From: an uncultured Ruminococcus sp.
GTDB lineage: Bacteria > Bacillota > Clostridia > Oscillospirales > Acutalibacteraceae
DNA length: 64,000 nucleotides
Direction of reading: 5' to 3'
NCBI GenBank assembly: GCA_902763835.1
Contig: CACWTQ010000022.1
Span: 10,133-74,132 of the forward strand
The notes below the pieces were generated by a model. The model saw only the letters and a program-made list of their open reading frames with translations, ran no database searches and was not told the origin of the DNA. The first letter of the stretch is position 1. Each line of letters begins with the position of its first letter. Positions 1 to 64,000 of the stretch are shown here, one piece after another. A program made the translations under genes and the position numbers.

Positions 1-87
1 GGTGACATCACTGCAAGACAGGCAGGTTCTGTCGGCGGTCAGATGGTTAAGAGAATGATTGAGAGCTACGAGAATTCCGTAAAGTAA
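1..87 (+). CDS. alpha/beta-type small acid-soluble spore protein, C-terminal 28 codons (5' end outside window)
   Basis: Frame +1 reads GDITARQAGSVGGQMVKRMIESYENSVK-stop. This matches the conserved T(S/A)R.NGSVGGE..KR(L/M)V core of alpha/beta SASPs. A hairpin terminator follows. Confidence 0.75.
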   Translation, partial: GDITARQAGSVGGQMVKRMIESYENSVK

Positions 88-160
88 TTTGTTTTTTAAT
101 TAATATTTTTGGATAATAAGAAACGGTAAGCATTATTTTGTTCCTCCTATATTGTTAATT

Positions 161-205
161 AAGGGTCGGTTACTTCGTTTTGAAGTTTCCGACCCTTTTA
201 TTCTA
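161..205 (+). terminator. intrinsic terminator after the SASP gene
   Basis: Stem AAGGGTCGG...CCGACCCTT (161-197) followed by TTATT. Confidence 0.55.
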
Positions 206-304
206 TAATATAATTTTGAAACAAAGGAAAATATAGTTATCAAAAAATATTATAGCTGTTATAAATTATTGCGTTTTAGATCTTAAAAAGGGCTACAACG
301 TTAA

Positions 305-541
305 CATCACTGCAAGATAGGCAGGTTCTGTCGGCGGTCAGATGGTTAAGGAACTGTCAGAAAATAAGTTGAACATTTATACTTGTCTAATTTGCCCTGT
401 GTGTCGTTACAACACCTTGAAATACGTCAGTATTCCTGCGGTGTTGTCACAGAATAAATTATCCTGCGTCTAAATTGTTCAACTTATTTCCCAACAGTTC
501 CTAAGAGAATGATTGAGAGCCACGAGAATTCCGTAAAGTAA
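305..541 (+). pseudogene. decayed duplicate of the SASP 3' end, interrupted by MITE copy M1
   Basis: 305-349 plus 505-541 align almost base-for-base with 7-87. There is no N-terminal coding part (upstream in-frame TAG), CAG has become TAG at 318-320, and the downstream terminator hairpin is decayed. Confidence 0.8.
350..501 (+). mobile_element. MITE-like TIR element M1 (152 bp, full length)
   Basis: Ends are GGAACTGTCAGAAAATAAGTTGAACATTTA ... TAAATTGTTCAACTTATTTCCCAACAGTTCC. It is flanked by TAA/TAA (347-349, 502-504). The paralogous uninterrupted site at 41-56 has a single TAA (48-50). Confidence 0.9.
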
Positions 542-701
542 ATTGCTTTTAATTTAAATTTTTTAGATAATAAGAAATAATAAATATCATCTTATTTCTT
601 CTATATTGTTAATTCAGGATTGGTCACTTGATTTTAGTATATTAGCATATCTTATTGAAATAACAGGATATTTTTCAGTGAACTTTTTATGAAGTTTGCC
701 T

Positions 702-2138
702 TCATCTGTTCTGATTAATCGAATAAGTTCCTTTCATATAGCTGTCAAGGGCAACGTAATCCTTTAAATTCACCTGTGAATCTCCGTTAATATCCGCCGC
801 CGTCAGATAAACACCCTCTAACTCTGCTGCCTCAAGAATATGATTCGCCAAAACCGTCTTGTCAACCGAATTTATATTGCCCTCTCCGCTGAGTTCGCCG
901 TAAATTATAACACAAAATCGCTCTTTCGTTTCCGTATTCTCTATAATACTTCCCGTTCCAATTACACCGCTTTTCTTTATATTGCCCTTATTGTCATAGA
1001 ACGTGAAGCTTTCTCCCCGAATATTGTTTTTTATTTCTGCTATTGTGCTGCCCGGGGTAATTCCAGTTATAACATTATCATTATAATTTATATTGTAAAT
1101 ATCGGAGGATAATGTTTTATTTACATTTTGATTATTCTCACTTTGACTGCTGTTAAGCTCCGATTGTTTAAGCTTGACATCTTCCTCCGTAACAATCTTA
1201 ACCTCAACACTGTTTCCGTATTGATTGATACATATACATTTATTTCCCAATGATTTTATATAAGTTTCGGAGTTTATTTCTTCAACTGAAAATTCGCTAT
1301 CATTATTAACTGCCGTCAATGAATCCAACTTACTGACGAAAATATTATCTCCGATAACCGCCCCACCATGTATACCGTCAAAGCCGCTGTAAACTGCCGA
1401 AACATTTCCGTTACCGTAATTATAAATTTCGCCCCTGTCTGTTGAAAAAAATCCATTATTACCGGCATAAACTTTATTTGCAGATATATTAAAATCATAA
1501 ATTCTGTTATTGTCAATTATTTTCAACTTATTCTCATAAATTACATAAACTATAGCTCCATCGGGAGAGTTGGTTAAATTGATGATATTATATCCTACGG
1601 AGATTGTTTTTAAATATTTATAATTTGATGTATAAACCTCAACATTATTTTTAGATATCATATAATAATTCCCGTCAGAATCAACCGCAAATGTACCGTG
1701 AATTTCAGGTACTGCATTATTAATCACTCTTTGGCGGCTCATACCTGTTTTACAATTATAGCTGTCAATTATCGTATACAACAATACAACATCGCCTTTT
1801 GAGTTTAGTTCTTCTTCTTTACTAAAAAAATAAAAGGTATCATTTGCATACGCATACGTTTTATTATTCACATCAATATTGATTATATTTTCACAAGTAT
1901 TCAGGCTATTGTTAATCGTCACGATATTATAATTATTATTGACACTACATAAAATGTAAATATTATTATCATTACTATCGCTAAAAACGTCTAAAACTGT
2001 ACCACATTCATTCAAATACAGTACAGTTTTAGCTTCGCAAATTATTATTGAAAGAGCAATACAAAGAATACAAATCATTGACATCGAAATCAACGTGAAT
2101 AATCTTTTCAATTTACTTATATTTTTCGGCAGCCGCAA
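702..2138 (-). CDS. secreted/anchored dockerin-containing protein
   Basis: 478-aa ORF with an N-terminal hydrophobic segment. The C-terminus carries two F-hand dockerin segments (GEGNINSVDKTVLANHIL and DINGDSQVNLKDYVALDSYM). The start overlaps the rnhA stop by 26 nt; an alternative ATG lies at 2087. Confidence 0.7.
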   Translation of the reverse strand: MRLPKNISKLKRLFTLISMSMICILCIALSIIICEAKTVLYLNECGTVLDVFSDSNDNNIYILCSVNNNYNIVTINNSLNTCENIINIDVNNKTYAYANDTFYFFSKEEELNSKGDVVLLYTIIDSYNCKTGMSRQRVINNAVPEIHGTFAVDSDGNYYMISKNNVEVYTSNYKYLKTISVGYNIINLTNSPDGAIVYVIYENKLKIIDNNRIYDFNISANKVYAGNNGFFSTDRGEIYNYGNGNVSAVYSGFDGIHGGAVIGDNIFVSKLDSLTAVNNDSEFSVEEINSETYIKSLGNKCICINQYGNSVEVKIVTEEDVKLKQSELNSSQSENNQNVNKTLSSDIYNINYNDNVITGITPGSTIAEIKNNIRGESFTFYDNKGNIKKSGVIGTGSIIENTETKERFCVIIYGELSGEGNINSVDKTVLANHILEAAELEGVYLTAADINGDSQVNLKDYVALDSYMKGTYSINQNR

Positions 2139-2550
2139 CAGCTAATCTGTCACAGCGTTCGTTCTCGGGGTGACCTGCGTGTCCCTTAACCCAGACAATT
2201 GTCATTTTGTGCTTCTCACACAAATTAAGCAGCTCCTCCCACAAATCGGCATTCAGTGCAGGGTCGGTTTTATTTCTCATCCAATTATTGGCACGCCATT
2301 TTTTCGCCCAGCCCTTATTAATAGCATTACAAACATACTGAGAGTCACTGTAAAGTGTGACATCACAAGATTCTTTCAGGCATTTGAGAGCCTCCAGAAC
2401 AGCACTGATTTCCATTCTGTTATTGGTGGTGTTACTTTCACCTCCGCTAATCTCTTTTTCAGACTTTCCGTATCTTAGAATTGCACCCCAGCCACCCGGT
2501 CCGGGATTGCCTTTACAAGCCCCGTCTGTAAAAATTTCGACTTTTTTCAT
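2113..2550 (-). CDS. rnhA: ribonuclease HI
   Basis: Start set to ATG 2550, with GGAGGT 8 nt upstream. Motifs: KVEIFTDGACKGNPGPGGWG, NNRMEI, YSDSQY, VKGHAGHPENERCDRLA. Confidence 0.92.
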   Translation of the reverse strand: MKKVEIFTDGACKGNPGPGGWGAILRYGKSEKEISGGESNTTNNRMEISAVLEALKCLKESCDVTLYSDSQYVCNAINKGWAKKWRANNWMRNKTDPALNADLWEELLNLCEKHKMTIVWVKGHAGHPENERCDRLAVAAAEKYK

Positions 2551-2712
2551 GATATTACCTCCGTATAACTCTGTAAACATTATATCTTTTTTCCGAAAAA
2601 ATTTCAACTAATTTTATAAAAATGTTGAGTATTTTGCAATTATTTTACATATTATTCAAAATTAAAAAGCATATTCTATCGTTTGCCAACAGAATATGCT
2701 TTGAACTGTAAA

Positions 2713-3333
2713 TTATTTCAACAACCCTCTAAGTTTAATATAATCATATATTAAAACTACTGTTTCATCAATACCAATCTTTCCGCTGTTTATGGTAAGG
2801 TCGTGTGAATTAGCCTCGCCCCACTTCTTATCCATTGCATAAAAATTGTAAAAAGAAGCACGTTTTCTGTCGGTTTTAAGAATTTTTTCTCTTGCCTTTT
2901 CTCTGCTTAGACCGTCACGCTCAACAACTCTTTCAATCTTAATTTCCATATCAGCATGAATAAAAATCGAAATCAAGTTAGGGTTATCGCTCAAAACGCT
3001 GTCCGCACAGCGACCAATAATTATACACGGTTCTTCTTCCGCTATACTCTTAATCGTTTCGACCTGTGCCTGATACACCTTCTGATTGAGTGGAACTTCC
3101 GCAAACGACATCGGGTAAGCATCCATAGCAAGAGAAAAGAGCAAGCTCTTTGTAGGCATCTCATCATAATACTCAACAAGACTCTGCGACATACCGCTCT
3201 TTTTGGCTATCTCTGCCAAAAGACCCTTATCATAAAACTTAATGCCCAGTTTCTTAGCGAGTTTCCTGCCAATCTCGTGTCCACCGCTTCCGTACTGTCG
3301 GCTAATTGATATTACATAATTATTATTGCTCAT
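2713..3333 (-). CDS. cytidylate kinase-like family protein
   Basis: ATG at 3333 with AAGAGGTG upstream. The N-terminal P-loop-like SISRQYGSGGHEIGRKLAKKLG is typical of the cytidylate kinase-like (Cytidylate_kin2) family. Confidence 0.7.
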   Translation of the reverse strand: MSNNNYVISISRQYGSGGHEIGRKLAKKLGIKFYDKGLLAEIAKKSGMSQSLVEYYDEMPTKSLLFSLAMDAYPMSFAEVPLNQKVYQAQVETIKSIAEEEPCIIIGRCADSVLSDNPNLISIFIHADMEIKIERVVERDGLSREKAREKILKTDRKRASFYNFYAMDKKWGEANSHDLTINSGKIGIDETVVLIYDYIKLRGLLK

Positions 3334-3411
3334 AGTGAAAATCACCTCTTCTTAATGATATAAATTATTCTAACATTTTTCAGATGATTTTTCAATAGTT
3401 TTTGTAATATT

Positions 3412-5445
3412 TTATAAATTTTGTAGCAAGTGACCTACAAAGCTGTAATCGTTCATAAGCTTATTCTTCTCATTAGCAAACATTAACAGATATCCTAAAT
3501 ATATTGTAGTAAACATTGCTATTGAAGTGAAAACGTAAGATATAAGATAAGCTTTTTTTGATATACCTTTCAGAACGTTAAGGCAATCGAAAATAGCCAC
3601 GAACGATACCAATATTACAGGCATAAGAATATCTATAGTATATCTATAATGCGAACCTGCTTTACACATATCGATATAAGCCATTATAACCGGGGCTGCC
3701 GCAAATGTAATCATAAAGGCAGTTTTAAATTTATCTTTCTTTTTGAATATAATCGGAATAAGCAAAAATCCCCAAGTTATAGGATAATTGAAAATGCCCA
3801 TTGTTCTGCCGGTATAGCTGTATCGGTGGTATGTATCAAGAGTTTTGGCTTTAAGCTCAATATATGGGAACTTTGTGTTAATATTTGGCTGTTGAATAAA
3901 ATAATGATAAAATGTCGCAGGTATCATAGCAAGAGAGAATGTATTTGCTTTCGCAATGCTTACAGTTAACTGATAATTAAATCCAAACTCAAACGGATTT
4001 TCAAAGCGTTTATAATTATAAACCATTATCATAACCGCACCAATAGCTATAGGTGTACTGATAGAAACGACATAAGAGATTTTACGCTTCAATGTTTCTT
4101 CCTTGCTTGCAAGAACGCACACAGCAGGCACAAGTGCAGCCACACCATAGAAAAGGAGTGTGGGTCTTGAGGCAACAATCAGCACAACAGATACACCCGA
4201 TAAAACAAGAAAGGCAATTCTCTTTTTAAAGCTTGATTCATAGTAAGCTTTTAAAAGGAAATAAAGAAATGCAGCTGTCCACGTGATACCTGAAATCACC
4301 GCCATATAATAGAACTGAAATTCAAAAGCCGCAGCGAAAACAGCCGAACCGAACAATAACGTTATCTGCCCCAACACCGCAAGCACAAGCGGAACATCTT
4401 TACAAAAATGCTTTATCATTTCAATATACAACAGAGAAATAAATATTGCAGCATAAATACATAATAAGGTATTTGCAAACTCAATTGTCGGTACTTTTCC
4501 TGTAAAAATATTAACGGGGTAATATGCGGTAAATACCGGAGCAACACCAAAATACGAATAGAATTTTCCGTTATAGTAAGCTCTGTCCCAGAAGTTTCCT
4601 GTAGTACTTTTGGCATTGCGTTCACTTCTGTCATAAGGATTATCAAGAGCTTCAAGCTTGCTGATATCATAATCAAGGTCAAGATTCAGCTGACCCTTTT
4701 TAAAAGACTCAAAAAGCTGTCTGTACTGGTCTTCGCCGGAATAATTTTCGGACGGATATTCGTCAAGAAATTTTACGTCCTGATGATTGACAAGCATCAT
4801 AAATCCTAGGAAAACCATAAGACACATCACCGCAGTAAGTATTTTCATAAATAAATAATCATTGTCTTCAAGTGTAAATTTCCACACACCGTAAGCAATG
4901 ATAAATGCTGTTATGAGAATAAGTGAAAATCTTAAAAAGTGAAAGCTGAATTCGGGAGGCTTGTTCAGGCTGATTTCGGATATTATCAAATTATTTTCGA
5001 CATCGCCAACATTAATTTTTAAATCTTTTACTTTTCCAAAAGAACTAACATTAAAATAATTCTTTTCGTTAATGCCTGAATACATCAATACATACGAGGT
5101 ATTATAATCATATCCGTCTTCCTCATAAGCGAAGTTATCGTCAAGATAAGTGATATCCAAATGAACATATTCGTAATAATCTCCCGATAAAACCAAACAG
5201 ATATTTTTTAGTTCACAATTGAGGTTGCTTATCAGAATATTGCCGTCATTCAAAGTAATTTTATCACCGGTGTTAATATAAATTGCTCCGTCGCTGCTGA
5301 TATTCGGTGATTTAAAATCAACGTTGACCTCTTCCACACTGCTGAATATTATTCTTAAAGCAGAGTAGTTTGAAATAAGGCATTCCACAAAAATACAAGC
5401 TATAATTAATACAATAATTTTCACAATTCTTTTCTTTTTATCCAT
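3412..5445 (-). CDS. large polytopic membrane protein, possible GT-C-type glycosyltransferase
   Basis: 677-aa ORF with an N-terminal TM, a ~150-aa extracytoplasmic domain and then more than 10 hydrophobic segments. The function is not recognised. Confidence 0.5.
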   Translation of the reverse strand: MDKKKRIVKIIVLIIACIFVECLISNYSALRIIFSSVEEVNVDFKSPNISSDGAIYINTGDKITLNDGNILISNLNCELKNICLVLSGDYYEYVHLDITYLDDNFAYEEDGYDYNTSYVLMYSGINEKNYFNVSSFGKVKDLKINVGDVENNLIISEISLNKPPEFSFHFLRFSLILITAFIIAYGVWKFTLEDNDYLFMKILTAVMCLMVFLGFMMLVNHQDVKFLDEYPSENYSGEDQYRQLFESFKKGQLNLDLDYDISKLEALDNPYDRSERNAKSTTGNFWDRAYYNGKFYSYFGVAPVFTAYYPVNIFTGKVPTIEFANTLLCIYAAIFISLLYIEMIKHFCKDVPLVLAVLGQITLLFGSAVFAAAFEFQFYYMAVISGITWTAAFLYFLLKAYYESSFKKRIAFLVLSGVSVVLIVASRPTLLFYGVAALVPAVCVLASKEETLKRKISYVVSISTPIAIGAVMIMVYNYKRFENPFEFGFNYQLTVSIAKANTFSLAMIPATFYHYFIQQPNINTKFPYIELKAKTLDTYHRYSYTGRTMGIFNYPITWGFLLIPIIFKKKDKFKTAFMITFAAAPVIMAYIDMCKAGSHYRYTIDILMPVILVSFVAIFDCLNVLKGISKKAYLISYVFTSIAMFTTIYLGYLLMFANEKNKLMNDYSFVGHLLQNL

Positions 5446-5479
5446 ATATAACCACCTTTATATCATATTCAAAAGAAAA

Positions 5480-6436
5480 TTAATCCTCACTCTTGCTGCC
5501 GTCTTCGGGAAACATCTTATCCGATTCCGGCTTTCGCCTGCTTAACTGTCCCAAACGAAAGACAACAAATAAAATTCCCATAACGGAAAGTGTGATTCCT
5601 ATTCCCACAAACACGTACTTCGCCCTGCTATCTTTCAAATTCAGGTTTCCGATATCTTTTCCGCTGCCAAGCTGTGATATAGATGTTGTGTTGTTTTGGG
5701 AATCGGCAGTAATGTCATTATCGTAATAGTTATCGATTATTCCGGTATCCGATGTGGAATTCTTCTTATCATCTGAATAATCGGAAGAATAAACATAACT
5801 TCCGGTACGTGAATTATTTGCATTTGCAGACGAACTTACCGATACTTCACCGCCCGATTTGTACGACTTAGCTGAAGTGACAGATTTGGATTTGGACTCG
5901 GACAAGGCTGCACTGTCGCTTTCAGTTGAATGTGTTTCCTTTTCTGAGTTTTGGTCGCCTTTTTTAATTATCTCAATACCCACGTTATTTGATATTTTTA
6001 CCGATACATCATTTAAATTGTTATCAACCGCTTCGGAAACCTCAAACGCTATATTCTGCTTTGAAGATTTATTTCCGTTTTTTGACGTAAATTGCAGCTT
6101 AAACACATCACCATTTTTCAAGGTACTGTCAAACAATATTATAAAATCTATCTTACTGTTTTCGTTATTAAATTTTATTTCACCGGACTGAAGATTATCA
6201 ATATTCTTAAAGGATATATAATCCGAATTATAACTAGCTTTTATTTTGACTGCTTTAATATTCGTATTTGCTTCCGACGAAAATATAATATCAAATGAAT
6301 TTCCGATATTTACACTATAAGGAAATTTTGCTGTAAGCTCAAACTGCTCTGCCGACACTCCAACGGTATTAATCAGCATTATAAATATTATCAATGTTAA
6401 AGATAGAATAAGTTTTATTGGTCTTATTTTATTCAT
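5480..6436 (-). CDS. membrane-anchored surface protein with N-terminal cohesin-like domain
   Basis: Signal peptide (VGVSAEQ), a ~135-aa beta-rich domain, a Ser-rich linker, and a C-terminal TM plus basic stop-transfer (VFRLGQLSRRK). The cohesin assignment is tentative. Confidence 0.45.
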   Translation of the reverse strand: MNKIRPIKLILSLTLIIFIMLINTVGVSAEQFELTAKFPYSVNIGNSFDIIFSSEANTNIKAVKIKASYNSDYISFKNIDNLQSGEIKFNNENSKIDFIILFDSTLKNGDVFKLQFTSKNGNKSSKQNIAFEVSEAVDNNLNDVSVKISNNVGIEIIKKGDQNSEKETHSTESDSAALSESKSKSVTSAKSYKSGGEVSVSSSANANNSRTGSYVYSSDYSDDKKNSTSDTGIIDNYYDNDITADSQNNTTSISQLGSGKDIGNLNLKDSRAKYVFVGIGITLSVMGILFVVFRLGQLSRRKPESDKMFPEDGSKSED

Positions 6437-7287
6437 ATGTTACATTTATCTACAAAGGAATAATATTTTCCAATTTCAACAGCATAAGAATCACTGCCGT
6501 GTCCTATAAAATGAGTTTTTGCAATCGGTATATCTCCCGCAAACCGTTTTATAAGAGTAATTATAGCATCTTCGCCTGCCGTTTCTTCGAGCTTGGTAAA
6601 TGTTCCCAGAATAATTCCACTAATTTTTTCAAATGCACCGAGCATTTTTAATTGACTTAAAAAAGTTGTCATTTGCAGAACTCCGCCGCCCAGCGATTCA
6701 AGAAGAAGTATCTTACCGCTAAGTTCGGGAAAATATTCTGTTCCCGCAAGCTTAAGGAAACAGCGAATATTACCACCTACAATTATTCCGCTCATACTGC
6801 TGCCGTTTATAAACTTATACGGAAAATCAAACAAATCACGCTTTTCATTTAAAAAGGTTTCCTTGAAATCGTTTATCCGCTCTTCACATTCAACAAGCTT
6901 TCTCACTTGATATAAAATGGAAGTCTTTCCTGTTTTTGTATAAACAGCGTTAATAATAGTAGTAAGGTCACTGTAACCCCAGAACTTTTTATCGGAATTT
7001 TTTATAACATCAAAATCAACATACAATAATGTTTCGTTGGCAATATCTCCACCCGATATATCAAATATTGCAGATATTTCATTGTCACGATAAAAATTCA
7101 TAAGTGCATTTGCACGTTCCTCACCGCTGCCCTGAAACACGGAATTCTCCGCATAAATATATTCACTGAAAATAGGCTCTAAAAATAATTCTTTTAAAAT
7201 TTCGGTTAAATTTTCAACATATTCTTTTGAAGATGTTAATAACCCGTTTGAACAAGCAACAATTCCAACCTTTTTTAAATTGTTCAT
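6433..7287 (-). CDS. LD-carboxypeptidase (peptidase S66)
   Basis: ATG at 7287 (MNNLKKVGIVACSNG). The GYSDLTT serine motif and overall S66/MccF-LdcA layout are present. Confidence 0.75.
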   Translation of the reverse strand: MNNLKKVGIVACSNGLLTSSKEYVENLTEILKELFLEPIFSEYIYAENSVFQGSGEERANALMNFYRDNEISAIFDISGGDIANETLLYVDFDVIKNSDKKFWGYSDLTTIINAVYTKTGKTSILYQVRKLVECEERINDFKETFLNEKRDLFDFPYKFINGSSMSGIIVGGNIRCFLKLAGTEYFPELSGKILLLESLGGGVLQMTTFLSQLKMLGAFEKISGIILGTFTKLEETAGEDAIITLIKRFAGDIPIAKTHFIGHGSDSYAVEIGKYYSFVDKCNI

Positions 7288-7370
7288 AAAAAAATTCCTT
7301 TCTAAAGGAAACCCCGACACTTATCGCCAAAGTATCGGGATTATTATTGTTATAATATATTATAGAACGA

Positions 7371-8720
7371 TTAACCGCCGTAGACATGACCGCCTTCGCC
7401 GTCGTTGTAAATTATTCCGTCATCGTAGCTGTAGAAAGCATAACCGCCTGTATAATCATTCTCAAACCAATAGCCGTTTTCGCCGTTGTCATTGTTCGGA
7501 TTATCATACTCTTCGTTGTTATCTTCCGTTCTGTTGTTTTGTCCGGAGCGACGATTCTCATTTCCGTTATCCTGCTTTTCTTCGGAGGATTCGTCATTTT
7601 CGTCCTCTGATTCATCTGAGTTTTCATCATCGGACTCCTCTGTAAGTCCTCCCGTAACCTCATCGTGTTTATACACAATAGTCGCTTCGGGAAGTGCAGC
7701 AAGAAGCGATTCATATTCGTCCTTGGTTATTCCGGTATCGGCAACATCAAGGAACTTTAGTTTTTCGCAAAACTCCAGATTTTCAAGGTCGGAAATCTCA
7801 TTTCCCGAAACGTCAAGACTTTCAAGGAAAACCATTCTCTTCAAGAAGTACACTTCCGAAATCTTCGTGTTTGAAACATCAAGCGTAACCATATTTGTAA
7901 TATTTCTGATAGGTCTAACTGTTTCGATAGAAGTATTCGCAAGCTTAACATCGCTGAGATAAGTCATATTTTCCAGAACGGAAATATCCTTAAGCTTAGG
8001 CATTTTCAATTCAAGATTACGAATATTTTCGGAATCCGCAAGGTATGAAATATCGGAAGCCTTTTCGCTGTAAATATAGAGTTCCTTAAGCTTTTTCAAA
8101 CCCTCCAGAGGAGAAAGGTCGGAACAACTCTTTGCGTCAAGCCTAAGAATCTGCAAACCCGACATATACTTAACGGCATCGATTGATTGAAGATCTCCGC
8201 CCGTAACCATAAGTGAATTAAGATTTTTAAGCGAGCTTAACTTAATAATATCAGTGATTTTATTGTTTGAAATATCTAAGGATTGTAACTGAATAAGGTC
8301 GCTGATATAGCTTAAATTTTCAAAACCACAATCAGAGATTGTCAAATGGCTAATCTGAGTAAGGGAGTTAAGACCCGAAAAATCCTTAATTTCGCAGCCG
8401 CTGAGAGTAATAGTTTGAAGATAAGGACAGTCAATAAGCGGTTCAAACGAATCAATGGTAGTATCGGACAGCTCAACGGTAGTGACTGCCTTATTAAAGA
8501 AAACATTGCCGAAAATAAACTCTTCTTTTGCAAGCGGACTTTCTATTGCAGGAACATCGTTTGTATCAATCGGAGCTGTGCTTATCTCCGAATCTGTGGA
8601 CGAAACTTCCGAAACGGAAGAAATATTTTCTTCCTTTCCCTCTTTATCGCACGCCGTCAGCATAGGCAACGTTAAAGCCACGCACAAAGCAGAGCAAATA
8701 ATTTTAAGCGACTTGTTCAT
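7371..8720 (-). CDS. leucine-rich-repeat lipoprotein with acidic C-terminal tail
   Basis: Lipobox LPMLTAC, about 10 LRR units of ~22 aa (L..L..L.L..N.I.DI), and a D/E/N-rich tail. Confidence 0.75.
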   Translation of the reverse strand: MNKSLKIICSALCVALTLPMLTACDKEGKEENISSVSEVSSTDSEISTAPIDTNDVPAIESPLAKEEFIFGNVFFNKAVTTVELSDTTIDSFEPLIDCPYLQTITLSGCEIKDFSGLNSLTQISHLTISDCGFENLSYISDLIQLQSLDISNNKITDIIKLSSLKNLNSLMVTGGDLQSIDAVKYMSGLQILRLDAKSCSDLSPLEGLKKLKELYIYSEKASDISYLADSENIRNLELKMPKLKDISVLENMTYLSDVKLANTSIETVRPIRNITNMVTLDVSNTKISEVYFLKRMVFLESLDVSGNEISDLENLEFCEKLKFLDVADTGITKDEYESLLAALPEATIVYKHDEVTGGLTEESDDENSDESEDENDESSEEKQDNGNENRRSGQNNRTEDNNEEYDNPNNDNGENGYWFENDYTGGYAFYSYDDGIIYNDGEGGHVYGG

Positions 8721-8741
8721 ATATACACCTCAAAAAACCGA

Positions 8742-9935
8742 TTAATACCAATCTTCGTAATCGTTGGTATAATCGTTGCTGTCACCGTACTCGTAATAAT
8801 CGTAATCGTTGTTGTTATCCTCGTCATCGCTGTCACTATCGATAATATCGTCAACATTGTATTCGTCATCGGAGCTTACAAGACCCAGCCCATCTTCATC
8901 GCTGTCCTCGTTGGAGGAAGACTTCTCGTCCTCATCGGAGTCCTCTTCGTTATCCTCATCTTCGTCCTCCGTGTCGGTTTCTTCGTCCTCATAGTCACGG
9001 TTAAGCTCTTCGTCCGTAATAATGAAGCTGCTCTTAACATCACACTCTGGAAGAAGAATCATAAGCTTAACAACATCGTTTCTTGAAAGATTGGAGTCGG
9101 TAACATCAAGCTCCTGCAAGTTTATAAGGTCGATAAACACGTCCTTGTCATCAGGATTGATAGCCTTAATATCAAGCTTTTTAAGCTCGGTAAGACTTGT
9201 AAGGAAAGAAAGATCCGAAACCGTATTGCAGGCAATGTTCAATTCTTCAAGACTTGTAATCGAGGAAAGAATTTCGCCGTCGGTAATGGCATTGCTGCCG
9301 AGGTTCAAAACCTTAAGCTTATTAAAGCTTGCAAGTGGGGAAATATCCGTGATAAGATTCGACTCGAGATTAATGTTTTCAAGGTTGCGGCATTTTTCAA
9401 GTGCAGTTATATTATTAATAAGGTTATTGGTAAAATTAATTGTTTTGAGTTTTGTAAGTTTTTCAAGACCGCTCAAACTTTTAATATTGGCATTGATAAT
9501 CGAAAGATTTTCAATTGACGTAGCGTCGGCAAGCGACTTAAGGCTTGAAATGTCGCTTGTACCTATAATAACCGTTTTCAGCTTAGGCAAATCGCTCAAA
9601 AACTCAAGGTCGGTCAAGTTGGAAGAAAGAACGCCGAAGTACTCGAGATTTGTACAAGTCGAGATAAACTCCAAATCTTCGTCCGTAAACGTAACATCGC
9701 TCAATTGAAGCTCGGTATCATTCTGACTGAACTTCACATTACCAATCTGATAAGTTTTGCCCTTAGGAGTATCTCCCGTTTCGATTGCCGAGGTTTGTAC
9801 AGGCTGGTCGGGAGAATTAACTGTATTATTGTTGTTATTGTTATTCTTGTCCTTACAACCGACAAATGAAAAAAGCATACCGGCAACGATAGCAGCACAA
9901 ACTACTCTCTTTGCATATTTCATTACACTGTTCAT
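8742..9935 (-). CDS. leucine-rich-repeat lipoprotein with acidic C-terminal tail (paralog of 7371-8720)
   Basis: Lipobox FSFVGC, internalin-like LRRs, and a D/E-rich tail. Confidence 0.75.
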   Translation of the reverse strand: MNSVMKYAKRVVCAAIVAGMLFSFVGCKDKNNNNNNNTVNSPDQPVQTSAIETGDTPKGKTYQIGNVKFSQNDTELQLSDVTFTDEDLEFISTCTNLEYFGVLSSNLTDLEFLSDLPKLKTVIIGTSDISSLKSLADATSIENLSIINANIKSLSGLEKLTKLKTINFTNNLINNITALEKCRNLENINLESNLITDISPLASFNKLKVLNLGSNAITDGEILSSITSLEELNIACNTVSDLSFLTSLTELKKLDIKAINPDDKDVFIDLINLQELDVTDSNLSRNDVVKLMILLPECDVKSSFIITDEELNRDYEDEETDTEDEDEDNEEDSDEDEKSSSNEDSDEDGLGLVSSDDEYNVDDIIDSDSDDEDNNNDYDYYEYGDSNDYTNDYEDWY

Positions 9936-10133
9936 CCTTTCGATGATTTACTTTTTCGTATGTAGTTACAATACATCAATTATAATTAAGTCTATTATAA
10001 TATATTAATCGTATCAAATCAAGAAAAACAACAAACCTTTAACCTTTTACTACAAAAAATAACACTTAGTTCACATTTCGTTAAAAATGCTGTTATTAAT
10101 TCCCAATTACTAAATATATTTATAGTTATAGTT

Positions 10134-10832
10134 TCAGCGAGCAATAAATTTCTTTATAACTTCAATGGAGGTTTCGGCAGCCTTCTTCAGAAAAGCCGAA
10201 TAATCGAGGTGAGAGTTTTCATCGCCTCCGTCCGAAATTGCTCTTAAAATTGAGAACGGAACATTATTGATGTAACAAGTCTGAGCGATTGCACCGCCCT
10301 CCATTTCACAAGCTATAGCGGAGAACTTATCGATAATACTCTTCTTCTTTTCGTTGTCATTGATAAAGCAGTCACCCGTTGCGATTGTGCCTGTCTTGCA
10401 GTTCAAGCCAAGCTCCTTGACGCTTTCGGAAAGAATGCCTGTAATGTTATCATCTGTAGGAATATACACGATATTAAGCCCGGAAATAAGACCCGGTTCA
10501 TCGCCCAAAGCGGTTGTATCGATATCGTGCTGAACAACCTTATCGGCAATGGCAACATCGCCGATTGAGAGTTCGTCTGTAAGCGTACCTGCAACACCTG
10601 TATTAATGATAACATCGGGACTAAAACCGAGAATCATCGTCTGAGCACAAACCGCTGAAAAGACCTTGCCTATTCCGCAAACTGCCGTGACAACATTTTT
10701 ACCGTAAATCTTGCCTTTCACGAATTCAATTCCGCTTATGTTAATTGTAACACTGTCTTCCATAAGTGCCTTAATTCCGTCAATTTCGATCTGCATAGCA
10801 CCTATAATTCCAATTTCAACCTTATTCTGCAT
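10134..10832 (-). CDS. mtnN: 5'-methylthioadenosine/S-adenosylhomocysteine nucleosidase
   Basis: ATG at 10832 with GGAGGT upstream. Motifs: IGIIGAMQIE, GIGKV, ACEMEGGAIAQ. It overlaps the luxS stop by 11 nt. Confidence 0.9.
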   Translation of the reverse strand: MQNKVEIGIIGAMQIEIDGIKALMEDSVTINISGIEFVKGKIYGKNVVTAVCGIGKVFSAVCAQTMILGFSPDVIINTGVAGTLTDELSIGDVAIADKVVQHDIDTTALGDEPGLISGLNIVYIPTDDNITGILSESVKELGLNCKTGTIATGDCFINDNEKKKSIIDKFSAIACEMEGGAIAQTCYINNVPFSILRAISDGGDENSHLDYSAFLKKAAETSIEVIKKFIAR

Positions 10833-11289
10833 ACTTAAAATCAACCTCCGATTTACTGTTCAAAACATCAAGATAAGCTTTGCATTCTTTAACGCACGGC
10901 TCAAGAGCAAGATTTTTATAATTTCCGCACTCCTTACGCTCCGCACCGAAAACAGGACCCTTATGGTCAATGATTTGCTGCAAAACAGTTTTGACAACCT
11001 CAAGAACTTTCTGCGGTTCTGTATCCTTAACTATCAAATAGAAACCCGTCTGACAGCCCATAGGACCGAAATAAATAACTCTATCCCCTATTTTGGAGCT
11101 TCTGACATATGTCGCAAACATATGCTCAACCGTGTGCATAGTAATGTTATCCATATAATTACCGCAGTTGGGTTTGCGAGTTCGCATATCATAGGTTATC
11201 AAGTCACCGTCTGTTCTTGAAATATATATACCGGGTTCAATTTTGTCGTGGTCTGCTTTAAAGCTTTCTATTTTTCTAACCTTACTCAA
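10822..11289 (-). CDS. luxS: S-ribosylhomocysteine lyase
   Basis: HTVEHM metal motif, FGPMGCQTGFY, and a conserved Cys near the C-terminus. Start set to TTG 11289, 8 nt after AAGGAG. The longer ORF in the track reads through intergenic repeats. Confidence 0.88.
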   Translation of the reverse strand: MSKVRKIESFKADHDKIEPGIYISRTDGDLITYDMRTRKPNCGNYMDNITMHTVEHMFATYVRSSKIGDRVIYFGPMGCQTGFYLIVKDTEPQKVLEVVKTVLQQIIDHKGPVFGAERKECGNYKNLALEPCVKECKAYLDVLNSKSEVDFKYAE

Positions 11290-11307
11290 TTCATTCACTC
11301 CTTTTTT

Positions 11308-11464
11308 CGGACAACGGCGGACAACGTCCGCAGGAAATACATAAATTATTGGTCGGGTACATGAAGTAAGATTAACAAGAACTATCTTCACGTGTTTTCT
11401 GCGGACATTGTCCGCTCGGTCGGGTGCGTGAATTCTCGTCAAAAAAAGACTATCTTCACGTATT
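11308..11464. repeat. mosaic intergenic repeat locus (modules A,A / C,B / A,C,B; B and C inverted relative to other loci)
   Basis: CGGACAACG+GCGGACAACGTCCGC (11308-11331), TTGGTCGGGTA (11349-11359), AACTATCTTCACGTGT (11380-11395), GCGGACATTGTCCGC (11401-11415), TCGGTCGGGTG (11416-11426), GACTATCTTCACGTATT (11448-11464). Confidence 0.85.
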
Positions 11465-11497
11465 AAAAAAGCACTTGCAAAATTAATTGCAAGTGCT
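11465..11497 (-). terminator. intrinsic terminator after the tRNA pair
   Basis: The minus strand reads GCACTTGCAATTAATTTTGCAAGTGC followed by TTTTTT. Confidence 0.75.
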
Positions 11498-11500
11498 TTC

Positions 11501-11587
11501 TGGTGCCGGTGGCCGGACTCGAACCGGCACGGTATCGCTACCGGTGGATTTTGAGTCCACTACGTCTGCCAATTCCATCACACCGGC
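11501..11587 (-). tRNA. tRNA-Leu (anticodon CAA), type II with long variable arm, CCA encoded
   Basis: The reverse complement is GCCGGTG...GTGGA-CTCAAAA-TCCAC...GGTTCGAGTCC...CACCGGCACCA. Acceptor, anticodon and T arms all pair. Length 87 nt. Confidence 0.92.
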
Positions 11588-11591
11588 AAAA

Positions 11592-11684
11592 TGGCGGAGA
11601 GATGGGGATTCGAACCCCAGATACGGCGGAAACCGTATACATGATTTCCAATCATGCTCCTTCGGCCAGCTCGGACATCTCTCC
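11592..11684 (-). tRNA. tRNA-Ser (anticodon GGA), type II, CCA encoded
   Basis: The reverse complement is GGAGAGA...CATGA-TTGGAAA-TCATG...GGTTCGAATCC...TCTCTCCGCCA. Length 93 nt. Confidence 0.92.
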
Positions 11685-11730
11685 ATTGCTTAACGGTACT
11701 TTAATATTATAGTACGTTAAGCTGTATTTG

Positions 11731-12849
11731 TCAAGGCTTTTTTGAAAATTTTTTTAAAAAATTTTTTGCAAAGCTGTTTTCGTTATCCTGTGTTGTCGGT
11801 GGAGCACCGTTTATCGGTGTAGGGGCAGATGAAACAAACGACATAGGGGTACTTGACGCACTTGAAGCCGCACCTCTTCTGCTGTTCGGAGCTTTATCTT
11901 TCATAGCCTTATATGATTCAGCGGTATACGTTGCCACAGGTGAACCGATGGTGTTTGGAAGATTAATCGCAACTATGCTGTGCTTAATCATAAATCCCGA
12001 AATCTGACCGAGCATTTCCTTGCACTGACCGATATCCTTACCCTCAAGGTACAAAATCGCATCGCATGAACCGCCCACCATTCTTATAGGAACTTTACCG
12101 TACTTCTGATTAAGCTCGTTCTGGAATGCAGCGAAATCATCAGTAACGTTTTCGGTGAGTTCGCCGTAAAAGATAATTTCGATATCGTCCTTATCAGCCG
12201 AAAGCATTTTGCCCACAACATTGTAACCGTGATATATTGTTGTGAAAGTATTATGAGATACCTTATTAATTCCAAGCAGGAATATCTGTACAAGCTTATC
12301 GAGAACCTTATGCTCCTCAAACGGAATTTTCGGCTCTTCGTAAACAGGCTGTTTCGGCGGCTGCTTAGGCTGCTGCTGAACTTGCCTTTGCTGCTGCACC
12401 TGCTGAGGAACGGGCTGCATTTTCGGCTGTGGCTTTGCCTGCATTTTGGGCGGCTCGGGAATCGGTTCGGGTTCAGGCTCGGGTTCTTCCGGCTGCAATG
12501 CAATAGCACCGAAACCGTTCCTAATCATAAAGTTGCCCACCGCTGCAAGCCGTTCCTTAACTTTCGGAGCGTCAAGACTTCCGATATCAAGCAAAATGCT
12601 GATGAACTTATCGGAAAATCTGAACTTAGCGTGACCCAATTTTTCCTCGTATTCGGAAATAAATTTTTCCGACTGTTCGGGGCTGTCAATATATACATTT
12701 CCATAAAAGAAAAACTCAACCGTCGGAATAGACGGAGCTTTTACTTTTCCCCGAATTTCATAACCGTAAAACAATGCGGTAAAAGTCTTGTCATCAACTT
12801 CATTAACTCCCGATGCCACAAATACATCGGATAAACCTTTAATATCCAT
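11731..12849 (-). CDS. hypothetical protein with internally duplicated domain and PEPEP/Q-rich linker
   Basis: 372-aa ORF. The N-terminal domain (FTALFYGYEIRGKV...FFFYGNVYI) is repeated after the linker (FTTIYHGYNVVGKM...IIFYGELTE). Confidence 0.6.
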   Translation of the reverse strand: MDIKGLSDVFVASGVNEVDDKTFTALFYGYEIRGKVKAPSIPTVEFFFYGNVYIDSPEQSEKFISEYEEKLGHAKFRFSDKFISILLDIGSLDAPKVKERLAAVGNFMIRNGFGAIALQPEEPEPEPEPIPEPPKMQAKPQPKMQPVPQQVQQQRQVQQQPKQPPKQPVYEEPKIPFEEHKVLDKLVQIFLLGINKVSHNTFTTIYHGYNVVGKMLSADKDDIEIIFYGELTENVTDDFAAFQNELNQKYGKVPIRMVGGSCDAILYLEGKDIGQCKEMLGQISGFMIKHSIVAINLPNTIGSPVATYTAESYKAMKDKAPNSRRGAASSASSTPMSFVSSAPTPINGAPPTTQDNENSFAKNFLKKFSKKP

Positions 12850-13052
12850 TAAAATTCAACTCCTTGTGAATGTGCTGATGTTTATTGATGTTATTTTTTA
12901 TTTCCCCTAATTTATATTATATTATAATTCTTTATTGTAAAGGTTAAATTTTGTTTAATTTTCAAAAAAATTGCAGTTTCATAATTTATATGCAGACAAA
13001 AGCCGTTAATAATTACAAACTCAAACTTCTCATATTTCATCTTGCACAGTAA

Positions 13053-13177
13053 GGAACTGTTGGGAAATAAGTTGAACAATTTATACGCAGGATAATTTGT
13101 TCTGTGTTAGGCACAACACCGCAGGAATACTGACGTATTTCAAGGTGTAAATGTTCAAGTTATTTTCTGACAGTTCC
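13053..13177 (-). mobile_element. MITE-like TIR element M2 (125 bp, internal deletion)
   Basis: It starts with GGAACTGTTGGGAAATAAGTTGAACAATTTA and ends with ...TTATTTTCTGACAGTTCC. Flanked by TAA/TAA (13050-13052, 13178-13180). Confidence 0.88.
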
Positions 13178-13188
13178 TAAATCAAATT

Positions 13189-13255
13189 TCGGTCGGGTTC
13201 GTGATTTAAAACTAAAAATTACTGTCTTCACGTTTTTCCGGTGAGCATTGCCCGC
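13189..13255. repeat. mosaic repeat locus (C, B, degenerate A; inverted)
   Basis: TCGGTCGGGTT (13189-13199), ACTGTCTTCACGT (13221-13233), GTGAGCATTGCCCGC (13241-13255). It abuts the stop codon of the downstream-facing gene. Confidence 0.7.
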
Positions 13256-13917
13256 TATCTAAACAGTTCCCAATTTTCGGTATAAAGTTCTTTTCTGGTA
13301 ATATCCGTAAAAATTTCAAATCCGCAATTCTTTTCAAGAACGTCCGTAAGCAATGACGGATTGACATTTTTAACGCTGCCTGCCGGAAGAACTATGCTTA
13401 GTTCAACACCATTTTGAGTACATTTGAGAGTATATCTGACAATATTTTCTTTCAAGTTAACCTGTTTAACAGTTCCCTTTTTGGTAGTTTTTTCAACCAA
13501 AATCTTTTCACTGTTCAGAAGAGTATTTGCATAGTCAAAAATCTCGTCATTAGTATGTTCCTCGGAGGTAATGATAATTTCAAATTCGGCATAGCATATA
13601 GCCGCAGGCTCCATAACGGGTTCGGTTACTTCGTAAGCCGTAAGACCTTCGGGCGAATAACTATTGAACCGTGAAATTATTTCATCATACGGATAATTTT
13701 CCTCAATAAGCCGAATATCAACCGATTCATAAGTACCTCTGAACCCAAGTGACAACGGCAAAGCAAACGACACATACAATCTTGAATTAAACCCCTCAGT
13801 ATGCCACAGCGGAATTTCCGACATCTGCAATGCACGTGTGATAGTTCTGTTTATATCGAGATGTGAAATAAATCTGCAAGCACCGTCTTTTCTATACCAT
13901 ACTCTTACGTTTTTCAA
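13255..13917 (-). CDS. TIGR03936-type radical SAM-associated protein (DUF2344)
   Basis: Start set to TTG 13917 (GAAGAGGTG upstream), giving MKNVRVWYRKDGACRFISHLD, the usual N-terminus of this family. It overlaps the upstream partner gene by 26 nt. Confidence 0.75.
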   Translation of the reverse strand: MKNVRVWYRKDGACRFISHLDINRTITRALQMSEIPLWHTEGFNSRLYVSFALPLSLGFRGTYESVDIRLIEENYPYDEIISRFNSYSPEGLTAYEVTEPVMEPAAICYAEFEIIITSEEHTNDEIFDYANTLLNSEKILVEKTTKKGTVKQVNLKENIVRYTLKCTQNGVELSIVLPAGSVKNVNPSLLTDVLEKNCGFEIFTDITRKELYTENWELFR

Positions 13918-15748
13918 AGCATACACCTCTTCCGTATTTAGCCGCACCGCAGGCGGAACATTTCTCCCGACAGTTCGGTGTTGTGGTGTTTTTGTAAGCC
14001 TGTTCACACTCCTGAATCAAAAACTTTTTCGTAACACCGTAATCAATATGATCCCACGGCAGAACTTCATCAAATCCACGTCGGCGGCGAACGTAAAAAT
14101 CGGGGTCAAGTCCGCAGTCACGAATGACTTCAAGCCACTTTTCAAGATTAAAGCACGAATCCCAGCCGTCAAAGTGAATACCTCTGTTCACGGCTTCCTC
14201 AATGACTTTGCAAAGCTTTCTGTCACCTCTTGCAAAAACTCCCTCCAAATAACTGACGTGTGCCTCGTGATAATTATACACAATTTTCCTCGAAGTAATA
14301 TGCTTTTTAAGAGCCATTTGTTTATTATGAGTTTCCTCAATCGAATCCTGAGGTTCCCACTGAAACGGTGTGAACGGTTTTGGAATAAACGAAGATGTAC
14401 TTATAGTCACTTTCACCTGCTTGCCCTTTTGTCTGTTTTCATTTTTGTAATAGCAGTCAACAACCTGCTGTGCAAGCGTACCGATACCGAGAACGTCATC
14501 GTAAGTTTCGGTTGGCAGACCTATCATAAAGTAAAGCTTGACGGCAGTCCAGCCGCCTTTGAAAGCGACCGTACAGGTTTGTATAAGCTCCTCTTCGGTG
14601 ACATTTTTATTAATAACGTTACGCATTCGCTGTGTGCCTGCTTCCGGTGCAAACGTCAAGCCGCTTTTGCGGACAGTTTTCAGCTTGGAGAGAATTTCCT
14701 CGTCAAATCCGTCCACACGCATAGACGGCAGTGACAAACTGACATTTTCGTCAACCGACCATTTTGTAAGCTGTTCGAGAAGCTCACGGATTTTAGTATA
14801 GTCACTTGAAGAAAGCGAGGAGAGAGAAATTTCGTCATATCCTGTGTACTTACAGAGAGTATGGCACTGCTTATCGATAGTATCGGGAGATTTCTCACGC
14901 ACGGGGCGGTTGAGAAATCCCGCCTGACAGAAACGACAGCCACGAATACACCCACGGAAAATTTCCTGAACAACTCTGTCGTGAACTATCTCAATCATAG
15001 GAACAACAAACCTTTCGGGATAGAACACATTATCCATATCACGAATAATTCTTTTATGAATTATTTTCGGAGCGTTATTTTTCGGTGTAACAGATTTTAC
15101 AGTGCCGTCATCGAAATATTCCACATCATAAAGTGACGGAACATATACTCCCTCAATCTGTGAACAAAGCTGTAAAAACTCCTCTCTTGTCTTCCCCTCG
15201 TCACGGCACTTTCGGAAAAGTTCAATAACCTCAAGATCAACCTCCTCACCCTCACCGATGAAAAACATATCGAAGAAATCAGCTATTGGTTCGGGGTTAC
15301 AGGCACAAGGACCTCCGGCAACGACAATTTGAGTAAGACCTTTTCTGTCACAGCTTCTTAGGGGAATTTTCGCAAGTTTCAGCATTTGCAGAATATTTGT
15401 AAACGAAAGCTCATATTGCAGAGTAAAACCGATAAAATCAAAATCTGTTATCGGGTCGCCGCTTTCAAGACCCCACAAAGGAATATCTTTTTCAATCATT
15501 ATCTTTTCCATATCAAGCCACGGTGCAAATACTCTTTCACACCAGATATATGGAAAGGAATTAAACTGACTGTAAAGTATCTTAATACCAAGATGTGACA
15601 TACCTATTTCGTATGTGTCTGGAAAACAAAAGGCAAATCTGACATCAATTTCATCTTTATTTTTATAGACGCTGTTTATTTCGCCGCCGACATAACGCCC
15701 CGGCTTTTGTACCTTTAAAAGGTAGGGTTCTATTCGTTTGTTAATCAT
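13892..15748 (-). CDS. TIGR03960-type B12-binding-domain radical SAM protein
   Basis: 618-aa ORF with CIRGCRFCQAG (CxxxCxxC radical-SAM cluster motif). Its usual partner gene lies immediately downstream. Confidence 0.8.
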   Translation of the reverse strand: MINKRIEPYLLKVQKPGRYVGGEINSVYKNKDEIDVRFAFCFPDTYEIGMSHLGIKILYSQFNSFPYIWCERVFAPWLDMEKIMIEKDIPLWGLESGDPITDFDFIGFTLQYELSFTNILQMLKLAKIPLRSCDRKGLTQIVVAGGPCACNPEPIADFFDMFFIGEGEEVDLEVIELFRKCRDEGKTREEFLQLCSQIEGVYVPSLYDVEYFDDGTVKSVTPKNNAPKIIHKRIIRDMDNVFYPERFVVPMIEIVHDRVVQEIFRGCIRGCRFCQAGFLNRPVREKSPDTIDKQCHTLCKYTGYDEISLSSLSSSDYTKIRELLEQLTKWSVDENVSLSLPSMRVDGFDEEILSKLKTVRKSGLTFAPEAGTQRMRNVINKNVTEEELIQTCTVAFKGGWTAVKLYFMIGLPTETYDDVLGIGTLAQQVVDCYYKNENRQKGKQVKVTISTSSFIPKPFTPFQWEPQDSIEETHNKQMALKKHITSRKIVYNYHEAHVSYLEGVFARGDRKLCKVIEEAVNRGIHFDGWDSCFNLEKWLEVIRDCGLDPDFYVRRRRGFDEVLPWDHIDYGVTKKFLIQECEQAYKNTTTPNCREKCSACGAAKYGRGVCFEKRKSMV

Positions 15749-15940
15749 AATTTTGCTGACCTTTCGGAAATACTCTTACATAAAATATTATACATATATT
15801 TTTGAGATTTTGCAATATTTTATCGTAATTTTTAATATATAATTTTCATATACAACGAAATAGCAGCTATCCCGAAGGACGACTGCCATTCTCTTTTAAG
15901 AAAGTTTGTTAGTAATATTCTGAAAATAAAATATTATATA

Positions 15941-17221
15941 TTAATCAAGTTTATTAATAACAAGACCTGTAATTAACTTAGGATAAAAATAAGTTGATTT
16001 CTGAGGCATTTTTTCACCTGCCGAGGAAACATCGCAAATCTCACTGATTTTAGTCGGGTTCAAAATGAACGCACAATCAGCCGTGCCGTTATCGACAGAC
16101 TTCACTGCGTTATCAATTTGTTTCACATAGGTAAGATTAATCTGTTTAACCATATTCTCTGCGTCAATACCCATAAGCTTTTCGAGAATAAGCGTATGAA
16201 GAACAGACACATCAAGTCCCTGAGATGCCTTGCTTACATTCGGCAGAAGTACAGCCATTGTGTCGAGAGTTTTCAGAACAAGCAAAGTCCATTTTCCCTC
16301 GCCGCAGTACATACCGAAAGCCTTTTCATTATTATTGTAAAGCTCTGTCAGCACAGATTCAATGTTGTTAATGCTGTCATACTCCGTGATGTCGAAATAT
16401 TCCTCACAGGCACTAAGAACCTCCTGCTTGTCAAAATGAGCGAGGTCACGAACAATTCTGTGTGTCGGGAACACAACAAGCCCCGGGTGTTCCATATTTA
16501 CAAGCATCATCATCTGATAATCCACGGCATCACCCTCTTTGGCAAGACCGTTTTCACGGCAGTAATTTCTGTAATTAAGGGCGGTTTCGTACCTGTGGTG
16601 ACCGTCCGCAATGAAAAGCTTCCTGTCGGTGAAGTCACCGCAAATTGCATTCACGTCCTCTTCGTTAGTCACTATCCACATTCTGTGAATAACTCCGTCA
16701 CTATCCGTAAGTTCGATATCGGGGTTGCCACTTGAAAGCTTGTCAAGTTTTGAAATAGTTTTATTTTCCTCGTCGGAATAAAGAGCGTAAATCTGACTGA
16801 AATTACAGTTAGTTGCTTTCATCAGATTTAATCTGTCCTCTTTAGCCTTTGAGAGAGTAAATTCGTGAGGTAGAATCACACCCTTTTCAAACTCCTCGAT
16901 TTTCACACGAACAATACAACCCTTAACCTTGTACCGCTTGCCGTAGGCTGTAAATTCCTCTTCGTAGATATAGACCGCATTGCTTTCCTCTCTTGTGAGA
17001 ATACCTTTTTCAAGCCACTCATCGAGAATAGTTTTAGCGTTATTGTAAGGGTCGTCACCCTTTGGAAGTTCAAGACGAATGATATTATATTCGTTTTCCT
17101 TTATATATTCAAGCCGCTGTTCCTCGCTGATAATATCATACGGAGGACAAACAACGGTTGAAATGTCACCCGATTTTTCTGTATTAAATCTAAGACCCTT
17201 AAAGCCTTTAACTAAAGCCAC
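15941..17221 (-). CDS. DUF1015 family protein
   Basis: FKGLRFN, VVCPPYDIIS and IADGHHRYETAL motifs are characteristic of DUF1015. Confidence 0.7.
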   Translation of the reverse strand: MALVKGFKGLRFNTEKSGDISTVVCPPYDIISEEQRLEYIKENEYNIIRLELPKGDDPYNNAKTILDEWLEKGILTREESNAVYIYEEEFTAYGKRYKVKGCIVRVKIEEFEKGVILPHEFTLSKAKEDRLNLMKATNCNFSQIYALYSDEENKTISKLDKLSSGNPDIELTDSDGVIHRMWIVTNEEDVNAICGDFTDRKLFIADGHHRYETALNYRNYCRENGLAKEGDAVDYQMMMLVNMEHPGLVVFPTHRIVRDLAHFDKQEVLSACEEYFDITEYDSINNIESVLTELYNNNEKAFGMYCGEGKWTLLVLKTLDTMAVLLPNVSKASQGLDVSVLHTLILEKLMGIDAENMVKQINLTYVKQIDNAVKSVDNGTADCAFILNPTKISEICDVSSAGEKMPQKSTYFYPKLITGLVINKLD

Positions 17222-17360
17222 TGTTAATCACCTTTTCATTGCTAAAAATTCACTGATATTTATATATATTTTACCATAAAACTTGGAAAATTTCAAATTT
17301 ACTTTTAACAAAATCAACATTAAAAAATTGTTAATATCACACAAAAACAAATTCCCTCTG

Positions 17361-17384
17361 CTATTTAAAAAAATTTTTAAATAG
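17361..17384 (+). promoter_or_regulatory. palindromic operator box 1 (CTATTTAAAAA-AA-TTTTTAAATAG)
   Basis: 11-bp perfect arms, ending 3 nt upstream of the -35 hexamer. Confidence 0.6.
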
Positions 17385-17387
17385 CTA

Positions 17388-17416
17388 TTGACTTTTAATT
17401 CTCGGAGTAGTATAAT
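17388..17416 (+). promoter_or_regulatory. sigma-A-type promoter of the sdpR-like operon
   Basis: TTGACT, a 17-nt spacer, then TATAAT. Confidence 0.7.
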
Positions 17417-17440
17417 CTATTTAAAATAAATTTTAAATAG
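17417..17440 (+). promoter_or_regulatory. palindromic operator box 2 (CTATTTAAAA-TAAA-TTTTAAATAG)
   Basis: 10-bp perfect arms with the same half-site as box 1, starting directly after the -10 hexamer. Confidence 0.6.
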
Positions 17441-17458
17441 GTTCAAAGGGGTGACCGA

Positions 17459-17743
17459 ATGGGAATACAAGAAATTCTTTCGGTTTTATCGGATAAGGAA
17501 CGACGACGGATTTTAGACATTCTAAAAAAAGGTAAAATCTCTTCGGGCGACCTTGCAAAAGAAATGGGAATGACACCGCAGGCTCTTTCGTATCATTTGA
17601 AAAAGCTGAAAAAAGCCGACCTTATTTACGAAACAAAATACAAAAACTTCATCTATTATGAGTTGAATTTAACTATATTAGATGAAGTAATATTATGGAT
17701 TGACAGTTTGAGAAAGGACGATGAAAATGAAATTGAAGATTAA
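17459..17743 (+). CDS. ArsR/SdpR-family autorepressor-like transcription factor
   Basis: 94 aa. The wHTH region is LSDKERRRILDILKKGKISSGDLAKEMGMTPQALSYHLKKLKKADLI. A GGGGTG RBS is present. Confidence 0.8.
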   Translation: MGIQEILSVLSDKERRRILDILKKGKISSGDLAKEMGMTPQALSYHLKKLKKADLIYETKYKNFIYYELNLTILDEVILWIDSLRKDDENEIED

Positions 17744-19175
17744 GCACAAAAAACATCTTATCGTATACAGTATTCTGATATTCTTACAGTTCTTTGTGAA
17801 TGCCGTAGCAATGCGATTTCTGCCGAGCAGAATTCCGGCACATTACGGATTTAATGGTGAAGTTGACCGTTACGGCAGCAAGACGGAACTTTTTATTTTA
17901 CCTGTATGCTCGTTAATTTTCGGAGGAATTATGTTTTTCTCGTCAAAAAATTCTTCCAAAAACGAAACATCAACAAAAAATAACGAAAAAATTGTCCTTA
18001 TTACGGGCGAATGCTGTCTGGGACTATTTGCAGTTTTGAGCTTTTATCTGCTGTATCTTGCGTTTAACAATGTTACGAATGTTTACTCACCCAACATTGA
18101 AATAGGAAATATTCTTTGTTTCCTTATGGGAATTGTAATGATTGTTCTGGGAAATATTATGCCGAAAGCAAAAAGAAATTCCATAGTCGGTTTCAGATGT
18201 TCGCGGACGTTAAAAAATGACGAGGTCTGGAAAAAGAGTCAGCACTTTGCAGGAGTTTCTTCAGTAATCACAGGCATTGTTCTTGTTATAGCCGCTTTCT
18301 TTGTACATAACATTTCGGCGATATTCTTTATAGTTGGTCTTGATTTAATTCAAACAATAATTTGTTTGATATATGCTTATATGATTTCACATAATTCCGA
18401 TGAAAACTTTATTTTAAAAAACAAAAAGCTTATCAAAAACGCATTTATTTTTACCACCATACTTCTCCCCTTTGCACTTATAGGCACGTACTTCACTGTC
18501 AAGGAAACATTCAAAAGCTTATCGTATGATATAGTATCGGAGGTTATAAATCAGGTTGGCAGCGAACGTGCGGCTATTGCGTTGTCTATGGTTCAGCCTA
18601 TTTTACTTACAATAGTATGCTCGTTTTTCGGATTCGTAATTTCCTCAAAGATTAGACTTATGAAGCCTATTGGTTTCAAATTCAGACCTACCATTGTTAC
18701 AATTCTGTTAAGTTTGATTTTCGCTTTGGTTATGGTTGCCGACCCACTGATTTTCGGAAGAATAATACCTCAGGTTGCAGAATACTATGAAACACCGATT
18801 ACATTTGTAACTATCCTCTATTCAGTGCTTTATGGCGGAATAGTTGAGGAAATTCTGCTCAGATTGTTCTTTATGTCACTGTTGGCACTGATAATAAAAA
18901 AGATTTTTCTGAAAAAGAAAGAAAACTATCCGCAGACTGTTTTTATCATCTCGAATATTATTGCGGCATTGCTGTTTGCGGCAGGTCATCTTCCGGCAAC
19001 ATATCAATTGTTCGGTGAGATAACTCCGCTGATTCTGTCACGCTGTTTTCTGTTAAACGGTACAGGCGGATTGATTTTCGGATATCTCTACAGAAAGCAC
19101 GGCATTCAATACGCAATGACGGCACACGCACTATGTCATTTTATTTCAAAAATAATTTTAATAGTTATTCTTTAA
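17721..19175 (+). CDS. SdpI-like membrane protein fused to a CPBP (Abi) intramembrane protease domain
   Basis: The N-terminus has RIPAHYGFNGEVDRYGSK (DUF1648/SdpI signature) plus SdpI-type TMs. The C-terminus has GGIVEEILLRLFF and FAAGH, which are CPBP motifs. It overlaps the sdpR-like stop by 23 nt. Confidence 0.7.
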   Translation: MKMKLKIKHKKHLIVYSILIFLQFFVNAVAMRFLPSRIPAHYGFNGEVDRYGSKTELFILPVCSLIFGGIMFFSSKNSSKNETSTKNNEKIVLITGECCLGLFAVLSFYLLYLAFNNVTNVYSPNIEIGNILCFLMGIVMIVLGNIMPKAKRNSIVGFRCSRTLKNDEVWKKSQHFAGVSSVITGIVLVIAAFFVHNISAIFFIVGLDLIQTIICLIYAYMISHNSDENFILKNKKLIKNAFIFTTILLPFALIGTYFTVKETFKSLSYDIVSEVINQVGSERAAIALSMVQPILLTIVCSFFGFVISSKIRLMKPIGFKFRPTIVTILLSLIFALVMVADPLIFGRIIPQVAEYYETPITFVTILYSVLYGGIVEEILLRLFFMSLLALIIKKIFLKKKENYPQTVFIISNIIAALLFAAGHLPATYQLFGEITPLILSRCFLLNGTGGLIFGYLYRKHGIQYAMTAHALCHFISKIILIVIL

Positions 19176-19182
19176 ACGCACA

Positions 19183-19215
19183 AACAGACGGTCATTGTCA
19201 CCGTCTGTTTTTTTG
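19183..19215 (+). terminator. intrinsic terminator, likely bidirectional
   Basis: ACAGACGG-TCATTGTCA-CCGTCTGT followed by TTTTTTT, with AAA before the stem. Confidence 0.8.
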
Positions 19216-19229
19216 TTATACTATAAATT

Positions 19230-20126
19230 TTAAAACAACAAATTAATTGCCATATTAAGAAGTCCCATTATCAAACCAATAACCGCACCGAGATTTACAA
19301 TCGTATCAAGCTCTTTCTTCATAACTTGCAGCACAAGATTTTCAAGCTCGTCCATATCCATAGCGTTAATTTTATCTTCAATCATTTTCGAGATATCAAT
19401 TTTAGCGAAAAGCTCGTCCAAAGCTTTTTCAACAGACTTATTGTAAAGTTTTGTAATGCTGCTTTGAATCTTCTCATCGGTGATATCAACATTCTTAAGA
19501 AGTTCGCTCACCGATTTAACCTCGATATCGTCGATTTTCCTGTTGACCTCTCTGCCGACTAACGCTTTACCGTTTTTATCGATATATTTCTGAACTTCGT
19601 CGCCAATCATTCGGGTAATGGAGGCGATAAAATCATCATTAATGAACATCTTAAGCATAGGGTTCTGGATTTTTTCCTTGACAACCTTTTCGCATTCATC
19701 GGAAATCACTTTGCCTATATTGATATTATTCACGGAAACTAAAATTTGTTCGGTAACAGTATCGGAAATTTTTATTTTAATCGCAGCATAACCCTCATCG
19801 TCAAGCTTGCCGACCGTCATAACCTCGGACCTTATCTCCGCATTCAGAATCTCGGATATCTTCCCGATAACGGCTGCCTGAGTATTCTCGTTCAAGAGCT
19901 TCGATTTAATATCGTCCTTGGTTATGAGTGTATTTCCGACAACATTTCCTATAGCTTTCGCCAATCTTGGTTTACCTTTCGGGATAGCACCCGGGGTAAA
20001 CGGAATAGTACGTCCGAAAATCTTTACCTCGTTCCTAGGTCTGAAAAGCATTTTCACGGCAATATAATTAGTTCCGTAGCCTATCACAGTACCCATTACA
20101 GGAGTAATAATATATTTCAAAAACAT
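19230..20126 (-). CDS. DUF445 family membrane protein
   Basis: The N-terminal GYGTNYIAVKMLFRP and a C-terminal TM are typical of DUF445. Confidence 0.7.
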   Translation of the reverse strand: MFLKYIITPVMGTVIGYGTNYIAVKMLFRPRNEVKIFGRTIPFTPGAIPKGKPRLAKAIGNVVGNTLITKDDIKSKLLNENTQAAVIGKISEILNAEIRSEVMTVGKLDDEGYAAIKIKISDTVTEQILVSVNNINIGKVISDECEKVVKEKIQNPMLKMFINDDFIASITRMIGDEVQKYIDKNGKALVGREVNRKIDDIEVKSVSELLKNVDITDEKIQSSITKLYNKSVEKALDELFAKIDISKMIEDKINAMDMDELENLVLQVMKKELDTIVNLGAVIGLIMGLLNMAINLLF

Positions 20127-20150
20127 TTCTTCACCATTCCAAACTCTAAT

Positions 20151-21281
20151 TTAATAATCTGCATACAAAAGATATTCGGAATTACCGCTGATAAATCCGT
20201 ACATACCTTTGTTCGGAGAATATACGTACCAATATGTACCGCTTGCATCGATAACATACACATATTCGCCATAGTAAAGCTCCCCTATAATGGAATCGGG
20301 GTCGCTGCTTTCGTCCGACCTCAAAGCAAGGTAACCTATATCCACATCGACAGTATAAGTCGTATAGCCCGAAGTTGGCGGATCTCCCAAACCTGTATAA
20401 ACAGAGGGTTCTTTCTTGCTTTCGACTTTGCTTTCAGCCTTACTCTCAACCTTGCTTTCCGCCTTGCTCTCAACCTTGCTTTCCGCCTTGCTCTCAACCT
20501 TGCTTTCAACCTTGCTCTCAACCTTGCTTTCAGCCTTGCTCTCTGTTTTGCTTGAAGTAACCTTTGAGCTTGAAGTGGTCTTCTTCTCGATTTTCTGCTC
20601 TGAAAGAATTCCCGAATTAATATAACCCATTTCTTCGGATTTATTAACCGCTCTCCAAACACCGCTTGACATTTTTGCAAGAATTGTTACCATATCATTC
20701 TTTGAAAGAGTGGCAAGCACAGCAGAACCTGCTTGGTCTGTGTAAAAATTGGCATTATCGACAGCTACATAATATACCTGACCGTAAGTTATTTCATCAT
20801 AAAGGTCAACAAGATTAGCCGTCTTAATATACCCGAAATTCCCCAGTGTTTCGCTGTAAATAAAAGACATACTGCTTCCCTCGGCATCATTTTTATCGGC
20901 AACAATACTCTTTATAACCGAAACACTCTCTCCGTAATTCAGCACACCGATAACAGTTCCGCTGCCTTTGGCATCTTCAACAACCTGAACGGTGCTTGCT
21001 CCCGTAACAAACATTGTATTGTACGAAGACGTGTCAAACGACAGCTGACTTGCTTCGGGTTCTTCGGTATCTGTTTGTGTGTCTGTATCCGAAACGTCAA
21101 TATCGGTATCGGTGTCAGTATCTGTATTCTCTTCAGAAACGGTACTTTCGTAAAAAGTGGTTGAGCTGATGTCACTTTGTGAATTTTTCGACACAATTTC
21201 ATTGACATCAATTTTACAGCCGCCGAGAATTCCAATAACCGTAAGTGCGGATAAAATTAACAAATACGCTTTCTTCACCAT
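20151..21281 (-). CDS. lipoprotein with SH3b-like domains and (K/A)ESKVES low-complexity repeat
   Basis: Lipobox ILGGC. Three SH3-like segments end in GYIKTANL, GYINSGIL and GFISGNSEYL. There is a central repeat tract. Confidence 0.65.
   Translation of the reverse strand: MVKKAYLLILSALTVIGILGGCKIDVNEIVSKNSQSDISSTTFYESTVSEENTDTDTDTDIDVSDTDTQTDTEEPEASQLSFDTSSYNTMFVTGASTVQVVEDAKGSGTVIGVLNYGESVSVIKSIVADKNDAEGSSMSFIYSETLGNFGYIKTANLVDLYDEITYGQVYYVAVDNANFYTDQAGSAVLATLSKNDMVTILAKMSSGVWRAVNKSEEMGYINSGILSEQKIEKKTTSSSKVTSSKTESKAESKVESKVESKVESKAESKVESKAESKVESKAESKVESKKEPSVYTGLGDPPTSGYTTYTVDVDIGYLALRSDESSDPDSIIGELYYGEYVYVIDASGTYWYVYSPNKGMYGFISGNSEYLLYADY
20413..20550 (-). repeat. in-frame 12/24-bp tandem coding repeat
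   Basis: CTTGCT(T/C)TC(A/C/G)(A/G)CC units encode SKAESKVESKVESK... Confidence 0.8.
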
Positions 21282-21508
21282 TCTTCTACTCCTTTATAAC
21301 TCTTTTAAAAATGATACAACAAGTAAATACTGATTGTCAATAAACAAGTTGTAAATTTTGTTAAAATTTCAAGTTAATAGAAGAATTTCGGAGATTATTG
21401 TAAATAATACTTTTGGCTGTGCGAAACTTTATATGATATTCTGATATTACAACAAGCTATCATAGAATAATTTGTAAATCTAGTCACAATAAAATCTGTT
21501 GTATTATA

Positions 21509-22600
21509 TCACTGCTTAACAATATAATACTTTTTTTTCCAATTATCCGAATCCAAATATTTTGTTGCTAAATCATCGGCAATTTCAAGAATAACATCTA
21601 TAAGTTCAAGGTCTTTTTTCCATTTGTCGGAAATATTGTTATATCCAATCAACGCACCGACAATATTACCCGTAATTGCACCTGTTGAATCGCTGTCGCC
21701 GCTGTGATTTACAGACGAAATTATTGCCATATCAAAGTTATCACGATATTTTAAAACACAATATATCGCCACCGCAAGTGCATCTTCGGCAACCCAGCCG
21801 CCGCCAATCTCTTCGATATTCTCAACATCGGGTCGGTCGTTCTTCGAGAACTCAACAGCCTTATTAATAAGTTCCAGATAGTAACGCAAATACCCGTCAC
21901 CTCTGTATAATCTTTCAATAAGATAATTACTTTCTCTTATTATATCTTCAAGAGTATTTCCCATAGAACAGCCGCCGTAAACTACTCTGTGAACAATCTG
22001 AGCAAAAGCTGCCGACGGAATATATCCCAAAGAATGACCGTGAGTTATAGCCGCCGCTTCTGCCGCAACCCTCATAATTTCCTCTATGGGAGTATTTTTA
22101 TCATAAAAAAGACCAATCGGAGCAACTCTCATAATTCCGCCGCAGCCCTTGCTTGAATTGATAGGTTTCGCCACACTTCCCATAATTCCGCTTTCAAGAG
22201 CGTTCAGGCAGGTTATGCCCGGAGCTCTCTGTACACGAAGTTTTTTTATGTCATAAAGCCAAGAAACGGTATTCTTCTTTCTTCTGGAATTCTGAGTTGC
22301 AAGCCAATCGAGGTAGCACTTGTATATATCATTCTCGGGTGTATTGTTTTTGACCTCAATCTTATTTCTTGTATAGCAATTTAGCAAACCGTTTGCAGTG
22401 AACAAAGTCATCTGAGTGTCATCGGAAATGATAGCTTTCTTTTCAACTTTGGCAGGCAAATAGCTTGTAATTCCGTCTTCGCCGAAAAATTCGACAATAT
22501 CCCGATACTGCCTGAATTCAACCGGATAACCCAAAGCATCTCCTACTGCCCCTGCAACAAGTGAACCTCTTATTTTATCAAGAATAATCTCATCAGCCAT
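21509..22600 (-). CDS. ADP-ribosylglycohydrolase family protein
   Basis: GAVGDALGYPVEF, SDDTQMT and HSGDSDSTGAITGNIVGA motifs. Confidence 0.82.
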   Translation of the reverse strand: MADEIILDKIRGSLVAGAVGDALGYPVEFRQYRDIVEFFGEDGITSYLPAKVEKKAIISDDTQMTLFTANGLLNCYTRNKIEVKNNTPENDIYKCYLDWLATQNSRRKKNTVSWLYDIKKLRVQRAPGITCLNALESGIMGSVAKPINSSKGCGGIMRVAPIGLFYDKNTPIEEIMRVAAEAAAITHGHSLGYIPSAAFAQIVHRVVYGGCSMGNTLEDIIRESNYLIERLYRGDGYLRYYLELINKAVEFSKNDRPDVENIEEIGGGWVAEDALAVAIYCVLKYRDNFDMAIISSVNHSGDSDSTGAITGNIVGALIGYNNISDKWKKDLELIDVILEIADDLATKYLDSDNWKKKYYIVKQ

Positions 22601-22619
22601 TGTATATAATCTCCTTTAA

Positions 22620-23387
22620 TTATTTTTCAAATTTAAACCGTTCCTTAGGAATTTCAAAAATCTTTCCATACAGCAGGAAAAAATTCTCCGTTAACATATA
22701 ATTCTCGTGATAGTGTCCGAAAAACCAGTACTCAAATTTGCACTTAGTACTAACCTCGTCAAAGAATTTGGTTAATCTGTTTTCCTCTCTGTAACCCAAA
22801 CACTGTTCAATCAAAGAAACGGGACCGCAATGAGAAATTATGTAATCGACCTCCCAATTGCAGCTGTCGAGAGTTTTTCGTGCTTTTTCAATCTCTTCGT
22901 CCGTTGGAAGTTCCTCTTCCCACCAACTGACACCCTTAATGCGGTAATAAAACTTTCCTGCCCTGTCAAGCTTTCTCCGCTTCTTCTTAAACTCGGGGTC
23001 TTTGGGGTCGAGAATTCCGTCTTTAATATCGTGCGAGCTTGCACCGCCCATTGTGAAAATCTTCTTGCCCTCAATCTCAAAAAGATTTCCTCTCATCAGA
23101 TGAATAACGGACGGACGAATAAAATGCACCTCTCCGCCGTGCCACTTCTCAACGGGATAGGCATTCAGCAGGTCGTAATTCTCGTGATTGCCGTCCACAA
23201 AAAGGGTGGTGAAATTCTTATTTTCGAGCCAATCAAAATTAAGGCGTTCTCTTGCGGAGTCGTCCCAAATTCCGAAATCACCGCAGATAATAACGTAGTC
23301 GTTCTTGGTAAGCTCAACCTGTTCGGGAAAATTTACCAAAGAGAACTTCTCATACGAACCGTGAGTATCTCCTGTTACATAAATCAT
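22620..23387 (-). CDS. metallophosphoesterase (calcineurin-like)
   Basis: ATG at 23387 with AAGGAGG upstream. Motifs: MIYVTGDTHG, ICGDFG, DGNHENY, ISHCGP. Confidence 0.8.
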   Translation of the reverse strand: MIYVTGDTHGSYEKFSLVNFPEQVELTKNDYVIICGDFGIWDDSARERLNFDWLENKNFTTLFVDGNHENYDLLNAYPVEKWHGGEVHFIRPSVIHLMRGNLFEIEGKKIFTMGGASSHDIKDGILDPKDPEFKKKRRKLDRAGKFYYRIKGVSWWEEELPTDEEIEKARKTLDSCNWEVDYIISHCGPVSLIEQCLGYREENRLTKFFDEVSTKCKFEYWFFGHYHENYMLTENFFLLYGKIFEIPKERFKFEK

Positions 23388-23458
23388 AGTAAGCCTCCTT
23401 TGCAGTGTACCCATAACTACACATCATTTTATAATCCTAAATGTTCCTCTCTTTGTTA

Positions 23459-23630
23459 GGAACTGTTGGGAAATAAGTTGAACAATTTAGACGCAGGATA
23501 ATTTGTTCTGTGTTAGGCACAACACCGCAGGAATACTGACGTATTTCAAGTGACGTATTTCAAGGTGTTGTAACGACACACAGGGCAAATTAGACAAGTA
23601 TAAATGTTCAAGTTATTTTCTGACAGTTCC
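23459..23630 (-). mobile_element. MITE-like TIR element M3 (172 bp, with internal 14-bp duplication TGACGTATTTCAAG)
   Basis: Both TIRs are present and it is flanked by TTA/TTA (23456-23458, 23631-23633). Confidence 0.88.
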
Positions 23631-23729
23631 TTACGTAAAATTTTAAGAAAATTCCATTTTGGCGTATCTTTATTATACAACAAATTCACCCCGTAATTCA
23701 ATAGAAATTTATTAATTAATCACAATTTT

Positions 23730-23782
23730 TTAAAAAAATTAAAAACTCCTCGGCATATGCAAATCACTGCATAGCCAAGGAG
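23730..23782 (-). terminator. intrinsic terminator
   Basis: The minus strand reads CTCCTTGGCTATGCAGTGATTTGCATATGCCGAGGAG (imperfect stem) followed by TTTTTAATTTTTTT. Confidence 0.6.
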
Positions 23783-23804
23783 AAAATTTTCACATAATAT
23801 AAAA

Positions 23805-24716
23805 TTACGAGCCAAAGAAACCGTCATACTTATCCTCGGAATTATTTTGCTGACCAAAGAAACCGTCATCATTACTAAACTGCGGCTGCTGTGCATTCTG
23901 AAACTGCGGCTGCTGCTCCAGCTCACGGGCAACCTCAACAGGTGACTGTCCGCTGCCCTGCTGCTGAGTACCTGCGGAAGCATACGACCTGTCGGAATCG
24001 CCGAACATACTGTCGGTATCATTGGAATCACCGTTCTCCGACTTTACCTTTCCGGCAGCTTTCATAATTTCTCTCCTGTGTTCCATATAGTCAAAGTCAC
24101 GGTTTTTCTTAACAGCCTGAACGGAAAGCAGAATTGAAATTATACAGCCTGCATAAAATATAAGTGAAAGCAAAAATCTTGCGGTAAAGCTTGAAACAGG
24201 CTTTGTGCAGTCAACATAATATTCAATACAAGTAACCTCGCTGAGATTGTTCTCCTCACAAATCTTATTTGCAAGCTGCCTTTCATTTTCAGAAACTTTT
24301 TTTGCAACACCGGAAATCACAATGTTATTATCCGAGCCTGCACCGCTGCGGTATTTTTCGTTAAGTTCCTCATATGATTTACTGTTTCCCAACGTTTTTA
24401 AAAGCAAAACATTTTGAGATTTATCATTCTTAACATTTATACCGTCAACCGGAACAAGATAATAATACGCCGAGCTTTTGAGAGTAAAGCTGTCATCATC
24501 TCCGTTATCGCTTGCACAGCCTATAATATAGCCCAGCACACCCTCCACAGGACGGTTCTGCAAATACTCCGCTGCCCCCGCACTTCCGAACTCGACTGTT
24601 CCGCCGCCGAAAATTTTATTAAGAAACACGGAAGCTACCGGTGCGGAAATAACAATTGCTATTATTAAAAACACTGCCGCCGCACAAATCTTAGGGATTA
24701 CCTGCGATCTTCTCAT
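23805..24716 (-). CDS. two-TM membrane protein with Q/G/F-rich C-terminal tail
   Basis: 303 aa. Layout is TM1, a ~170-aa ectodomain (YYYLVP, YVDCTKPVSSF), TM2 and a disordered tail. It is a paralog of the next gene. Confidence 0.65.
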   Translation of the reverse strand: MRRSQVIPKICAAAVFLIIAIVISAPVASVFLNKIFGGGTVEFGSAGAAEYLQNRPVEGVLGYIIGCASDNGDDDSFTLKSSAYYYLVPVDGINVKNDKSQNVLLLKTLGNSKSYEELNEKYRSGAGSDNNIVISGVAKKVSENERQLANKICEENNLSEVTCIEYYVDCTKPVSSFTARFLLSLIFYAGCIISILLSVQAVKKNRDFDYMEHRREIMKAAGKVKSENGDSNDTDSMFGDSDRSYASAGTQQQGSGQSPVEVARELEQQPQFQNAQQPQFSNDDGFFGQQNNSEDKYDGFFGS

Positions 24717-24738
24717 TATATAGAAACCTCTTTCTTAA

Positions 24739-25689
24739 TTATTGATTTTGCTCGTTTATAGTATCATATTTTGTTTTATCAAGGCTGACCTTTTGCTCAT
24801 CGGCATAAAAAGTCGGAGCAGGGTTGTAATCCTGCACGTTCGGAACAGCCCCCGAACTTGGAATGAATGTTGAATCATTCGGGTTTGTATTAACCGCCTG
24901 AGGAATGATTTGCGGATTGTAATTATTCTGATTATACATATTCGGCATTTGATTATACTGATTTTGTACACCGAAGCCGTTGTTAGGCTGACCAAAATTC
25001 GGCTGACCGACATTCTGCTGCGGAAAATAGTTTCCTCCGACGGGGGCAGTCGATTTCTTATCTTTCGCAATTAAAACCAAAAGAATAATCAATATTGCAA
25101 GAGAAATCACCGACACCAACGCACCTGTGATAAACTCATCCTGAAAAGAATCGACAGAACGAGTACAGTCATAAGTATATGAAACAAGATTATAATTTGA
25201 TATATCCTCACCCTGCAAGCTCATCTTATTTTTCCACGAATCAAATTCATCTACAAGACCCAAATCATTCTCAATCAAAATGCCGTCTGTTTCCACACCG
25301 TTTTGAAGAATCAAATCGTTATCCCCTAAAATATACGCATCGCAAAGTGCCGAAATGTCGTTGTTAAACTGTGTGTCTGCGGGAGCTTGCAAAATCATAT
25401 ACAAATCTTGTTCCTCGTCAAATTCGATAAGGTAATAGAAAGCTTCGTCCTCGCCCGAATCGGGATTGTATTTCACCGCAATGCAATCGTAAACTGTATA
25501 AACAGTCCCCTGAACGGGAAGCTTATTTTCAAGCTGTTCTTCGGAAACAACGTTGTAATCCGCTATTCCGCCGTTCATCTCGTTAAAAAACACGCTCGCA
25601 CTGTCAACAACCAAATACAAACTTACCAACAAAGCTACTGCCGAAATACACGATAATGCAATTTTCAGTATTTTCATCAGTATTTTCAT
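24739..25689 (-). CDS. two-TM membrane protein with Q/N/P-rich C-terminal tail (paralog)
   Basis: 316 aa with the same architecture (FYYLIEF, TYDCTRSVDSF). Confidence 0.65.
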   Translation of the reverse strand: MKILMKILKIALSCISAVALLVSLYLVVDSASVFFNEMNGGIADYNVVSEEQLENKLPVQGTVYTVYDCIAVKYNPDSGEDEAFYYLIEFDEEQDLYMILQAPADTQFNNDISALCDAYILGDNDLILQNGVETDGILIENDLGLVDEFDSWKNKMSLQGEDISNYNLVSYTYDCTRSVDSFQDEFITGALVSVISLAILIILLVLIAKDKKSTAPVGGNYFPQQNVGQPNFGQPNNGFGVQNQYNQMPNMYNQNNYNPQIIPQAVNTNPNDSTFIPSSGAVPNVQDYNPAPTFYADEQKVSLDKTKYDTINEQNQ

Positions 25690-25963
25690 CGGGATAGCAT
25701 CACCTTTCTTAAATAAATTTTAATATATATTATTTTAAATTTATTATACAGAAATTATCAAATTACGCAAAAAATAAGAAGTCTTAAAGAACATTCTACA
25801 CTAGTTTAAGTATAACATAACGTAAAATTTTCGTCAACTGTACACTTCTCCAATTTTCTTTGAATTTTGCGAAAAAATTAAATCATAGTGTTTACGCAGC
25901 GAAAAATAATAAAATCCAATTATGAATTGTTTTTAAAATCTATCCTAATGTGTAAAAAAAAGG

Positions 25964-25992
25964 TTGACTTTTTGCTTAAAATTGGATATTAT
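25964..25992 (+). promoter_or_regulatory. sigma-A-type promoter
   Basis: TTGACT, a 17-nt spacer, then TATTAT. It lies upstream of the small ORF at 26037. Confidence 0.55.
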
Positions 25993-26036
25993 ATAAATAT
26001 GTACAAGTAATTTATTTCTTGGAGGTGTTTTGTTTT

Positions 26037-26192
26037 ATGAAAGATAATAAGAATGCACTTGGCATCATTATCGGGGTAGTAACATTCGCAGCCGCTGTTG
26101 CCGCTGCCGTTACGGCTTTCTTCCTCGTAAACGAAAAGAAGAAGAGAGATGAAGAGGAACTTGAACGTTACCTCGATTGTTCTATCCAGTAA
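26037..26192 (+). CDS. small (51 aa) single-TM protein, not in the supplied ORF track
   Basis: GGAGGTG lies 8 nt before the ATG. The product is MKDNKNALGIIIGVVTFAAAVAAAVTAFFLVNEKKKRDEEELERYLDCSIQ. A promoter lies upstream and a hairpin downstream. Confidence 0.6.
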   Translation: MKDNKNALGIIIGVVTFAAAVAAAVTAFFLVNEKKKRDEEELERYLDCSIQ

Positions 26193-26201
26193 TCCATAGG
26201 G

Positions 26202-26246
26202 AAATTTAAAGAACAGCTTATCTTCGGCACAATGTCGGGATAAGCT
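26202..26246 (+). terminator. intrinsic terminator
   Basis: AACAGCTTATC...GATAAGCTGTT followed by TGTTTG. Confidence 0.5.
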
Positions 26247-26302
26247 GTTTGTTTGCGGTAATAATTATACCTTTGTATATGTAGAAATGTATAGGTGATT
26301 AT

Positions 26303-26884
26303 ATGAATAATATTATAGAAAAGATATATGAATTTGACCATTCTGTTCTGCTTTATATTCAGGAGAATATGCGGACATACTATTTAACGCCTTTGATGAA
26401 AATATCATCATTATTTGTGAATATCGGTATTTTATGGATACTGTTAAGCATAACCCTTATATGTATAAAACGAACACGAATGATAGGCATTATGACATTG
26501 ACATCTCTTGCATTCTGTATTTGCATAAACAATATATTCGTAAAACATATTGTCGCACGAGCAAGACCTTTCGATACATACAGCGACCTTTTTCCACTTA
26601 TAAAAAAACCTACCGACTATTCATTCGCTTCGGGTCATACAACAGCATCGTTTGCGGCGGCAGGTATTCTTGTAAGATTTTTACAGCGACCTCTTGCAGT
26701 GCTTATTGTGTTTTTTTCGGTGCTTGTGGCATTTTCAAGACTTTACCTCGGTGTGCATTATCCAACGGACGTTTTGTGCGGAATGGCGATAGGTATTCTC
26801 GGAAGTACTTTTGTTTATATGATGTTTAAAAAGAAATATAATCTTGATGAAATTAGACTTTCAAAAAGAGCTGATAGGGATTGA
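26303..26884 (+). CDS. PAP2-family phosphatase (undecaprenyl-diphosphatase-like)
   Basis: KxxxxxxRP (ARARP), SFASGHT and SRLYLGVHYPTDV motifs. Confidence 0.85.
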   Translation: MNNIIEKIYEFDHSVLLYIQENMRTYYLTPLMKISSLFVNIGILWILLSITLICIKRTRMIGIMTLTSLAFCICINNIFVKHIVARARPFDTYSDLFPLIKKPTDYSFASGHTTASFAAAGILVRFLQRPLAVLIVFFSVLVAFSRLYLGVHYPTDVLCGMAIGILGSTFVYMMFKKKYNLDEIRLSKRADRD

Positions 26885-26941
26885 TTTTTTGAAATTTTTG
26901 ATATATAATATAAATATAGAAATGCAAAGGAGGCTATTATT

Positions 26942-27118
26942 ATGGCAACAAGTACAACAACGTATTCGTTAATTGACATAGCTCAACAAGAAGATAAAGA
27001 AAGAGCAAAAGCCGCACTTTGGTTTCTCAGGAAAATTGAAAAAGGCAGAAAATCAGGCGAAGAAGAGGGTTGGCTTTCGGAGGAGGAAATAAAAGAATAC
27101 TTCAAAAACATTGTATAA
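26942..27118 (+). CDS. small (58 aa) hypothetical protein, not in the supplied ORF track
   Basis: AAAGGAGG lies 8 nt before the ATG. The product is MATSTTTYSLIDIAQQEDKERAKAALWFLRKIEKGRKSGEEEGWLSEEEIKEYFKNIV. Confidence 0.55.
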   Translation: MATSTTTYSLIDIAQQEDKERAKAALWFLRKIEKGRKSGEEEGWLSEEEIKEYFKNIV

Positions 27119-27159
27119 TATATAATACAGTTTATTAACAACCAATACACAAGATACTT

Positions 27160-27558
27160 ATGAAAAATAAAAAGAATAATCTAATAATAAAGCCAATACA
27201 TAATCCATATCAATGTAAAGAGAATAATTCTATAGGAATAATCTATAGCAAATACATTAATGATAAAAACAGATTAATGATTAAAGATAACAGAACATTT
27301 TATAAAGTACTGCAAAGCTTTTTATTTCAAATCAAAACAACCGATATTCTAGCATTGGTTGATAAAAAAATGAATTTGCATATAAACGATATCTTAATAG
27401 ATGAAAACAATAATACTTATAAAGTAAAAGCATTTGAAATGATTAATTTTAACTGCACTGATTTTCCCGAATGGTACACTAAAATTACTCCTGTACTGTT
27501 ATCGGGAAATCCGAATACTATGGGTGAATTTTTAGCTTTATACAAAACCCAATACTAA
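27160..27558 (+). CDS. hypothetical protein in a visibly AT-richer gene
   Basis: 132-aa ORF with no recognisable motif. It is much more A/T-rich than its neighbours. Confidence 0.5.
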   Translation: MKNKKNNLIIKPIHNPYQCKENNSIGIIYSKYINDKNRLMIKDNRTFYKVLQSFLFQIKTTDILALVDKKMNLHINDILIDENNNTYKVKAFEMINFNCTDFPEWYTKITPVLLSGNPNTMGEFLALYKTQY

Positions 27559-27575
27559 CCTATTCACACAAAAAC

Positions 27576-27612
27576 AGCGGACAGACAAAACGTCTATCCG
27601 CTTTATTTATTA
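27576..27612 (+). terminator. intrinsic terminator, probably bidirectional
   Basis: AGCGGACAGAC-AAAA-CGTCTATCCGCT followed by TTATTTATT. Confidence 0.6.
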
Positions 27613-27613
27613 T

Positions 27614-28534
27614 TTATTCCTCTTCGTCATTGTCATTATCGACAATAATTTTATACGCATTATGCACAACTTCAACAGTAACCTCGGTATGTTCGCCGCC
27701 GTCTTCGCCGTCTGTTGTCCATTTAATAGGCTCGTTTGATTTAAACTTAACCTTTTTGGTAGTAAACTTAACTAAGCTCGGACAATCAAAATTCTGTGTA
27801 ACAAGTGACGTCAGAATATTTTGCAGCTCGGCAGGATTTGACGGATATTTTATCAACGCACATTCAAAAAATCCGTCATTCAAAAGCGGTGCATATTCGG
27901 AACGATTTTTAAGTCCGCCTATTGACGTAGTATTTGACACAAGTCCGAGAATAAAATCATCTTCAATTTCAATCTCTTCACTCTCAACTTTTAAATGATA
28001 GTACGAATATTTATTCAGGCTAAGTCTTTTCACCGCCTCGATAAGATACGCAACATGACCCAGTTGATTCTTCATCTTTTGCGGAGTTTCATACGAAACA
28101 TCGGTAAAAATTCCGAATGCCGAAATATACAAATAAGGTTTGCCGTTGAGTGTTCCGCAGTCGCAGTTAATGGGAGTTCCGTTCACAATCTCCCGTGCCG
28201 CTGCCGGTATCTCGAACGGTATGCCCAGACTATAGCCGAAATCATTGGTCGAGCCGCCGGGAATGTACCCCAATGTTACACGCTTCTCTAACGGCAGTGA
28301 AACAAGCCCTTGAACAGCTTCGCTTAAAGTGCCGTCACCTCCGCATACAACCACGGTGTCAAACTCTTCCGAGCGTTCCGTAATGACATCGTGTGCGTCA
28401 TATCTTTTCTGAGTTGGGTAAACTGTTACGTCATATCCCCCTTTTACAAAAATATCTATAACATTCCAGAGTTCGGCTTTTATCTGAGATTTTCCCGAAG
28501 ACGGATTGAACATAAGCAAAAGTTTTTTAGGCAT
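27614..28534 (-). CDS. diacylglycerol/lipid kinase (DagK/YegS family)
   Basis: FNPSSGK, VVCGGDGTLSEAV and GYIPGGSTNDFG motifs. Confidence 0.85.
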   Translation of the reverse strand: MPKKLLLMFNPSSGKSQIKAELWNVIDIFVKGGYDVTVYPTQKRYDAHDVITERSEEFDTVVVCGGDGTLSEAVQGLVSLPLEKRVTLGYIPGGSTNDFGYSLGIPFEIPAAAREIVNGTPINCDCGTLNGKPYLYISAFGIFTDVSYETPQKMKNQLGHVAYLIEAVKRLSLNKYSYYHLKVESEEIEIEDDFILGLVSNTTSIGGLKNRSEYAPLLNDGFFECALIKYPSNPAELQNILTSLVTQNFDCPSLVKFTTKKVKFKSNEPIKWTTDGEDGGEHTEVTVEVVHNAYKIIVDNDNDEEE

Positions 28535-28678
28535 AATGTCACCTCGTTAATATTTTTACTTTATCATTATATTGTATTTTTGAAAAAATATCAATCGTTG
28601 ATTTTTGAATAATTTGTAAATTGATATTCCCTCCGCCTTATCATAACAAATAAAGCCGAGGGATATTTTTATTTTTAA

Positions 28679-29260
28679 TCACAAATCAATTGAAACATAG
28701 GTTTTAAGAATTTGACGTGCAACCTCTATCTTAGATATCCTCATATCCATAGCCTGTTTTTCGATATACTTATGAGCTCTGTCCTCGCTTAAAGATAAAT
28801 ATTGCATAAGTAAAAACTTTGCTCTGTTAATTATTTTAGTTTCTTCAATAGTTGATTTCAGCCGTTCATTCTCCTTTGAAAGTCCTGCGTAACGCTTCTG
28901 AGCAGCCCTTACAACTCCGAGCGACTGCTTGAAAAGCATTTTGTTGATAGGCTTAGGAACAACCACCACACCGTAGTCAATAACGTTCTTACCCACAAAG
29001 CCTGCTTTATCCGACTGAACAAGCAATATAACCCCACAGACGGTTTCACGGCTTATTTCAACCGAGAGGTCTACTCCGTTGCTGTCTTCTATGGGTGCAT
29101 TTATAACCACAATGTCATAAACGGTATCATTAGCGTATTCCAAAGCAATTTTAGTATCGCTGACAACGTTTTCGACTTCATACGAATTTTCTTCCAGCAA
29201 GTCTTTCAAAACATTAACTGCCGTTGACAGCTTCGACACGAGCAATGCCTTATTTTTCAT
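28679..29260 (-). CDS. ANTAR-domain regulator with receiver-like N-terminal domain
   Basis: The C-terminal RAKFLLMQYLSLSEDRAHKYIEKQAMDMRISKIEVARQIL is an ANTAR domain. The receiver-like domain has N (VVINAP) where the phospho-Asp is expected. Confidence 0.8.
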   Translation of the reverse strand: MKNKALLVSKLSTAVNVLKDLLEENSYEVENVVSDTKIALEYANDTVYDIVVINAPIEDSNGVDLSVEISRETVCGVILLVQSDKAGFVGKNVIDYGVVVVPKPINKMLFKQSLGVVRAAQKRYAGLSKENERLKSTIEETKIINRAKFLLMQYLSLSEDRAHKYIEKQAMDMRISKIEVARQILKTYVSIDL

Positions 29261-29303
29261 AATTGAGCCACCACCTGTAAAAACAACCTTTATACATTAT
29301 ATA

Positions 29304-30425
29304 TCAATAGTTGCCCAAAAATGAGAACTCGGGAAGTTCTTCCGAAAGAGCACAAAGCATTCTGTAATTGTCCTCATTGTGAACATTGCCAATAAAATCA
29401 AGATAAAACAAATATTCAAACGGAACATTCGGGATAGGTCTTGACTCAATCTTTGTGAGGTCAAAACCGTGGGTTGCGAACCTGCAAAGCACGTTGTAAA
29501 GCGAACCGGGGTGATTCGACAGCGTGAAGCAAAGAGAGATTTTATCGGCTTTATCCGAAACGATAGCCTTTTTCGAGATAACTATAAAGCGTGTGCAGTT
29601 GTTGTCGTTATTCTGAATATTCTTATCGAGAACCTTAAGACCGTACTCATCGGCAGCCGCTTTGGTGCAGATAGCCGCCCAGTTTATACGTTTCTCCTCG
29701 GCAACTGTTTTTGCGGCGAGGGAAGTACTTCCGCATTTTTTTGTGGTGTAGCCGTTCTCGCTGATGAAAATGGAACACTGTGCCAAACCCTGTTCGTGTG
29801 AAAGAATATTTTCTATATTGGAAATATCGGTTTGCGGAATAGCACAAAGACAATGTTCAATCGGCAGGTCGATTTCACCGACAATATAGTATCTGTACTT
29901 CAGAATAAGGTCGTAAACTCTCGACACCGAACCTGCCGAGCTGTTCTCAACGGGAAGAACACCAAAGCTGCATTTATCGCTTGCAACGGCTTCAAACACC
30001 TTATCGAAATTCTTTTCAAGGCTGTAATTTGCATTCGGGAAAAATTCCATAGCCGCCAAGTGAGAATTTGACCCCGCACCGCCAAGACAGGCTACATTCC
30101 ATTTATCGGACTGCGTATCAAATTCACTGTCGGAATTAAGGATTACTTCTTTCAAATCATTGTTGCCGTTAATTATGGTGTGCTGCAAATCTCTTGAAAG
30201 TTCCATAATACTGCCGTAAAGCAATCTTGCGTACTTTCCGTACTCTCCGCCGAGCTTCTCCGCCCTGTCCAGAACGACCGCTTCTCTTTTAAGGTTAAGA
30301 ATAGGCGTACCCGATTCACGTTTGCTTTCGGCTACTTTCAGCGAACAATCCATTCTTTTTTTAAACAGTTCGATAATCTGCCTGTCCAAGCTGTCTATCT
30401 CTAATCTAATATCATTCAATTCCAT
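29304..30425 (-). CDS. pheA: bifunctional chorismate mutase / prephenate dehydratase
   Basis: N-terminal CM helix (LNDIRLEIDSLDRQIIELFKKRM), a PDT domain, and an ACT domain with TKIESRP. Confidence 0.88.
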   Translation of the reverse strand: MELNDIRLEIDSLDRQIIELFKKRMDCSLKVAESKRESGTPILNLKREAVVLDRAEKLGGEYGKYARLLYGSIMELSRDLQHTIINGNNDLKEVILNSDSEFDTQSDKWNVACLGGAGSNSHLAAMEFFPNANYSLEKNFDKVFEAVASDKCSFGVLPVENSSAGSVSRVYDLILKYRYYIVGEIDLPIEHCLCAIPQTDISNIENILSHEQGLAQCSIFISENGYTTKKCGSTSLAAKTVAEEKRINWAAICTKAAADEYGLKVLDKNIQNNDNNCTRFIVISKKAIVSDKADKISLCFTLSNHPGSLYNVLCRFATHGFDLTKIESRPIPNVPFEYLFYLDFIGNVHNEDNYRMLCALSEELPEFSFLGNY

Positions 30426-30446
30426 TGTTATTTAACCTCACATATT

Positions 30447-31520
30447 TTAAAGCATATTAATAACAGCTATCGCCGCCGCCGCTTCAATTACGGATACCGC
30501 ACGTGTTACAATACAAGGGTCGTGTCTGCCCTTTACGGAAAGAGTTGTATTCTCTTTACTCTGCAAATCTATAGTATTCTGTTTCATAGATATTGAAGCC
30601 GTAGGTTTAATTGCGGCTCTAAAAAGAATAGGCATACCGCTTGTAATACCGCCCAAAGCACCGCCGTGGTTATTCGTTCTTGTGCGGACGTTTCCGTTTT
30701 CGTCATAATAAAATTCATCGTTATTTTTTGAACCCGTGGAACGTGAACCCTCAAAGCCCGAACCGAACTCAATACCCTTAACGGCAGGCACACCGAAAAC
30801 AACGCTTGAAATCACATTTTCAACACCGCCGAACATAGGCTCGCCAACACCTGCGGGCATACCCTGAACTATACATTCTACAACTCCCCCGATACTGTCG
30901 CCCTTTGCTCTTACTGCGTCAACTTCGGCTCTAAGTTCGTTTTCCTTTTCGGGATTCACCAAAGCGAACTTTTCGCCATTAAGTCTGTCAATAAGCTCCT
31001 GTGAAACACCCGTAGGCTCAAACGGGTCGTCATATGTATTGCCGATTGAATAAATATGTGCGGCAATTTCAATACCTTTTCTTTTAAGTATTTGACGGAT
31101 AACAGCACCTGCAAACACAAGATTTGCGGTAAGTCTGCCCGAAAAATGACCGCCGCCACGAACATCGTTAAATCCGTCATACCTAAGATAAGCGGTATAA
31201 TCGGAATGTCCCGGACGAGGAGCATTCATAATGTTGCCGTAATCGCCGGAACGTGTATTTGTATTGTAAATGACAGCCGCAAGCGGAGCACCTGTAGTCA
31301 CTCCGTTGAGAACACCCGACAGAATTTCGGGTTTATCGGCTTCTTTTCGGGGAGTAGCGGTTTTATCGTTGCCCGGTGCTCTCCTTGCCATTTGTCTGTA
31401 AACCTCGTCCATATCTATTTTTTCGCCGCTCGGCAAGCCGTCGATAACTACACCTATTGCCGTTCCGTGGCTTTCACCGAAAACCGATATTTTTACTTTA
31501 TCTCCAAAATAAGAACCCAT
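30447..31520 (-). CDS. aroC: chorismate synthase
   Basis: FGESHG, RPGHSD and GRHDPC motifs. Confidence 0.93.
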   Translation of the reverse strand: MGSYFGDKVKISVFGESHGTAIGVVIDGLPSGEKIDMDEVYRQMARRAPGNDKTATPRKEADKPEILSGVLNGVTTGAPLAAVIYNTNTRSGDYGNIMNAPRPGHSDYTAYLRYDGFNDVRGGGHFSGRLTANLVFAGAVIRQILKRKGIEIAAHIYSIGNTYDDPFEPTGVSQELIDRLNGEKFALVNPEKENELRAEVDAVRAKGDSIGGVVECIVQGMPAGVGEPMFGGVENVISSVVFGVPAVKGIEFGSGFEGSRSTGSKNNDEFYYDENGNVRTRTNNHGGALGGITSGMPILFRAAIKPTASISMKQNTIDLQSKENTTLSVKGRHDPCIVTRAVSVIEAAAAIAVINML

Positions 31521-32776
31521 TATCTATCCACACCCTTTAAAGCTTTATAGTCGTCGAAGAAGTTTGTGTATGATTTAGTAATGCTTTCCTTGTCGGATAT
31601 GACAATTTCGCTCTCGCTTCTCAAAGCCGCAATTGCCATAGACATTACTATTCTGTGGTCGTTGTAACCCTCGGCAAAACCGCCCCGAATGCTCTCCGCA
31701 CCCTTAATCAGCAGACCGTCCTCCGTTTCCGCAGCATTTCCGCCGCAGCCGTTAAGACAATCGGATATTGCCGCAAGCCTGTCACTCTCTTTCAAACGAA
31801 CTCTTTCCGCATTGTAAATTCTGGTTGTACCCTCCGCAAACGACGCACAAACCGCAAGTATCGGAACAAGGTCGGGAATTTGAGAAGCGTCTATATCAAT
31901 TGCTCTCAGATTTCCTGCCTTACATCTTACGCTGTAGTCGCCTTGCTCAACATCAGCACCGAAACGCTTAAGCAGCTCGACAATCTCCTTATCGCCTTGA
32001 AAACTGTCTTTCTTCACACCCTCTGCGGTAACATCACCGCCAATCGCACCTCCGACCAAGAAAAATGCCGCCTGTGACCAGTCGCCCTCCGTTATGTAAT
32101 CACAGGGTTTGTATTTCTGATTACCCTTGATAATATAATCTTCGCCGTCAACATCTATTTCCACACCGAATTGTTTTTGCACAGAAATTGTCATATCTAT
32201 ATACCCTTTTGACTGCAAGGGTGAAGTCAAGTGAATAACGCTGTCACCGTCAAGCAGAGGCAAAGCAAATAGTAAACCTGTGATAAACTGTGAGCTTATA
32301 TCGCCCGGAACATCAAACTTTCCCGAGGCAAGCTGTCCTTTAATTTCAAACGGAAGTCCGCCCGAAGTTATGCACTCCACACCGTGTTTGGGGAGTAAAT
32401 CGGTATACACCCCGAGCGGTCTTTGAGGAAGTCTGCCCTTGCCGTTGAACGTTCCGTTTACACCGCCTGCCGCCGCAACGGGGATAAAAAATCTCACGGT
32501 AGACCCCGATTCACGACAGTCAAAAACTGCGGTTTTATTCTCAAAAATTTTAGTTGAATTTATTGTAAGCTTATCGCCGTCAACGGAAACCTCCGCACCG
32601 AGAGCCTTTATACAGTCGATAGTGGCTGATATATCCTCCGAAAAAGCCACAGGATAAACGGTACTGACCCCCTTAGCAAGTGCGGCACATATAATTGCTC
32701 TGTGAACGTCGCTTTTTGACGGCGGAATTTTAACCGTACCGCAAAGACTTGACGGCTTTACTATAACATTTGACAT
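31520..32776 (-). CDS. aroA: 3-phosphoshikimate 1-carboxyvinyltransferase
   Basis: PPSKSDVHRA, the RLKESDR motif and a 418-aa EPSP synthase layout. The stop overlaps the aroC start. Confidence 0.92.
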   Translation of the reverse strand: MSNVIVKPSSLCGTVKIPPSKSDVHRAIICAALAKGVSTVYPVAFSEDISATIDCIKALGAEVSVDGDKLTINSTKIFENKTAVFDCRESGSTVRFFIPVAAAGGVNGTFNGKGRLPQRPLGVYTDLLPKHGVECITSGGLPFEIKGQLASGKFDVPGDISSQFITGLLFALPLLDGDSVIHLTSPLQSKGYIDMTISVQKQFGVEIDVDGEDYIIKGNQKYKPCDYITEGDWSQAAFFLVGGAIGGDVTAEGVKKDSFQGDKEIVELLKRFGADVEQGDYSVRCKAGNLRAIDIDASQIPDLVPILAVCASFAEGTTRIYNAERVRLKESDRLAAISDCLNGCGGNAAETEDGLLIKGAESIRGGFAEGYNDHRIVMSMAIAALRSESEIVISDKESITKSYTNFFDDYKALKGVDR

Positions 32777-32787
32777 TTCTACTCCCC

Positions 32788-32903
32788 TTTTTTAACACGT
32801 GAAGATAGTTATTCTAATCTTTTTAACACGTGAAGATAGTTATTCTAATCTTTTTAACACGTGAAGATAGTTATCTTAATCCTTACTTTTTCTACCCGAC
32901 CGA
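32788..32903 (+). repeat. mosaic repeat locus: module B x3 in ~31-bp tandem units, then module C
   Basis: AACACGTGAAGATAGTT at 32794, 32825 and 32856; ACCCGACCGA at 32894-32903. It begins 6 nt from the aroA Shine-Dalgarno sequence. Confidence 0.9.
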
Positions 32904-33111
32904 AAGTTAATTTTATTCGGTAGTTTTTGACATACTTTATTTAGTAATTTAAAATTGTTCTATTATAGTTTATTTTGGTTTTAACATATTGAATAGAAAT
33001 ATATAATATAAATTTAAATATCTAAAGTCAGTTAAGCAACAATCAATTAAACTTTCAAACATCAGAAAATCATCTTAGAAAAATATCTTTCCTCAAAAAT
33101 ATAATTACACA

Positions 33112-33942
33112 TTATTCATTGAGTTTTTCTTTTATAAGCCGGCTTTTTTTCAAAAGCTCTTTCAGAACTTCCGAATTATTTTCATCTATCGCATTTTTAA
33201 TATTTGTAAGATTATCTATCAATATGGAAATTTCCTCCGATAAAGGTTCTTTGTTGCTGAGAAACAAATCCGTCCAAAGGTTCTCGTTGATGTTCGCAAC
33301 TCTCGACACATCACGGTAGCTCCCTGCCGAAAATCCCTTGTGATTCTCACAGCAAGGACTCATCACATACGCACAAGCCAAAACGTGCGGCACTTGCGAA
33401 GTAAACGCAATCATTCTGTCATGCTCCTCGGGAGTTGAAATTCTGACAATCCCGAAGCCTATCTCCTTTGCAAGCGTTGCCACCGTGTCAACCGACTTTT
33501 CGTCCGCACTGCACGGAACTACTATATAGCTTGCGTTTTGAAAAAGCTCCGCTTCAGCTGCGTCGTATGAAAATTTCTCTTTGCCTGCCATAGGGTGAGA
33601 GCCGACATACTGCAAGCCGTTTTTGTCGCAAATTTCCGTGAGCCGTCCGCAAATCTCCGTTTTAATGCCGCAGACGTCTGTTATTATACAGCCTTTTTTG
33701 AAATGCTCCGAGTTCTCCTCGACATACGAAACAATATGCTCGGGATATGTACACATATACACAATATCTGCTTTGGAAAGGCTTACAGCCGTTCCTATTT
33801 CGTGAATTGCACCGTCGGCAAAAGCACGTTTTGCCGTGGCTTCACTTCTGTTGATACCTATAACTCTGTGGTCGGTATACTTTGTGAACGCTTTTGCCAG
33901 CGAACCGCCGATTATACCAAGACCGACTATCACAATATTCAT
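33112..33942 (-). CDS. tyrA: prephenate dehydrogenase
   Basis: ATG at 33942 (MNIVIVGLGIIGGSLAKAF Rossmann motif) with AGAGGT upstream. The GSHPMAG motif is present. Confidence 0.88.
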   Translation of the reverse strand: MNIVIVGLGIIGGSLAKAFTKYTDHRVIGINRSEATAKRAFADGAIHEIGTAVSLSKADIVYMCTYPEHIVSYVEENSEHFKKGCIITDVCGIKTEICGRLTEICDKNGLQYVGSHPMAGKEKFSYDAAEAELFQNASYIVVPCSADEKSVDTVATLAKEIGFGIVRISTPEEHDRMIAFTSQVPHVLACAYVMSPCCENHKGFSAGSYRDVSRVANINENLWTDLFLSNKEPLSEEISILIDNLTNIKNAIDENNSEVLKELLKKSRLIKEKLNE

Positions 33943-33958
33943 ACCTTTACTAACCTCT

Positions 33959-34301
33959 TTTTTTAACACGTGAAGATAGTTATTTTAATCCTTACTTTTT
34001 CTGCCCGACCGATTTTTTAACACGTGAAGATAGTTATTTTAATCCTTACTTTTTCTACCCGACCGATTTTTTAACACGTGAAGATAGTTATTTTAATCCT
34101 TACTTTTTCTACCCGACCGATTTTTTAATACGTGAAGATAGTTATTCTAGCCTTACTTTTTTCTACCCGACCGATTTTTTAACACGTGAAGATAGTTATT
34201 TTAATCCTTACTTTTTCTACCCGACCGATTTTTTAACACGTGAAGATAGTTATTCTAATCCTTACTTTTTCTATTATACTTTATTTTTTAACCTGTACCG
34301 A
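33959..34301 (+). repeat. 54-bp tandem array of modules B+C (6 B copies, 5 C copies plus a degenerate sixth)
   Basis: AACACGTGAAGATAGTT (AATACGTG... at 34127) recurs at 33965, 34019, 34073, 34127, 34181 and 34235, an exact 54-bp period. Each is followed by ...CTACCCGACCGA. There are no unique spacers. Confidence 0.92.
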
Positions 34302-34342
34302 TTATAAATCAAATTCAAGAGATGTTGCACATTGTTTTCCCT

Positions 34343-34418
34343 CCTGCGGACGTTGTCCGCCGTTGTCCGCCGTTGTCCGCCGTTGTCCGCCGTTGTCCGC
34401 CGCCACAATTACGCATTA
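34343..34418. repeat. inverted module A, then 10-bp unit CGTTGTCCGC x5, then module E
   Basis: CCTGCGGACGTTGTCCGC; 34351-34400 is five exact copies of CGTTGTCCGC; CACAATTACGCATTA (34404-34418) overlaps the stop codon of the gene at 34416. Confidence 0.9.
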
Positions 34419-35852
34419 AACATTAGCCGTTTCGTAGAACATCATTGCGGTGTAAACAAAAATCGACAGTCCGCAGAACACCGTCATACCCTTTTTCAAA
34501 ACAGCCGCACTCTTTTTGTAATATTTACTCTTGATTTTATCCGCACTGTCAATATACATTCCCAGCATAGCAGAACCCGTAAATATAAGCGGTACACAAT
34601 ATCTCATATTTTCTGTACATACCTGCGGATAATTAATACAGAACATCATATAATTTCCGAATATAACAAGCGATACACCCGTAAGCAAAAGCTTATTTTC
34701 CAATTTTGCCTTTTTGTTTTTCAGCCACATCATAAAAAAAGCAATTGCGGAAAACAGCGATATAAATATTCCCGAAAAAAACAATGCCGTACAGAACGAC
34801 TGCAATGTTATACTTCTTGAAAAGAATGTACCCTCGTCAAACATAGCATTTTTCCAGAGTGCTATTATCGGATTAAACTCATTGTACGCTGCACCGCTCC
34901 ACTCCCACTGCGTAAACGGTGACGCAAACTGAAACGGCAGCCAATTAAGCAGTCTTTCAACAGGTGTTCTGTCTATGAATTGTCCGGAGTTCTCCGAAAG
35001 CTGCGGCACGTAATTCAGCGGAACGTCAAATTTAACGTAATTTCTTACCGACCAGAAAAGTCCTATCGGCACACAAATAATTCCAAACACAACAAACTGC
35101 GGAATAAGCTTTTTAAACTCCTTGATATTCTTTACAAAAATATACAGGAAAACAGCCGCAACACCCGGGGCAAGCAGACCTACCGAAAGCTTTGTAAACA
35201 TTCCAAGACCGATTGAAAATGCAATTATTATTATGTCAAGCCATTTTCTGTCTTTTGCCCATTTGATTGTATAATACATTGCTGTCATACTAAGCAGAGA
35301 TGACAATATATCGTTATTAAGACTTCCTGAAAGTATAATAAGCGTCGGGTGAAAGGTTACAATTGCCGTACATATTTGAACTGTTTTAGGTTTGAGGTCG
35401 AGAAGCCCCAACGCCTTATATGCAAAAACGGAATACAAAAAGGAATATGTCACCGTCAAGAATTGCAGCGACTGAACACCCGTTGTTTCAGCCGACATAC
35501 CCAGCTTGTTAATTATCGTAAGCCACAACGCACATATGATATGGTGCAGCGGAGGGTGATAGAACTGGAAAATATCTCTCGGGTCAAAATCGGGCAGAGT
35601 CCTGTTTTCGTACAGATAGCATATATATTCGCCGTGTCCGGCATTATGCTCAAAAAATTGGTGAACATCATGCTGACGTACATTTATCTCGGTATAAGAA
35701 ATATAAATAATTCTGAGTAACAAACCCGTTAAAAGTATCAGCCAACAAATCAAATCGCTGTCCAGACGCTTTGACTTCTTAAGATACAATCCCGTAAAAA
35801 GCGGTACTGTCAACATTAATGTCATAACAACGGGATATATATATATATTCAT
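34416..35852 (-). CDS. polytopic membrane protein, ArnT/PMT-like (GT39-type) glycosyltransferase candidate
   Basis: 478 aa with about 12 TM segments. The first extracytoplasmic loop with RQHDVHQFFEH...FYHPPLHH resembles the GT-C family. Confidence 0.55.
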   Translation of the reverse strand: MNIYIYPVVMTLMLTVPLFTGLYLKKSKRLDSDLICWLILLTGLLLRIIYISYTEINVRQHDVHQFFEHNAGHGEYICYLYENRTLPDFDPRDIFQFYHPPLHHIICALWLTIINKLGMSAETTGVQSLQFLTVTYSFLYSVFAYKALGLLDLKPKTVQICTAIVTFHPTLIILSGSLNNDILSSLLSMTAMYYTIKWAKDRKWLDIIIIAFSIGLGMFTKLSVGLLAPGVAAVFLYIFVKNIKEFKKLIPQFVVFGIICVPIGLFWSVRNYVKFDVPLNYVPQLSENSGQFIDRTPVERLLNWLPFQFASPFTQWEWSGAAYNEFNPIIALWKNAMFDEGTFFSRSITLQSFCTALFFSGIFISLFSAIAFFMMWLKNKKAKLENKLLLTGVSLVIFGNYMMFCINYPQVCTENMRYCVPLIFTGSAMLGMYIDSADKIKSKYYKKSAAVLKKGMTVFCGLSIFVYTAMMFYETANV

Positions 35853-35877
35853 TAATTACTCCACTCTCCAAACGTGA

Positions 35878-36390
35878 TTACTTAATCGAATTATAAATAT
35901 TCATAATTCGGCTGCAAACCTTTCTTGGGGATTCCTCTGCGTCAATAACATAATCTGCCGCTCTGTTGTAAAGCGGAGTTCTCTGCGAAAGCATCATTTT
36001 AACGGCTTTCTCCTTATCAGCTCTCTGCAAAAGCGGACGTGTGTCGTCGTTCTTCAAGCGTGTGAGAACCGTATTTGACGAAACATTCAACAAAAACACA
36101 ACACCGTTTTTCTTTATAGCTTTAACATTTTTGTCCTTAAGGAGTGTGCCGCCGCCTGTGGAAATAACGGCTGCGTGCAGATTTGAAAGCTCCTTGCAGA
36201 CCTCAAGTTCCAGATTGCGAAAATAGTCCTCGCCTTTCTCGGCAAAAATTTCCGAAATAGTCATACCCTCTTTTTGCTCGATATAAGAATCGGTGTCGAT
36301 AAACTTCATACCCATTCTTTCGGATAATTGTTTTCCTACGGTACTTTTTCCGCACCCCATAAATCCGCACAAAATAATATTTTTTCTCAT
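35878..36390 (-). CDS. aroK: shikimate kinase
   Basis: P-loop GFMGCGKSTVG, 170 aa. Confidence 0.9.
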   Translation of the reverse strand: MRKNIILCGFMGCGKSTVGKQLSERMGMKFIDTDSYIEQKEGMTISEIFAEKGEDYFRNLELEVCKELSNLHAAVISTGGGTLLKDKNVKAIKKNGVVFLLNVSSNTVLTRLKNDDTRPLLQRADKEKAVKMMLSQRTPLYNRAADYVIDAEESPRKVCSRIMNIYNSIK

Positions 36391-37244
36391 TATTTGTTCA
36401 GCTCCTTATAGCAGTCCTCGGCAAGCTTTTCTATATCTTTCGGGTCAAACTCCGAACCGTTCCAAATAGTCTGAGCGGCAGCCGCCTGATACACAAGCAT
36501 AGTCATTCCCGAAATAGCCTTTATACCCTTTTCCCCAGCCTTTTTCACAAGTAGAGTGTCGGTAGGGTTATACACTGCGTCAAACACAGCCTTTGCCTTT
36601 TCGATAACGCTGTCGGACACCGCACAAGCGTCAACTTTCGGGAACATACCTATAGGAGTAGCATTTACAAGCAGGTCGCTTTCACCGTTGAAATCGTCTG
36701 TTGCGTATACGGTTGCCGTACCCTCGCCGTATCTCTCATTGAGTGAATCCGCAAAAGTGCGTGCGTTCTCCAAAGCCGCATCACATTCAAGGATATTGAG
36801 TTTACAGCCGTGCGGAACACAAGTATTCGCAAATACTCTTCCTACACCGCCGCAGCCTACTATTGTAACAGTTTTGCCGAACTCAATGCCTGCATTTTCA
36901 AGAGCCTTTTGGAATCCGATACCGTCGGTTGTAAAGCCTTTTGAAGTATAAGTACCGTCATCGTTATGAGTGAATGCCACAGTGTTTACAGAACCGTACA
37001 AATCGGCGGTGGAATCCTTTTCGGTGAGGAGATGAATAACGGCTTGCTTATGAGGAATTGTCGCATTAAAGCCGTCAAGCTTGGAGAGAGTGTCAGCGAA
37101 TTTTTGGTCAAGCTCCTCGGGTGCGATGTCGAAAACTCCGTAATCTCCGTCAATACCCGACAGTGCAAGCAGTCTTGTATGAATGAACGGTGACAGCGTA
37201 TGACTGATAGGGTGACCTATTACACCGTAATGTTTTTTGCTCAT
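36390..37244 (-). CDS. aroE: shikimate dehydrogenase
   Basis: GVIGHPISHTLSP, NATIPHK and GCGGVGR motifs. The stop overlaps the aroK start. Confidence 0.9.
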   Translation of the reverse strand: MSKKHYGVIGHPISHTLSPFIHTRLLALSGIDGDYGVFDIAPEELDQKFADTLSKLDGFNATIPHKQAVIHLLTEKDSTADLYGSVNTVAFTHNDDGTYTSKGFTTDGIGFQKALENAGIEFGKTVTIVGCGGVGRVFANTCVPHGCKLNILECDAALENARTFADSLNERYGEGTATVYATDDFNGESDLLVNATPIGMFPKVDACAVSDSVIEKAKAVFDAVYNPTDTLLVKKAGEKGIKAISGMTMLVYQAAAAQTIWNGSEFDPKDIEKLAEDCYKELNK

Positions 37245-37284
37245 ATTAAAACACTTCTTTCATTATAAAATTACACATAATATA

Positions 37285-37313
37285 ATTATACCGCAAAATC
37301 CTCTTTATTTCAA
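37285..37313 (-). promoter_or_regulatory. sigma-A-type promoter of aroE-aroK
   Basis: The minus strand reads TTGAAA, a 17-nt spacer, then TATAAT, about 40 nt before the aroE ATG. The inverted repeat ACCGCAA/TTGCGGT brackets the -35. Confidence 0.6.
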
Positions 37314-37403
37314 GACGGATATTGCGGTTTGTAAATTTTGTTTTATTATTTTTGATTTTTATAGATAATTTCTTTTAGTATTTTATTCACTTCATCAATA
37401 GAG

Positions 37404-37552
37404 GCGGACAACGTCCGCAGGAAACAAGCAAAAATAGTCTTTATATTTTCAACTTCACGCACTCGCCCACTGTAATTACACATTACAAATTACGAGCAAA
37501 AAACAAATTCTCGTTTGATTGATTAATTTCCGCCTATCACAATTACGCATTA
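37404..37552. repeat. mosaic repeat locus: module A, degenerate B/C, E-like, E
   Basis: GCGGACAACGTCCGC (37404-37418), CCCACTGTAATTACACATTACAAA (about 37461-37485), CTATCACAATTACGCATTA (37534-37552, 3 nt from a stop codon). Confidence 0.7.
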
Positions 37553-37555
37553 TTA

Positions 37556-38158
37556 TTACCGTGTTCCTACAGGGGCACTATATGCCGAAAAATTCACCAT
37601 AGGATTAGTCGGGTCATATTTTATCTCGATAGTCTTGCCGACCTGAATATCCTCGCTTTCCTCGTAAACAAAGCACTCCCCCGAATACAAATTATTGCTG
37701 TTGGTGCTGAACTCATAGCGAACCTTGTAGCGAGATTTCTCTACAGACTTCCACGGCTGTTCCCAAGACTTGCTTGCATTCTCCCAAATTAACATTTTAT
37801 TCTTCTCCGCATTTGCTTTGTTAAAAGAAAGGCTTCTTCCGTGTCTTTCATAAACTTGCAGATACTCGGTTTTTTCGGGCTTAGGAGTATAAGGCTGAAC
37901 ATAGTACGGAACTTTTTCAATGCCAATAATTTTAGCTTCTGCTGTTTTATATTCCCTGAAACGTTCCGCCGACCTTTTCGGTTTCTTCGTTGTAATATGC
38001 AGATACACAAGATATACTACAAAAATAAGGAATACTGCACCTACAATAATTAAAATAATAGATGTAACCATATTTGTTTTCCTTGAAATTTCCTGAATAG
38101 CGTCACGGTCAACATTATCGAACCCACTGCCTAACAAAGACAACATATTCAAATTCAT
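37556..38158 (-). CDS. DUF3592-like single-TM protein
   Basis: An N-terminal TM and a C-terminal beta domain ending VGKTIEIKYDPTNP. Confidence 0.55.
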   Translation of the reverse strand: MNLNMLSLLGSGFDNVDRDAIQEISRKTNMVTSIILIIVGAVFLIFVVYLVYLHITTKKPKRSAERFREYKTAEAKIIGIEKVPYYVQPYTPKPEKTEYLQVYERHGRSLSFNKANAEKNKMLIWENASKSWEQPWKSVEKSRYKVRYEFSTNSNNLYSGECFVYEESEDIQVGKTIEIKYDPTNPMVNFSAYSAPVGTR

Positions 38159-38315
38159 AGTATTTTCCCCATTCCAAACTTTATTCTTTAATTTTGATTA
38201 TACACAAAAAAGTGTGCGGTGTCAATAAGCGTGGAAATTTTCGCTTCAATCAAATGGACAAACACAAAAATTTAAAAAAAATTATAATAATTTCAAAAAA
38301 AATTCAAAAAACATA

Positions 38316-38344
38316 TTGACAAATAAGCTATTACCTAATAATAT
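38316..38344 (+). promoter_or_regulatory. sigma-A-type promoter upstream of acpP
   Basis: TTGACA, a 17-nt spacer, then TAATAT, followed by a ~135-nt leader. Confidence 0.55.
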
Positions 38345-38481
38345 GTGTATAGCGTATTATTCATATCGATTTACGCTTCGTGCATTTTCTGCAATATTTC
38401 GGAAATCATTTGTATTTATTATACGCAATTGCATAAAATTCACAGTATCAAATTAAAAAATATTTTTAGGAGGGAATACAT

Positions 38482-38709
38482 ATGGTATTCGAGCAAATTA
38501 AAGCTATTCTGGCAGAGAAGTTTGACGAGGAGGAAGATTCTATCACGGTTGACACTAACCTTGCCGAGGATTTGGGTGCGGATTCACTTGATTTAACAGA
38601 TATCCTTATGGCAATCGAGGACGAGTTCGAGGTTGAAATTCCCGATGAGGATATCGAGAATATCAAGACTGTCGGAGATATCGTTGACTATATCGAAAAC
38701 AGAAAGTAA
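38482..38709 (+). CDS. acpP: acyl carrier protein
   Basis: 75 aa with the LGADSLDLTD phosphopantetheine-attachment motif and an AGGAGG RBS. Confidence 0.9.
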   Translation: MVFEQIKAILAEKFDEEEDSITVDTNLAEDLGADSLDLTDILMAIEDEFEVEIPDEDIENIKTVGDIVDYIENRK

Positions 38710-38741
38710 TTTTCACCAACAATTTGAATATCAAAAAACAT

Positions 38742-38775
38742 TCGCCCTCTTTAAAAGTGGGCGATTTTATTTTTG
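38742..38775 (+). terminator. intrinsic terminator after acpP
   Basis: TCGCCC-TCTTTAAAAGT-GGGCGA followed by TTTTATTTTTG. Confidence 0.7.
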
Positions 38776-38866
38776 AATTTTTTGTGAACTTTTCTAAAAA
38801 GTTGCATATATGCACGCATATTTTTACGGATTTCAAGGGAGTTATAGAAGAACATTTTTTTATTCG

Positions 38867-38881
38867 GCGGACAACGTTCGC
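38867..38881. repeat. module A copy with one G:T (wobble) stem position
   Basis: GCGGACAACGTTCGC followed by AGGAAA, as in other copies. Confidence 0.7.
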
Positions 38882-39010
38882 AGGAAAAAGGCGGAAAGTG
38901 CAGTATTTTCTATAGTTTAATTTGATAATATCAATGATTTTAATGAAAAATTATATTGAAACAGTAATATTTAAAAAGCATAATGCAGATTTTTGGGGAG
39001 GTTAAAAATT

Positions 39011-39721
39011 TTGGAGATTGACGAGAAAAACAGAGTTAAAGAAAATCAAAGCAAGGGATTTATCGTTTTGTACAGAAGCTTGCTTGATTGGGAATACTCT
39101 GATGACGATGCGGTTTTTTCCTGTTTCGTAAAAATTCTTATGGCTGTGAATTATCAGGATAAGAAGTGGCACGGACAGACAATTGAAAGAGGAAGTCTGA
39201 TTTGCAGTATTGACACTTTATCGAGTTTAATTCACATAAAAAGGACTACGCTTAAAAGATGTTTGAAAATTTTAAGTGAGTGCGGAGCAATTTCCATAGA
39301 AGTTGTACCGAATAAATATCATAAAATCACTGTATCTAATTATTCCAAATATCAAGATATAGTTAGCCGAAAAACGACCGACAAGCCGACTAAAAGAGCA
39401 ACCAATAAGCCGACCGATAAAGCAACCGATAAGCCGACCACAACTAAACAATATAACAATATAACAAGTGGTGGTGTGTGTGCCCTACAGGCACACACAC
39501 ACACCACCACAGAAGAAGAAAAATCGGCTCTTCCGTCCGTCACGCCCTTGGGGGGCGAGCCGTCCGAGCCGCTTACACGTCGGGAATGGAGAACTTACTG
39601 CGAGCTTAAAGGCTATAACGAGTATCGTGCCGCCGAAGAGTGGATAAAGGTCAGAGGAGTTTTTTCGGAGGGTCAAAAGGCGAAAGTAAGAGAGTTCCTA
39701 AAGGAAAACGGAGAAGAATAA
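39011..39721 (+). CDS. winged-helix protein resembling phage/plasmid replication-organiser N-terminal domains, with TDKPT-type repeats
   Basis: Probable TTG start at 39011, 9 nt after GGGGAGG; the first in-frame ATG lies about 44 codons into the ORF (KILMAVN). GFIVLYRSLLDW...IERGSLICSIDTLSSLIHIKRTTLKRCLKILSECGAI, then KPTKRATNKPTDKATDKPT repeats. Confidence 0.5.
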   Translation: MEIDEKNRVKENQSKGFIVLYRSLLDWEYSDDDAVFSCFVKILMAVNYQDKKWHGQTIERGSLICSIDTLSSLIHIKRTTLKRCLKILSECGAISIEVVPNKYHKITVSNYSKYQDIVSRKTTDKPTKRATNKPTDKATDKPTTTKQYNNITSGGVCALQAHTHTTTEEEKSALPSVTPLGGEPSEPLTRREWRTYCELKGYNEYRAAEEWIKVRGVFSEGQKAKVREFLKENGEE

Positions 39722-39724
39722 TAA

Positions 39725-39878
39725 GGAACTGTCAGAAAATAACTTGAACATTTATACTTGTCTAATTTGCCCTGTGTGTCGTTACAACACCTTGAAATAC
39801 GTCAGTATTCCTGCGTGTGCCTAACACAGAACAAATTATCCTGCGTCTAAATTGTTCAACTTATTTCCCAACAGTTCC
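39725..39878 (+). mobile_element. MITE-like TIR element M4 (154 bp, full length)
   Basis: Both TIRs are present with TAA/TAA flanks (39722-39724, 39879-39881). It starts 3 nt after the stop of the preceding gene. Confidence 0.9.
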
Positions 39879-39885
39879 TAATTTT

Positions 39886-39925
39886 GCGTACAATGTCTGC
39901 TTTTTTGCCGACCGTTGCCGACCAA
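39886..39925. repeat. degenerate mosaic modules (A-like GCGTACAATGTCTGC, then GCCGACCG and GCCGACCAA)
   Basis: It resembles GCGGACAATGTCCGC plus module C, with substitutions. Confidence 0.45.
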
Positions 39926-39949
39926 TTAAGAAATTTTTATAGAAAAAGG

Positions 39950-39978
39950 TTGAAATCTCTTTGTATAAAGGGTATAAT
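39950..39978 (+). promoter_or_regulatory. sigma-A-type promoter upstream of proS, located between two MITE copies
   Basis: TTGAAA, a 17-nt spacer, then TATAAT. Confidence 0.55.
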
Positions 39979-39998
39979 TATAAGTTGTATAGTAATAA

Positions 39999-40147
39999 GG
40001 AACTGTCATAAAATAACTTGAACATTTATACTTGTCGAATTTGCCCTGTGTGTTGTGCCTAAGAGCCTGTTTAAAATCTTAGCGATACACGTCTTTTTGG
40101 CAAATTTTCCTGAGTCTAAATTGTTCAACTTATTTCCCAACAGTTCC
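39999..40147 (+). mobile_element. MITE-like TIR element M5 (149 bp, variant core)
   Basis: Both TIRs are present with TAA/TAA flanks (39996-39998, 40148-40150). About 45 nt of the core are replaced by unrelated sequence. It ends 6 nt before the proS GGAGG. Confidence 0.88.
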
Positions 40148-40166
40148 TAAATATGGAGGTACAAAA

Positions 40167-41606
40167 ATGGCACAGAACAAAAAAATGGTAGAAGCCATAA
40201 CTTCACGAGATGAGGATTTCGCAAAGTGGTACACGGATATTGTAAAGAAAGCCGAACTTTGCGACTATTCGGGAGTTAAGGGCTGTATGATTTTCAGACC
40301 CTACGGCTATGCTATCTGGGAGAACATTCAGGCTGACCTCGACCGCCGCTTTAAGGAAACAGGTCACGAGAACGTTTATATGCCTATGCTCATTCCCGAA
40401 AGCCTTTTACAGAAAGAGAAAGACCACGTTGAGGGTTTTGCTCCCGAGGTTGCGTGGGTTACTCAGGGCGGTTCGGAAAAGCTTTCCGAACGTCTTTGCG
40501 TTCGTCCGACTTCCGAGGTGCTTTTCTGCGAGCATTACAAAAATGTAATCAATTCTTACAGAGATTTGCCAAAGCTGTATAATCAGTGGTGCAGCGTAAT
40601 GCGTTGGGAAAAGACCACACGTCCGTTCCTCAGAACATCGGAGTTCCTGTGGCAGGAGGGTCACACAATGCACGAAACAGCCGAGGAGGCTCAGGAGGAG
40701 ACCCTCACAATGCTTAAGGTGTATGAGGACTTCTACAGAGAAACTCTCGCTATTCCTGCGGTTGTCGGCAAGAAAACCCGTAAGGAAACATTTGCGGGTG
40801 CGGAAGCTACCTACACAATCGAGCCTATGATGCACAACGGTGTTGCTTTGCAGGGCGGTACTTCCCACTACTTCGGCGACGGATTCGCTAAGGCTTTTGA
40901 CATCAAGTTTACGGGCAGAGATAACACCTTGCAGTATCCTTTCCAGACCTCTTGGGGTGTGTCTACAAGAATGATAGGTGCTATAATTATGGTTCACGGC
41001 GACGACGACGGTCTTGTACTGCCCCCGAAGATTTCTCCGATTCAGGCTGCGATTATCCCGATTGCACAGCACAAGGAGGGTGTTCTTGAAAAGGCGGACG
41101 AGCTTAAGAAACGTCTTGCCAAGGAGTTCAGAGTTAAGCTTGACGATTCCGACAACAGTCCCGGCTGGAAATTCAGTCAGTACGAGATGAAGGGCGTACC
41201 TGTACGAGTTGAGATAGGACCCAAAGACATCGAGAAGAACCAGTGTGTAATCGTAAGACGTGACAACCGTGAGAAGCTGTTCGTTTCCCTTGACAATCTT
41301 GAAGAAGCTGTGAGAGAGGCTTTAAAGGCTGTTCACGACAGTATGTATCAAAAGGCTCTCGACAATATGAACGAGAAAACTCACGTTGCCGTAACGTTTG
41401 ACGAGTTTGTTGACACTGCAAAGAACAAGCCCGGATTCATCAAGGCTATGTGGTGCGGTGACGTTGAATGTGAGGACAAGATTAAAGACATTACGGGCGG
41501 TGTTAAGTCAAGATGTATTCCGTTTGAAGAAGAAAAACTTTCCGATGTCTGTGTATGCTGCGGAAAGCCTGCAAAGCACCAAGTATTCTGGGGAAAACAG
41601 TATTAA
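40167..41606 (+). CDS. proS: proline--tRNA ligase (archaeal/eukaryote-like short form)
   Basis: 479 aa. Class II motifs ([15 protein letters not shown], the GGTSHYFG region) and a C-terminal Zn-binding CxxC...CxxC. Confidence 0.92.
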
Positions 41607-41685
41607 AAAATAGAGAATAAAGAAGAAACAAGAAAGATTAAAGTATTTTGTCGGAAAGTTCCGACCCTCAATAAGAGGTGATTAA

Positions 41686-42654
41686 ATGCCAATTAATATT
41701 CCCGAAGATTTGCCTGCCGCAAAGGTTTTGGAAAGTGAGAATGTTTTTGTTATGAGTGACGAACGTGCTATGTCACAGGATATTCGTCCGCTTAAGATAA
41801 TTATTCTCAATCTTATGCCGACAAAAATAGTTACGGAAACTCAGCTTTTACGGCTTCTGGGAAACAGTCCGCTTCAAGTTAAAATCGAACTTCTTCAAAT
41901 GGCTTCACATACCTCGAAAAACACTCCTCTTGACCATTTGACCGCATTTTACAAGGTATTTGACGAGGTTAAGGATAACTACTATGACGGTATGATTATC
42001 ACGGGAGCACCGGTGGAACTTCTGAATTTCAACGAGGTTGACTACTGGAACGAGCTTTGCAAAATTATGGAGTGGAGCAAGCACAATGTTTACTCAACTC
42101 TTCACATTTGCTGGGGAGCTCAGGCAGGTCTTTATTATCATTACGGTATTCCAAAATATATTTTTGATGAAAAGTTGTCGGGTATTTTTTCTCACAGAGT
42201 TCTGAAAACAAAGCACCCTTTGATGAGAGGAATCGATGATATATTTTATCTTCCCCATTCAAGAAACACAGGTGTTCGGACTATTGATGTTCAGCGGCAC
42301 AGAGAACTTGAAATACTGTCGCTTTCTGACGAAGCCGGTGTATCGATTATCGGAAGCAGGAGCGGCAGGCAGTTCTTCATTCTGGGTCACCCCGAGTATG
42401 ACAGAGATACTCTTGCCAAAGAATTTTTCCGTGACCTTGAGAAAGGTATCGACCCGAAAATCCCGAGTAATTATTTTCCCGAAAACAATACCGACGCAAC
42501 TCCGGTAATGTGTTGGAAAAGTTATGCCAATTTATTATTTACCAACTGGCTGAATTATTATGTTTATCAGAATACTCCGTATAATTTGGCTGACATTTCA
42601 AACATACCGTACTATATGCCCGATATTCCCGACGACTACGAGTACAACATATAA
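41686..42654 (+). CDS. metA: homoserine O-acyltransferase (MetA family)
   Basis: [11 protein letters not shown]...[14 protein letters not shown] and the HICWGAQA catalytic Cys region. Confidence 0.9.
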
Positions 42655-42660
42655 AATTAT

Positions 42661-42698
42661 ATCTCCAAAAGGTGCTATCATCTTTTGGAGATTTTTTC
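42661..42698 (+). terminator. intrinsic terminator, bidirectional
   Basis: ATCTCCAAAAG...CTTTTGGAGAT followed by TTTTTC. Confidence 0.75.
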
Positions 42699-43404
42699 AA
42701 TTATTCTCTTGTGATACAAAATTCCAGAATATATCCTTAATTTCTTTACGGCTTTTTTTACGTATCAAAATTCGCTCACCGCTTTTCATAACGAAATCGT
42801 CATCTACTGCCGCAACGCAGTTCATATTTACAATAAAGCTTCTGTGGCAGCGGAGAAAACGCTTGTCGGAAAGTTCGTTTTCTATAACGTTCAAGTGCTT
42901 ATAAATCGTGTAGTTATCACCGTTTGATGTATGAATGGTGCATTTTGAATTATCGCTTTCAACATAAATAATTTCGCTTAAGGGTACTCTTATAATACTC
43001 TTTCTGTGCTTAATCGGGTATGTGTTTATTCTGACCTTTCCTGAAAGTCTTTCCATTACTTTGCGAAAAATCAAAACCTCGCACGGTTTAGGAAGATATC
43101 CTGCCGCACCGACCTCGTAGCCGTCAACGGCAAAATCAACCGAAGAGCTGACGAGAATCAATTCACGCCGATAATTAACCGCCCTTAACAGATACGCAAA
43201 TTCAATGCCGACAGAACTGTTATGTTCAACACTAAGAAAAATGAGATCAAAGCTCAAACCGCCTTTGATTTCGCAAAGCAAATCTTCACCGCCATTAAAT
43301 CCGAAAATATTTACGGGTAATTCTCTTTCAAAAAAATATTTCTTCAGCATATCAATAAGAAATTCCGCCTCCTCGGAATTTTCATCGCAAACTGCAACGT
43401 TCAT
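42697..43404 (-). CDS. LytTR-family response-regulator-like DNA-binding protein
   Basis: Receiver-like N-terminus (VAVCDEN...FDLIFLSVEH...YLPKP) with Ser at the phospho-Asp position. The C-terminal LytTR domain has FLRCHRSFIVN. Confidence 0.8.
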   Translation of the reverse strand: MNVAVCDENSEEAEFLIDMLKKYFFERELPVNIFGFNGGEDLLCEIKGGLSFDLIFLSVEHNSSVGIEFAYLLRAVNYRRELILVSSSVDFAVDGYEVGAAGYLPKPCEVLIFRKVMERLSGKVRINTYPIKHRKSIIRVPLSEIIYVESDNSKCTIHTSNGDNYTIYKHLNVIENELSDKRFLRCHRSFIVNMNCVAAVDDDFVMKSGERILIRKKSRKEIKDIFWNFVSQENN

Positions 43405-43715
43405 AAATATTCATCTCTTTCCTTAATAAAATAATTACAAAATTTCAATTTTATCTAAAAACTTTCCGTTTTCAAAAAATACGTTTTTTTCACACTTCAT
43501 ACAATATATCGATATTATAATTGATAAGCTAAATTTGATAGTATTTCTCACGAATCCGTTTTTTTTAATTATAACAAAGTTTTAGTAAAATTGCAACATA
43601 TTTTTAATGCTTATTCATATTTTGTTATAGGAAATAAGGATAATCGTATCATAATATCTATGCGGATAAAAAAACATATAGCATAATTACAAGCATTACT
43701 ATGTTACATTTTACT

Positions 43716-43757
43716 AATAAAAAAGCAGACACCCGAAAGTGTCTGCTTTGATTTTTT
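43716..43757 (-). terminator. intrinsic terminator after thrH, bidirectional
   Basis: GCAGACAC-CCGAAA-GTGTCTGC flanked by an A-run and a T-run. Confidence 0.8.
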
Positions 43758-43769
43758 ATGTATTGTTAA

Positions 43770-44372
43770 TTAAGCAATAGCAGCCTTGACAGCATTCAGA
43801 AGCTCGTCATAAGTTTCAAATGCGGGCAGGTCGGGATTATCAGCCTTGATTTTATCGGTACTCTTAAATAGGAATCCTGCCTTGCTTGCTCTTATCATAC
43901 CGAGGTCGTTGTAGCTGTCACCGCTTGCGATAGTTTCGTAACCGATAGACTGCAATGCTTTAACGGTTGTAAACTTCGAGTTTTCAACTCTCATCTTAAA
44001 TCCCGTAACCTCGCCGCTGTCGGAAACGACAAGGGAGTTACAGAAGATAGTCGGATAACCGAGTTTTTTCATAAGCGGAGCGGCGAACTGAGTAAACGTA
44101 TCGCTGATAATGATAACCTGACACAAGGAACGAAGTTCGTCAAGGAACTCCTTAGCACCGGGCATAGGGTCAATAGTTGCGATAACGTCCTGAATCTCCT
44201 TAAGACCTAAATTATGCTCTTTGAGAATAGCAAGTCTGTACTCCATAAGCTTATTATAGTCCGGCTCGTCACGGGTAGTTTTCTTAAGTTCGGGGATACC
44301 CGAAGCTTCAGCGAACGCAATCCAGATTTCGGGTACAAGTACGCCTTCCAAATCCAAACAAGTAATATACAT
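43770..44372 (-). CDS. thrH: phosphoserine phosphatase / homoserine phosphotransferase ThrH-like HAD protein
   Basis: ATG at 44372. MYITCLDLEGVLVPEIWIAFAE...TTRDEPDYNKLM closely parallels the N-terminus of Pseudomonas ThrH as I recall it. Confidence 0.8.
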   Translation of the reverse strand: MYITCLDLEGVLVPEIWIAFAEASGIPELKKTTRDEPDYNKLMEYRLAILKEHNLGLKEIQDVIATIDPMPGAKEFLDELRSLCQVIIISDTFTQFAAPLMKKLGYPTIFCNSLVVSDSGEVTGFKMRVENSKFTTVKALQSIGYETIASGDSYNDLGMIRASKAGFLFKSTDKIKADNPDLPAFETYDELLNAVKAAIA

Positions 44373-44438
44373 AAAATTCTTCCTTTCGTACATATATGTT
44401 ATATTATAACACTGTTTTCAAAATTAGTCAAACCCTAA

Positions 44439-44542
44439 GGAACTGTCAGAAAATAACTTGAACATTTATACTTGTCTAATTTGCCCTGTGTGTCGTTACA
44501 ACACCTTGAAATACGTCAGTATTCCTGCGGTCCAACAGTTCC
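44439..44542 (+). mobile_element. MITE-like TIR element M6 (104 bp, right arm largely deleted)
   Basis: The left TIR and core are intact, but the right end is only TCCAACAGTTCC. TAA/TAA flanks (44436-44438, 44543-45). Its last base is part of the ispF TAG stop. Confidence 0.85.
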
Positions 44543-45009
44543 TAATCTATCAGGCAGACTGCCTGTGCCGATATTCCCTCTTCCCTGCCTGTAAAGCCTA
44601 ATTTCTCTTCGGTAGTCGCTTTTACATTCACACAGTCGATATCAATGCCGCAAACGTTGGCAATGTTCTCCCTCATTTGCTGAATATACGGTTTCATCTT
44701 GGGCTTTTGTGCAATAATTGTTGCATCTATATTTGATATTTTGTAACCTTTTTCACCAATTGCCGTGCGTACCTCTTTCAAAAGTACAAGACTGTCCGCA
44801 CCCTCGTATTTTGGGTCGTTATCGGGAAAAAGTCCGCCTATGTCGCCCAGTGCCGCCGCTCCCAGCAGAGAATCCATTATTGCGTGTAAAAGTACGTCTG
44901 CGTCGGAATGACCAAGCAAACCTAACGTATGAGGTATCTCAACACCGCCTATAATCAGCTTTCTGCCCTCAACAAGCTTATGTACATCGTAACCGTGACC
45001 TATTCTCAT
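44542..45009 (-). CDS. ispF: 2-C-methyl-D-erythritol 2,4-cyclodiphosphate synthase
   Basis: [23 protein letters not shown] and the [12 protein letters not shown]-type motif. Confidence 0.93.
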
Positions 45010-45013
45010 ATTC

Positions 45014-45703
45014 TCACCTCATTTTCAAAAATGCTTCCGCTACCGCTATATCCTCAGCGGTAGTTATTTTTATATTAGTGTAATCTCCCTTGGTGATATG
45101 TACCTTACCGCCTACGGATTCTATAAGCTGACAATCGTCCGTGAAATCGTTATTGTCGGCAATTGCTTTTTGATACGCTTTATTGTAGGTGTTTTTGTCA
45201 AATACCTGTGGGGTCTGAATGATGAACAGCTTATCCCTCGGGGGTGTGCTTTCAACAGTATTATTCTCGACCAATTTCACCGTATCTTTTACAGGCACTG
45301 CAAGCGTAGCCGCACCGAACGTTACAGCGTCTTCTATAACCTTTTGAATATCTGTGGGTTTTACAAGAGGTCTTGCACCGTCGTGAATAGCTATGACATC
45401 ACAGCGTTTATTGACCATTGAAACACCGTTGCCCACGGATTTTTGTCTTGTACTTCCGCCTGTTGTGAACTTAATCGGAACAGTTACAGTATCATCGAAA
45501 AGCGTTTTGAATGTATCAATATCACTTTCGGGACAGACAATGACAATTTCATCGACAATCCCCGAACATTCAAAAGCGTAGACTGTATGCTGCAAAACGG
45601 TCTTATCGCCTATTTTCAAAAGCTGTTTACTCACAGCGGATTTCATTCTCGTTGAAGAACCTGCCGCAACGACCACAGCGGAAACAAATTTTTCGTTTAG
45701 CAT
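45014..45703 (-). CDS. ispD: 2-C-methyl-D-erythritol 4-phosphate cytidylyltransferase
   Basis: [19 protein letters not shown] and QTPQVF motifs. Confidence 0.92.
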
Positions 45704-45721
45704 ATTTTCACCTCCGGCAGA

Positions 45722-46195
45722 TTATAAATGTACAGTAAGGAAATTAGCAAGCAAATCAACCGCTGCAACACAGAGATACACTACTACAATAAAACCGACA
45801 ATTGACAAAATTTTAACAATTCTGCGTTTAGTCGGCGACATCTCTTTCCACTCAGGTTCGTCGGGGAGGTCAAGCTTTTCGTAATACTCGGGGATTTCCA
45901 TAGCCGAAACACTACTGAGAGCGTCAATACCCTTTTTAAAAAAGCTGATTGGAACATAATAGACATAGCTGCCGTCCGCAACGCCCATAACAGGCGAAAT
46001 TTTTGAAACAACCTGCTCCGAATACGGGATTTTTGCTTTGACAAGAGTTTGCTCGACTATACCTTTATTTACCTCGTTTACGATGATTAATTTTACAGGC
46101 TGGTTTAAATCTATTTTACTTGAAAACTTTTTTCCGCAGTCGCATTTTTTGTTTTCAGAAAATTCTATTTTTTTACATTTTGAACAATATTGCAT
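45722..46195 (-). CDS. hypothetical protein with N-terminal CxxC..CxC zinc ribbon and C-terminal TM
   Basis: 157-aa ORF: MQYCSKCKK...CDCGKKF, and a C-terminal hydrophobic helix. Confidence 0.55.
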   Translation of the reverse strand: MQYCSKCKKIEFSENKKCDCGKKFSSKIDLNQPVKLIIVNEVNKGIVEQTLVKAKIPYSEQVVSKISPVMGVADGSYVYYVPISFFKKGIDALSSVSAMEIPEYYEKLDLPDEPEWKEMSPTKRRIVKILSIVGFIVVVYLCVAAVDLLANFLTVHL

Positions 46196-46256
46196 TATAT
46201 TAGCTCCTTAAAAAACTTCTGTATTAATAATACTACAAAAAGTATATATTTGTCAA

Positions 46257-46337
46257 CCGGGCAACGCCCGGCGGGCAACGCCCGCTGGAAATACGTGAAG
46301 ACAGTTACTAAAAACATTAACTTATGAACCCGACCGA
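46257..46337 (+). repeat. mosaic repeat locus: two variant A hairpins, B, C
   Basis: CCGGGCAACGCCCGG (46257-46271) overlaps GCGGGCAACGCCCGC (46271-46285). Then ATACGTGAAGACAGTT (46291-46306) and ACCCGACCGA (46328-46337). Confidence 0.85.
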
Positions 46338-46371
46338 AAATTAATTTTAACGCAGGTGATAAAGTCAAACC

Positions 46372-46400
46372 TTTACAAATTCGTCAAATAATGGTATTAT
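46372..46400 (+). promoter_or_regulatory. candidate promoter of murT-gatD
   Basis: TTTACA, a 17-nt spacer, then TATTAT. Confidence 0.4.
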
Positions 46401-46445
46401 TATAAATAAGAAAAAGAAAAGAATACAAAACTCGGAGGTTGTAAA

Positions 46446-47777
46446 ATGCGTAAAATTTTAGCAATCTGGGCGGCAAAGTTAGCCGCTGCCGGTGCAAGAC
46501 TTCTCGGCAAGAACGGCAGCTCTATGCCCGGCTCAATCGCTTTGAAAATTTGTCCCGATATCCTCACAAGGCTTTCAAACGATATCGAAAAGGATATTAT
46601 AGCCGTTTGGGGTACTAACGGCAAAACTACAACTAACAATATGATTTACACCGTTCTCGAAAATCAAGGCTATAAGATAGTATGTAACAAAGTGGGTTCA
46701 AATATGCTTTCGGGTGTTGTTTCCGCTTTCATTTCGTACAGTACTCTCAGCGGCAGGGTTAAGGCTGATTATGCCTGTCTTGAAATGGACGAAGCTTATG
46801 CCCGTATTATTTTAAAGTACCTCACCCCCACAAAAATTGTTATCACAAATCTTTTCCGTGACCAAATGGATCGTTACGGCGAAATCGACACAACCATTTC
46901 ATATATACAAATGGCTCTCGACAAGGCTAAGGACGCTACGCTTATTCTCAACGGCGACGACCCTCTTACCGCTTCTCTCGGCACGAATTACAAGAATACC
47001 CGATATTACGGTATCACCGAAAATCTCGGTTTGAACCTTAACGAAACCCGTGAGGGACGTTACTGCCGTGCCTGCGGAAACGAGCTTAAGTACGACTTTT
47101 ACCAGTATGGTCAACTGGGTAAGTATCACTGCGACAAGTGCGGATTTTCCCGACCTATGCCCCAATATGACGGTAAAAATATTACTGTTGACGATTATGT
47201 TAGTTTTGATGTATGCTCAACTCACGTTGATTTACCGTGCAAGGGTATTTACAATATTTACAACGCTCTTGCGGCTTTTGCGTTCTGCGACAGCTGCGGC
47301 ATTGAAAAATCCGACATCGCTAAGGGTTTGCAGAAGTACAAGGGTCAAATCGGCAGAATGGAAGAGTTCACGATTAAGAACAAGCTTGTTGTTTTCAACC
47401 TTGCGAAAAATCCTGCGAGCTTCAATCAGAGTATCGGAAACATTATCAACGAAAAGCGTACAAAAGACGTTATAATCGGCATTAACGACAACGACCCCGA
47501 CGGCAACGACGTTTCGTGGCTCTGGGACGTTGACTTCGAGAAGCTCAAAAACGATTCGATTACAAGCTACACAACCACGGGTATTCGCTCAAAGGATATG
47601 GCTGTCCGCTTGAAATACTGCGACATCGACGAAAAGAAAATGACTGTCGGCGGCGATATGAAGCAGGATATTCTGAACGCTGTAAACGGCAAGGGCGAAA
47701 GAGTTTACATTGTGGTAAATTACACGCTGCTGTTTTCGACTAAAAAGATTTTGAGTGAACTGGAGGAAGAAAAATGA
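46446..47777 (+). CDS. murT: lipid II isoglutaminyl synthase subunit MurT (Mur ligase family)
   Basis: GTNGKTTT P-loop, a Cys4 ribbon (CRACGNEL...CDKCGF) and a C-terminal DUF1727-like region. It is coupled to gatD by an ATGA overlap. Confidence 0.88.
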   Translation: MRKILAIWAAKLAAAGARLLGKNGSSMPGSIALKICPDILTRLSNDIEKDIIAVWGTNGKTTTNNMIYTVLENQGYKIVCNKVGSNMLSGVVSAFISYSTLSGRVKADYACLEMDEAYARIILKYLTPTKIVITNLFRDQMDRYGEIDTTISYIQMALDKAKDATLILNGDDPLTASLGTNYKNTRYYGITENLGLNLNETREGRYCRACGNELKYDFYQYGQLGKYHCDKCGFSRPMPQYDGKNITVDDYVSFDVCSTHVDLPCKGIYNIYNALAAFAFCDSCGIEKSDIAKGLQKYKGQIGRMEEFTIKNKLVVFNLAKNPASFNQSIGNIINEKRTKDVIIGINDNDPDGNDVSWLWDVDFEKLKNDSITSYTTTGIRSKDMAVRLKYCDIDEKKMTVGGDMKQDILNAVNGKGERVYIVVNYTLLFSTKKILSELEEEK

Positions 47778-48496
47778 AACTGAGAATTGCTCACCTTTAC
47801 CCCGATTTGCTCAATCTTTACGGCGATATCGGCAACATTACCACAATCAGAAAACGCTGCGAATGGAGAGATATTCAAACTCAGGTTGATTCCATTTACG
47901 GAAACGAAAAAATAACATTCACAGATTACGACCTTGTTTTCCTTGGCGGCGGCTCGGACAGAGAACAGCTCCTTGTTCGTGACAAGCTTATTTCAATGAA
48001 AAAAGAGATTTCGGCATACGTTGAAAACGGCGGTGTACTTGTGGCGGTCTGCGGCGGATATCAGCTTCTCGGCAGCTACTACAAGCTTGAAAAGGAAACT
48101 ATTCAGGGTTTGGAGATTCTGGATATTCAAACGGAGGTCGGAGATACACGTCTGATTAGCAACGTTGTTCTCGAAAACGAACAGTTCGGAACTATTGTCG
48201 GCTTTGAAAATCACGGCGGAAGAACAAACATAAACAATCACACTCCCCTCGGAAAGGTACTTTACGGCAACGGCAACAACGGCAAGGACGGTTACGAGGG
48301 TGTTGTGTACAAGAATGTTATTGCGACGTATCTTCACGGTTCGCTGCTGCCGAAAAATCCCGTTCTCAGCGACCATATTATAAAAATGATGTTGGAGCAG
48401 AGAGGACTTCCCTCGGAACTTAAACCACTTGATGACAGCATTGAGAACGAAGCACACAAATATATTGTGGATAGATTTGTTAATAGCAAAAAATAG
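47774..48496 (+). CDS. gatD: lipid II isoglutaminyl synthase glutaminase subunit GatD (CobQ-type amidotransferase)
   Basis: IAHLYPDLLNLYGDIGN, the CGGYQLLG nucleophile Cys and the YLHG region. Confidence 0.88.
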   Translation: MKLRIAHLYPDLLNLYGDIGNITTIRKRCEWRDIQTQVDSIYGNEKITFTDYDLVFLGGGSDREQLLVRDKLISMKKEISAYVENGGVLVAVCGGYQLLGSYYKLEKETIQGLEILDIQTEVGDTRLISNVVLENEQFGTIVGFENHGGRTNINNHTPLGKVLYGNGNNGKDGYEGVVYKNVIATYLHGSLLPKNPVLSDHIIKMMLEQRGLPSELKPLDDSIENEAHKYIVDRFVNSKK

Positions 48497-48501
48497 TAAA
48501 A

Positions 48502-48541
48502 TCCGCACAAACTCTTTACTTGAGTATGTGCGGAATTTTTG
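48502..48541 (+). terminator. intrinsic terminator, bidirectional
   Basis: TCCGCACA...TGTGCGGA followed by ATTTTTG. Confidence 0.7.
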
Positions 48542-48544
48542 TAT

Positions 48545-49411
48545 TCACCCTAACAAAATATGCGTGAACTCTTTCGGCAGCAGAGATTCAACCCTCATAA
48601 ACTTATTAGTAATCGGGTGAATGAAACTTACCTCACCGCAATGCAAAGCCTGTCTGTTAATAAACGTACGTGAACCACCGTACATATCGTCGCCTGCAAG
48701 CGGATATCCAAGATATGACATATGTACCCTGATTTGGTGAGTTCTGCCTGTTTCCAAATCAAACTCTACAAGCGTGTGATTATTTCCCCACTCAATCGGC
48801 TTATAATGCGTAACCGCACGAACTCCGCCCTCACCGACCTCACGCTGAATTGAATGTCCCTCTTTTAAGCAAATAGGTGCGTCAACAGTTCCGCTGTTTT
48901 CGATAATACCCTCACAGACGGCAATATATTTTTTCTTCACGGTTTTCGGCAGACGTGCCGCCGCATACGCATTTTTTGCGGCAAGGAGTGTTCCCGAGGT
49001 GTCACGGTCAAGGCGGTTAATTGCACGGAAAGTCCAAACCTCGCTGTGAATTTTCGCATAGTAAGCCGCCGCATTTGCAAGCGTATCGTCAATATGACCG
49101 TGTACGGGGTGAACTGCCATAAACGGTGCTTTATCAAAAATTATAATATGCTCGTCCTCGTACAAAATGTCAATCGGGAGATTCACAGGGGTAATATCGT
49201 TTTTCTCTTCGGGGAGAGTTATCACAATTTCATCGCCGACATTCAAGGTATCTACTGCACGGATATGTTCTCCGTTTCTTGTTATTCCGTTATCAATAAG
49301 CTTTAGTTGTCGAAGTAATGTTGACGATACTTCACATTTTCTTCTCAAAAATTCTTTGACAAGTTTTTTATCGTAATCTTCGTTTACTTTGAAATTTATT
49401 TTAGTACCCAT
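48545..49411 (-). CDS. RluA-family pseudouridine synthase
   Basis: An S4-like N-terminus and the catalytic NRLDRDTSG motif. Confidence 0.88.
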   Translation of the reverse strand: MGTKINFKVNEDYDKKLVKEFLRRKCEVSSTLLRQLKLIDNGITRNGEHIRAVDTLNVGDEIVITLPEEKNDITPVNLPIDILYEDEHIIIFDKAPFMAVHPVHGHIDDTLANAAAYYAKIHSEVWTFRAINRLDRDTSGTLLAAKNAYAAARLPKTVKKKYIAVCEGIIENSGTVDAPICLKEGHSIQREVGEGGVRAVTHYKPIEWGNNHTLVEFDLETGRTHQIRVHMSYLGYPLAGDDMYGGSRTFINRQALHCGEVSFIHPITNKFMRVESLLPKEFTHILLG

Positions 49412-49478
49412 ATTTTACCTCTTTTGACATAGCAGATTGGTTATAATAATTACATACTATTTGAAAGGTTGTCCTGCT

Positions 49479-50759
49479 ATGTCAAAGTTCTTTAAAAGAA
49501 TTTTTCCTGTATTTTTATCCTTTGCTTTATTTATCACAACAATTCTGTTATGCTGTTTAAAAAATGCCGATAATGACAGCAACATTAACAAACCTCCCGA
49601 CATCATCACGGAAACAAATGACGAAATCCTTTTCACTCCCCCAAAAATTTCAAATAAAACTCACGTTTTTCACAAAGATGAAATGCGTGGTGTGTGGGTG
49701 CCGTACTTCAATTTATCAAACGGCAGCACTCCAATGAGTGAGGACGAATTCAAATCTCACTTTGACAATATTATCAAAACTGCCAAAAACAACGGTATCA
49801 ACACGCTTTTTGTTCACGTTCGTTCTCATTGTGACGCAGTTTATCCGTCCGAAATATTTCCGTTTTCGGATATATTCACGGGCAATTCGGAGGTTGCTCC
49901 CGATTACGACCCTCTTGAATATATGATTTCCGCTTCGCACAAGGCAGGCTTGGAGTTTCACGCTTGGCTTAATCCTTTCAGGGTTATTTCCGATACGGAA
50001 AAAAAATCTCTTGGCGAAAACAGTCCGTGTTACAAATGGCTGCACGATGACAATCCCGACAACGACCGCAATCTTATTGAGTATAACGGCGGTTTGTATT
50101 TAAATCCGTCGCAGCCCGAAGCTAGGTCGCTTATCATTAACGGTGTGAGGGAACTTGTCAATAACTATGACGTGGACGGAGTTCACCTTGACGACTACTT
50201 TTATATGTTCACGGAGCTTGAATATGACGCAGAGGACTATGCGAATTATGTCGAAAACATTGACAACGGTTTTGAACCTCTTCCGCTTATGCAATGGAGA
50301 TGTACAAATATTAACGTTCTTGTTTCGGGTATATACGCTGTAATTAAGAATATTGACGAAAATATTCTCTTCGGTATATCTCCGCAGGGCAATATGGAAA
50401 ACGACCTCGAAATGGGGGCGGACGTTTACTCGTGGTGCAGCCGTTACGGTTATGTCGATTACATAGCACCGCAGATTTACTACAATTCTGATAACCCCTC
50501 TCTTCCCTTTGAGGAAACCGTTGACAATTGGAAAAATATTATCACAAACGACAAAATAAAATTATATGTGGGATTGGCACTATATAAAGCAGGAAGTGAT
50601 GATGACGAGGGAACTTGGCAGACAAGCGACGATATTATACAAACTCAAATCGAATACACTCGCTCCGCAGATACGGACGGATTTATTCTGTATTCGTGGG
50701 AGTTTTTGGAAAACGAACAAACTCAAAATGAAATGGATAATGTCAGGGATATAATGTAA
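49479..50759 (+). CDS. GHL10-type (YddW/UPF0748-like) glycoside-hydrolase-like lipoprotein/secreted protein
   Basis: ATG at 49479 with a signal-like N-terminus. MRGVWV...NTLFVHVR...FHAWLNPF...VDGVHLDDYFY resembles family 10-like glycosylhydrolases. Confidence 0.65.
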   Translation: MSKFFKRIFPVFLSFALFITTILLCCLKNADNDSNINKPPDIITETNDEILFTPPKISNKTHVFHKDEMRGVWVPYFNLSNGSTPMSEDEFKSHFDNIIKTAKNNGINTLFVHVRSHCDAVYPSEIFPFSDIFTGNSEVAPDYDPLEYMISASHKAGLEFHAWLNPFRVISDTEKKSLGENSPCYKWLHDDNPDNDRNLIEYNGGLYLNPSQPEARSLIINGVRELVNNYDVDGVHLDDYFYMFTELEYDAEDYANYVENIDNGFEPLPLMQWRCTNINVLVSGIYAVIKNIDENILFGISPQGNMENDLEMGADVYSWCSRYGYVDYIAPQIYYNSDNPSLPFEETVDNWKNIITNDKIKLYVGLALYKAGSDDDEGTWQTSDDIIQTQIEYTRSADTDGFILYSWEFLENEQTQNEMDNVRDIM

Positions 50760-51096
50760 TATCTTCATCAAAATTCACTCTTCTGTAATTGTCAATATTG
50801 ATTTTGTCCGCCATAACTTCAATGCTGTTATGCAAAATCAAAGCTTCTTTTTGTGCCTTTGTAAGCTGTTTAATTCTGTATTCAAGCCGACAGGCAAGCG
50901 TTCTGTTATCACTTTCCCACACCGCTTCAAGCTTCTTGGCGGTGTGGTTTTTTGTGTATTTTGCACATTTTTCGTTTTTGGAAAAATGCTCCGTCATTCG
51001 GCGTTTTACATCTGTTGTAATGCCTGTGTAAATACTGTTGTCCGTACATCTTAACATATATGTATAATATTTTTGATTATTGTTATTCATAGTCAT
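50743..51096 (-). CDS. GIY-YIG nuclease family protein (UPF0213-like)
   Basis: YYTYMLRCTDNSIYTGITTDVKRRMTEH. Confidence 0.8.
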   Translation of the reverse strand: MTMNNNNQKYYTYMLRCTDNSIYTGITTDVKRRMTEHFSKNEKCAKYTKNHTAKKLEAVWESDNRTLACRLEYRIKQLTKAQKEALILHNSIEVMADKINIDNYRRVNFDEDITLYP

Positions 51097-51556
51097 CTTC
51101 TAAAAACATAATATGATTCTGTAAAATTTTACCGCAATTTTTGCAGGGCATTTTATTGAAAATTTTCGGCATTTTCCAACAGTCAATGTAAGTAAGCATA
51201 ACGGAGTCACCGCTCTCAAAAAACGGCATTAAAACACGTCCATTATTGTGTCGGCACTCTCTGCACAGCCAATTTTCTTTGTAAAAAACGTGATGAAATT
51301 CGCCGTCAATGAGCATACACAAAACAGCAATATTCCAAGTTTTATAATTGGTTTTTAAACGTAATATTCCGAAACGCAGATTGTATTTATCGCAAACCGT
51401 TGGTATATACAATAGATTCCCTATGATATTATCCGAAAAATATTCACTGACAATTTCGCTTTTTAAAAAGCTTTCTTCAAGACCCTTTTTCACAATTATT
51501 GTTTCTGTACCGTCAATATTTATTGTGCTTTCAAAGTATTTTGAAATTTCGGTCAT
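51083..51556 (-). CDS. hypothetical protein with two CxxC pairs
   Basis: 157 aa with CRECRH ... CKNCGK. It overlaps the GIY-YIG start by 14 nt. Confidence 0.55.
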   Translation of the reverse strand: MTEISKYFESTINIDGTETIIVKKGLEESFLKSEIVSEYFSDNIIGNLLYIPTVCDKYNLRFGILRLKTNYKTWNIAVLCMLIDGEFHHVFYKENWLCRECRHNNGRVLMPFFESGDSVMLTYIDCWKMPKIFNKMPCKNCGKILQNHIMFLEDDYE

Positions 51557-51571
51557 TATATTTCACTCCAA

Positions 51572-52075
51572 TTATGTTTTGGTAATTTTTATTTCATTTT
51601 CGTAATATTCAAAAAGTTTATCACGAACATTTTCAAATTCGGAGATATTTATCTCGTTTTCATCGTCAAAAATAATATCCTCATTAAAATATTTACCTGC
51701 AAGAATACGAACGTTGTTTTTATATGCAACGACGAAAAAGTAATATCCAGAATCTTCTATTTCCTGTAAAGGCACTTGGTAACTGTAATCATTCTCGATA
51801 TCGTAATCTTCGGGGAACGTAATTTCACAAAGCTTTTTAAACAAATCCGCCGTACTCATACGGTACAAATCGGCATTGACTTTCGGCTGAAAATTCGGCA
51901 TAGTCGAATTGAAAAGAAAATCCAAATCGGTGTTTAGGGTCGTTGTTCTGAGCGTATCGGGATACATTTTGCCATTTAAATATACATACATAATACCGTT
52001 GATGAACGAATCACTTTCCCATTCGGGTACACGTTCAATCAGAAATGCGAATTTATCGGGGTTTCCGAACAGCAT
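51572..52075 (-). CDS. hypothetical protein, possibly an immunity-protein (Imm42-like) family member
   Basis: The N-terminus MLFGNPDKFAFLIE...INGIMYVYLNGKMYP resembles my recollection of Imm42-type proteins. This is unverified. Confidence 0.4.
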   Translation of the reverse strand: MLFGNPDKFAFLIERVPEWESDSFINGIMYVYLNGKMYPDTLRTTTLNTDLDFLFNSTMPNFQPKVNADLYRMSTADLFKKLCEITFPEDYDIENDYSYQVPLQEIEDSGYYFFVVAYKNNVRILAGKYFNEDIIFDDENEINISEFENVRDKLFEYYENEIKITKT

Positions 52076-52102
52076 ATTTCCACCGCCTTTAAAGTGTTTT
52101 CA

Positions 52103-52705
52103 TTATGAAATATCGTTAATGATATTACCCTTTTCGACATTGGGTTTAATCAGATTTTCAAATGCGTATTCCCAGAGAATTTCCGAACCCTGTACGGTCG
52201 TTTTATTCCTGCCTAGAATTTTACTCAGAACAACCGAATGTTCTCTCCACGCTTTGCCGTTTGTGTGGTCGTTCAACATCATCGGCTGGAGATTATCCAT
52301 AGCGTGAGCAAAATTCGCTTCGGGGGTATCGTTACGCTCGAACTCTTCCCAGAGGTCACGAAGCTGTTGACCCTTGTCTTTCGGGAGAATGCCGAAAATT
52401 CTGTCGGCAGCTTTTAACTCACGTTCACGCTGGGTTTGCTTGCCGATTTCGTCGTAAGCGTAGGTATCGCCTGCGTCGATTTCGACAATATCGTGAATGA
52501 GAATCATTGTAACGGTTTTGAGAACGTCGATTTTTTTGTTTGAATATTCACTCAGCAGAATAGCCATTAAAGCGGCATGCCAAGCGTGTTCGGCATCGTT
52601 TTCCTTTCGTACTGCACCAGTGAGGTAGGTTTGTCTGCCAATAAATTTTTCATTGTCAATTTCACGGCAGAAGTCGAAGAGTTTGTTTAAATTTTCGTCA
52701 TTCAT
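52103..52705 (-). CDS. HD-domain phosphohydrolase (YfbR-like 5'-deoxynucleotidase family)
   Basis: ENDAEHAWH...LIHDIVEIDAGD is the H..HD..D metal motif. Confidence 0.75.
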   Translation of the reverse strand: MNDENLNKLFDFCREIDNEKFIGRQTYLTGAVRKENDAEHAWHAALMAILLSEYSNKKIDVLKTVTMILIHDIVEIDAGDTYAYDEIGKQTQRERELKAADRIFGILPKDKGQQLRDLWEEFERNDTPEANFAHAMDNLQPMMLNDHTNGKAWREHSVVLSKILGRNKTTVQGSEILWEYAFENLIKPNVEKGNIINDIS

Positions 52706-52810
52706 ATTTGTAACCTCCGTGTAAAATGTATTATTATTATATCACAAATCGTTTGAAATTTGCAATACACAATTAAAATAGAGAATAACGAATAAATTAT
52801 AATTATATAA

Positions 52811-52894
52811 CTTTGCACAGGCGGAATTTTCGGTGTTGGATGGTTCATAGACACTATTGCTCTTTTGCTCAAACCCGACCCGTATTATGTATAA
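52811..52894 (+). pseudogene. possible remnant of a TM2-domain protein C-terminus
   Basis: An open frame without a start reads LCTGGIFGVGWFIDTIALLLKPDPYYV-stop, recalling the GG.FG.GW.ID TM2 motif. Confidence 0.3.
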
Positions 52895-53042
52895 TTTATT
52901 ACACATTTAATTACATATTTAACATTCTCCTCTCTTTAAATTTATACTTATTTGTAACATAAATTTTACGAAATTTTTCTTTACAATTTCTTAAAAACGT
53001 GTTAAAATAAAAAGGTAAATTTTAGAAAAGAGGAGAATTTTT

Positions 53043-53792
53043 ATGTTAAAAAAATGTTTAGCTGAATTTCTCGGAACTGCTGTGCTTGTAACGTTCGGCT
53101 GCGGTGTTGCTGCGACTAACGGTCTTGGAGCAGGCTATGTCGGAATTGCACTTGCATTCGGTTTTGTAATCGTTGCAATGGCATATTCGATTGGAAATGT
53201 TTCCGGCTGTCATGTGAACCCGGCTGTTTCGCTTGCTATGCTCATCAACAAGAAGCTTACCCCTGCGGAGTTCTGCGGTTATGTTATTAGCCAGTTCTTG
53301 GGTGCAACCTTTGGAGGATTTATCCTCTACGCTATGCTTTCCGGCACAAATTTCCTTGCCGAAAACGGTTTGGGCACAAACGGCTACGGCAGCCTTTCCA
53401 CAACAGGTATTGGTGCGGGAGCTGCGTTTATTACAGAAGTCGTTTTGACATTTGTATTTGTGTTTGCAATCTGCGGTGTTACAAGTAAGCCTAACTTTGG
53501 CAATGTTGCCGGACTTGTTATCGGTTTGTCGCTTACACTCGTTCATCTTCTCGGTTTGCCGCTTACAGGTACATCTGTAAACCCTGCAAGAAGCTTTGGT
53601 GCTGCTCTTGTTTCGGCTGTTTTGGGCTGTGCAAACGGTTCGGCTGCATTGGGTCAGGTTTGGCTCTTTATAGTTGCTCCCCTTATCGGCGGTGCGTTGG
53701 CAGCTCTTGCTTACAGTGCTTTAGATTCTCAGGAAACTGCTCCAACCAAGCCTGTAAACAACACTTCGTCAAAATCAAAGAAAAAGAAATAA
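53043..53792 (+). CDS. aqpZ: aquaporin Z / MIP-family channel
   Basis: Two NPA boxes (HVNPAVS, SVNPARS) and six TM segments. Confidence 0.9.
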   Translation: MLKKCLAEFLGTAVLVTFGCGVAATNGLGAGYVGIALAFGFVIVAMAYSIGNVSGCHVNPAVSLAMLINKKLTPAEFCGYVISQFLGATFGGFILYAMLSGTNFLAENGLGTNGYGSLSTTGIGAGAAFITEVVLTFVFVFAICGVTSKPNFGNVAGLVIGLSLTLVHLLGLPLTGTSVNPARSFGAALVSAVLGCANGSAALGQVWLFIVAPLIGGALAALAYSALDSQETAPTKPVNNTSSKSKKKK

Positions 53793-53804
53793 TTTTTTTT
53801 ATTT

Positions 53805-53897
53805 GACACGTGAAGATAGTTATATATTAACATAACTTTGCGTACCCGACCGAAAGTTGTTTTTATTGAGGAGTTTTAGGTTTCTCCTTTTATAGTT
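53805..53897 (+). repeat. mosaic repeat locus: B, C, D
   Basis: GACACGTGAAGATAGTT (53805-53821), ACCCGACCGA (53844-53853), and TTGAGGAGTTTTAGGTTTCTCCTTTTATAGTT (53866-53897) with a GGAG/CTCC stem. Confidence 0.85.
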
Positions 53898-53928
53898 GGG
53901 ATTTTATAAAATTTAAAAATGACAATAT

Positions 53929-53963
53929 ACCGCTCCTGCTTTTTTGGAGCGGTTATTTTTTTG
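53929..53963 (+). terminator. intrinsic terminator downstream of aqpZ
   Basis: ACCGCTCC-TGCTTTTTT-GGAGCGGT followed by TATTTTTTTG. Confidence 0.75.
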
Positions 53964-54018
53964 TTTATATTTTGTATAATATTTGTTAAAAATTTTTTCT
54001 TAAAAACCGTCTTCCCAC

Positions 54019-54108
54019 TATCACAATTAGGAACTGTTGGGAAATAAGTTGAACAATTTAGACAAGTATAGATGTTCAAGTTATTTTCTGACAGTTCCTT
54101 ACGCATTA
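54019..54108. repeat. module E copy split by MITE M7
   Basis: Left flank CTATCACAATTA plus right flank (TTA)CGCATTACAAA reconstructs CTATCACAATTACGCATTA, identical to 37534-37552. Confidence 0.8.
54030..54098 (-). mobile_element. MITE-like TIR element M7 (69 bp, TIR-only deletion derivative)
   Basis: GGAACTGTTGGGAAATAAGTTGAACAATTTAGACAAGTATAGATGTTCAAGTTATTTTCTGACAGTTCC with TTA/TTA flanks (54027-29, 54099-101). Confidence 0.88.
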
Positions 54109-54162
54109 CAAAACTTCCAGCCGCACCAATAACTCAACCTTGGAAAATAAATTTTCGATTTT

Positions 54163-54177
54163 CACAATTACGCATTA
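54163..54177. repeat. module E copy
   Basis: CACAATTACGCATTA. Confidence 0.7.
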
Positions 54178-54253
54178 ATTTGTTCTGTTGACAATTTCGT
54201 TCCGATGTACTATAATTATTGCTATAGAGATTACATTGATAAGGGTGATTAAT

Positions 54254-54952
54254 ATGAATTATGTTATGTCGGACATTCACGGCGAATATGATAAATTTTT
54301 AGAAATGCTCCAAAAAATCAATTTACAGGACGAAGATACTCTTTATATCCTCGGTAACGTTGTTGACTTCGGTGCAGAGCCTATAGAGGTTCTCAACGAA
54401 ATGGCAGACCGCCCCAATATTTATCCGATTATAGGCAATCACGAGAGAATGGCTGTTGACGTGCTGTCATTGCTTATGGACGATATCTCCGAGGGCAAAC
54501 TTGACAAGCTAAGTCCCGACACAGTTAAAGGTATTGCCGAGTGGAGAGAAAACGGCGGTCAGTCAACTCTTGAAGAGTTCATTAAGCTTGTTGAAGATGA
54601 ACGTCAGGATATTCTCGACTACCTTTGCGACTTTACGAATTTCGAGATTGTGGACACCGACAATAAAACCTTTATTCTCGTTCACTGTGGTCTGGGTGAT
54701 TTCGATAAAAAGGGTAAAAAACTTAAAAGTTATTCAGTAAAAGATTTAACTTCTACCGCTGTTGATTACGAAAAGAAATATTTTGACGACGATTCTATTT
54801 TTGTAGTTTCGGGTCATGTGCCGACTTATGAACTGTGCGGTGAAGATAAAATTTACTTCTCTCACAATAATATTTGTATCAACTGCGGAGTTGCGGACGG
54901 TAAAAAGCTCGGGTGTCTTTGCCTTGACACTATGGAAGAATATTATGTGTAA
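54254..54952 (+). CDS. metallophosphoesterase (PP1/PrpE-like Ser/Thr phosphatase family)
   Basis: ATG at 54254. Motifs: MNYVMSDIHGEYDKF, ILGNVVDFG, GNHE, and VSGH. Confidence 0.8.
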   Translation: MNYVMSDIHGEYDKFLEMLQKINLQDEDTLYILGNVVDFGAEPIEVLNEMADRPNIYPIIGNHERMAVDVLSLLMDDISEGKLDKLSPDTVKGIAEWRENGGQSTLEEFIKLVEDERQDILDYLCDFTNFEIVDTDNKTFILVHCGLGDFDKKGKKLKSYSVKDLTSTAVDYEKKYFDDDSIFVVSGHVPTYELCGEDKIYFSHNNICINCGVADGKKLGCLCLDTMEEYYV

Positions 54953-54970
54953 AAATTAATTTTTATATTA

Positions 54971-55111
54971 GGAACTGTTGGGAAATAAGTTGAACAATTT
55001 AGACGCAGGATAATTTGTTCTGTGTTAGGCACAACACCGCAGGAATACTGACGTATTTCAAGGGGGCAAATTAGACAAGTATAAATGTTCAAGTTATTTT
55101 CTGACAGTTCC
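54971..55111 (-). mobile_element. MITE-like TIR element M8 (141 bp)
   Basis: Both TIRs are present with TTA/TTA flanks (54968-70, 55112-14). It lies between the phosphatase and Fic genes. Confidence 0.88.
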
Positions 55112-55186
55112 TTAAGTAGTACCTTTGGGCAAAATGAAGTATGCACTGAGTGCAAATGTTGCTCTGTTGTGCGACAGGTGATTGCG

Positions 55187-55957
55187 ATGAAAGAACCCCC
55201 TTTTAAAATAACAAACGAAATTATAGATTTACTTGCCGAAGCGGCGGAACTTACCGGAAGAATCACAGTTACTTCTCGGCTTGATAAAAATCCCGTACTA
55301 CGAAGAAAAAACCGTATTCGTACGATTTACAGCTCGCTGGCTATCGAACAAAACGTTTTATCGGTCGAGCAGGTTACGGCGGTACTTGACGGAAAGCGTG
55401 TTATCGCACCGCCAAAGGATATTGAAGAAGTAAAAAATGCCTACGAGATTTACGAGCTTTTAGACACGCTGAACCCATACTCTTCATCGGATTTGCTAAA
55501 GGCTCACGGTGTGATGATGCGAGAACTTACTGCGGAATCGGGCGAATACCGTTCGGGGGCGGTCGGTGTTGTTGACAGCAGTACCGGAAAAATTATTCAT
55601 TTCGGCACGCTCCCTCAATATGTGCCGGGTGCTGTTGAAAATTTACTGAGTTGGGCAGAGGAAAGCACAGTGCATATGCTTATAAAAAGCTGTGTGTTTC
55701 ACTATGAATTTGAGGTGATACACCCGTTTGCGGACGGTAACGGTCGAATTGGCAGGCTTTGGCACACGCTTATGCTGTCGAAATGGAATCCTGTTTTTGC
55801 GTGGCTTCCCGTGGAATCTATGATACACAACCGTCAAGACGAATATTACAAGGTTATTCGATACTGCAACAATGTTTGTGATTCGACAGAGTTTATCGCT
55901 TTTATGCTTGATGTTATAAACGATGTTCTGAATGAAGCGGCAGACGGAATGTCATAA
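55187..55957 (+). CDS. Fic family protein
   Basis: ATG at 55187. Canonical [12 protein letters not shown] active-site motif and an N-terminal SSLAIEQN segment. Confidence 0.85.
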
Positions 55958-55993
55958 TAACAATCATTATGTTTTCTGTTATAACAATTAAAT

Positions 55994-56040
55994 TCCCATA
56001 TACTCAGGTTTTAACAATCTGAATATATGGGAATATTTTT
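55994..56040 (+). terminator. intrinsic terminator, bidirectional
   Basis: TCCCATATACTCAG...CTGAATATATGGGA followed by ATATTTTT. Confidence 0.7.
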
Positions 56041-56062
56041 ATGTATTTGTTAAAACAAATTG

Positions 56063-57238
56063 TCAATCTGAATTTTTCAATTCCTTAAGAAATGCTCTAA
56101 TTCTGTCAAGTGCCTCTTTAATATGCTGCACGGAGTAAGAGTAAGAAACTCTCACAAAGCCCTCTCCGCTTTCTCCGAACGCACTGCCCGGAACTACCGC
56201 AACATGCTTCGACATAAGCAGCTTTGAGGCGAACTCCTCCGAACTAAGTCCCGTTGACTTTATGCACGGGAACACGTAAAACGCACCTTTAGGCTCAAAG
56301 CAAGTTAATCCCATTTCGTTGAAAGAGTCCACAATAAGCCGTCTTCTCATATCGTATTGTTCACGCATTTCTTCAATGTCAAAATCGCCGTTTTGGAGTG
56401 CTTCTATAGCCGCATACTGTGCCGTTGTCGGAGCACTCATAATTGCGTATTGGTGCAGCTTTGTCATCTGGGAGATAATCTGCTTGGGACCCAGAGCGTA
56501 ACCCAATCTCCAGCCTGTCATTGCATATGCCTTTGAAAATCCGCTGACAATAACAGTTCTCTCTTTCATACCCTTGACCGATGCAAAAGAGGTAGGCTTC
56601 ATTCCGTAGGAAAGTTCGGCATAAATCTCGTCCGACAATACAATTAAGTTGTGCTTTTCGATTACAGGGGCAATTGCTTCGTAATCCTCTTTACTCATTG
56701 ACGCACCTGTCGGATTGTTCGGGTACGGCAAAATCAGGAGCTTAGTTTTATCGGTAACCTTTTCCTCGATTTCCTCTGGGGTAAGACGGAAATCATTTTC
56801 CGCTTTGGTTTCGATTATTACAGGTGCAGCACCTGCCATAACCGTAAGCGGCTCATAACATACAAAAGACGGCTGAGGTATAAGCACCTCGTCACCCTCT
56901 TCAACAAGACAGCGTAATGCACCGTCAATTGCTTCCGAACCGCCGACTGTAACAAGTGTATCCGTATCGGGGTTATACGTTACACCAAAACGACGTTCAA
57001 AGTAGCTGCAAATCTCAACTCTCAGCTGGGAAAGACCTCTGTTAGGGGTGTACCACGTTTTACCCATTTCAAGCGATTTAATGCCCTGTTCCCTAATGTG
57101 CCAAGGAGTATGGAAATCAGGCTCACCGATACTCAGCGAGATTACGTTATCCATTTCATTTGCAATATCAAAAAACTTTCTTATACCCGAAGGCTTAGTA
57201 TTCTTAATTCTATTATTTAAAAAACAATCATAATCCAT
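56063..57238 (-). CDS. class I/II PLP-dependent aminotransferase (AlaT/AspC-like)
   Basis: ATG at 57238 shares one base with the TAA of the upstream Lrp gene (TAATG). SGIRKFFD and the SGFSKAYAMTGWR lysine motif are present. Confidence 0.85.
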   Translation of the reverse strand: MDYDCFLNNRIKNTKPSGIRKFFDIANEMDNVISLSIGEPDFHTPWHIREQGIKSLEMGKTWYTPNRGLSQLRVEICSYFERRFGVTYNPDTDTLVTVGGSEAIDGALRCLVEEGDEVLIPQPSFVCYEPLTVMAGAAPVIIETKAENDFRLTPEEIEEKVTDKTKLLILPYPNNPTGASMSKEDYEAIAPVIEKHNLIVLSDEIYAELSYGMKPTSFASVKGMKERTVIVSGFSKAYAMTGWRLGYALGPKQIISQMTKLHQYAIMSAPTTAQYAAIEALQNGDFDIEEMREQYDMRRRLIVDSFNEMGLTCFEPKGAFYVFPCIKSTGLSSEEFASKLLMSKHVAVVPGSAFGESGEGFVRVSYSYSVQHIKEALDRIRAFLKELKNSD

Positions 57239-57723
57239 TATAAAATACATTCCCTTTCGTCCTTATCGGAGCTTAAATTCTGCATATCAACCATATTCGA
57301 CTTATACTTTGTGAGAATAAAGTGCGTGCTGGCGGAAAGCACCGAATCAAGCGGCGACAATCTTTTTGCAACAAACATTGCTATCTCCTGAATGGAATGA
57401 CCCTTAACAAAAACTGCAAGGTCGTAATTTCCTGCCATAAGGTAAACACCCTCAACCTCGTCAAAAGCCATAACACGCTCGGCGATATCGTCGAAGCCTT
57501 TGTCACGCTTTGGGGCAACCTTAAGCTCGATAAGGGCACGAACCTCCGAACCGGGAACTTTCTCCCAGTTAATGAGAGCCTTGTAACCGCAGATAACGCC
57601 GGAGTTCTCAAACTCCGTAATCTGCTTTCTTACCTCTTCCGGGGTAATATTGAGCATTGACGCAAGTTCATTATCGGTGAACTTGCAGTTGTCTTGTAAC
57701 AATTCAAGTAAACGGTTTTTCAT
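57238..57723 (-). CDS. Lrp/AsnC-family transcriptional regulator
   Basis: An N-terminal HTH (LELLQDNCKFTDNELASMLNITPEEVRKQI) and a C-terminal RAM domain. Confidence 0.85.
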   Translation of the reverse strand: MKNRLLELLQDNCKFTDNELASMLNITPEEVRKQITEFENSGVICGYKALINWEKVPGSEVRALIELKVAPKRDKGFDDIAERVMAFDEVEGVYLMAGNYDLAVFVKGHSIQEIAMFVAKRLSPLDSVLSASTHFILTKYKSNMVDMQNLSSDKDERECIL

Positions 57724-57756
57724 AATATTCTCTCCTTTTATATTACATATGACTAC

Positions 57757-59229
57757 CTATTTTGCAGATTCTTTCGGATTACTTTTCTTTTTAAACAAAC
57801 TCAGTGATGAAAAAGCATAAAGTTTAAAATTTTCTCCCTCATACCTTTCCATAAAAACTGTTGCGTAACCCAAAATAAGCCAGAAAAAAGTTGTCATAAT
57901 TGTGATATCGTAAATCAAAGTTTTCTCAAAAAAAGCGTACACGCAATAAGCGGCAATAAACGATGCAAGGCACGGGAAAATGTCGCTTCTGATAGTCGGC
58001 TTTACGGTGAAAATGGTTTTTACCATTCTCCAGCCTAGGCATATCGTAAATCCCATAAAGAAGAAGAAACCAATAAAACCGGAACAGACTATAATTGTAA
58101 GATAGCCGTTGTGGAGGTCGCTGTACTTCATCTTATTGTTGTTGTAGCGGTTGCCGTAAATAGTGATGTTTCCCTTGCCCACTCCCAAAATCGGGTGGTT
58201 CTTGATAACGTTCACACCCTGTTTGAACAGCTTTATTCTGCCGCTGTCTATATTTTTATTTTGATGTTCAAACGTAGTAATTTGGTTCAAAGCGTCGTCG
58301 CTGTCTTCAAAGGTATTGGCTGTGTCTTCGGGCGAACTCATTGTATAAGTTGTTCCGGTCTGAGTAACATATCTCAAACTGAAGCTGAGTGCTGTCACTG
58401 CCACAAAAATAAGGATAAGAGCAAGTGCTTTCTTGAACAGCAATTTGAAATTAATCTCCTTACCGCCAAAAAGACGATAACATATATACCCAATTGTATA
58501 ACAGACAATAATAAGAATTGCCGCATTTGAATCCGTAAGGAAAATAACAAACAAATTAACCGCTGCCGAAATCATAATAACTGCACGGCGAGATTTTGTG
58601 AGTGGTTTTCCTGTAACATTTTTGCAAAAGTCGCCCTGCCACAGTATATGACAGCCGAACGCAGAACAGAAAGAGGTAAAAGCCATAAGATTAGGGTTAA
58701 AGTAAACACCTGTAAATCTATTCTCGTATACAACAAGATAACCGAAAATATAAGTAATACTTTTACCTATTGTGTAAAGTGTGATAAGACTTATAATATT
58801 AAGCACAAGTGACAGCCAAAGCAAAATATTACAGAGTATATATATTTCCTTATAGATTTTTTTTCTGCCGTCCTCGGTATGAGCTTCCGTATGAAGACCG
58901 TAGAACATAAAAAATATCAACGGTAAAAATATCACGTAGCCGACACTTTCCCAGATTCCCGAGCTATACCCTCTCACGAAAACAGTGACAATATTTGTTG
59001 CTATAAACAGCAGCAGCCACCCATAGTAATTGACTTTTTTTATATTATTTTTGTATACATATCTTTTAACAAAAAGGGTTAAACCCCAAATAAATATGAA
59101 CACTGCACAGACAATTGCAGGTACACTGATGTAACCGATTTGACACAATATCAAATCAATAACAAACGCAATTCTAAATACCGAAGTATTGTTACGAAGA
59201 GCATCTAACCGTGTGTTATAATGCTCCAC
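57757..59229 (-). CDS. O-antigen ligase/polymerase-like (Wzy_C) polytopic membrane protein
   Basis: 490 aa with about 12 TMs and a large loop carrying HNGYL, typical of the O-antigen ligase family. Confidence 0.6.
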   Translation of the reverse strand: MEHYNTRLDALRNNTSVFRIAFVIDLILCQIGYISVPAIVCAVFIFIWGLTLFVKRYVYKNNIKKVNYYGWLLLFIATNIVTVFVRGYSSGIWESVGYVIFLPLIFFMFYGLHTEAHTEDGRKKIYKEIYILCNILLWLSLVLNIISLITLYTIGKSITYIFGYLVVYENRFTGVYFNPNLMAFTSFCSAFGCHILWQGDFCKNVTGKPLTKSRRAVIMISAAVNLFVIFLTDSNAAILIIVCYTIGYICYRLFGGKEINFKLLFKKALALILIFVAVTALSFSLRYVTQTGTTYTMSSPEDTANTFEDSDDALNQITTFEHQNKNIDSGRIKLFKQGVNVIKNHPILGVGKGNITIYGNRYNNNKMKYSDLHNGYLTIIVCSGFIGFFFFMGFTICLGWRMVKTIFTVKPTIRSDIFPCLASFIAAYCVYAFFEKTLIYDITIMTTFFWLILGYATVFMERYEGENFKLYAFSSLSLFKKKSNPKESAK

Positions 59230-59294
59230 TCTATCACCGCCTTTCGTTCATAATACCGTCAATTTAATGACAATATTATATTCAAAGCATATGG

Positions 59295-59981
59295 TTACGT
59301 GCCGATTTTAATCACCGTTAAAATCATAACGTAAAAATCATAAAAGAAGTTAAACTTTTCTATATAATTAAGATTGAATTTCATTTTTTGCGGAAGGATA
59401 TCTTCGATATACGCCTTTTCCACATCATCGGCTTTTTCGAGAATTTCCTCTTCATTGCGGAACTGTATGCTTGTCATAGATGTTATACCTGCCGGCATAA
59501 GCAAGGTTGCATACATTTCGGTGGTATATTTTTCAACATATCTTTCGACTTCGGGTCGAGTGCCGACGAACGACATATCCCCCGAGAGGACGTTGAAAAG
59601 CTGAGGCATTTCGTCAAGTCTGAACTTGCGAAGAACGTGACCGACCTTAGTAATACGGCTGTCCGTGCCGGCGGTGACCTGAGAATTTTTGCTGTTATCG
59701 TTCACAAACATAGTACGGAACTTAAAAATTTTAAATATCTTGCCTCCCGAAGTAACACGTCTTTGTCTGAAAAAAACAGGACCTTTCGAGTCGGCTTTTA
59801 CCAAAACCGCAACCACCGCCATAGGAATTGCCAGAATGATTAAAAGACTCACGGCGAAAATTATATCAAAAAATCTTTTAAAGAATAAATCAATTTTTTT
59901 CTTGGAAAGGATTTCATAATATTTTTTCACGTCATCATTTTGCATTTCGGGTGGAAGAGATGAAAATTTAGGCAATAGCAT
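59295..59981 (-). CDS. undecaprenyl-phosphate sugar phosphotransferase (bacterial sugar transferase family)
   Basis: ATG at 59981, 12 nt after AAAGG. Motifs: DEMPQLFNVLSGDMSFVGTRP. Confidence 0.85.
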   Translation of the reverse strand: MLLPKFSSLPPEMQNDDVKKYYEILSKKKIDLFFKRFFDIIFAVSLLIILAIPMAVVAVLVKADSKGPVFFRQRRVTSGGKIFKIFKFRTMFVNDNSKNSQVTAGTDSRITKVGHVLRKFRLDEMPQLFNVLSGDMSFVGTRPEVERYVEKYTTEMYATLLMPAGITSMTSIQFRNEEEILEKADDVEKAYIEDILPQKMKFNLNYIEKFNFFYDFYVMILTVIKIGT

Positions 59982-60000
59982 TTTTATCACAAACCTTTTG

Positions 60001-60248
60001 CGGACAACGTCCGTTTTTTTAATACGTGAAGACAGTCCTTTTTTAATACGTGAAGACAGTCCGTTTTTTTAATACGTGAAGACAGTCCGTTTAAAATCTG
60101 GCTTTACGAACCCGACCGATAGTTGATTTTTGGCGAGAGTTTTAGGTTACTCTTTACATAGTTTATTTTTTGGCGAGAGTTTCAGGTTACTCTTTACATA
60201 GTTTATTTTTGGGCGAGAGTTTCAGGTTACTCTTTACATAGTTTATTA
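60001..60248 (+). repeat. mosaic repeat locus: A, B x3 (24-26-bp units), C, D x3 (40-bp units)
   Basis: GCGGACAACGTCCG (60001-14); AATACGTGAAGACAGTCC at 60022, 60046 and 60072; ACCCGACCGA (60111-20); TGGCGAGAGTTT(T/C)AGGTTACTCTTTACATAGTTTATTTTT at 60131, 60171 and 60211. Confidence 0.9.
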
Positions 60249-60330
60249 TACACGTTTTCGGAAATTTTTTCAACTGTTTTTTAATATGCTGAAATATTTT
60301 ATTTATACTTTGTCTTTTATAGGTTTAGGG

Positions 60331-60358
60331 CAAAAAAGAGTGCGGAATATCCGCACTC
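60331..60358 (-). terminator. intrinsic terminator
   Basis: The minus strand reads GAGTGCGG-ATATT-CCGCACTC followed by TTTTTTG. Confidence 0.65.
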
Positions 60359-60439
60359 CCTTTCATATATACTCACGTCTAATAACATTTACCACTGTTC
60401 TCTCTTCTTCTTTAACTCTTCACTCTTCTCTGAAAATAA

Positions 60440-60510
60440 GGAACTGTTGGGAAATAAATTGAACAAATTATCCTGCGTCTAAATTGTTCAATTTATTTCC
60501 CAACAGTTCC
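60440..60510. mobile_element. MITE-like TIR element M9 (71 bp, right-type TIR at both ends)
   Basis: GGAACTGTTGGGAAATAAATTGAACAAATTATCCTGCGTCTAAATTGTTCAATTTATTTCCCAACAGTTCC with TAA/TAA flanks (60437-39, 60511-13). Confidence 0.85.
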
Positions 60511-60663
60511 TAATTTAAATTCAGCTGTAAATTTTATTTTATTGTACCATATATTTTAGAAATTTTCAATACATTTTATGTAAATAAAAAACGCTGCCGA
60601 CCGCATTGGGAAGACAACGTTTTTCTTATACTTTTAATATAGGTTATTATTGTCGAAAATTAA

Positions 60664-61575
60664 TCAAAACATATTCATAAGACCATTAAAGTTAAAGCTG
60701 TCGTAATAATCCTCAAAATCATATCCGTAATTTGAAATGGAAAGTATCTGCCATTTTGAACCGTCCTTGCAGAGGAACAATGTCATATTGCTTTCGTACT
60801 TATCCGAACCGCTCTTGCCGTTTACAGTAATATCCGCAAGCATAAGACCGTTTACTTTTAATTTCTGTCCGCTTAATCTCGAAATAATTTCGTTAAACTT
60901 TTTTAGCTCGTCCTTATCGGCTTTTTCCTCGGCTGTAATCTCATATTCGACATTATATTTCGAGCCTAGTTCATACTCGAAATTTTCAAAGAATTTTTTT
61001 GATTCATTTTCAAATGATTCCTCAAGAATCTGCTCGGTAAACTCATTGAAATCTCCGCCTACCTGCTTCTTAAGTTCACCGTCCTTTGCAATATTGGCTG
61101 TTTCAAAGAAATAAACTACCGCATTCTTCAAGCTCTTGGAAACCTCGGCAGACATAGCCTCGCCGTCACAGTCGATGAATGCTGTCATATATCTGTCGAT
61201 TGTATTGTCGGGGTTTGAGCCAATAACCGAAACAACACCGATAATGATTGCAGCTACCAAAATCAAAGCAACCACGGGAATTGCAATCACAATAATATTG
61301 TTTTTATTTTGCAGCAAGCCTTTCAGACCGCCGACGTTCGGAGCGGCAGACGTACCGCCGGGAGGATTAAATCCGCCGTTGGTGGGAGTGGGGTTCGGAT
61401 TAAAAACCGGAGTAACAGGCTGAAAGCCGCTGTTGCCGACAGGGGGAGCGGGATTCGGTATATTTTCGCCAAAACCGGCAGGCTGCTGAGGCTGTGGCTG
61501 ATTCTGAGCTGCTCCGCAGTTTCCGCAAAATATGGAATTATCTGAAAGTTGTGCACCGCAATTTTTACAAATCAT
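60664..61575 (-). CDS. zinc-ribbon / P-rich / single-TM protein with C-terminal ectodomain
   Basis: ATG at 61575 with AGGAGG upstream. MICKNCGAQLSDNSIFCGNCGA, then a TM. It is a paralog of the next gene (shared FETAN and KW.I.S motifs). Confidence 0.65.
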   Translation of the reverse strand: MICKNCGAQLSDNSIFCGNCGAAQNQPQPQQPAGFGENIPNPAPPVGNSGFQPVTPVFNPNPTPTNGGFNPPGGTSAAPNVGGLKGLLQNKNNIIVIAIPVVALILVAAIIIGVVSVIGSNPDNTIDRYMTAFIDCDGEAMSAEVSKSLKNAVVYFFETANIAKDGELKKQVGGDFNEFTEQILEESFENESKKFFENFEYELGSKYNVEYEITAEEKADKDELKKFNEIISRLSGQKLKVNGLMLADITVNGKSGSDKYESNMTLFLCKDGSKWQILSISNYGYDFEDYYDSFNFNGLMNMF

Positions 61576-61600
61576 ATTAATACCTCCTGAGTTACTTTCA

Positions 61601-62365
61601 TTATTTTTCATCAAAGCTGTAGATTTTCCACTTATTCTCATCTTCGAGAGTAAGTATCAATTCAATATTTGCTGATGATTTTTTACCGTCAAGGGAAGCT
61701 GTAATTTTATAATCTACAATTCTAGCATCTTTGATTATTTCGCTTTTTCTGTCGTAGTCCAAATCGTTCATAAAATCATTATATTCGTCATCAGACATTA
61801 TATGATTGTCAACGATTTTAAATTTCATATCGTAATTAGTGCCGCCGAGCTCTTCATCAAAATAGCTGAAAACTCCCTCAAGCTTATCTTTTGCTTCTTT
61901 ATCCAACTCTGCATAATTATTATCGGGGTTCGCCGTTTCAAAAACAACCATACTATAGTTATTTACTATTTTCGCATAATCATAATCGTCAAAATGACGT
62001 TTGAAATAATTCAAAACAGCACGATATCCCGTATACTCATAAATCACCGTACAGCCAAGAAAAAGAACCGCTGCAAGCAACAGAGATATCACTATTTTCA
62101 CAATTTTTCCCACTGAGTTGTTATTCTTATCCGCACCCTGAATATACTGATAATTCACCTGCGGATTGGCAGCGGCATTATTATAGCCGTAACCTTTATC
62201 GTCTGTGTTGCCGCTGTAATCGTTGAAAAAATTAATTTCCTCGTAATTACCGCTGCCGTTATTCGGTGAATTAGTTGCAGTTGTAAAAAATGCACCGCAG
62301 TTACTGCATCTGACTGCGTTATCATCATCATTGCGTGTTCCGCACGCACCACAAAACTTAGCCAT
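61601..62365 (-). CDS. zinc-ribbon / single-TM protein with C-terminal ectodomain (paralog)
   Basis: MAKFCGACGTRNDDDNAVRCSNCGA, then a TM and an ectodomain. Confidence 0.65.
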   Translation of the reverse strand: MAKFCGACGTRNDDDNAVRCSNCGAFFTTATNSPNNGSGNYEEINFFNDYSGNTDDKGYGYNNAAANPQVNYQYIQGADKNNNSVGKIVKIVISLLLAAVLFLGCTVIYEYTGYRAVLNYFKRHFDDYDYAKIVNNYSMVVFETANPDNNYAELDKEAKDKLEGVFSYFDEELGGTNYDMKFKIVDNHIMSDDEYNDFMNDLDYDRKSEIIKDARIVDYKITASLDGKKSSANIELILTLEDENKWKIYSFDEK

Positions 62366-62464
62366 AATTTTAACTTCTAATCCTATTTTCTTTGATATGA
62401 ATTTCGGGAGTACTCCCTGCCAAAGCTTTGGCAGGGAATTTTAACCCCGATTTCTTTCGGGTAA

Positions 62465-62533
62465 GGAACTGTTGGGAAATAAGTTGAACAATTTAGACAA
62501 GTATAAATGTTCAAGTTATTTTATGACAGTTCC
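62465..62533 (-). mobile_element. MITE-like TIR element M10 (69 bp, same deletion derivative as M7)
   Basis: It has the same breakpoint as M7 (..AATTTAGACAAGTATAAATG..) and TAA/TAA flanks (62462-64, 62534-36). Its last base completes the TAG stop of the protease gene. Confidence 0.88.
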
Positions 62534-64000
62534 TAAGGCTTCTCTTTAGGAAGTTCTTCATCGGGAATTTCCCCTACCGTTTCTCCGCCCGAGTTATCGT
62601 CATTCGGAATTTCAGGCTGTTTGATTTCCTCAAAATAGAAACCTGCTCGCTTATTCTCCGAATTATACGGCGGATTTTTGTCATTTGTCATTACAACTAT
62701 TTCACGGTCATAGAAATCCGCTTTGTTATCCTCGTCCTGAACTCTGATGGTATATCTTCCGTCCTTAAGCTCCAGAGTGTCGGAATATTCAAACTTGCCG
62801 TCTTCTCCCTCTACACCCTTTGTAAGCTCAATCTCCTCGGAATAATCCTTTAATGTAAAGAACTTAAATTTCTTACCGTTAATTTTAACCTTGTACTTCT
62901 TTCCGTTTTCATCTGCACGAACTGTAATTTTAACGTTGTCGGAGTAAAAGACCGACTGAATGTTTGCTCTGTCGAAGCAGTTTGAAACGTTGTTCTTCTG
63001 CTCTTCTGTAAGCTCGCCGCTGTCAAGCATTTTCTGAGCCTGCAATTCCATACAATCACGGAAAGCCGAGAATGTACTGTCAGCAGGAAGAATGAACAGT
63101 GTTCTGTACCAAAGGTTTGCAAGCTCTTCCATTGAAAGGTTTGCGTTTTCGTTGTCGCCGTTCGTCATAAGATATGCCATATGAGAAATAACTGTGCTGT
63201 TCTTATGAACTCCGCCGAAGTCATTATTCAATCCCAAATTAGACTCTTTCCAATTCTCGTCGCTTACTTTTTCTTCAAAGAAGTTTCCTTCATATGTCAT
63301 CGGATATTCCGCCGCATACGGAAGAATAAGATTTCTTTCGCCTGCCTGCCAGTCACAGGTTTTATTCAGGTTGCTTGTGCTGAGAGGTAATCCCTGATAT
63401 GTTTCATAACAATAGTCCTCGACAAGCTCTCCGAAAATATCCGAATACGCTTCCATAATAGCTCCGCTTTCATTCTGATAATTCAAAGCACTTATGGACT
63501 GCTCCACGGAATGAGTATACTCGTGAGCAACATCGTCCCATTCCATAGGGTTCTCGTGACCGAATGTAATCATACTGAATCCGTCGTTATCACCTGCACT
63601 GAAGGCCTTATCAACACTGTTATTGCTGTCGTTGCAAACAGCGAACATATTTCCGTCTTCGCCGTCGTAGCCTTTTCTTCCGAGAACATCATTGAAGAAA
63701 TCGTAGGTCTGAGCTGTTTTCACCATAAGGCGGACTGCAAGCTCATCTTCGATTGTCTTTGTTTTGCTGCCTACAAGAGTAAGCGGCTTATCCGAATTCA
63801 GATTACAAACGGCATATCCCTCAAACGTAATATCATCAAAGCCAAGCTCGATATCGTCCTTAGCATAAACGCCCTTTGCCTTATCGTACTCATAATATTC
63901 TCCGTTTTCGTCATAGATAACGAACACCTCGTCATTGGGAGCGTTGTCGGCGTGGTCGGGATTAAAGCGGCGGTTGAAGTAAGAGTTTTTATCGGAATCG
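62533..64000 (-). CDS. thermolysin-like (M4-type) zinc metallopeptidase, N-terminus outside window
   Basis: VAHEYTHSV (HExxH) plus GAIMEAYSDIFGE (the third zinc ligand Glu region). The frame stays open upstream of the GTG at 63927 to the window edge. Confidence 0.75.
   Translation of the reverse strand, partial: DSDKNSYFNRRFNPDHADNAPNDEVFVIYDENGEYYEYDKAKGVYAKDDIELGFDDITFEGYAVCNLNSDKPLTLVGSKTKTIEDELAVRLMVKTAQTYDFFNDVLGRKGYDGEDGNMFAVCNDSNNSVDKAFSAGDNDGFSMITFGHENPMEWDDVAHEYTHSVEQSISALNYQNESGAIMEAYSDIFGELVEDYCYETYQGLPLSTSNLNKTCDWQAGERNLILPYAAEYPMTYEGNFFEEKVSDENWKESNLGLNNDFGGVHKNSTVISHMAYLMTNGDNENANLSMEELANLWYRTLFILPADSTFSAFRDCMELQAQKMLDSGELTEEQKNNVSNCFDRANIQSVFYSDNVKITVRADENGKKYKVKINGKKFKFFTLKDYSEEIELTKGVEGEDGKFEYSDTLELKDGRYTIRVQDEDNKADFYDREIVVMTNDKNPPYNSENKRAGFYFEEIKQPEIPNDDNSGGETVGEIPDEELPKEKP

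What the first reader, a model, noticed from the sequence alone, without database searches (positions are those of the whole stretch)
46257..46285. Compensatory base changes preserve the hairpins of modules A and D
Seen in sequence. Module A occurs with three different, fully paired stems: GCGGAC/GTCCGC (11317, 37404, 60001), GCGGGC/GCCCGC (46271-46285) and CCGGGC/GCCCGG (46257-46271). The copy at 38867 has GCGGAC/GTTCGC, a G:T pair that would be a tolerated G:U wobble in RNA. The loop varies (AAC, AAT). Module D has AGAGT-TTTAGGTT-ACTCT at 60137-60154 but (A)GGAG-TTTTAGGTTT-CTCC(T) at 53869-53888, which is an A-to-G change matched by T-to-C. Inference: selection acts on the structure (RNA or single-stranded DNA hairpin) rather than on primary sequence, as seen for REP elements and structured RNAs.
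Basis: partly seen in the sequence, partly recalled or inferred. Interest (0 to 1): 0.62.

Follow-up and report, generated by a model that had tools for sequence, protein, structure and literature searches.

The report
Hairpin head of mosaic intergenic repeat
The two GC-rich hairpins are one module of an apparently undescribed ~200-base repeat that has spread through the intergenic DNA of one rumen Ruminococcus lineage; its stem does change by matched substitutions, as in other bacterial repeat families, but the second claimed case (module D) does not hold up.

Summary
The sequence at 46257-46285 is as described: two perfect 6-bp/3-nt-loop hairpins sharing G46271. Module A is real and far above chance. 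In 528 kb from the window and two related rumen Ruminococcus MAGs, copies chosen only by their downstream neighbour (stems unselected) are 49/57 perfectly paired. They use at least five stems (GCGGAC, GCGGGC, GTCGGC, GCAGAC, (A)CCGGC). All 6 pairs show double-sided changes, in 30 cells versus 8.2±2.3 in shuffles (0/500).

Three caveats apply. CCGGGC/GCCCGG is unique and comes from a local 14-bp tandem duplication. The 60000 copy has a terminal G·T. The module D claim is at chance level, and D does not recur outside the window.

A is the head of an oriented ~200-nt MITE-like mosaic element: (GCGGACAACG)n, hairpin, AGGAGAT, 46-nt TIR, 78-nt core, inverted TIR, A-run. The element is lineage-restricted, insertion-polymorphic, and variable in unit number between near-identical strains. 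The block at 46257-46366 is absent from all orthologous murT spacers. The A-run end faces gene starts 59:14 and often lies 1-4 nt from the Shine-Dalgarno. I read it as a new member of the REP/BIME/BOX/MITE kind. It is structure-constrained, but the level (ssDNA or RNA) is unresolved.

The parts
46257..46271 (+). A hairpin 1, CCGGGC-AAC-GCCCGG. It is the first unit of a 14-bp tandem duplication and the left edge of the inserted block.
   Evidence: ssDNA fold. This stem is unique in 528 kb. An RNA contig from a related strain, and the orthologous spacers, diverge exactly at 46256/46257.
46271..46285 (+). A hairpin 2, GCGGGC-AAC-GCCCGC, of the GCGGGC sub-family.
   Evidence: The GCGGGC/GCCCGC stem recurs at about 10 other loci.
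46286..46292 (+). Linker TGGAAAT. This is the conserved NGGA(A/G)A(C/T) 3' flank of A.
   Evidence: The 3' flank tetranucleotide is AGGA in 44 and TGGA in 13 of 86 copies.
46293..46337 (+). B-C unit (ACGTGAAGACAGT ... ACCCGACCGA). It is one arm of the ~46-nt terminal inverted repeat. The pre-C arm is degenerate here (CTTATGA).
46257..46366 (+). The whole A-A-B-C(+tail) block. It is a lineage-specific insertion between two divergent promoter-like sites.
   Evidence: It is absent from the murT spacers of L075-L080 (MurT 90-96% identical), while both promoters are conserved. L069 and L071 carry a further 75-nt module at 46366/46367.
11307..11331 (+). A half-unit (TCGGACAACG) plus hairpin GCGGAC-AAC-GTCCGC. 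Its outer side abuts the SD of a minus-strand gene.
11349..11461 (-). Two C'-B' units on the minus strand, separated by hairpin GCGGAC-ATT-GTCCGC (11401-11415, AAT loop on the minus strand).
13189..13255 (-). A-B-C on the minus strand. Its A copy has decayed (GCGGGC-AAT-GCTCAC, one C.A and one G.T).
32789..32903 (+). Three 31-bp B units plus C. The T-run end abuts the SD of gene 31520-32776 (minus strand).
   Evidence: An RNA contig spans gene and array with two fewer units.
33959..34273 (+). 54-bp B-C unit, 5.8 copies. The T-run end abuts the SD of gene 33112-33969 (minus strand).
   Evidence: RNA contigs show a 397-nt shorter array and a 13-nt head-unit indel.
34346..34402 (-). A hairpin GCGGAC-AAC-GTCCGC, preceded on the minus strand by 10-mer GCGGACAACG half-units (5.2 copies in all).
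   Evidence: Identical in the near-identical strains L072 and L073.
37404..37418 (+). A perfect A hairpin next to a decayed B (4 of 13 mismatches).
38867..38881 (+). A hairpin with a G:T at pair 4 (GCGGAC/GTTCGC). The same variant occurs at three further loci.
39886..39925 (+). A degenerate A-like hairpin (GCGTAC-AAT-GTCTGC), followed by two TTGCCGACCG units. These are the reverse of half-units of the GTCGGC sub-family.
53808..53888 (+). B-C unit (53808-53853, arms ACGTGAAG/CTTTGCGT with two wobbles), followed by the D-like hairpin AGGAG-TTTTAGGTTT-CTCCT (53869-53888). It lies between a stop codon and a terminator-like hairpin.
60000..60014 (+). A hairpin with a terminal G.T (GCGGAC-AAC-GTCCGT), 10 nt from the start of a minus-strand gene.
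60015..60119 (+). Three 24/26-bp B units and one C.
60119..60247 (+). Module D, a 40-bp unit in 3.2 copies with hairpin AGAGT-TTTAGGTT-ACTCT at 60136-60153. It is a diverged version of the first hairpin of the element core.

Best explanation
Module A is the GC-rich hairpin 'head' of a non-autonomous, oriented, ~200-nt mosaic repeat. The repeat's layout is: optional (GCGGACAACG)n half-units, the 6-bp/3-nt-loop hairpin, linker AGGAGAT, a ~46-nt terminal inverted repeat (B...C), a ~78-nt core, the inverted repeat again, and TTAAAAAA. It has multiplied in one rumen Ruminococcus lineage.

Shown:
- High copy number and modular, tandemly variable architecture.
- Gain and loss between close strains.
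- Restriction to one lineage.
- A stem that varies only in matched pairs, while the loop (AAY) and 3' flank (NGGA) stay fixed.

Inferred:
- The head works as a folded single strand. Only heads that can fold are propagated, so each stem version is a sub-family descended from, or converted to, a paired source copy.
- The likeliest setting is recognition of hairpin DNA by whatever enzyme or replication process moves or amplifies the element. Slippage or stutter at the hairpin would then produce the half-unit arrays and the 14-bp duplication at 46257-46285.
- Because the elements sit just upstream of ribosome-binding sites and inside operons, the same hairpin is also carried into mRNA. An added RNA-level effect is possible but not required.
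For: Family and abundance:
- The motif has 17 matches against 0.65 expected.
- There are 86 perfect family hairpins in 528 kb.

Pairing constraint:
- 49 of 57 anchor-selected copies are perfect, using several different stems.
- All 6 pairs show double-sided change, in 30 cells versus 8.2±2.3 in shuffles (0/500). Slid registers pair at only 23-36%.
- A is the only helix with clear covariation in complete elements: 2 of its 4 predicted pairs (4 cells), against a single cell in the 31 TIR pairs.
- A related GTCGCC-GAGC/AAAC-GGCGAC hairpin sits at the same position upstream of B, mainly in the second MAG.
- A is perfect beside decayed B in about 5 of 5 cases.

Architecture:
- 15 complete copies, with A at one end only.
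- The long TIR stem folds at -77 kcal/mol, z = -7.7.

Mobility and instability:
- L048 carries a ~160-nt block where two window genes overlap.
- A 75-nt module is present or absent between strains with identical MurT.
- The A-A-B-C block is missing from all six orthologous spacers.
- There are no modules in about 45 kb of syntenic relatives.
- Unit-number variants appear in RNA contigs.

DNA-level hint:
- The hairpins at 46257-46285 lie between two divergent promoter-like sites.
- They fold equally well on both strands.

Known families excluded:
- No Rfam family matches.
Against: - No transposase or autonomous parent was found between distant TIR pairs or by a Y1 transposase probe. Only about 0.6 Mb was searched, so this is low power.
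- No clear target-site duplication was found.
- No new insertion was caught in the act, so deletion rather than insertion cannot be excluded for any single polymorphism.
- Perfect stems beside decayed B fit in-place maintenance better than 'needed only for spreading'.
- The strong polarity towards gene starts (59:14) and the presence inside transcript-derived contigs would also fit a host-level RNA role.
- Copies are related by descent, so shuffle controls overstate the number of independent events. There are roughly 5-7 independent pair-level changes.
Confidence: 0.55

Rival explanations
1. Host-level RNA element. The repeat is kept because, once transcribed in a 5' UTR or between cistrons, its hairpins act on the mRNA. 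Possible actions are protection against 5'-to-3' or endonucleolytic decay, a processing site, or an influence on ribosome access to the adjacent Shine-Dalgarno. Selection at each locus would keep the A stem paired.
For: - The A-run end is followed within 1-4 nt by an SD, a start codon and an ORF in 19 of 83 copies, against 1.9% at random positions.
- That end faces gene starts 59:14.
- RNA-derived contigs run from flanking genes through arrays at depths similar to those genes. Other A-B copies sit in RNA contigs.
- Stems stay perfect beside decayed B.
- The same G:T variant recurs at 4 loci, and G.T outnumbers A.C 15:7 on the AAC-loop strand.
- Wobble-rich B/pre-C arms occur, such as ACGTGAAG/CTTTGCGT.
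Against: - The A end itself is unbiased with respect to neighbouring genes (31:36).
- The copy in the finding lies outside both predicted transcripts.
- The 15:7 split is not significant (two-sided binomial about 0.13).
- The RNA data are unstranded assemblies that may contain DNA.
- The elements are absent from close relatives and vary between near-identical strains, so no locus depends on them.
- No terminator-like or Rfam-like signal was found.
Confidence: 0.2
2. Mutational by-product without selection. Hairpin-forming DNA undergoes template switching and slippage during replication. This converts imperfect palindromes into perfect ones and duplicates half-units, so matched changes arise automatically and say nothing about function.
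For: - Half-unit arrays occur with periods of 7, 8, 10 and 14 nt, always beside the hairpin.
- The 'third stem' at 46257 is explained by a 14-bp duplication.
- The same stutter occurs at the T-run head and at 24-54-nt scales, and varies between strains.
- Perfect stems beside decayed B are what continual templated correction would give.
Against: - The far longer TIR palindrome shows sequence conservation and uncorrected mismatches rather than matched changes.
- The B/pre-C arms drift freely.
- G:T and A.C copies persist at several loci, and one G:T variant has itself spread to 4 loci.
- Stem variants are shared across different downstream modules and linkers, as expected for propagating sub-families.
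Confidence: 0.15
3. Double-stranded operator. The 6-N3-6 inverted repeat is the binding site of a dimeric DNA-binding protein, such as a regulator or nucleoid protein.
For: - It has inverted-repeat geometry with a fixed 3-bp spacer and a conserved flank.
- Several arrays lie just upstream of -35 boxes: 9 of 92 against a 2% background.
Against: - Half-sites differ at up to 3 of 6 positions within one genome while staying complementary. A single sequence-reading protein would not tolerate this.
- Only one half-site is iterated in arrays, and the periods are not helical (7-14 nt).
- The TGTCAA at 46251-46256 is native promoter sequence that is also present where the element is absent.
Confidence: 0.03

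Closest known systems
REP / BIME elements and REPINs of Proteobacteria (with RAYT transposases). PMC2817692, PMC3116915 and PMC3337134 were seen as search results only; their defining features as used here are from my own knowledge.
   Same: Short GC-rich extragenic hairpins at high copy number, combined with other motifs into mosaic arrays. The stems are kept paired through matched changes, and the elements are found inside transcription units.
   Different: - There is no conserved 5' GTAG-type tetranucleotide.
- Neighbouring hairpins are direct rather than inverted doublets (24 versus 4).
- The hairpin is only 15 nt and sits at one end of a larger TIR-bounded element.
- The bias is towards gene starts, not gene 3' ends.
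- The host is a Firmicute.
- No RAYT gene was seen (low power).
BOX elements of Streptococcus pneumoniae (boxA-boxB(n)-boxC) and related Gram-positive mosaic repeats such as RUP, bcr1 of the Bacillus cereus group, and STAR of Staphylococcus aureus (own knowledge; not tested by sequence)
   Same: Modular intergenic repeats in low-GC Gram-positives. They have a variable number of tandem internal modules, predicted stable folds, a location near gene 5' regions, no coding capacity, and unknown or trans-acting mobilisation.
   Different: - The module sequences are unrelated as far as can be judged. No comparison was run because no reference sequences were at hand.
- The asymmetric GC hairpin head with iterated half-units, and the A-run end lying next to the SD, are not features I know from those families.
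MITEs in general (Correia, ERIC/IRU and others; review PMC3184786 and survey PMC11602168, of which only an abstract and one passage were read)
   Same: About 200 nt, non-coding, with long terminal inverted repeats that fold into one long stem. It shows presence/absence polymorphism and lineage-specific expansion.
   Different: - No target-site duplication and no parent IS were identified.
- An extra structure-constrained hairpin lies outside one TIR.
- There is extensive tandem iteration of sub-modules.
- There are no matches in viral contigs.

Membership tests
REP / REPIN (RAYT-mobilised) | Short GC-rich extragenic palindrome present at high copy number | tested here: met
   There are 86 perfect family hairpins in 528 kb, and the listed copies lie in intergenic stretches. 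The motif is 17 versus 0.65 expected in the window.
REP / REPIN (RAYT-mobilised) | Conserved tetranucleotide (GTAG-like) at the 5' foot of the stem | tested here: not met
   The 5' flank is variable. Its commonest form, AACG (19 of 86), is just the preceding half-unit. Only the 3' flank NGGA is conserved.
REP / REPIN (RAYT-mobilised) | Two REPs in inverted orientation at a fixed short spacing (REPIN doublet) | tested here: not met
   Neighbouring hairpins within 400 nt are direct in 24 cases and inverted in 4, with no fixed spacing.
REP / REPIN (RAYT-mobilised) | A RAYT (Y1/HUH transposase) gene in the genome, flanked by REPs | tested here: inconclusive
The whole genome was not available, and the query rests on memory.
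MITE | Terminal inverted repeats bounding a short non-coding element | tested here: met
   B-C and C'-B' arms flank a ~78-nt core in 15 copies. There are 31 predicted TIR pairs, mostly invariant. The fold is -77 kcal/mol with z = -7.7. No conserved ORF is present.
MITE | Target-site duplication | tested here: inconclusive
   For L048 versus window 31538, a TTT/TTTAA duplication is possible, but the T-run is part of the element. The 75-nt insert at 46366/7 has none.
MITE | A parent insertion sequence with matching ends that encodes the transposase | tested here: inconclusive
   No protein recurs between TIR pairs 0.8-3.8 kb apart. Only a fraction of each genome was held.
MITE | Presence/absence polymorphism at orthologous sites | tested here: met
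BOX-type modular repeat | Ordered modules with a variable number of tandem internal units | tested here: met
   Units of 10, 13, 24/26, 30, 31, 40 and 54 nt are iterated 2-6 times. Unit number differs between strains. This is a resemblance in design only.
BOX-type modular repeat | Sequence similarity to boxA/boxB/boxC | not tested
Intrinsic terminator | GC-rich stem followed by a T-run on the transcribed strand | tested here: not met
   There are 0 terminator-like sites in 46100-46500. A is followed by NGGA(A/G)A on one strand and by variable sequence on the other.
Curated structured RNA family (Rfam 15) | A match to a covariance model | tested here: not met
   The gathering scan of the window finds only two tRNAs. 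There is no match at E <= 1 on a complete element or on 59950-60300.

The most novel reading that the evidence does not exclude
The repeat is a polar mobile element that seeks ribosome-binding sites. Its hairpin head would be the recognition or priming site of an as yet unidentified enzyme acting on single-stranded DNA. The half-unit and head 'stutter' arrays would be the footprints of that enzyme's initiation or termination. By landing 1-4 nt upstream of Shine-Dalgarno sequences, it would install the same structured leader in front of hundreds of genes. That would give one Ruminococcus lineage a genome-wide, recently acquired layer of post-transcriptional control.
Probability: 0.15. Interest if true: 0.7.

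Novelty: new member of a known kind. Interest (0 to 1): 0.42.

Why it matters
Interspersed hairpin repeats are well studied in Proteobacteria and a few pathogens. They are hardly described in the Clostridia that dominate gut and rumen communities. This family occupies about 2% of the window and breaks metagenome assemblies at its copies.

It matters for four reasons:
- It shows a clean contrast between a structure-constrained module (A) and sequence-constrained modules (the TIRs) within one element.
- Its unit number varies between otherwise identical strains, so it could serve as a strain marker.
- It is very often wedged directly against ribosome-binding sites, so it may alter the expression of many genes.
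- For the finding itself, the result separates a sound inference (A) from an over-reading (D, and the duplicated stem).

Tried and rejected
- **Metagenome scan with MurT for orthologous sites.** It returned only two distant loci and was of no use.
- **Exact-protein look-ups.** The genes at 59295-59990 and 10134-10844 are not on record.
- **Near-identical strains L069-L074.** The A hairpins are identical, so no in-place substitutions could be observed.
- **D as a dispersed family.** An nhmmer search finds it only in the window. Tail-anchored D-like copies are too few and too low in complexity to test.
- **TTGTCAA as the true terminus of the element, or an outward -35 carried by it.** Rejected, because the same TGTCAA and -10 are present in relatives that lack the element.
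- **A peptide encoded after the SD-like AGGAG.** I considered GTG AAG ATA... within B, and ATG TGC AAC ATC TCT TGA at 34.3 kb. Rejected because the frames and lengths are not conserved among copies.
- **A promoter inside the element pointing at the downstream gene.** I saw no convincing -35/-10 in the consensus by eye. This was not formally scanned.
- **Terminator function.** Rejected, because no T-run follows the stem.
- **Autonomous parent or Y1 transposase.** Not found, with low power.
- **Phage carriage.** No matches in viral contigs.
- **Literature.** Neither the motifs nor any Ruminococcus repeat family was found.
- **Strand of transcription.** Every RNA run available is an unstranded assembly.

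Full report
**1. The observation**

The window reads CCGGGCAACGCCCGG at 46257-46271 and GCGGGCAACGCCCGC at 46271-46285. These are two perfect hairpins with 6-bp stems and 3-nt loops, and they share G46271. As single-stranded DNA both strands fold them equally well, at -12.3 and -12.2 kcal/mol.

The canonical copy GCGGACAACGTCCGC is at 11317 and 37404, and 38867 has the G:T variant GTTCGC.

Tandem Repeats Finder shows that the two hairpins of the finding are a perfect 14-bp duplication, CGGGCAACGCCCGG x1.9. The stem CCGGGC/GCCCGG occurs only here in 528 kb. Its outer C:G pair can therefore be a by-product of the duplication. It should not be counted as a compensatory substitution.

**2. Where the window comes from, and more copies**

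I scanned the genome collection for the neighbouring modules only (ACGTGAAGAYAGT, a gap of 20-25, then CCCGACCGA), so that neither the A nor the D stem was part of the query. All came from two rumen MAGs labelled uncultured Ruminococcus sp.. The window is 96-97% identical to one of them where they overlap. Rfam finds only two tRNAs in the window, and nothing at E <= 1 on complete elements.

**3. The test of module A**

I chose sites only by an exact downstream anchor, either ACGTGAAG of module B or GGTCGAAGG of a second module. Among these, 57 sites have an AAY loop in the expected place, and 49 of those are perfectly paired. They use the stems GCGGAC/GTCCGC (the majority), GCGGGC/GCCCGC, GTCGGC/GCCGAC and GCAGAC/GTCTGC. 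A further stem, (A)CCGGC/GCCGG(C), is paired at five of six positions. A related hairpin, GTCGCC-GAGC/AAAC-GGCGAC, sits at the same position upstream of B, mainly in the second MAG.

I then ran the pair count on 46 distinct rows. Six chance anchors were kept in, and the window's first hairpin was added by hand. The result is 88.8% paired cells, double-sided change at all six pairs, and 30 compensated cells against 8.2±2.3 in shuffles (0 of 500). Registers slid by 1-3 columns pair at only 23-36%.

The copies are related by descent, so the independent events number about five to seven, not thirty. In a similarity-selected set of 106 copies, 78 are perfect. The defects are 15 G.T against 7 A.C, which leans towards the AAC-loop strand but is not significant.

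**4. The test of module D**

A sequence-only profile of the three 40-nt units at 60119-60247 finds nothing in the 464 kb of related loci, and does not even recover the 53869 copy. D-like sequences sharing the tail CTaTTAyAGTTTAT number about nine.

On their alignment, only one pair changes on both sides. In the shuffle control, 301 of 500 do as well, and a register slid by -3 pairs better (85% versus 74%). The D claim is therefore not supported beyond chance.

**5. What A belongs to**

B's ACGTGAAG pairs with a CTTCACG(T) just before C. Downstream of C, many copies run through a conserved ~78-nt core and end in an inverted C and then an inverted B. Fifteen complete copies give this oriented architecture:

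(GCGGACAACG)n, A hairpin, AGGAGAT, B...C, core, C'...B', TTAAAAAA

A lies outside one TIR only. The other end is an A/T run that is itself often iterated, as (TTTTTTTAAyACG)n. A complete copy folds into one long TIR stem at -77.3 kcal/mol, with z = -7.7, and A forms a separate hairpin.

In an alignment of 11 complete copies, the 31 TIR pairs are almost invariant. A is the only helix with clear double-sided changes, at 2 of its 4 predicted pairs. A also heads a second module type, AGGAGAGGGTCGAAGGTGCRACATCT.

**6. Turnover**

- L048 carries a ~160-nt B-C-core block where two window genes overlap start-to-stop.
- Contigs whose MurT protein is identical to the window's differ from it by a clean 75-nt module at 46366/46367. 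They otherwise differ almost only by indels in repeats.
- Orthologous murT spacers from six contigs (MurT 90-96% identical) keep both promoter-like sites but lack the whole A-A-B-C block. The block starts exactly at 46257.
- An RNA-derived contig from a related strain diverges at that same base.
- About 45 kb of syntenic DNA from those relatives contains no B or C module at all, whereas the window has about ten module loci.

No protein recurs between distant TIR pairs. A Y1 transposase probe found nothing, and there is no clear target-site duplication. The patterns are absent from viral contigs.

**7. Relation to genes and transcripts**

The A/T-run end is followed within 1-4 nt by a Shine-Dalgarno, a start codon and a long ORF in 19 of 83 copies, against 1.9% at random positions. 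It faces a gene start 59 times and a gene end 14 times. The A end is unbiased, at 31 to 36.

Metatranscriptome contigs run from flanking genes through arrays. One spans 32400-32995 with two fewer B units. Another joins 33987 to 34385 across a shorter array and continues into the next gene.

At the locus of the finding, the hairpins lie between two divergent promoter-like sites, and so outside both predicted transcripts.

**8. Interpretation**

The stem of A is constrained for pairing and not for sequence. The loop, the 3' flank and the TIRs are constrained as sequence. The variant stems are multi-copy sub-families found with different linkers and downstream modules, and no substitution was seen at an orthologous site. 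The covariation is therefore between propagating lineages of the repeat.

Recognisable A copies beside decayed B modules, about five cases, all keep perfect stems. This hints at maintenance in place, by selection or by palindrome-templated correction.

I favour a hairpin recognised as folded single-stranded nucleic acid during the element's amplification, with slippage at the hairpin producing the half-unit arrays (confidence 0.55). A host-level RNA role (0.2) and a purely mutational origin of the matched changes (0.15) remain open. A duplex operator is unlikely (0.03).

**9. Comparison with known families**

In design, the element resembles REP/BIME, BOX and MITE families. It fails two REP/REPIN criteria that I could test: there is no conserved 5' tetranucleotide, and the hairpins form direct rather than inverted doublets. 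It meets the MITE criteria of TIRs, small size and insertion polymorphism, but a duplication and a parent element are unproven.

Literature searches found neither the motifs nor a described Ruminococcus repeat family. I class it as a new member of a known kind.

Noticed in passing
window 32789 and 33959 (ends of arrays next to genes 31520-32776 and 33112-33969, minus strand); many loci, e.g. L002 455, L039, L047 374, L053, L057 5171: The A/T-run end of the element (ACTATCTTCACGTrTTAAAAAA) lies 1-4 nt from a Shine-Dalgarno plus start codon in 19 of 83 copies, against 1.9% at random positions. It faces gene starts 59:14, while the A-hairpin end is unbiased. This could be target preference for an A-tract plus GGAG, or selection for a 5'-UTR role.
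   Followed up: partly
window ~23456-23610, 39786-39885, 44459-44560, 55040-55090: A second, unrelated repeat family (...CCTTGAAATACGTCAGTATTCCTGCG...GTGCCTAACACAGAACAAATTATCCTGCGTCTAAATTGTTCAA...). Its CCTGCG-bounded pieces account for the 34-, 17-, 12-, 8- and 4-nt indels that separate otherwise identical strains (L069, L072) from the window.
   Followed up: partly
window 46366/46367; L069 1963-2037; L071 99-173: A 75-nt module is present in strains with identical MurT and absent from the window. It has its own inverted repeat (GTGTGCG...CGCACAC) and an A-like hairpin, and shows no target duplication. Its presence completes a hairpin, AGGTGA-TAAAG-TCACCT, that is truncated in the window.
   Followed up: partly
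window 32790-32851, 33957, 33987-34385: Metatranscriptome contigs show unit-number variants of the arrays: two fewer 31-bp B units, an extra 13-nt head unit TTTTTTTAACACG, and an array 397 nt shorter. In the shorter form the A units read GCGGACAACG-TCCGC-CGTTGTCCGC, an alternative hairpin with a 10-bp stem.
   Followed up: partly
window 46251-46256 and the outer flanks of A arrays in L013, L014, L042, L045, L056, L062: TGTCAA, the reverse of a -35 TTGACA, lies within 45 nt outside A arrays in 9 of 92 cases against a 2% background. Several of these have a good -10 at 17-18 nt. At 46251 it is the native promoter of the leftward gene, so the elements often sit directly upstream of -35 boxes.
   Followed up: yes
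window 34318-34345, minus strand: The A hairpin is followed by AGGAGG, a 7-nt spacer, and then ATG TGC AAC ATC TCT TGA, a five-codon mini-ORF. The frame is not kept in the related module (AGGAGAGGGTCGAAGGTGCRACATCT) elsewhere, so this is probably not coding.
   Followed up: partly
window 51486 (within ORF 51083-51556, minus strand): A one-base difference in a T-run between the window and L070 changes the called ORF (157 aa in L069, 109 aa in L070). The gene sits in a block next to Imm42- and GIY-YIG-domain genes.
   Followed up: no
window 20415-20543: A 12/24-bp tandem repeat (CTTGCTCTCAACCTTGCTTTCAGC x5.4) lies inside a long ORF region. It is unrelated to the modules.
   Followed up: no
window 11465-11684: tRNA-Leu(CAA) and tRNA-Ser(GGA) on the minus strand are followed by a terminator-like hairpin. 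The A / C'-B' array comes next, directly before the following gene's SD.
   Followed up: no
L001 535, L019 2584, L028 5454, L054 716 (positions as listed): A different GC hairpin with a 4-nt loop (GTCGCC-GAGC/AAAC/AAGC-GGCGAC) occupies the A position upstream of B, with linker GGGCGAT. It occurs mainly in the second MAG. It differs from the GTCGGC stem by a G:C to C:G flip plus one loop base.
   Followed up: partly
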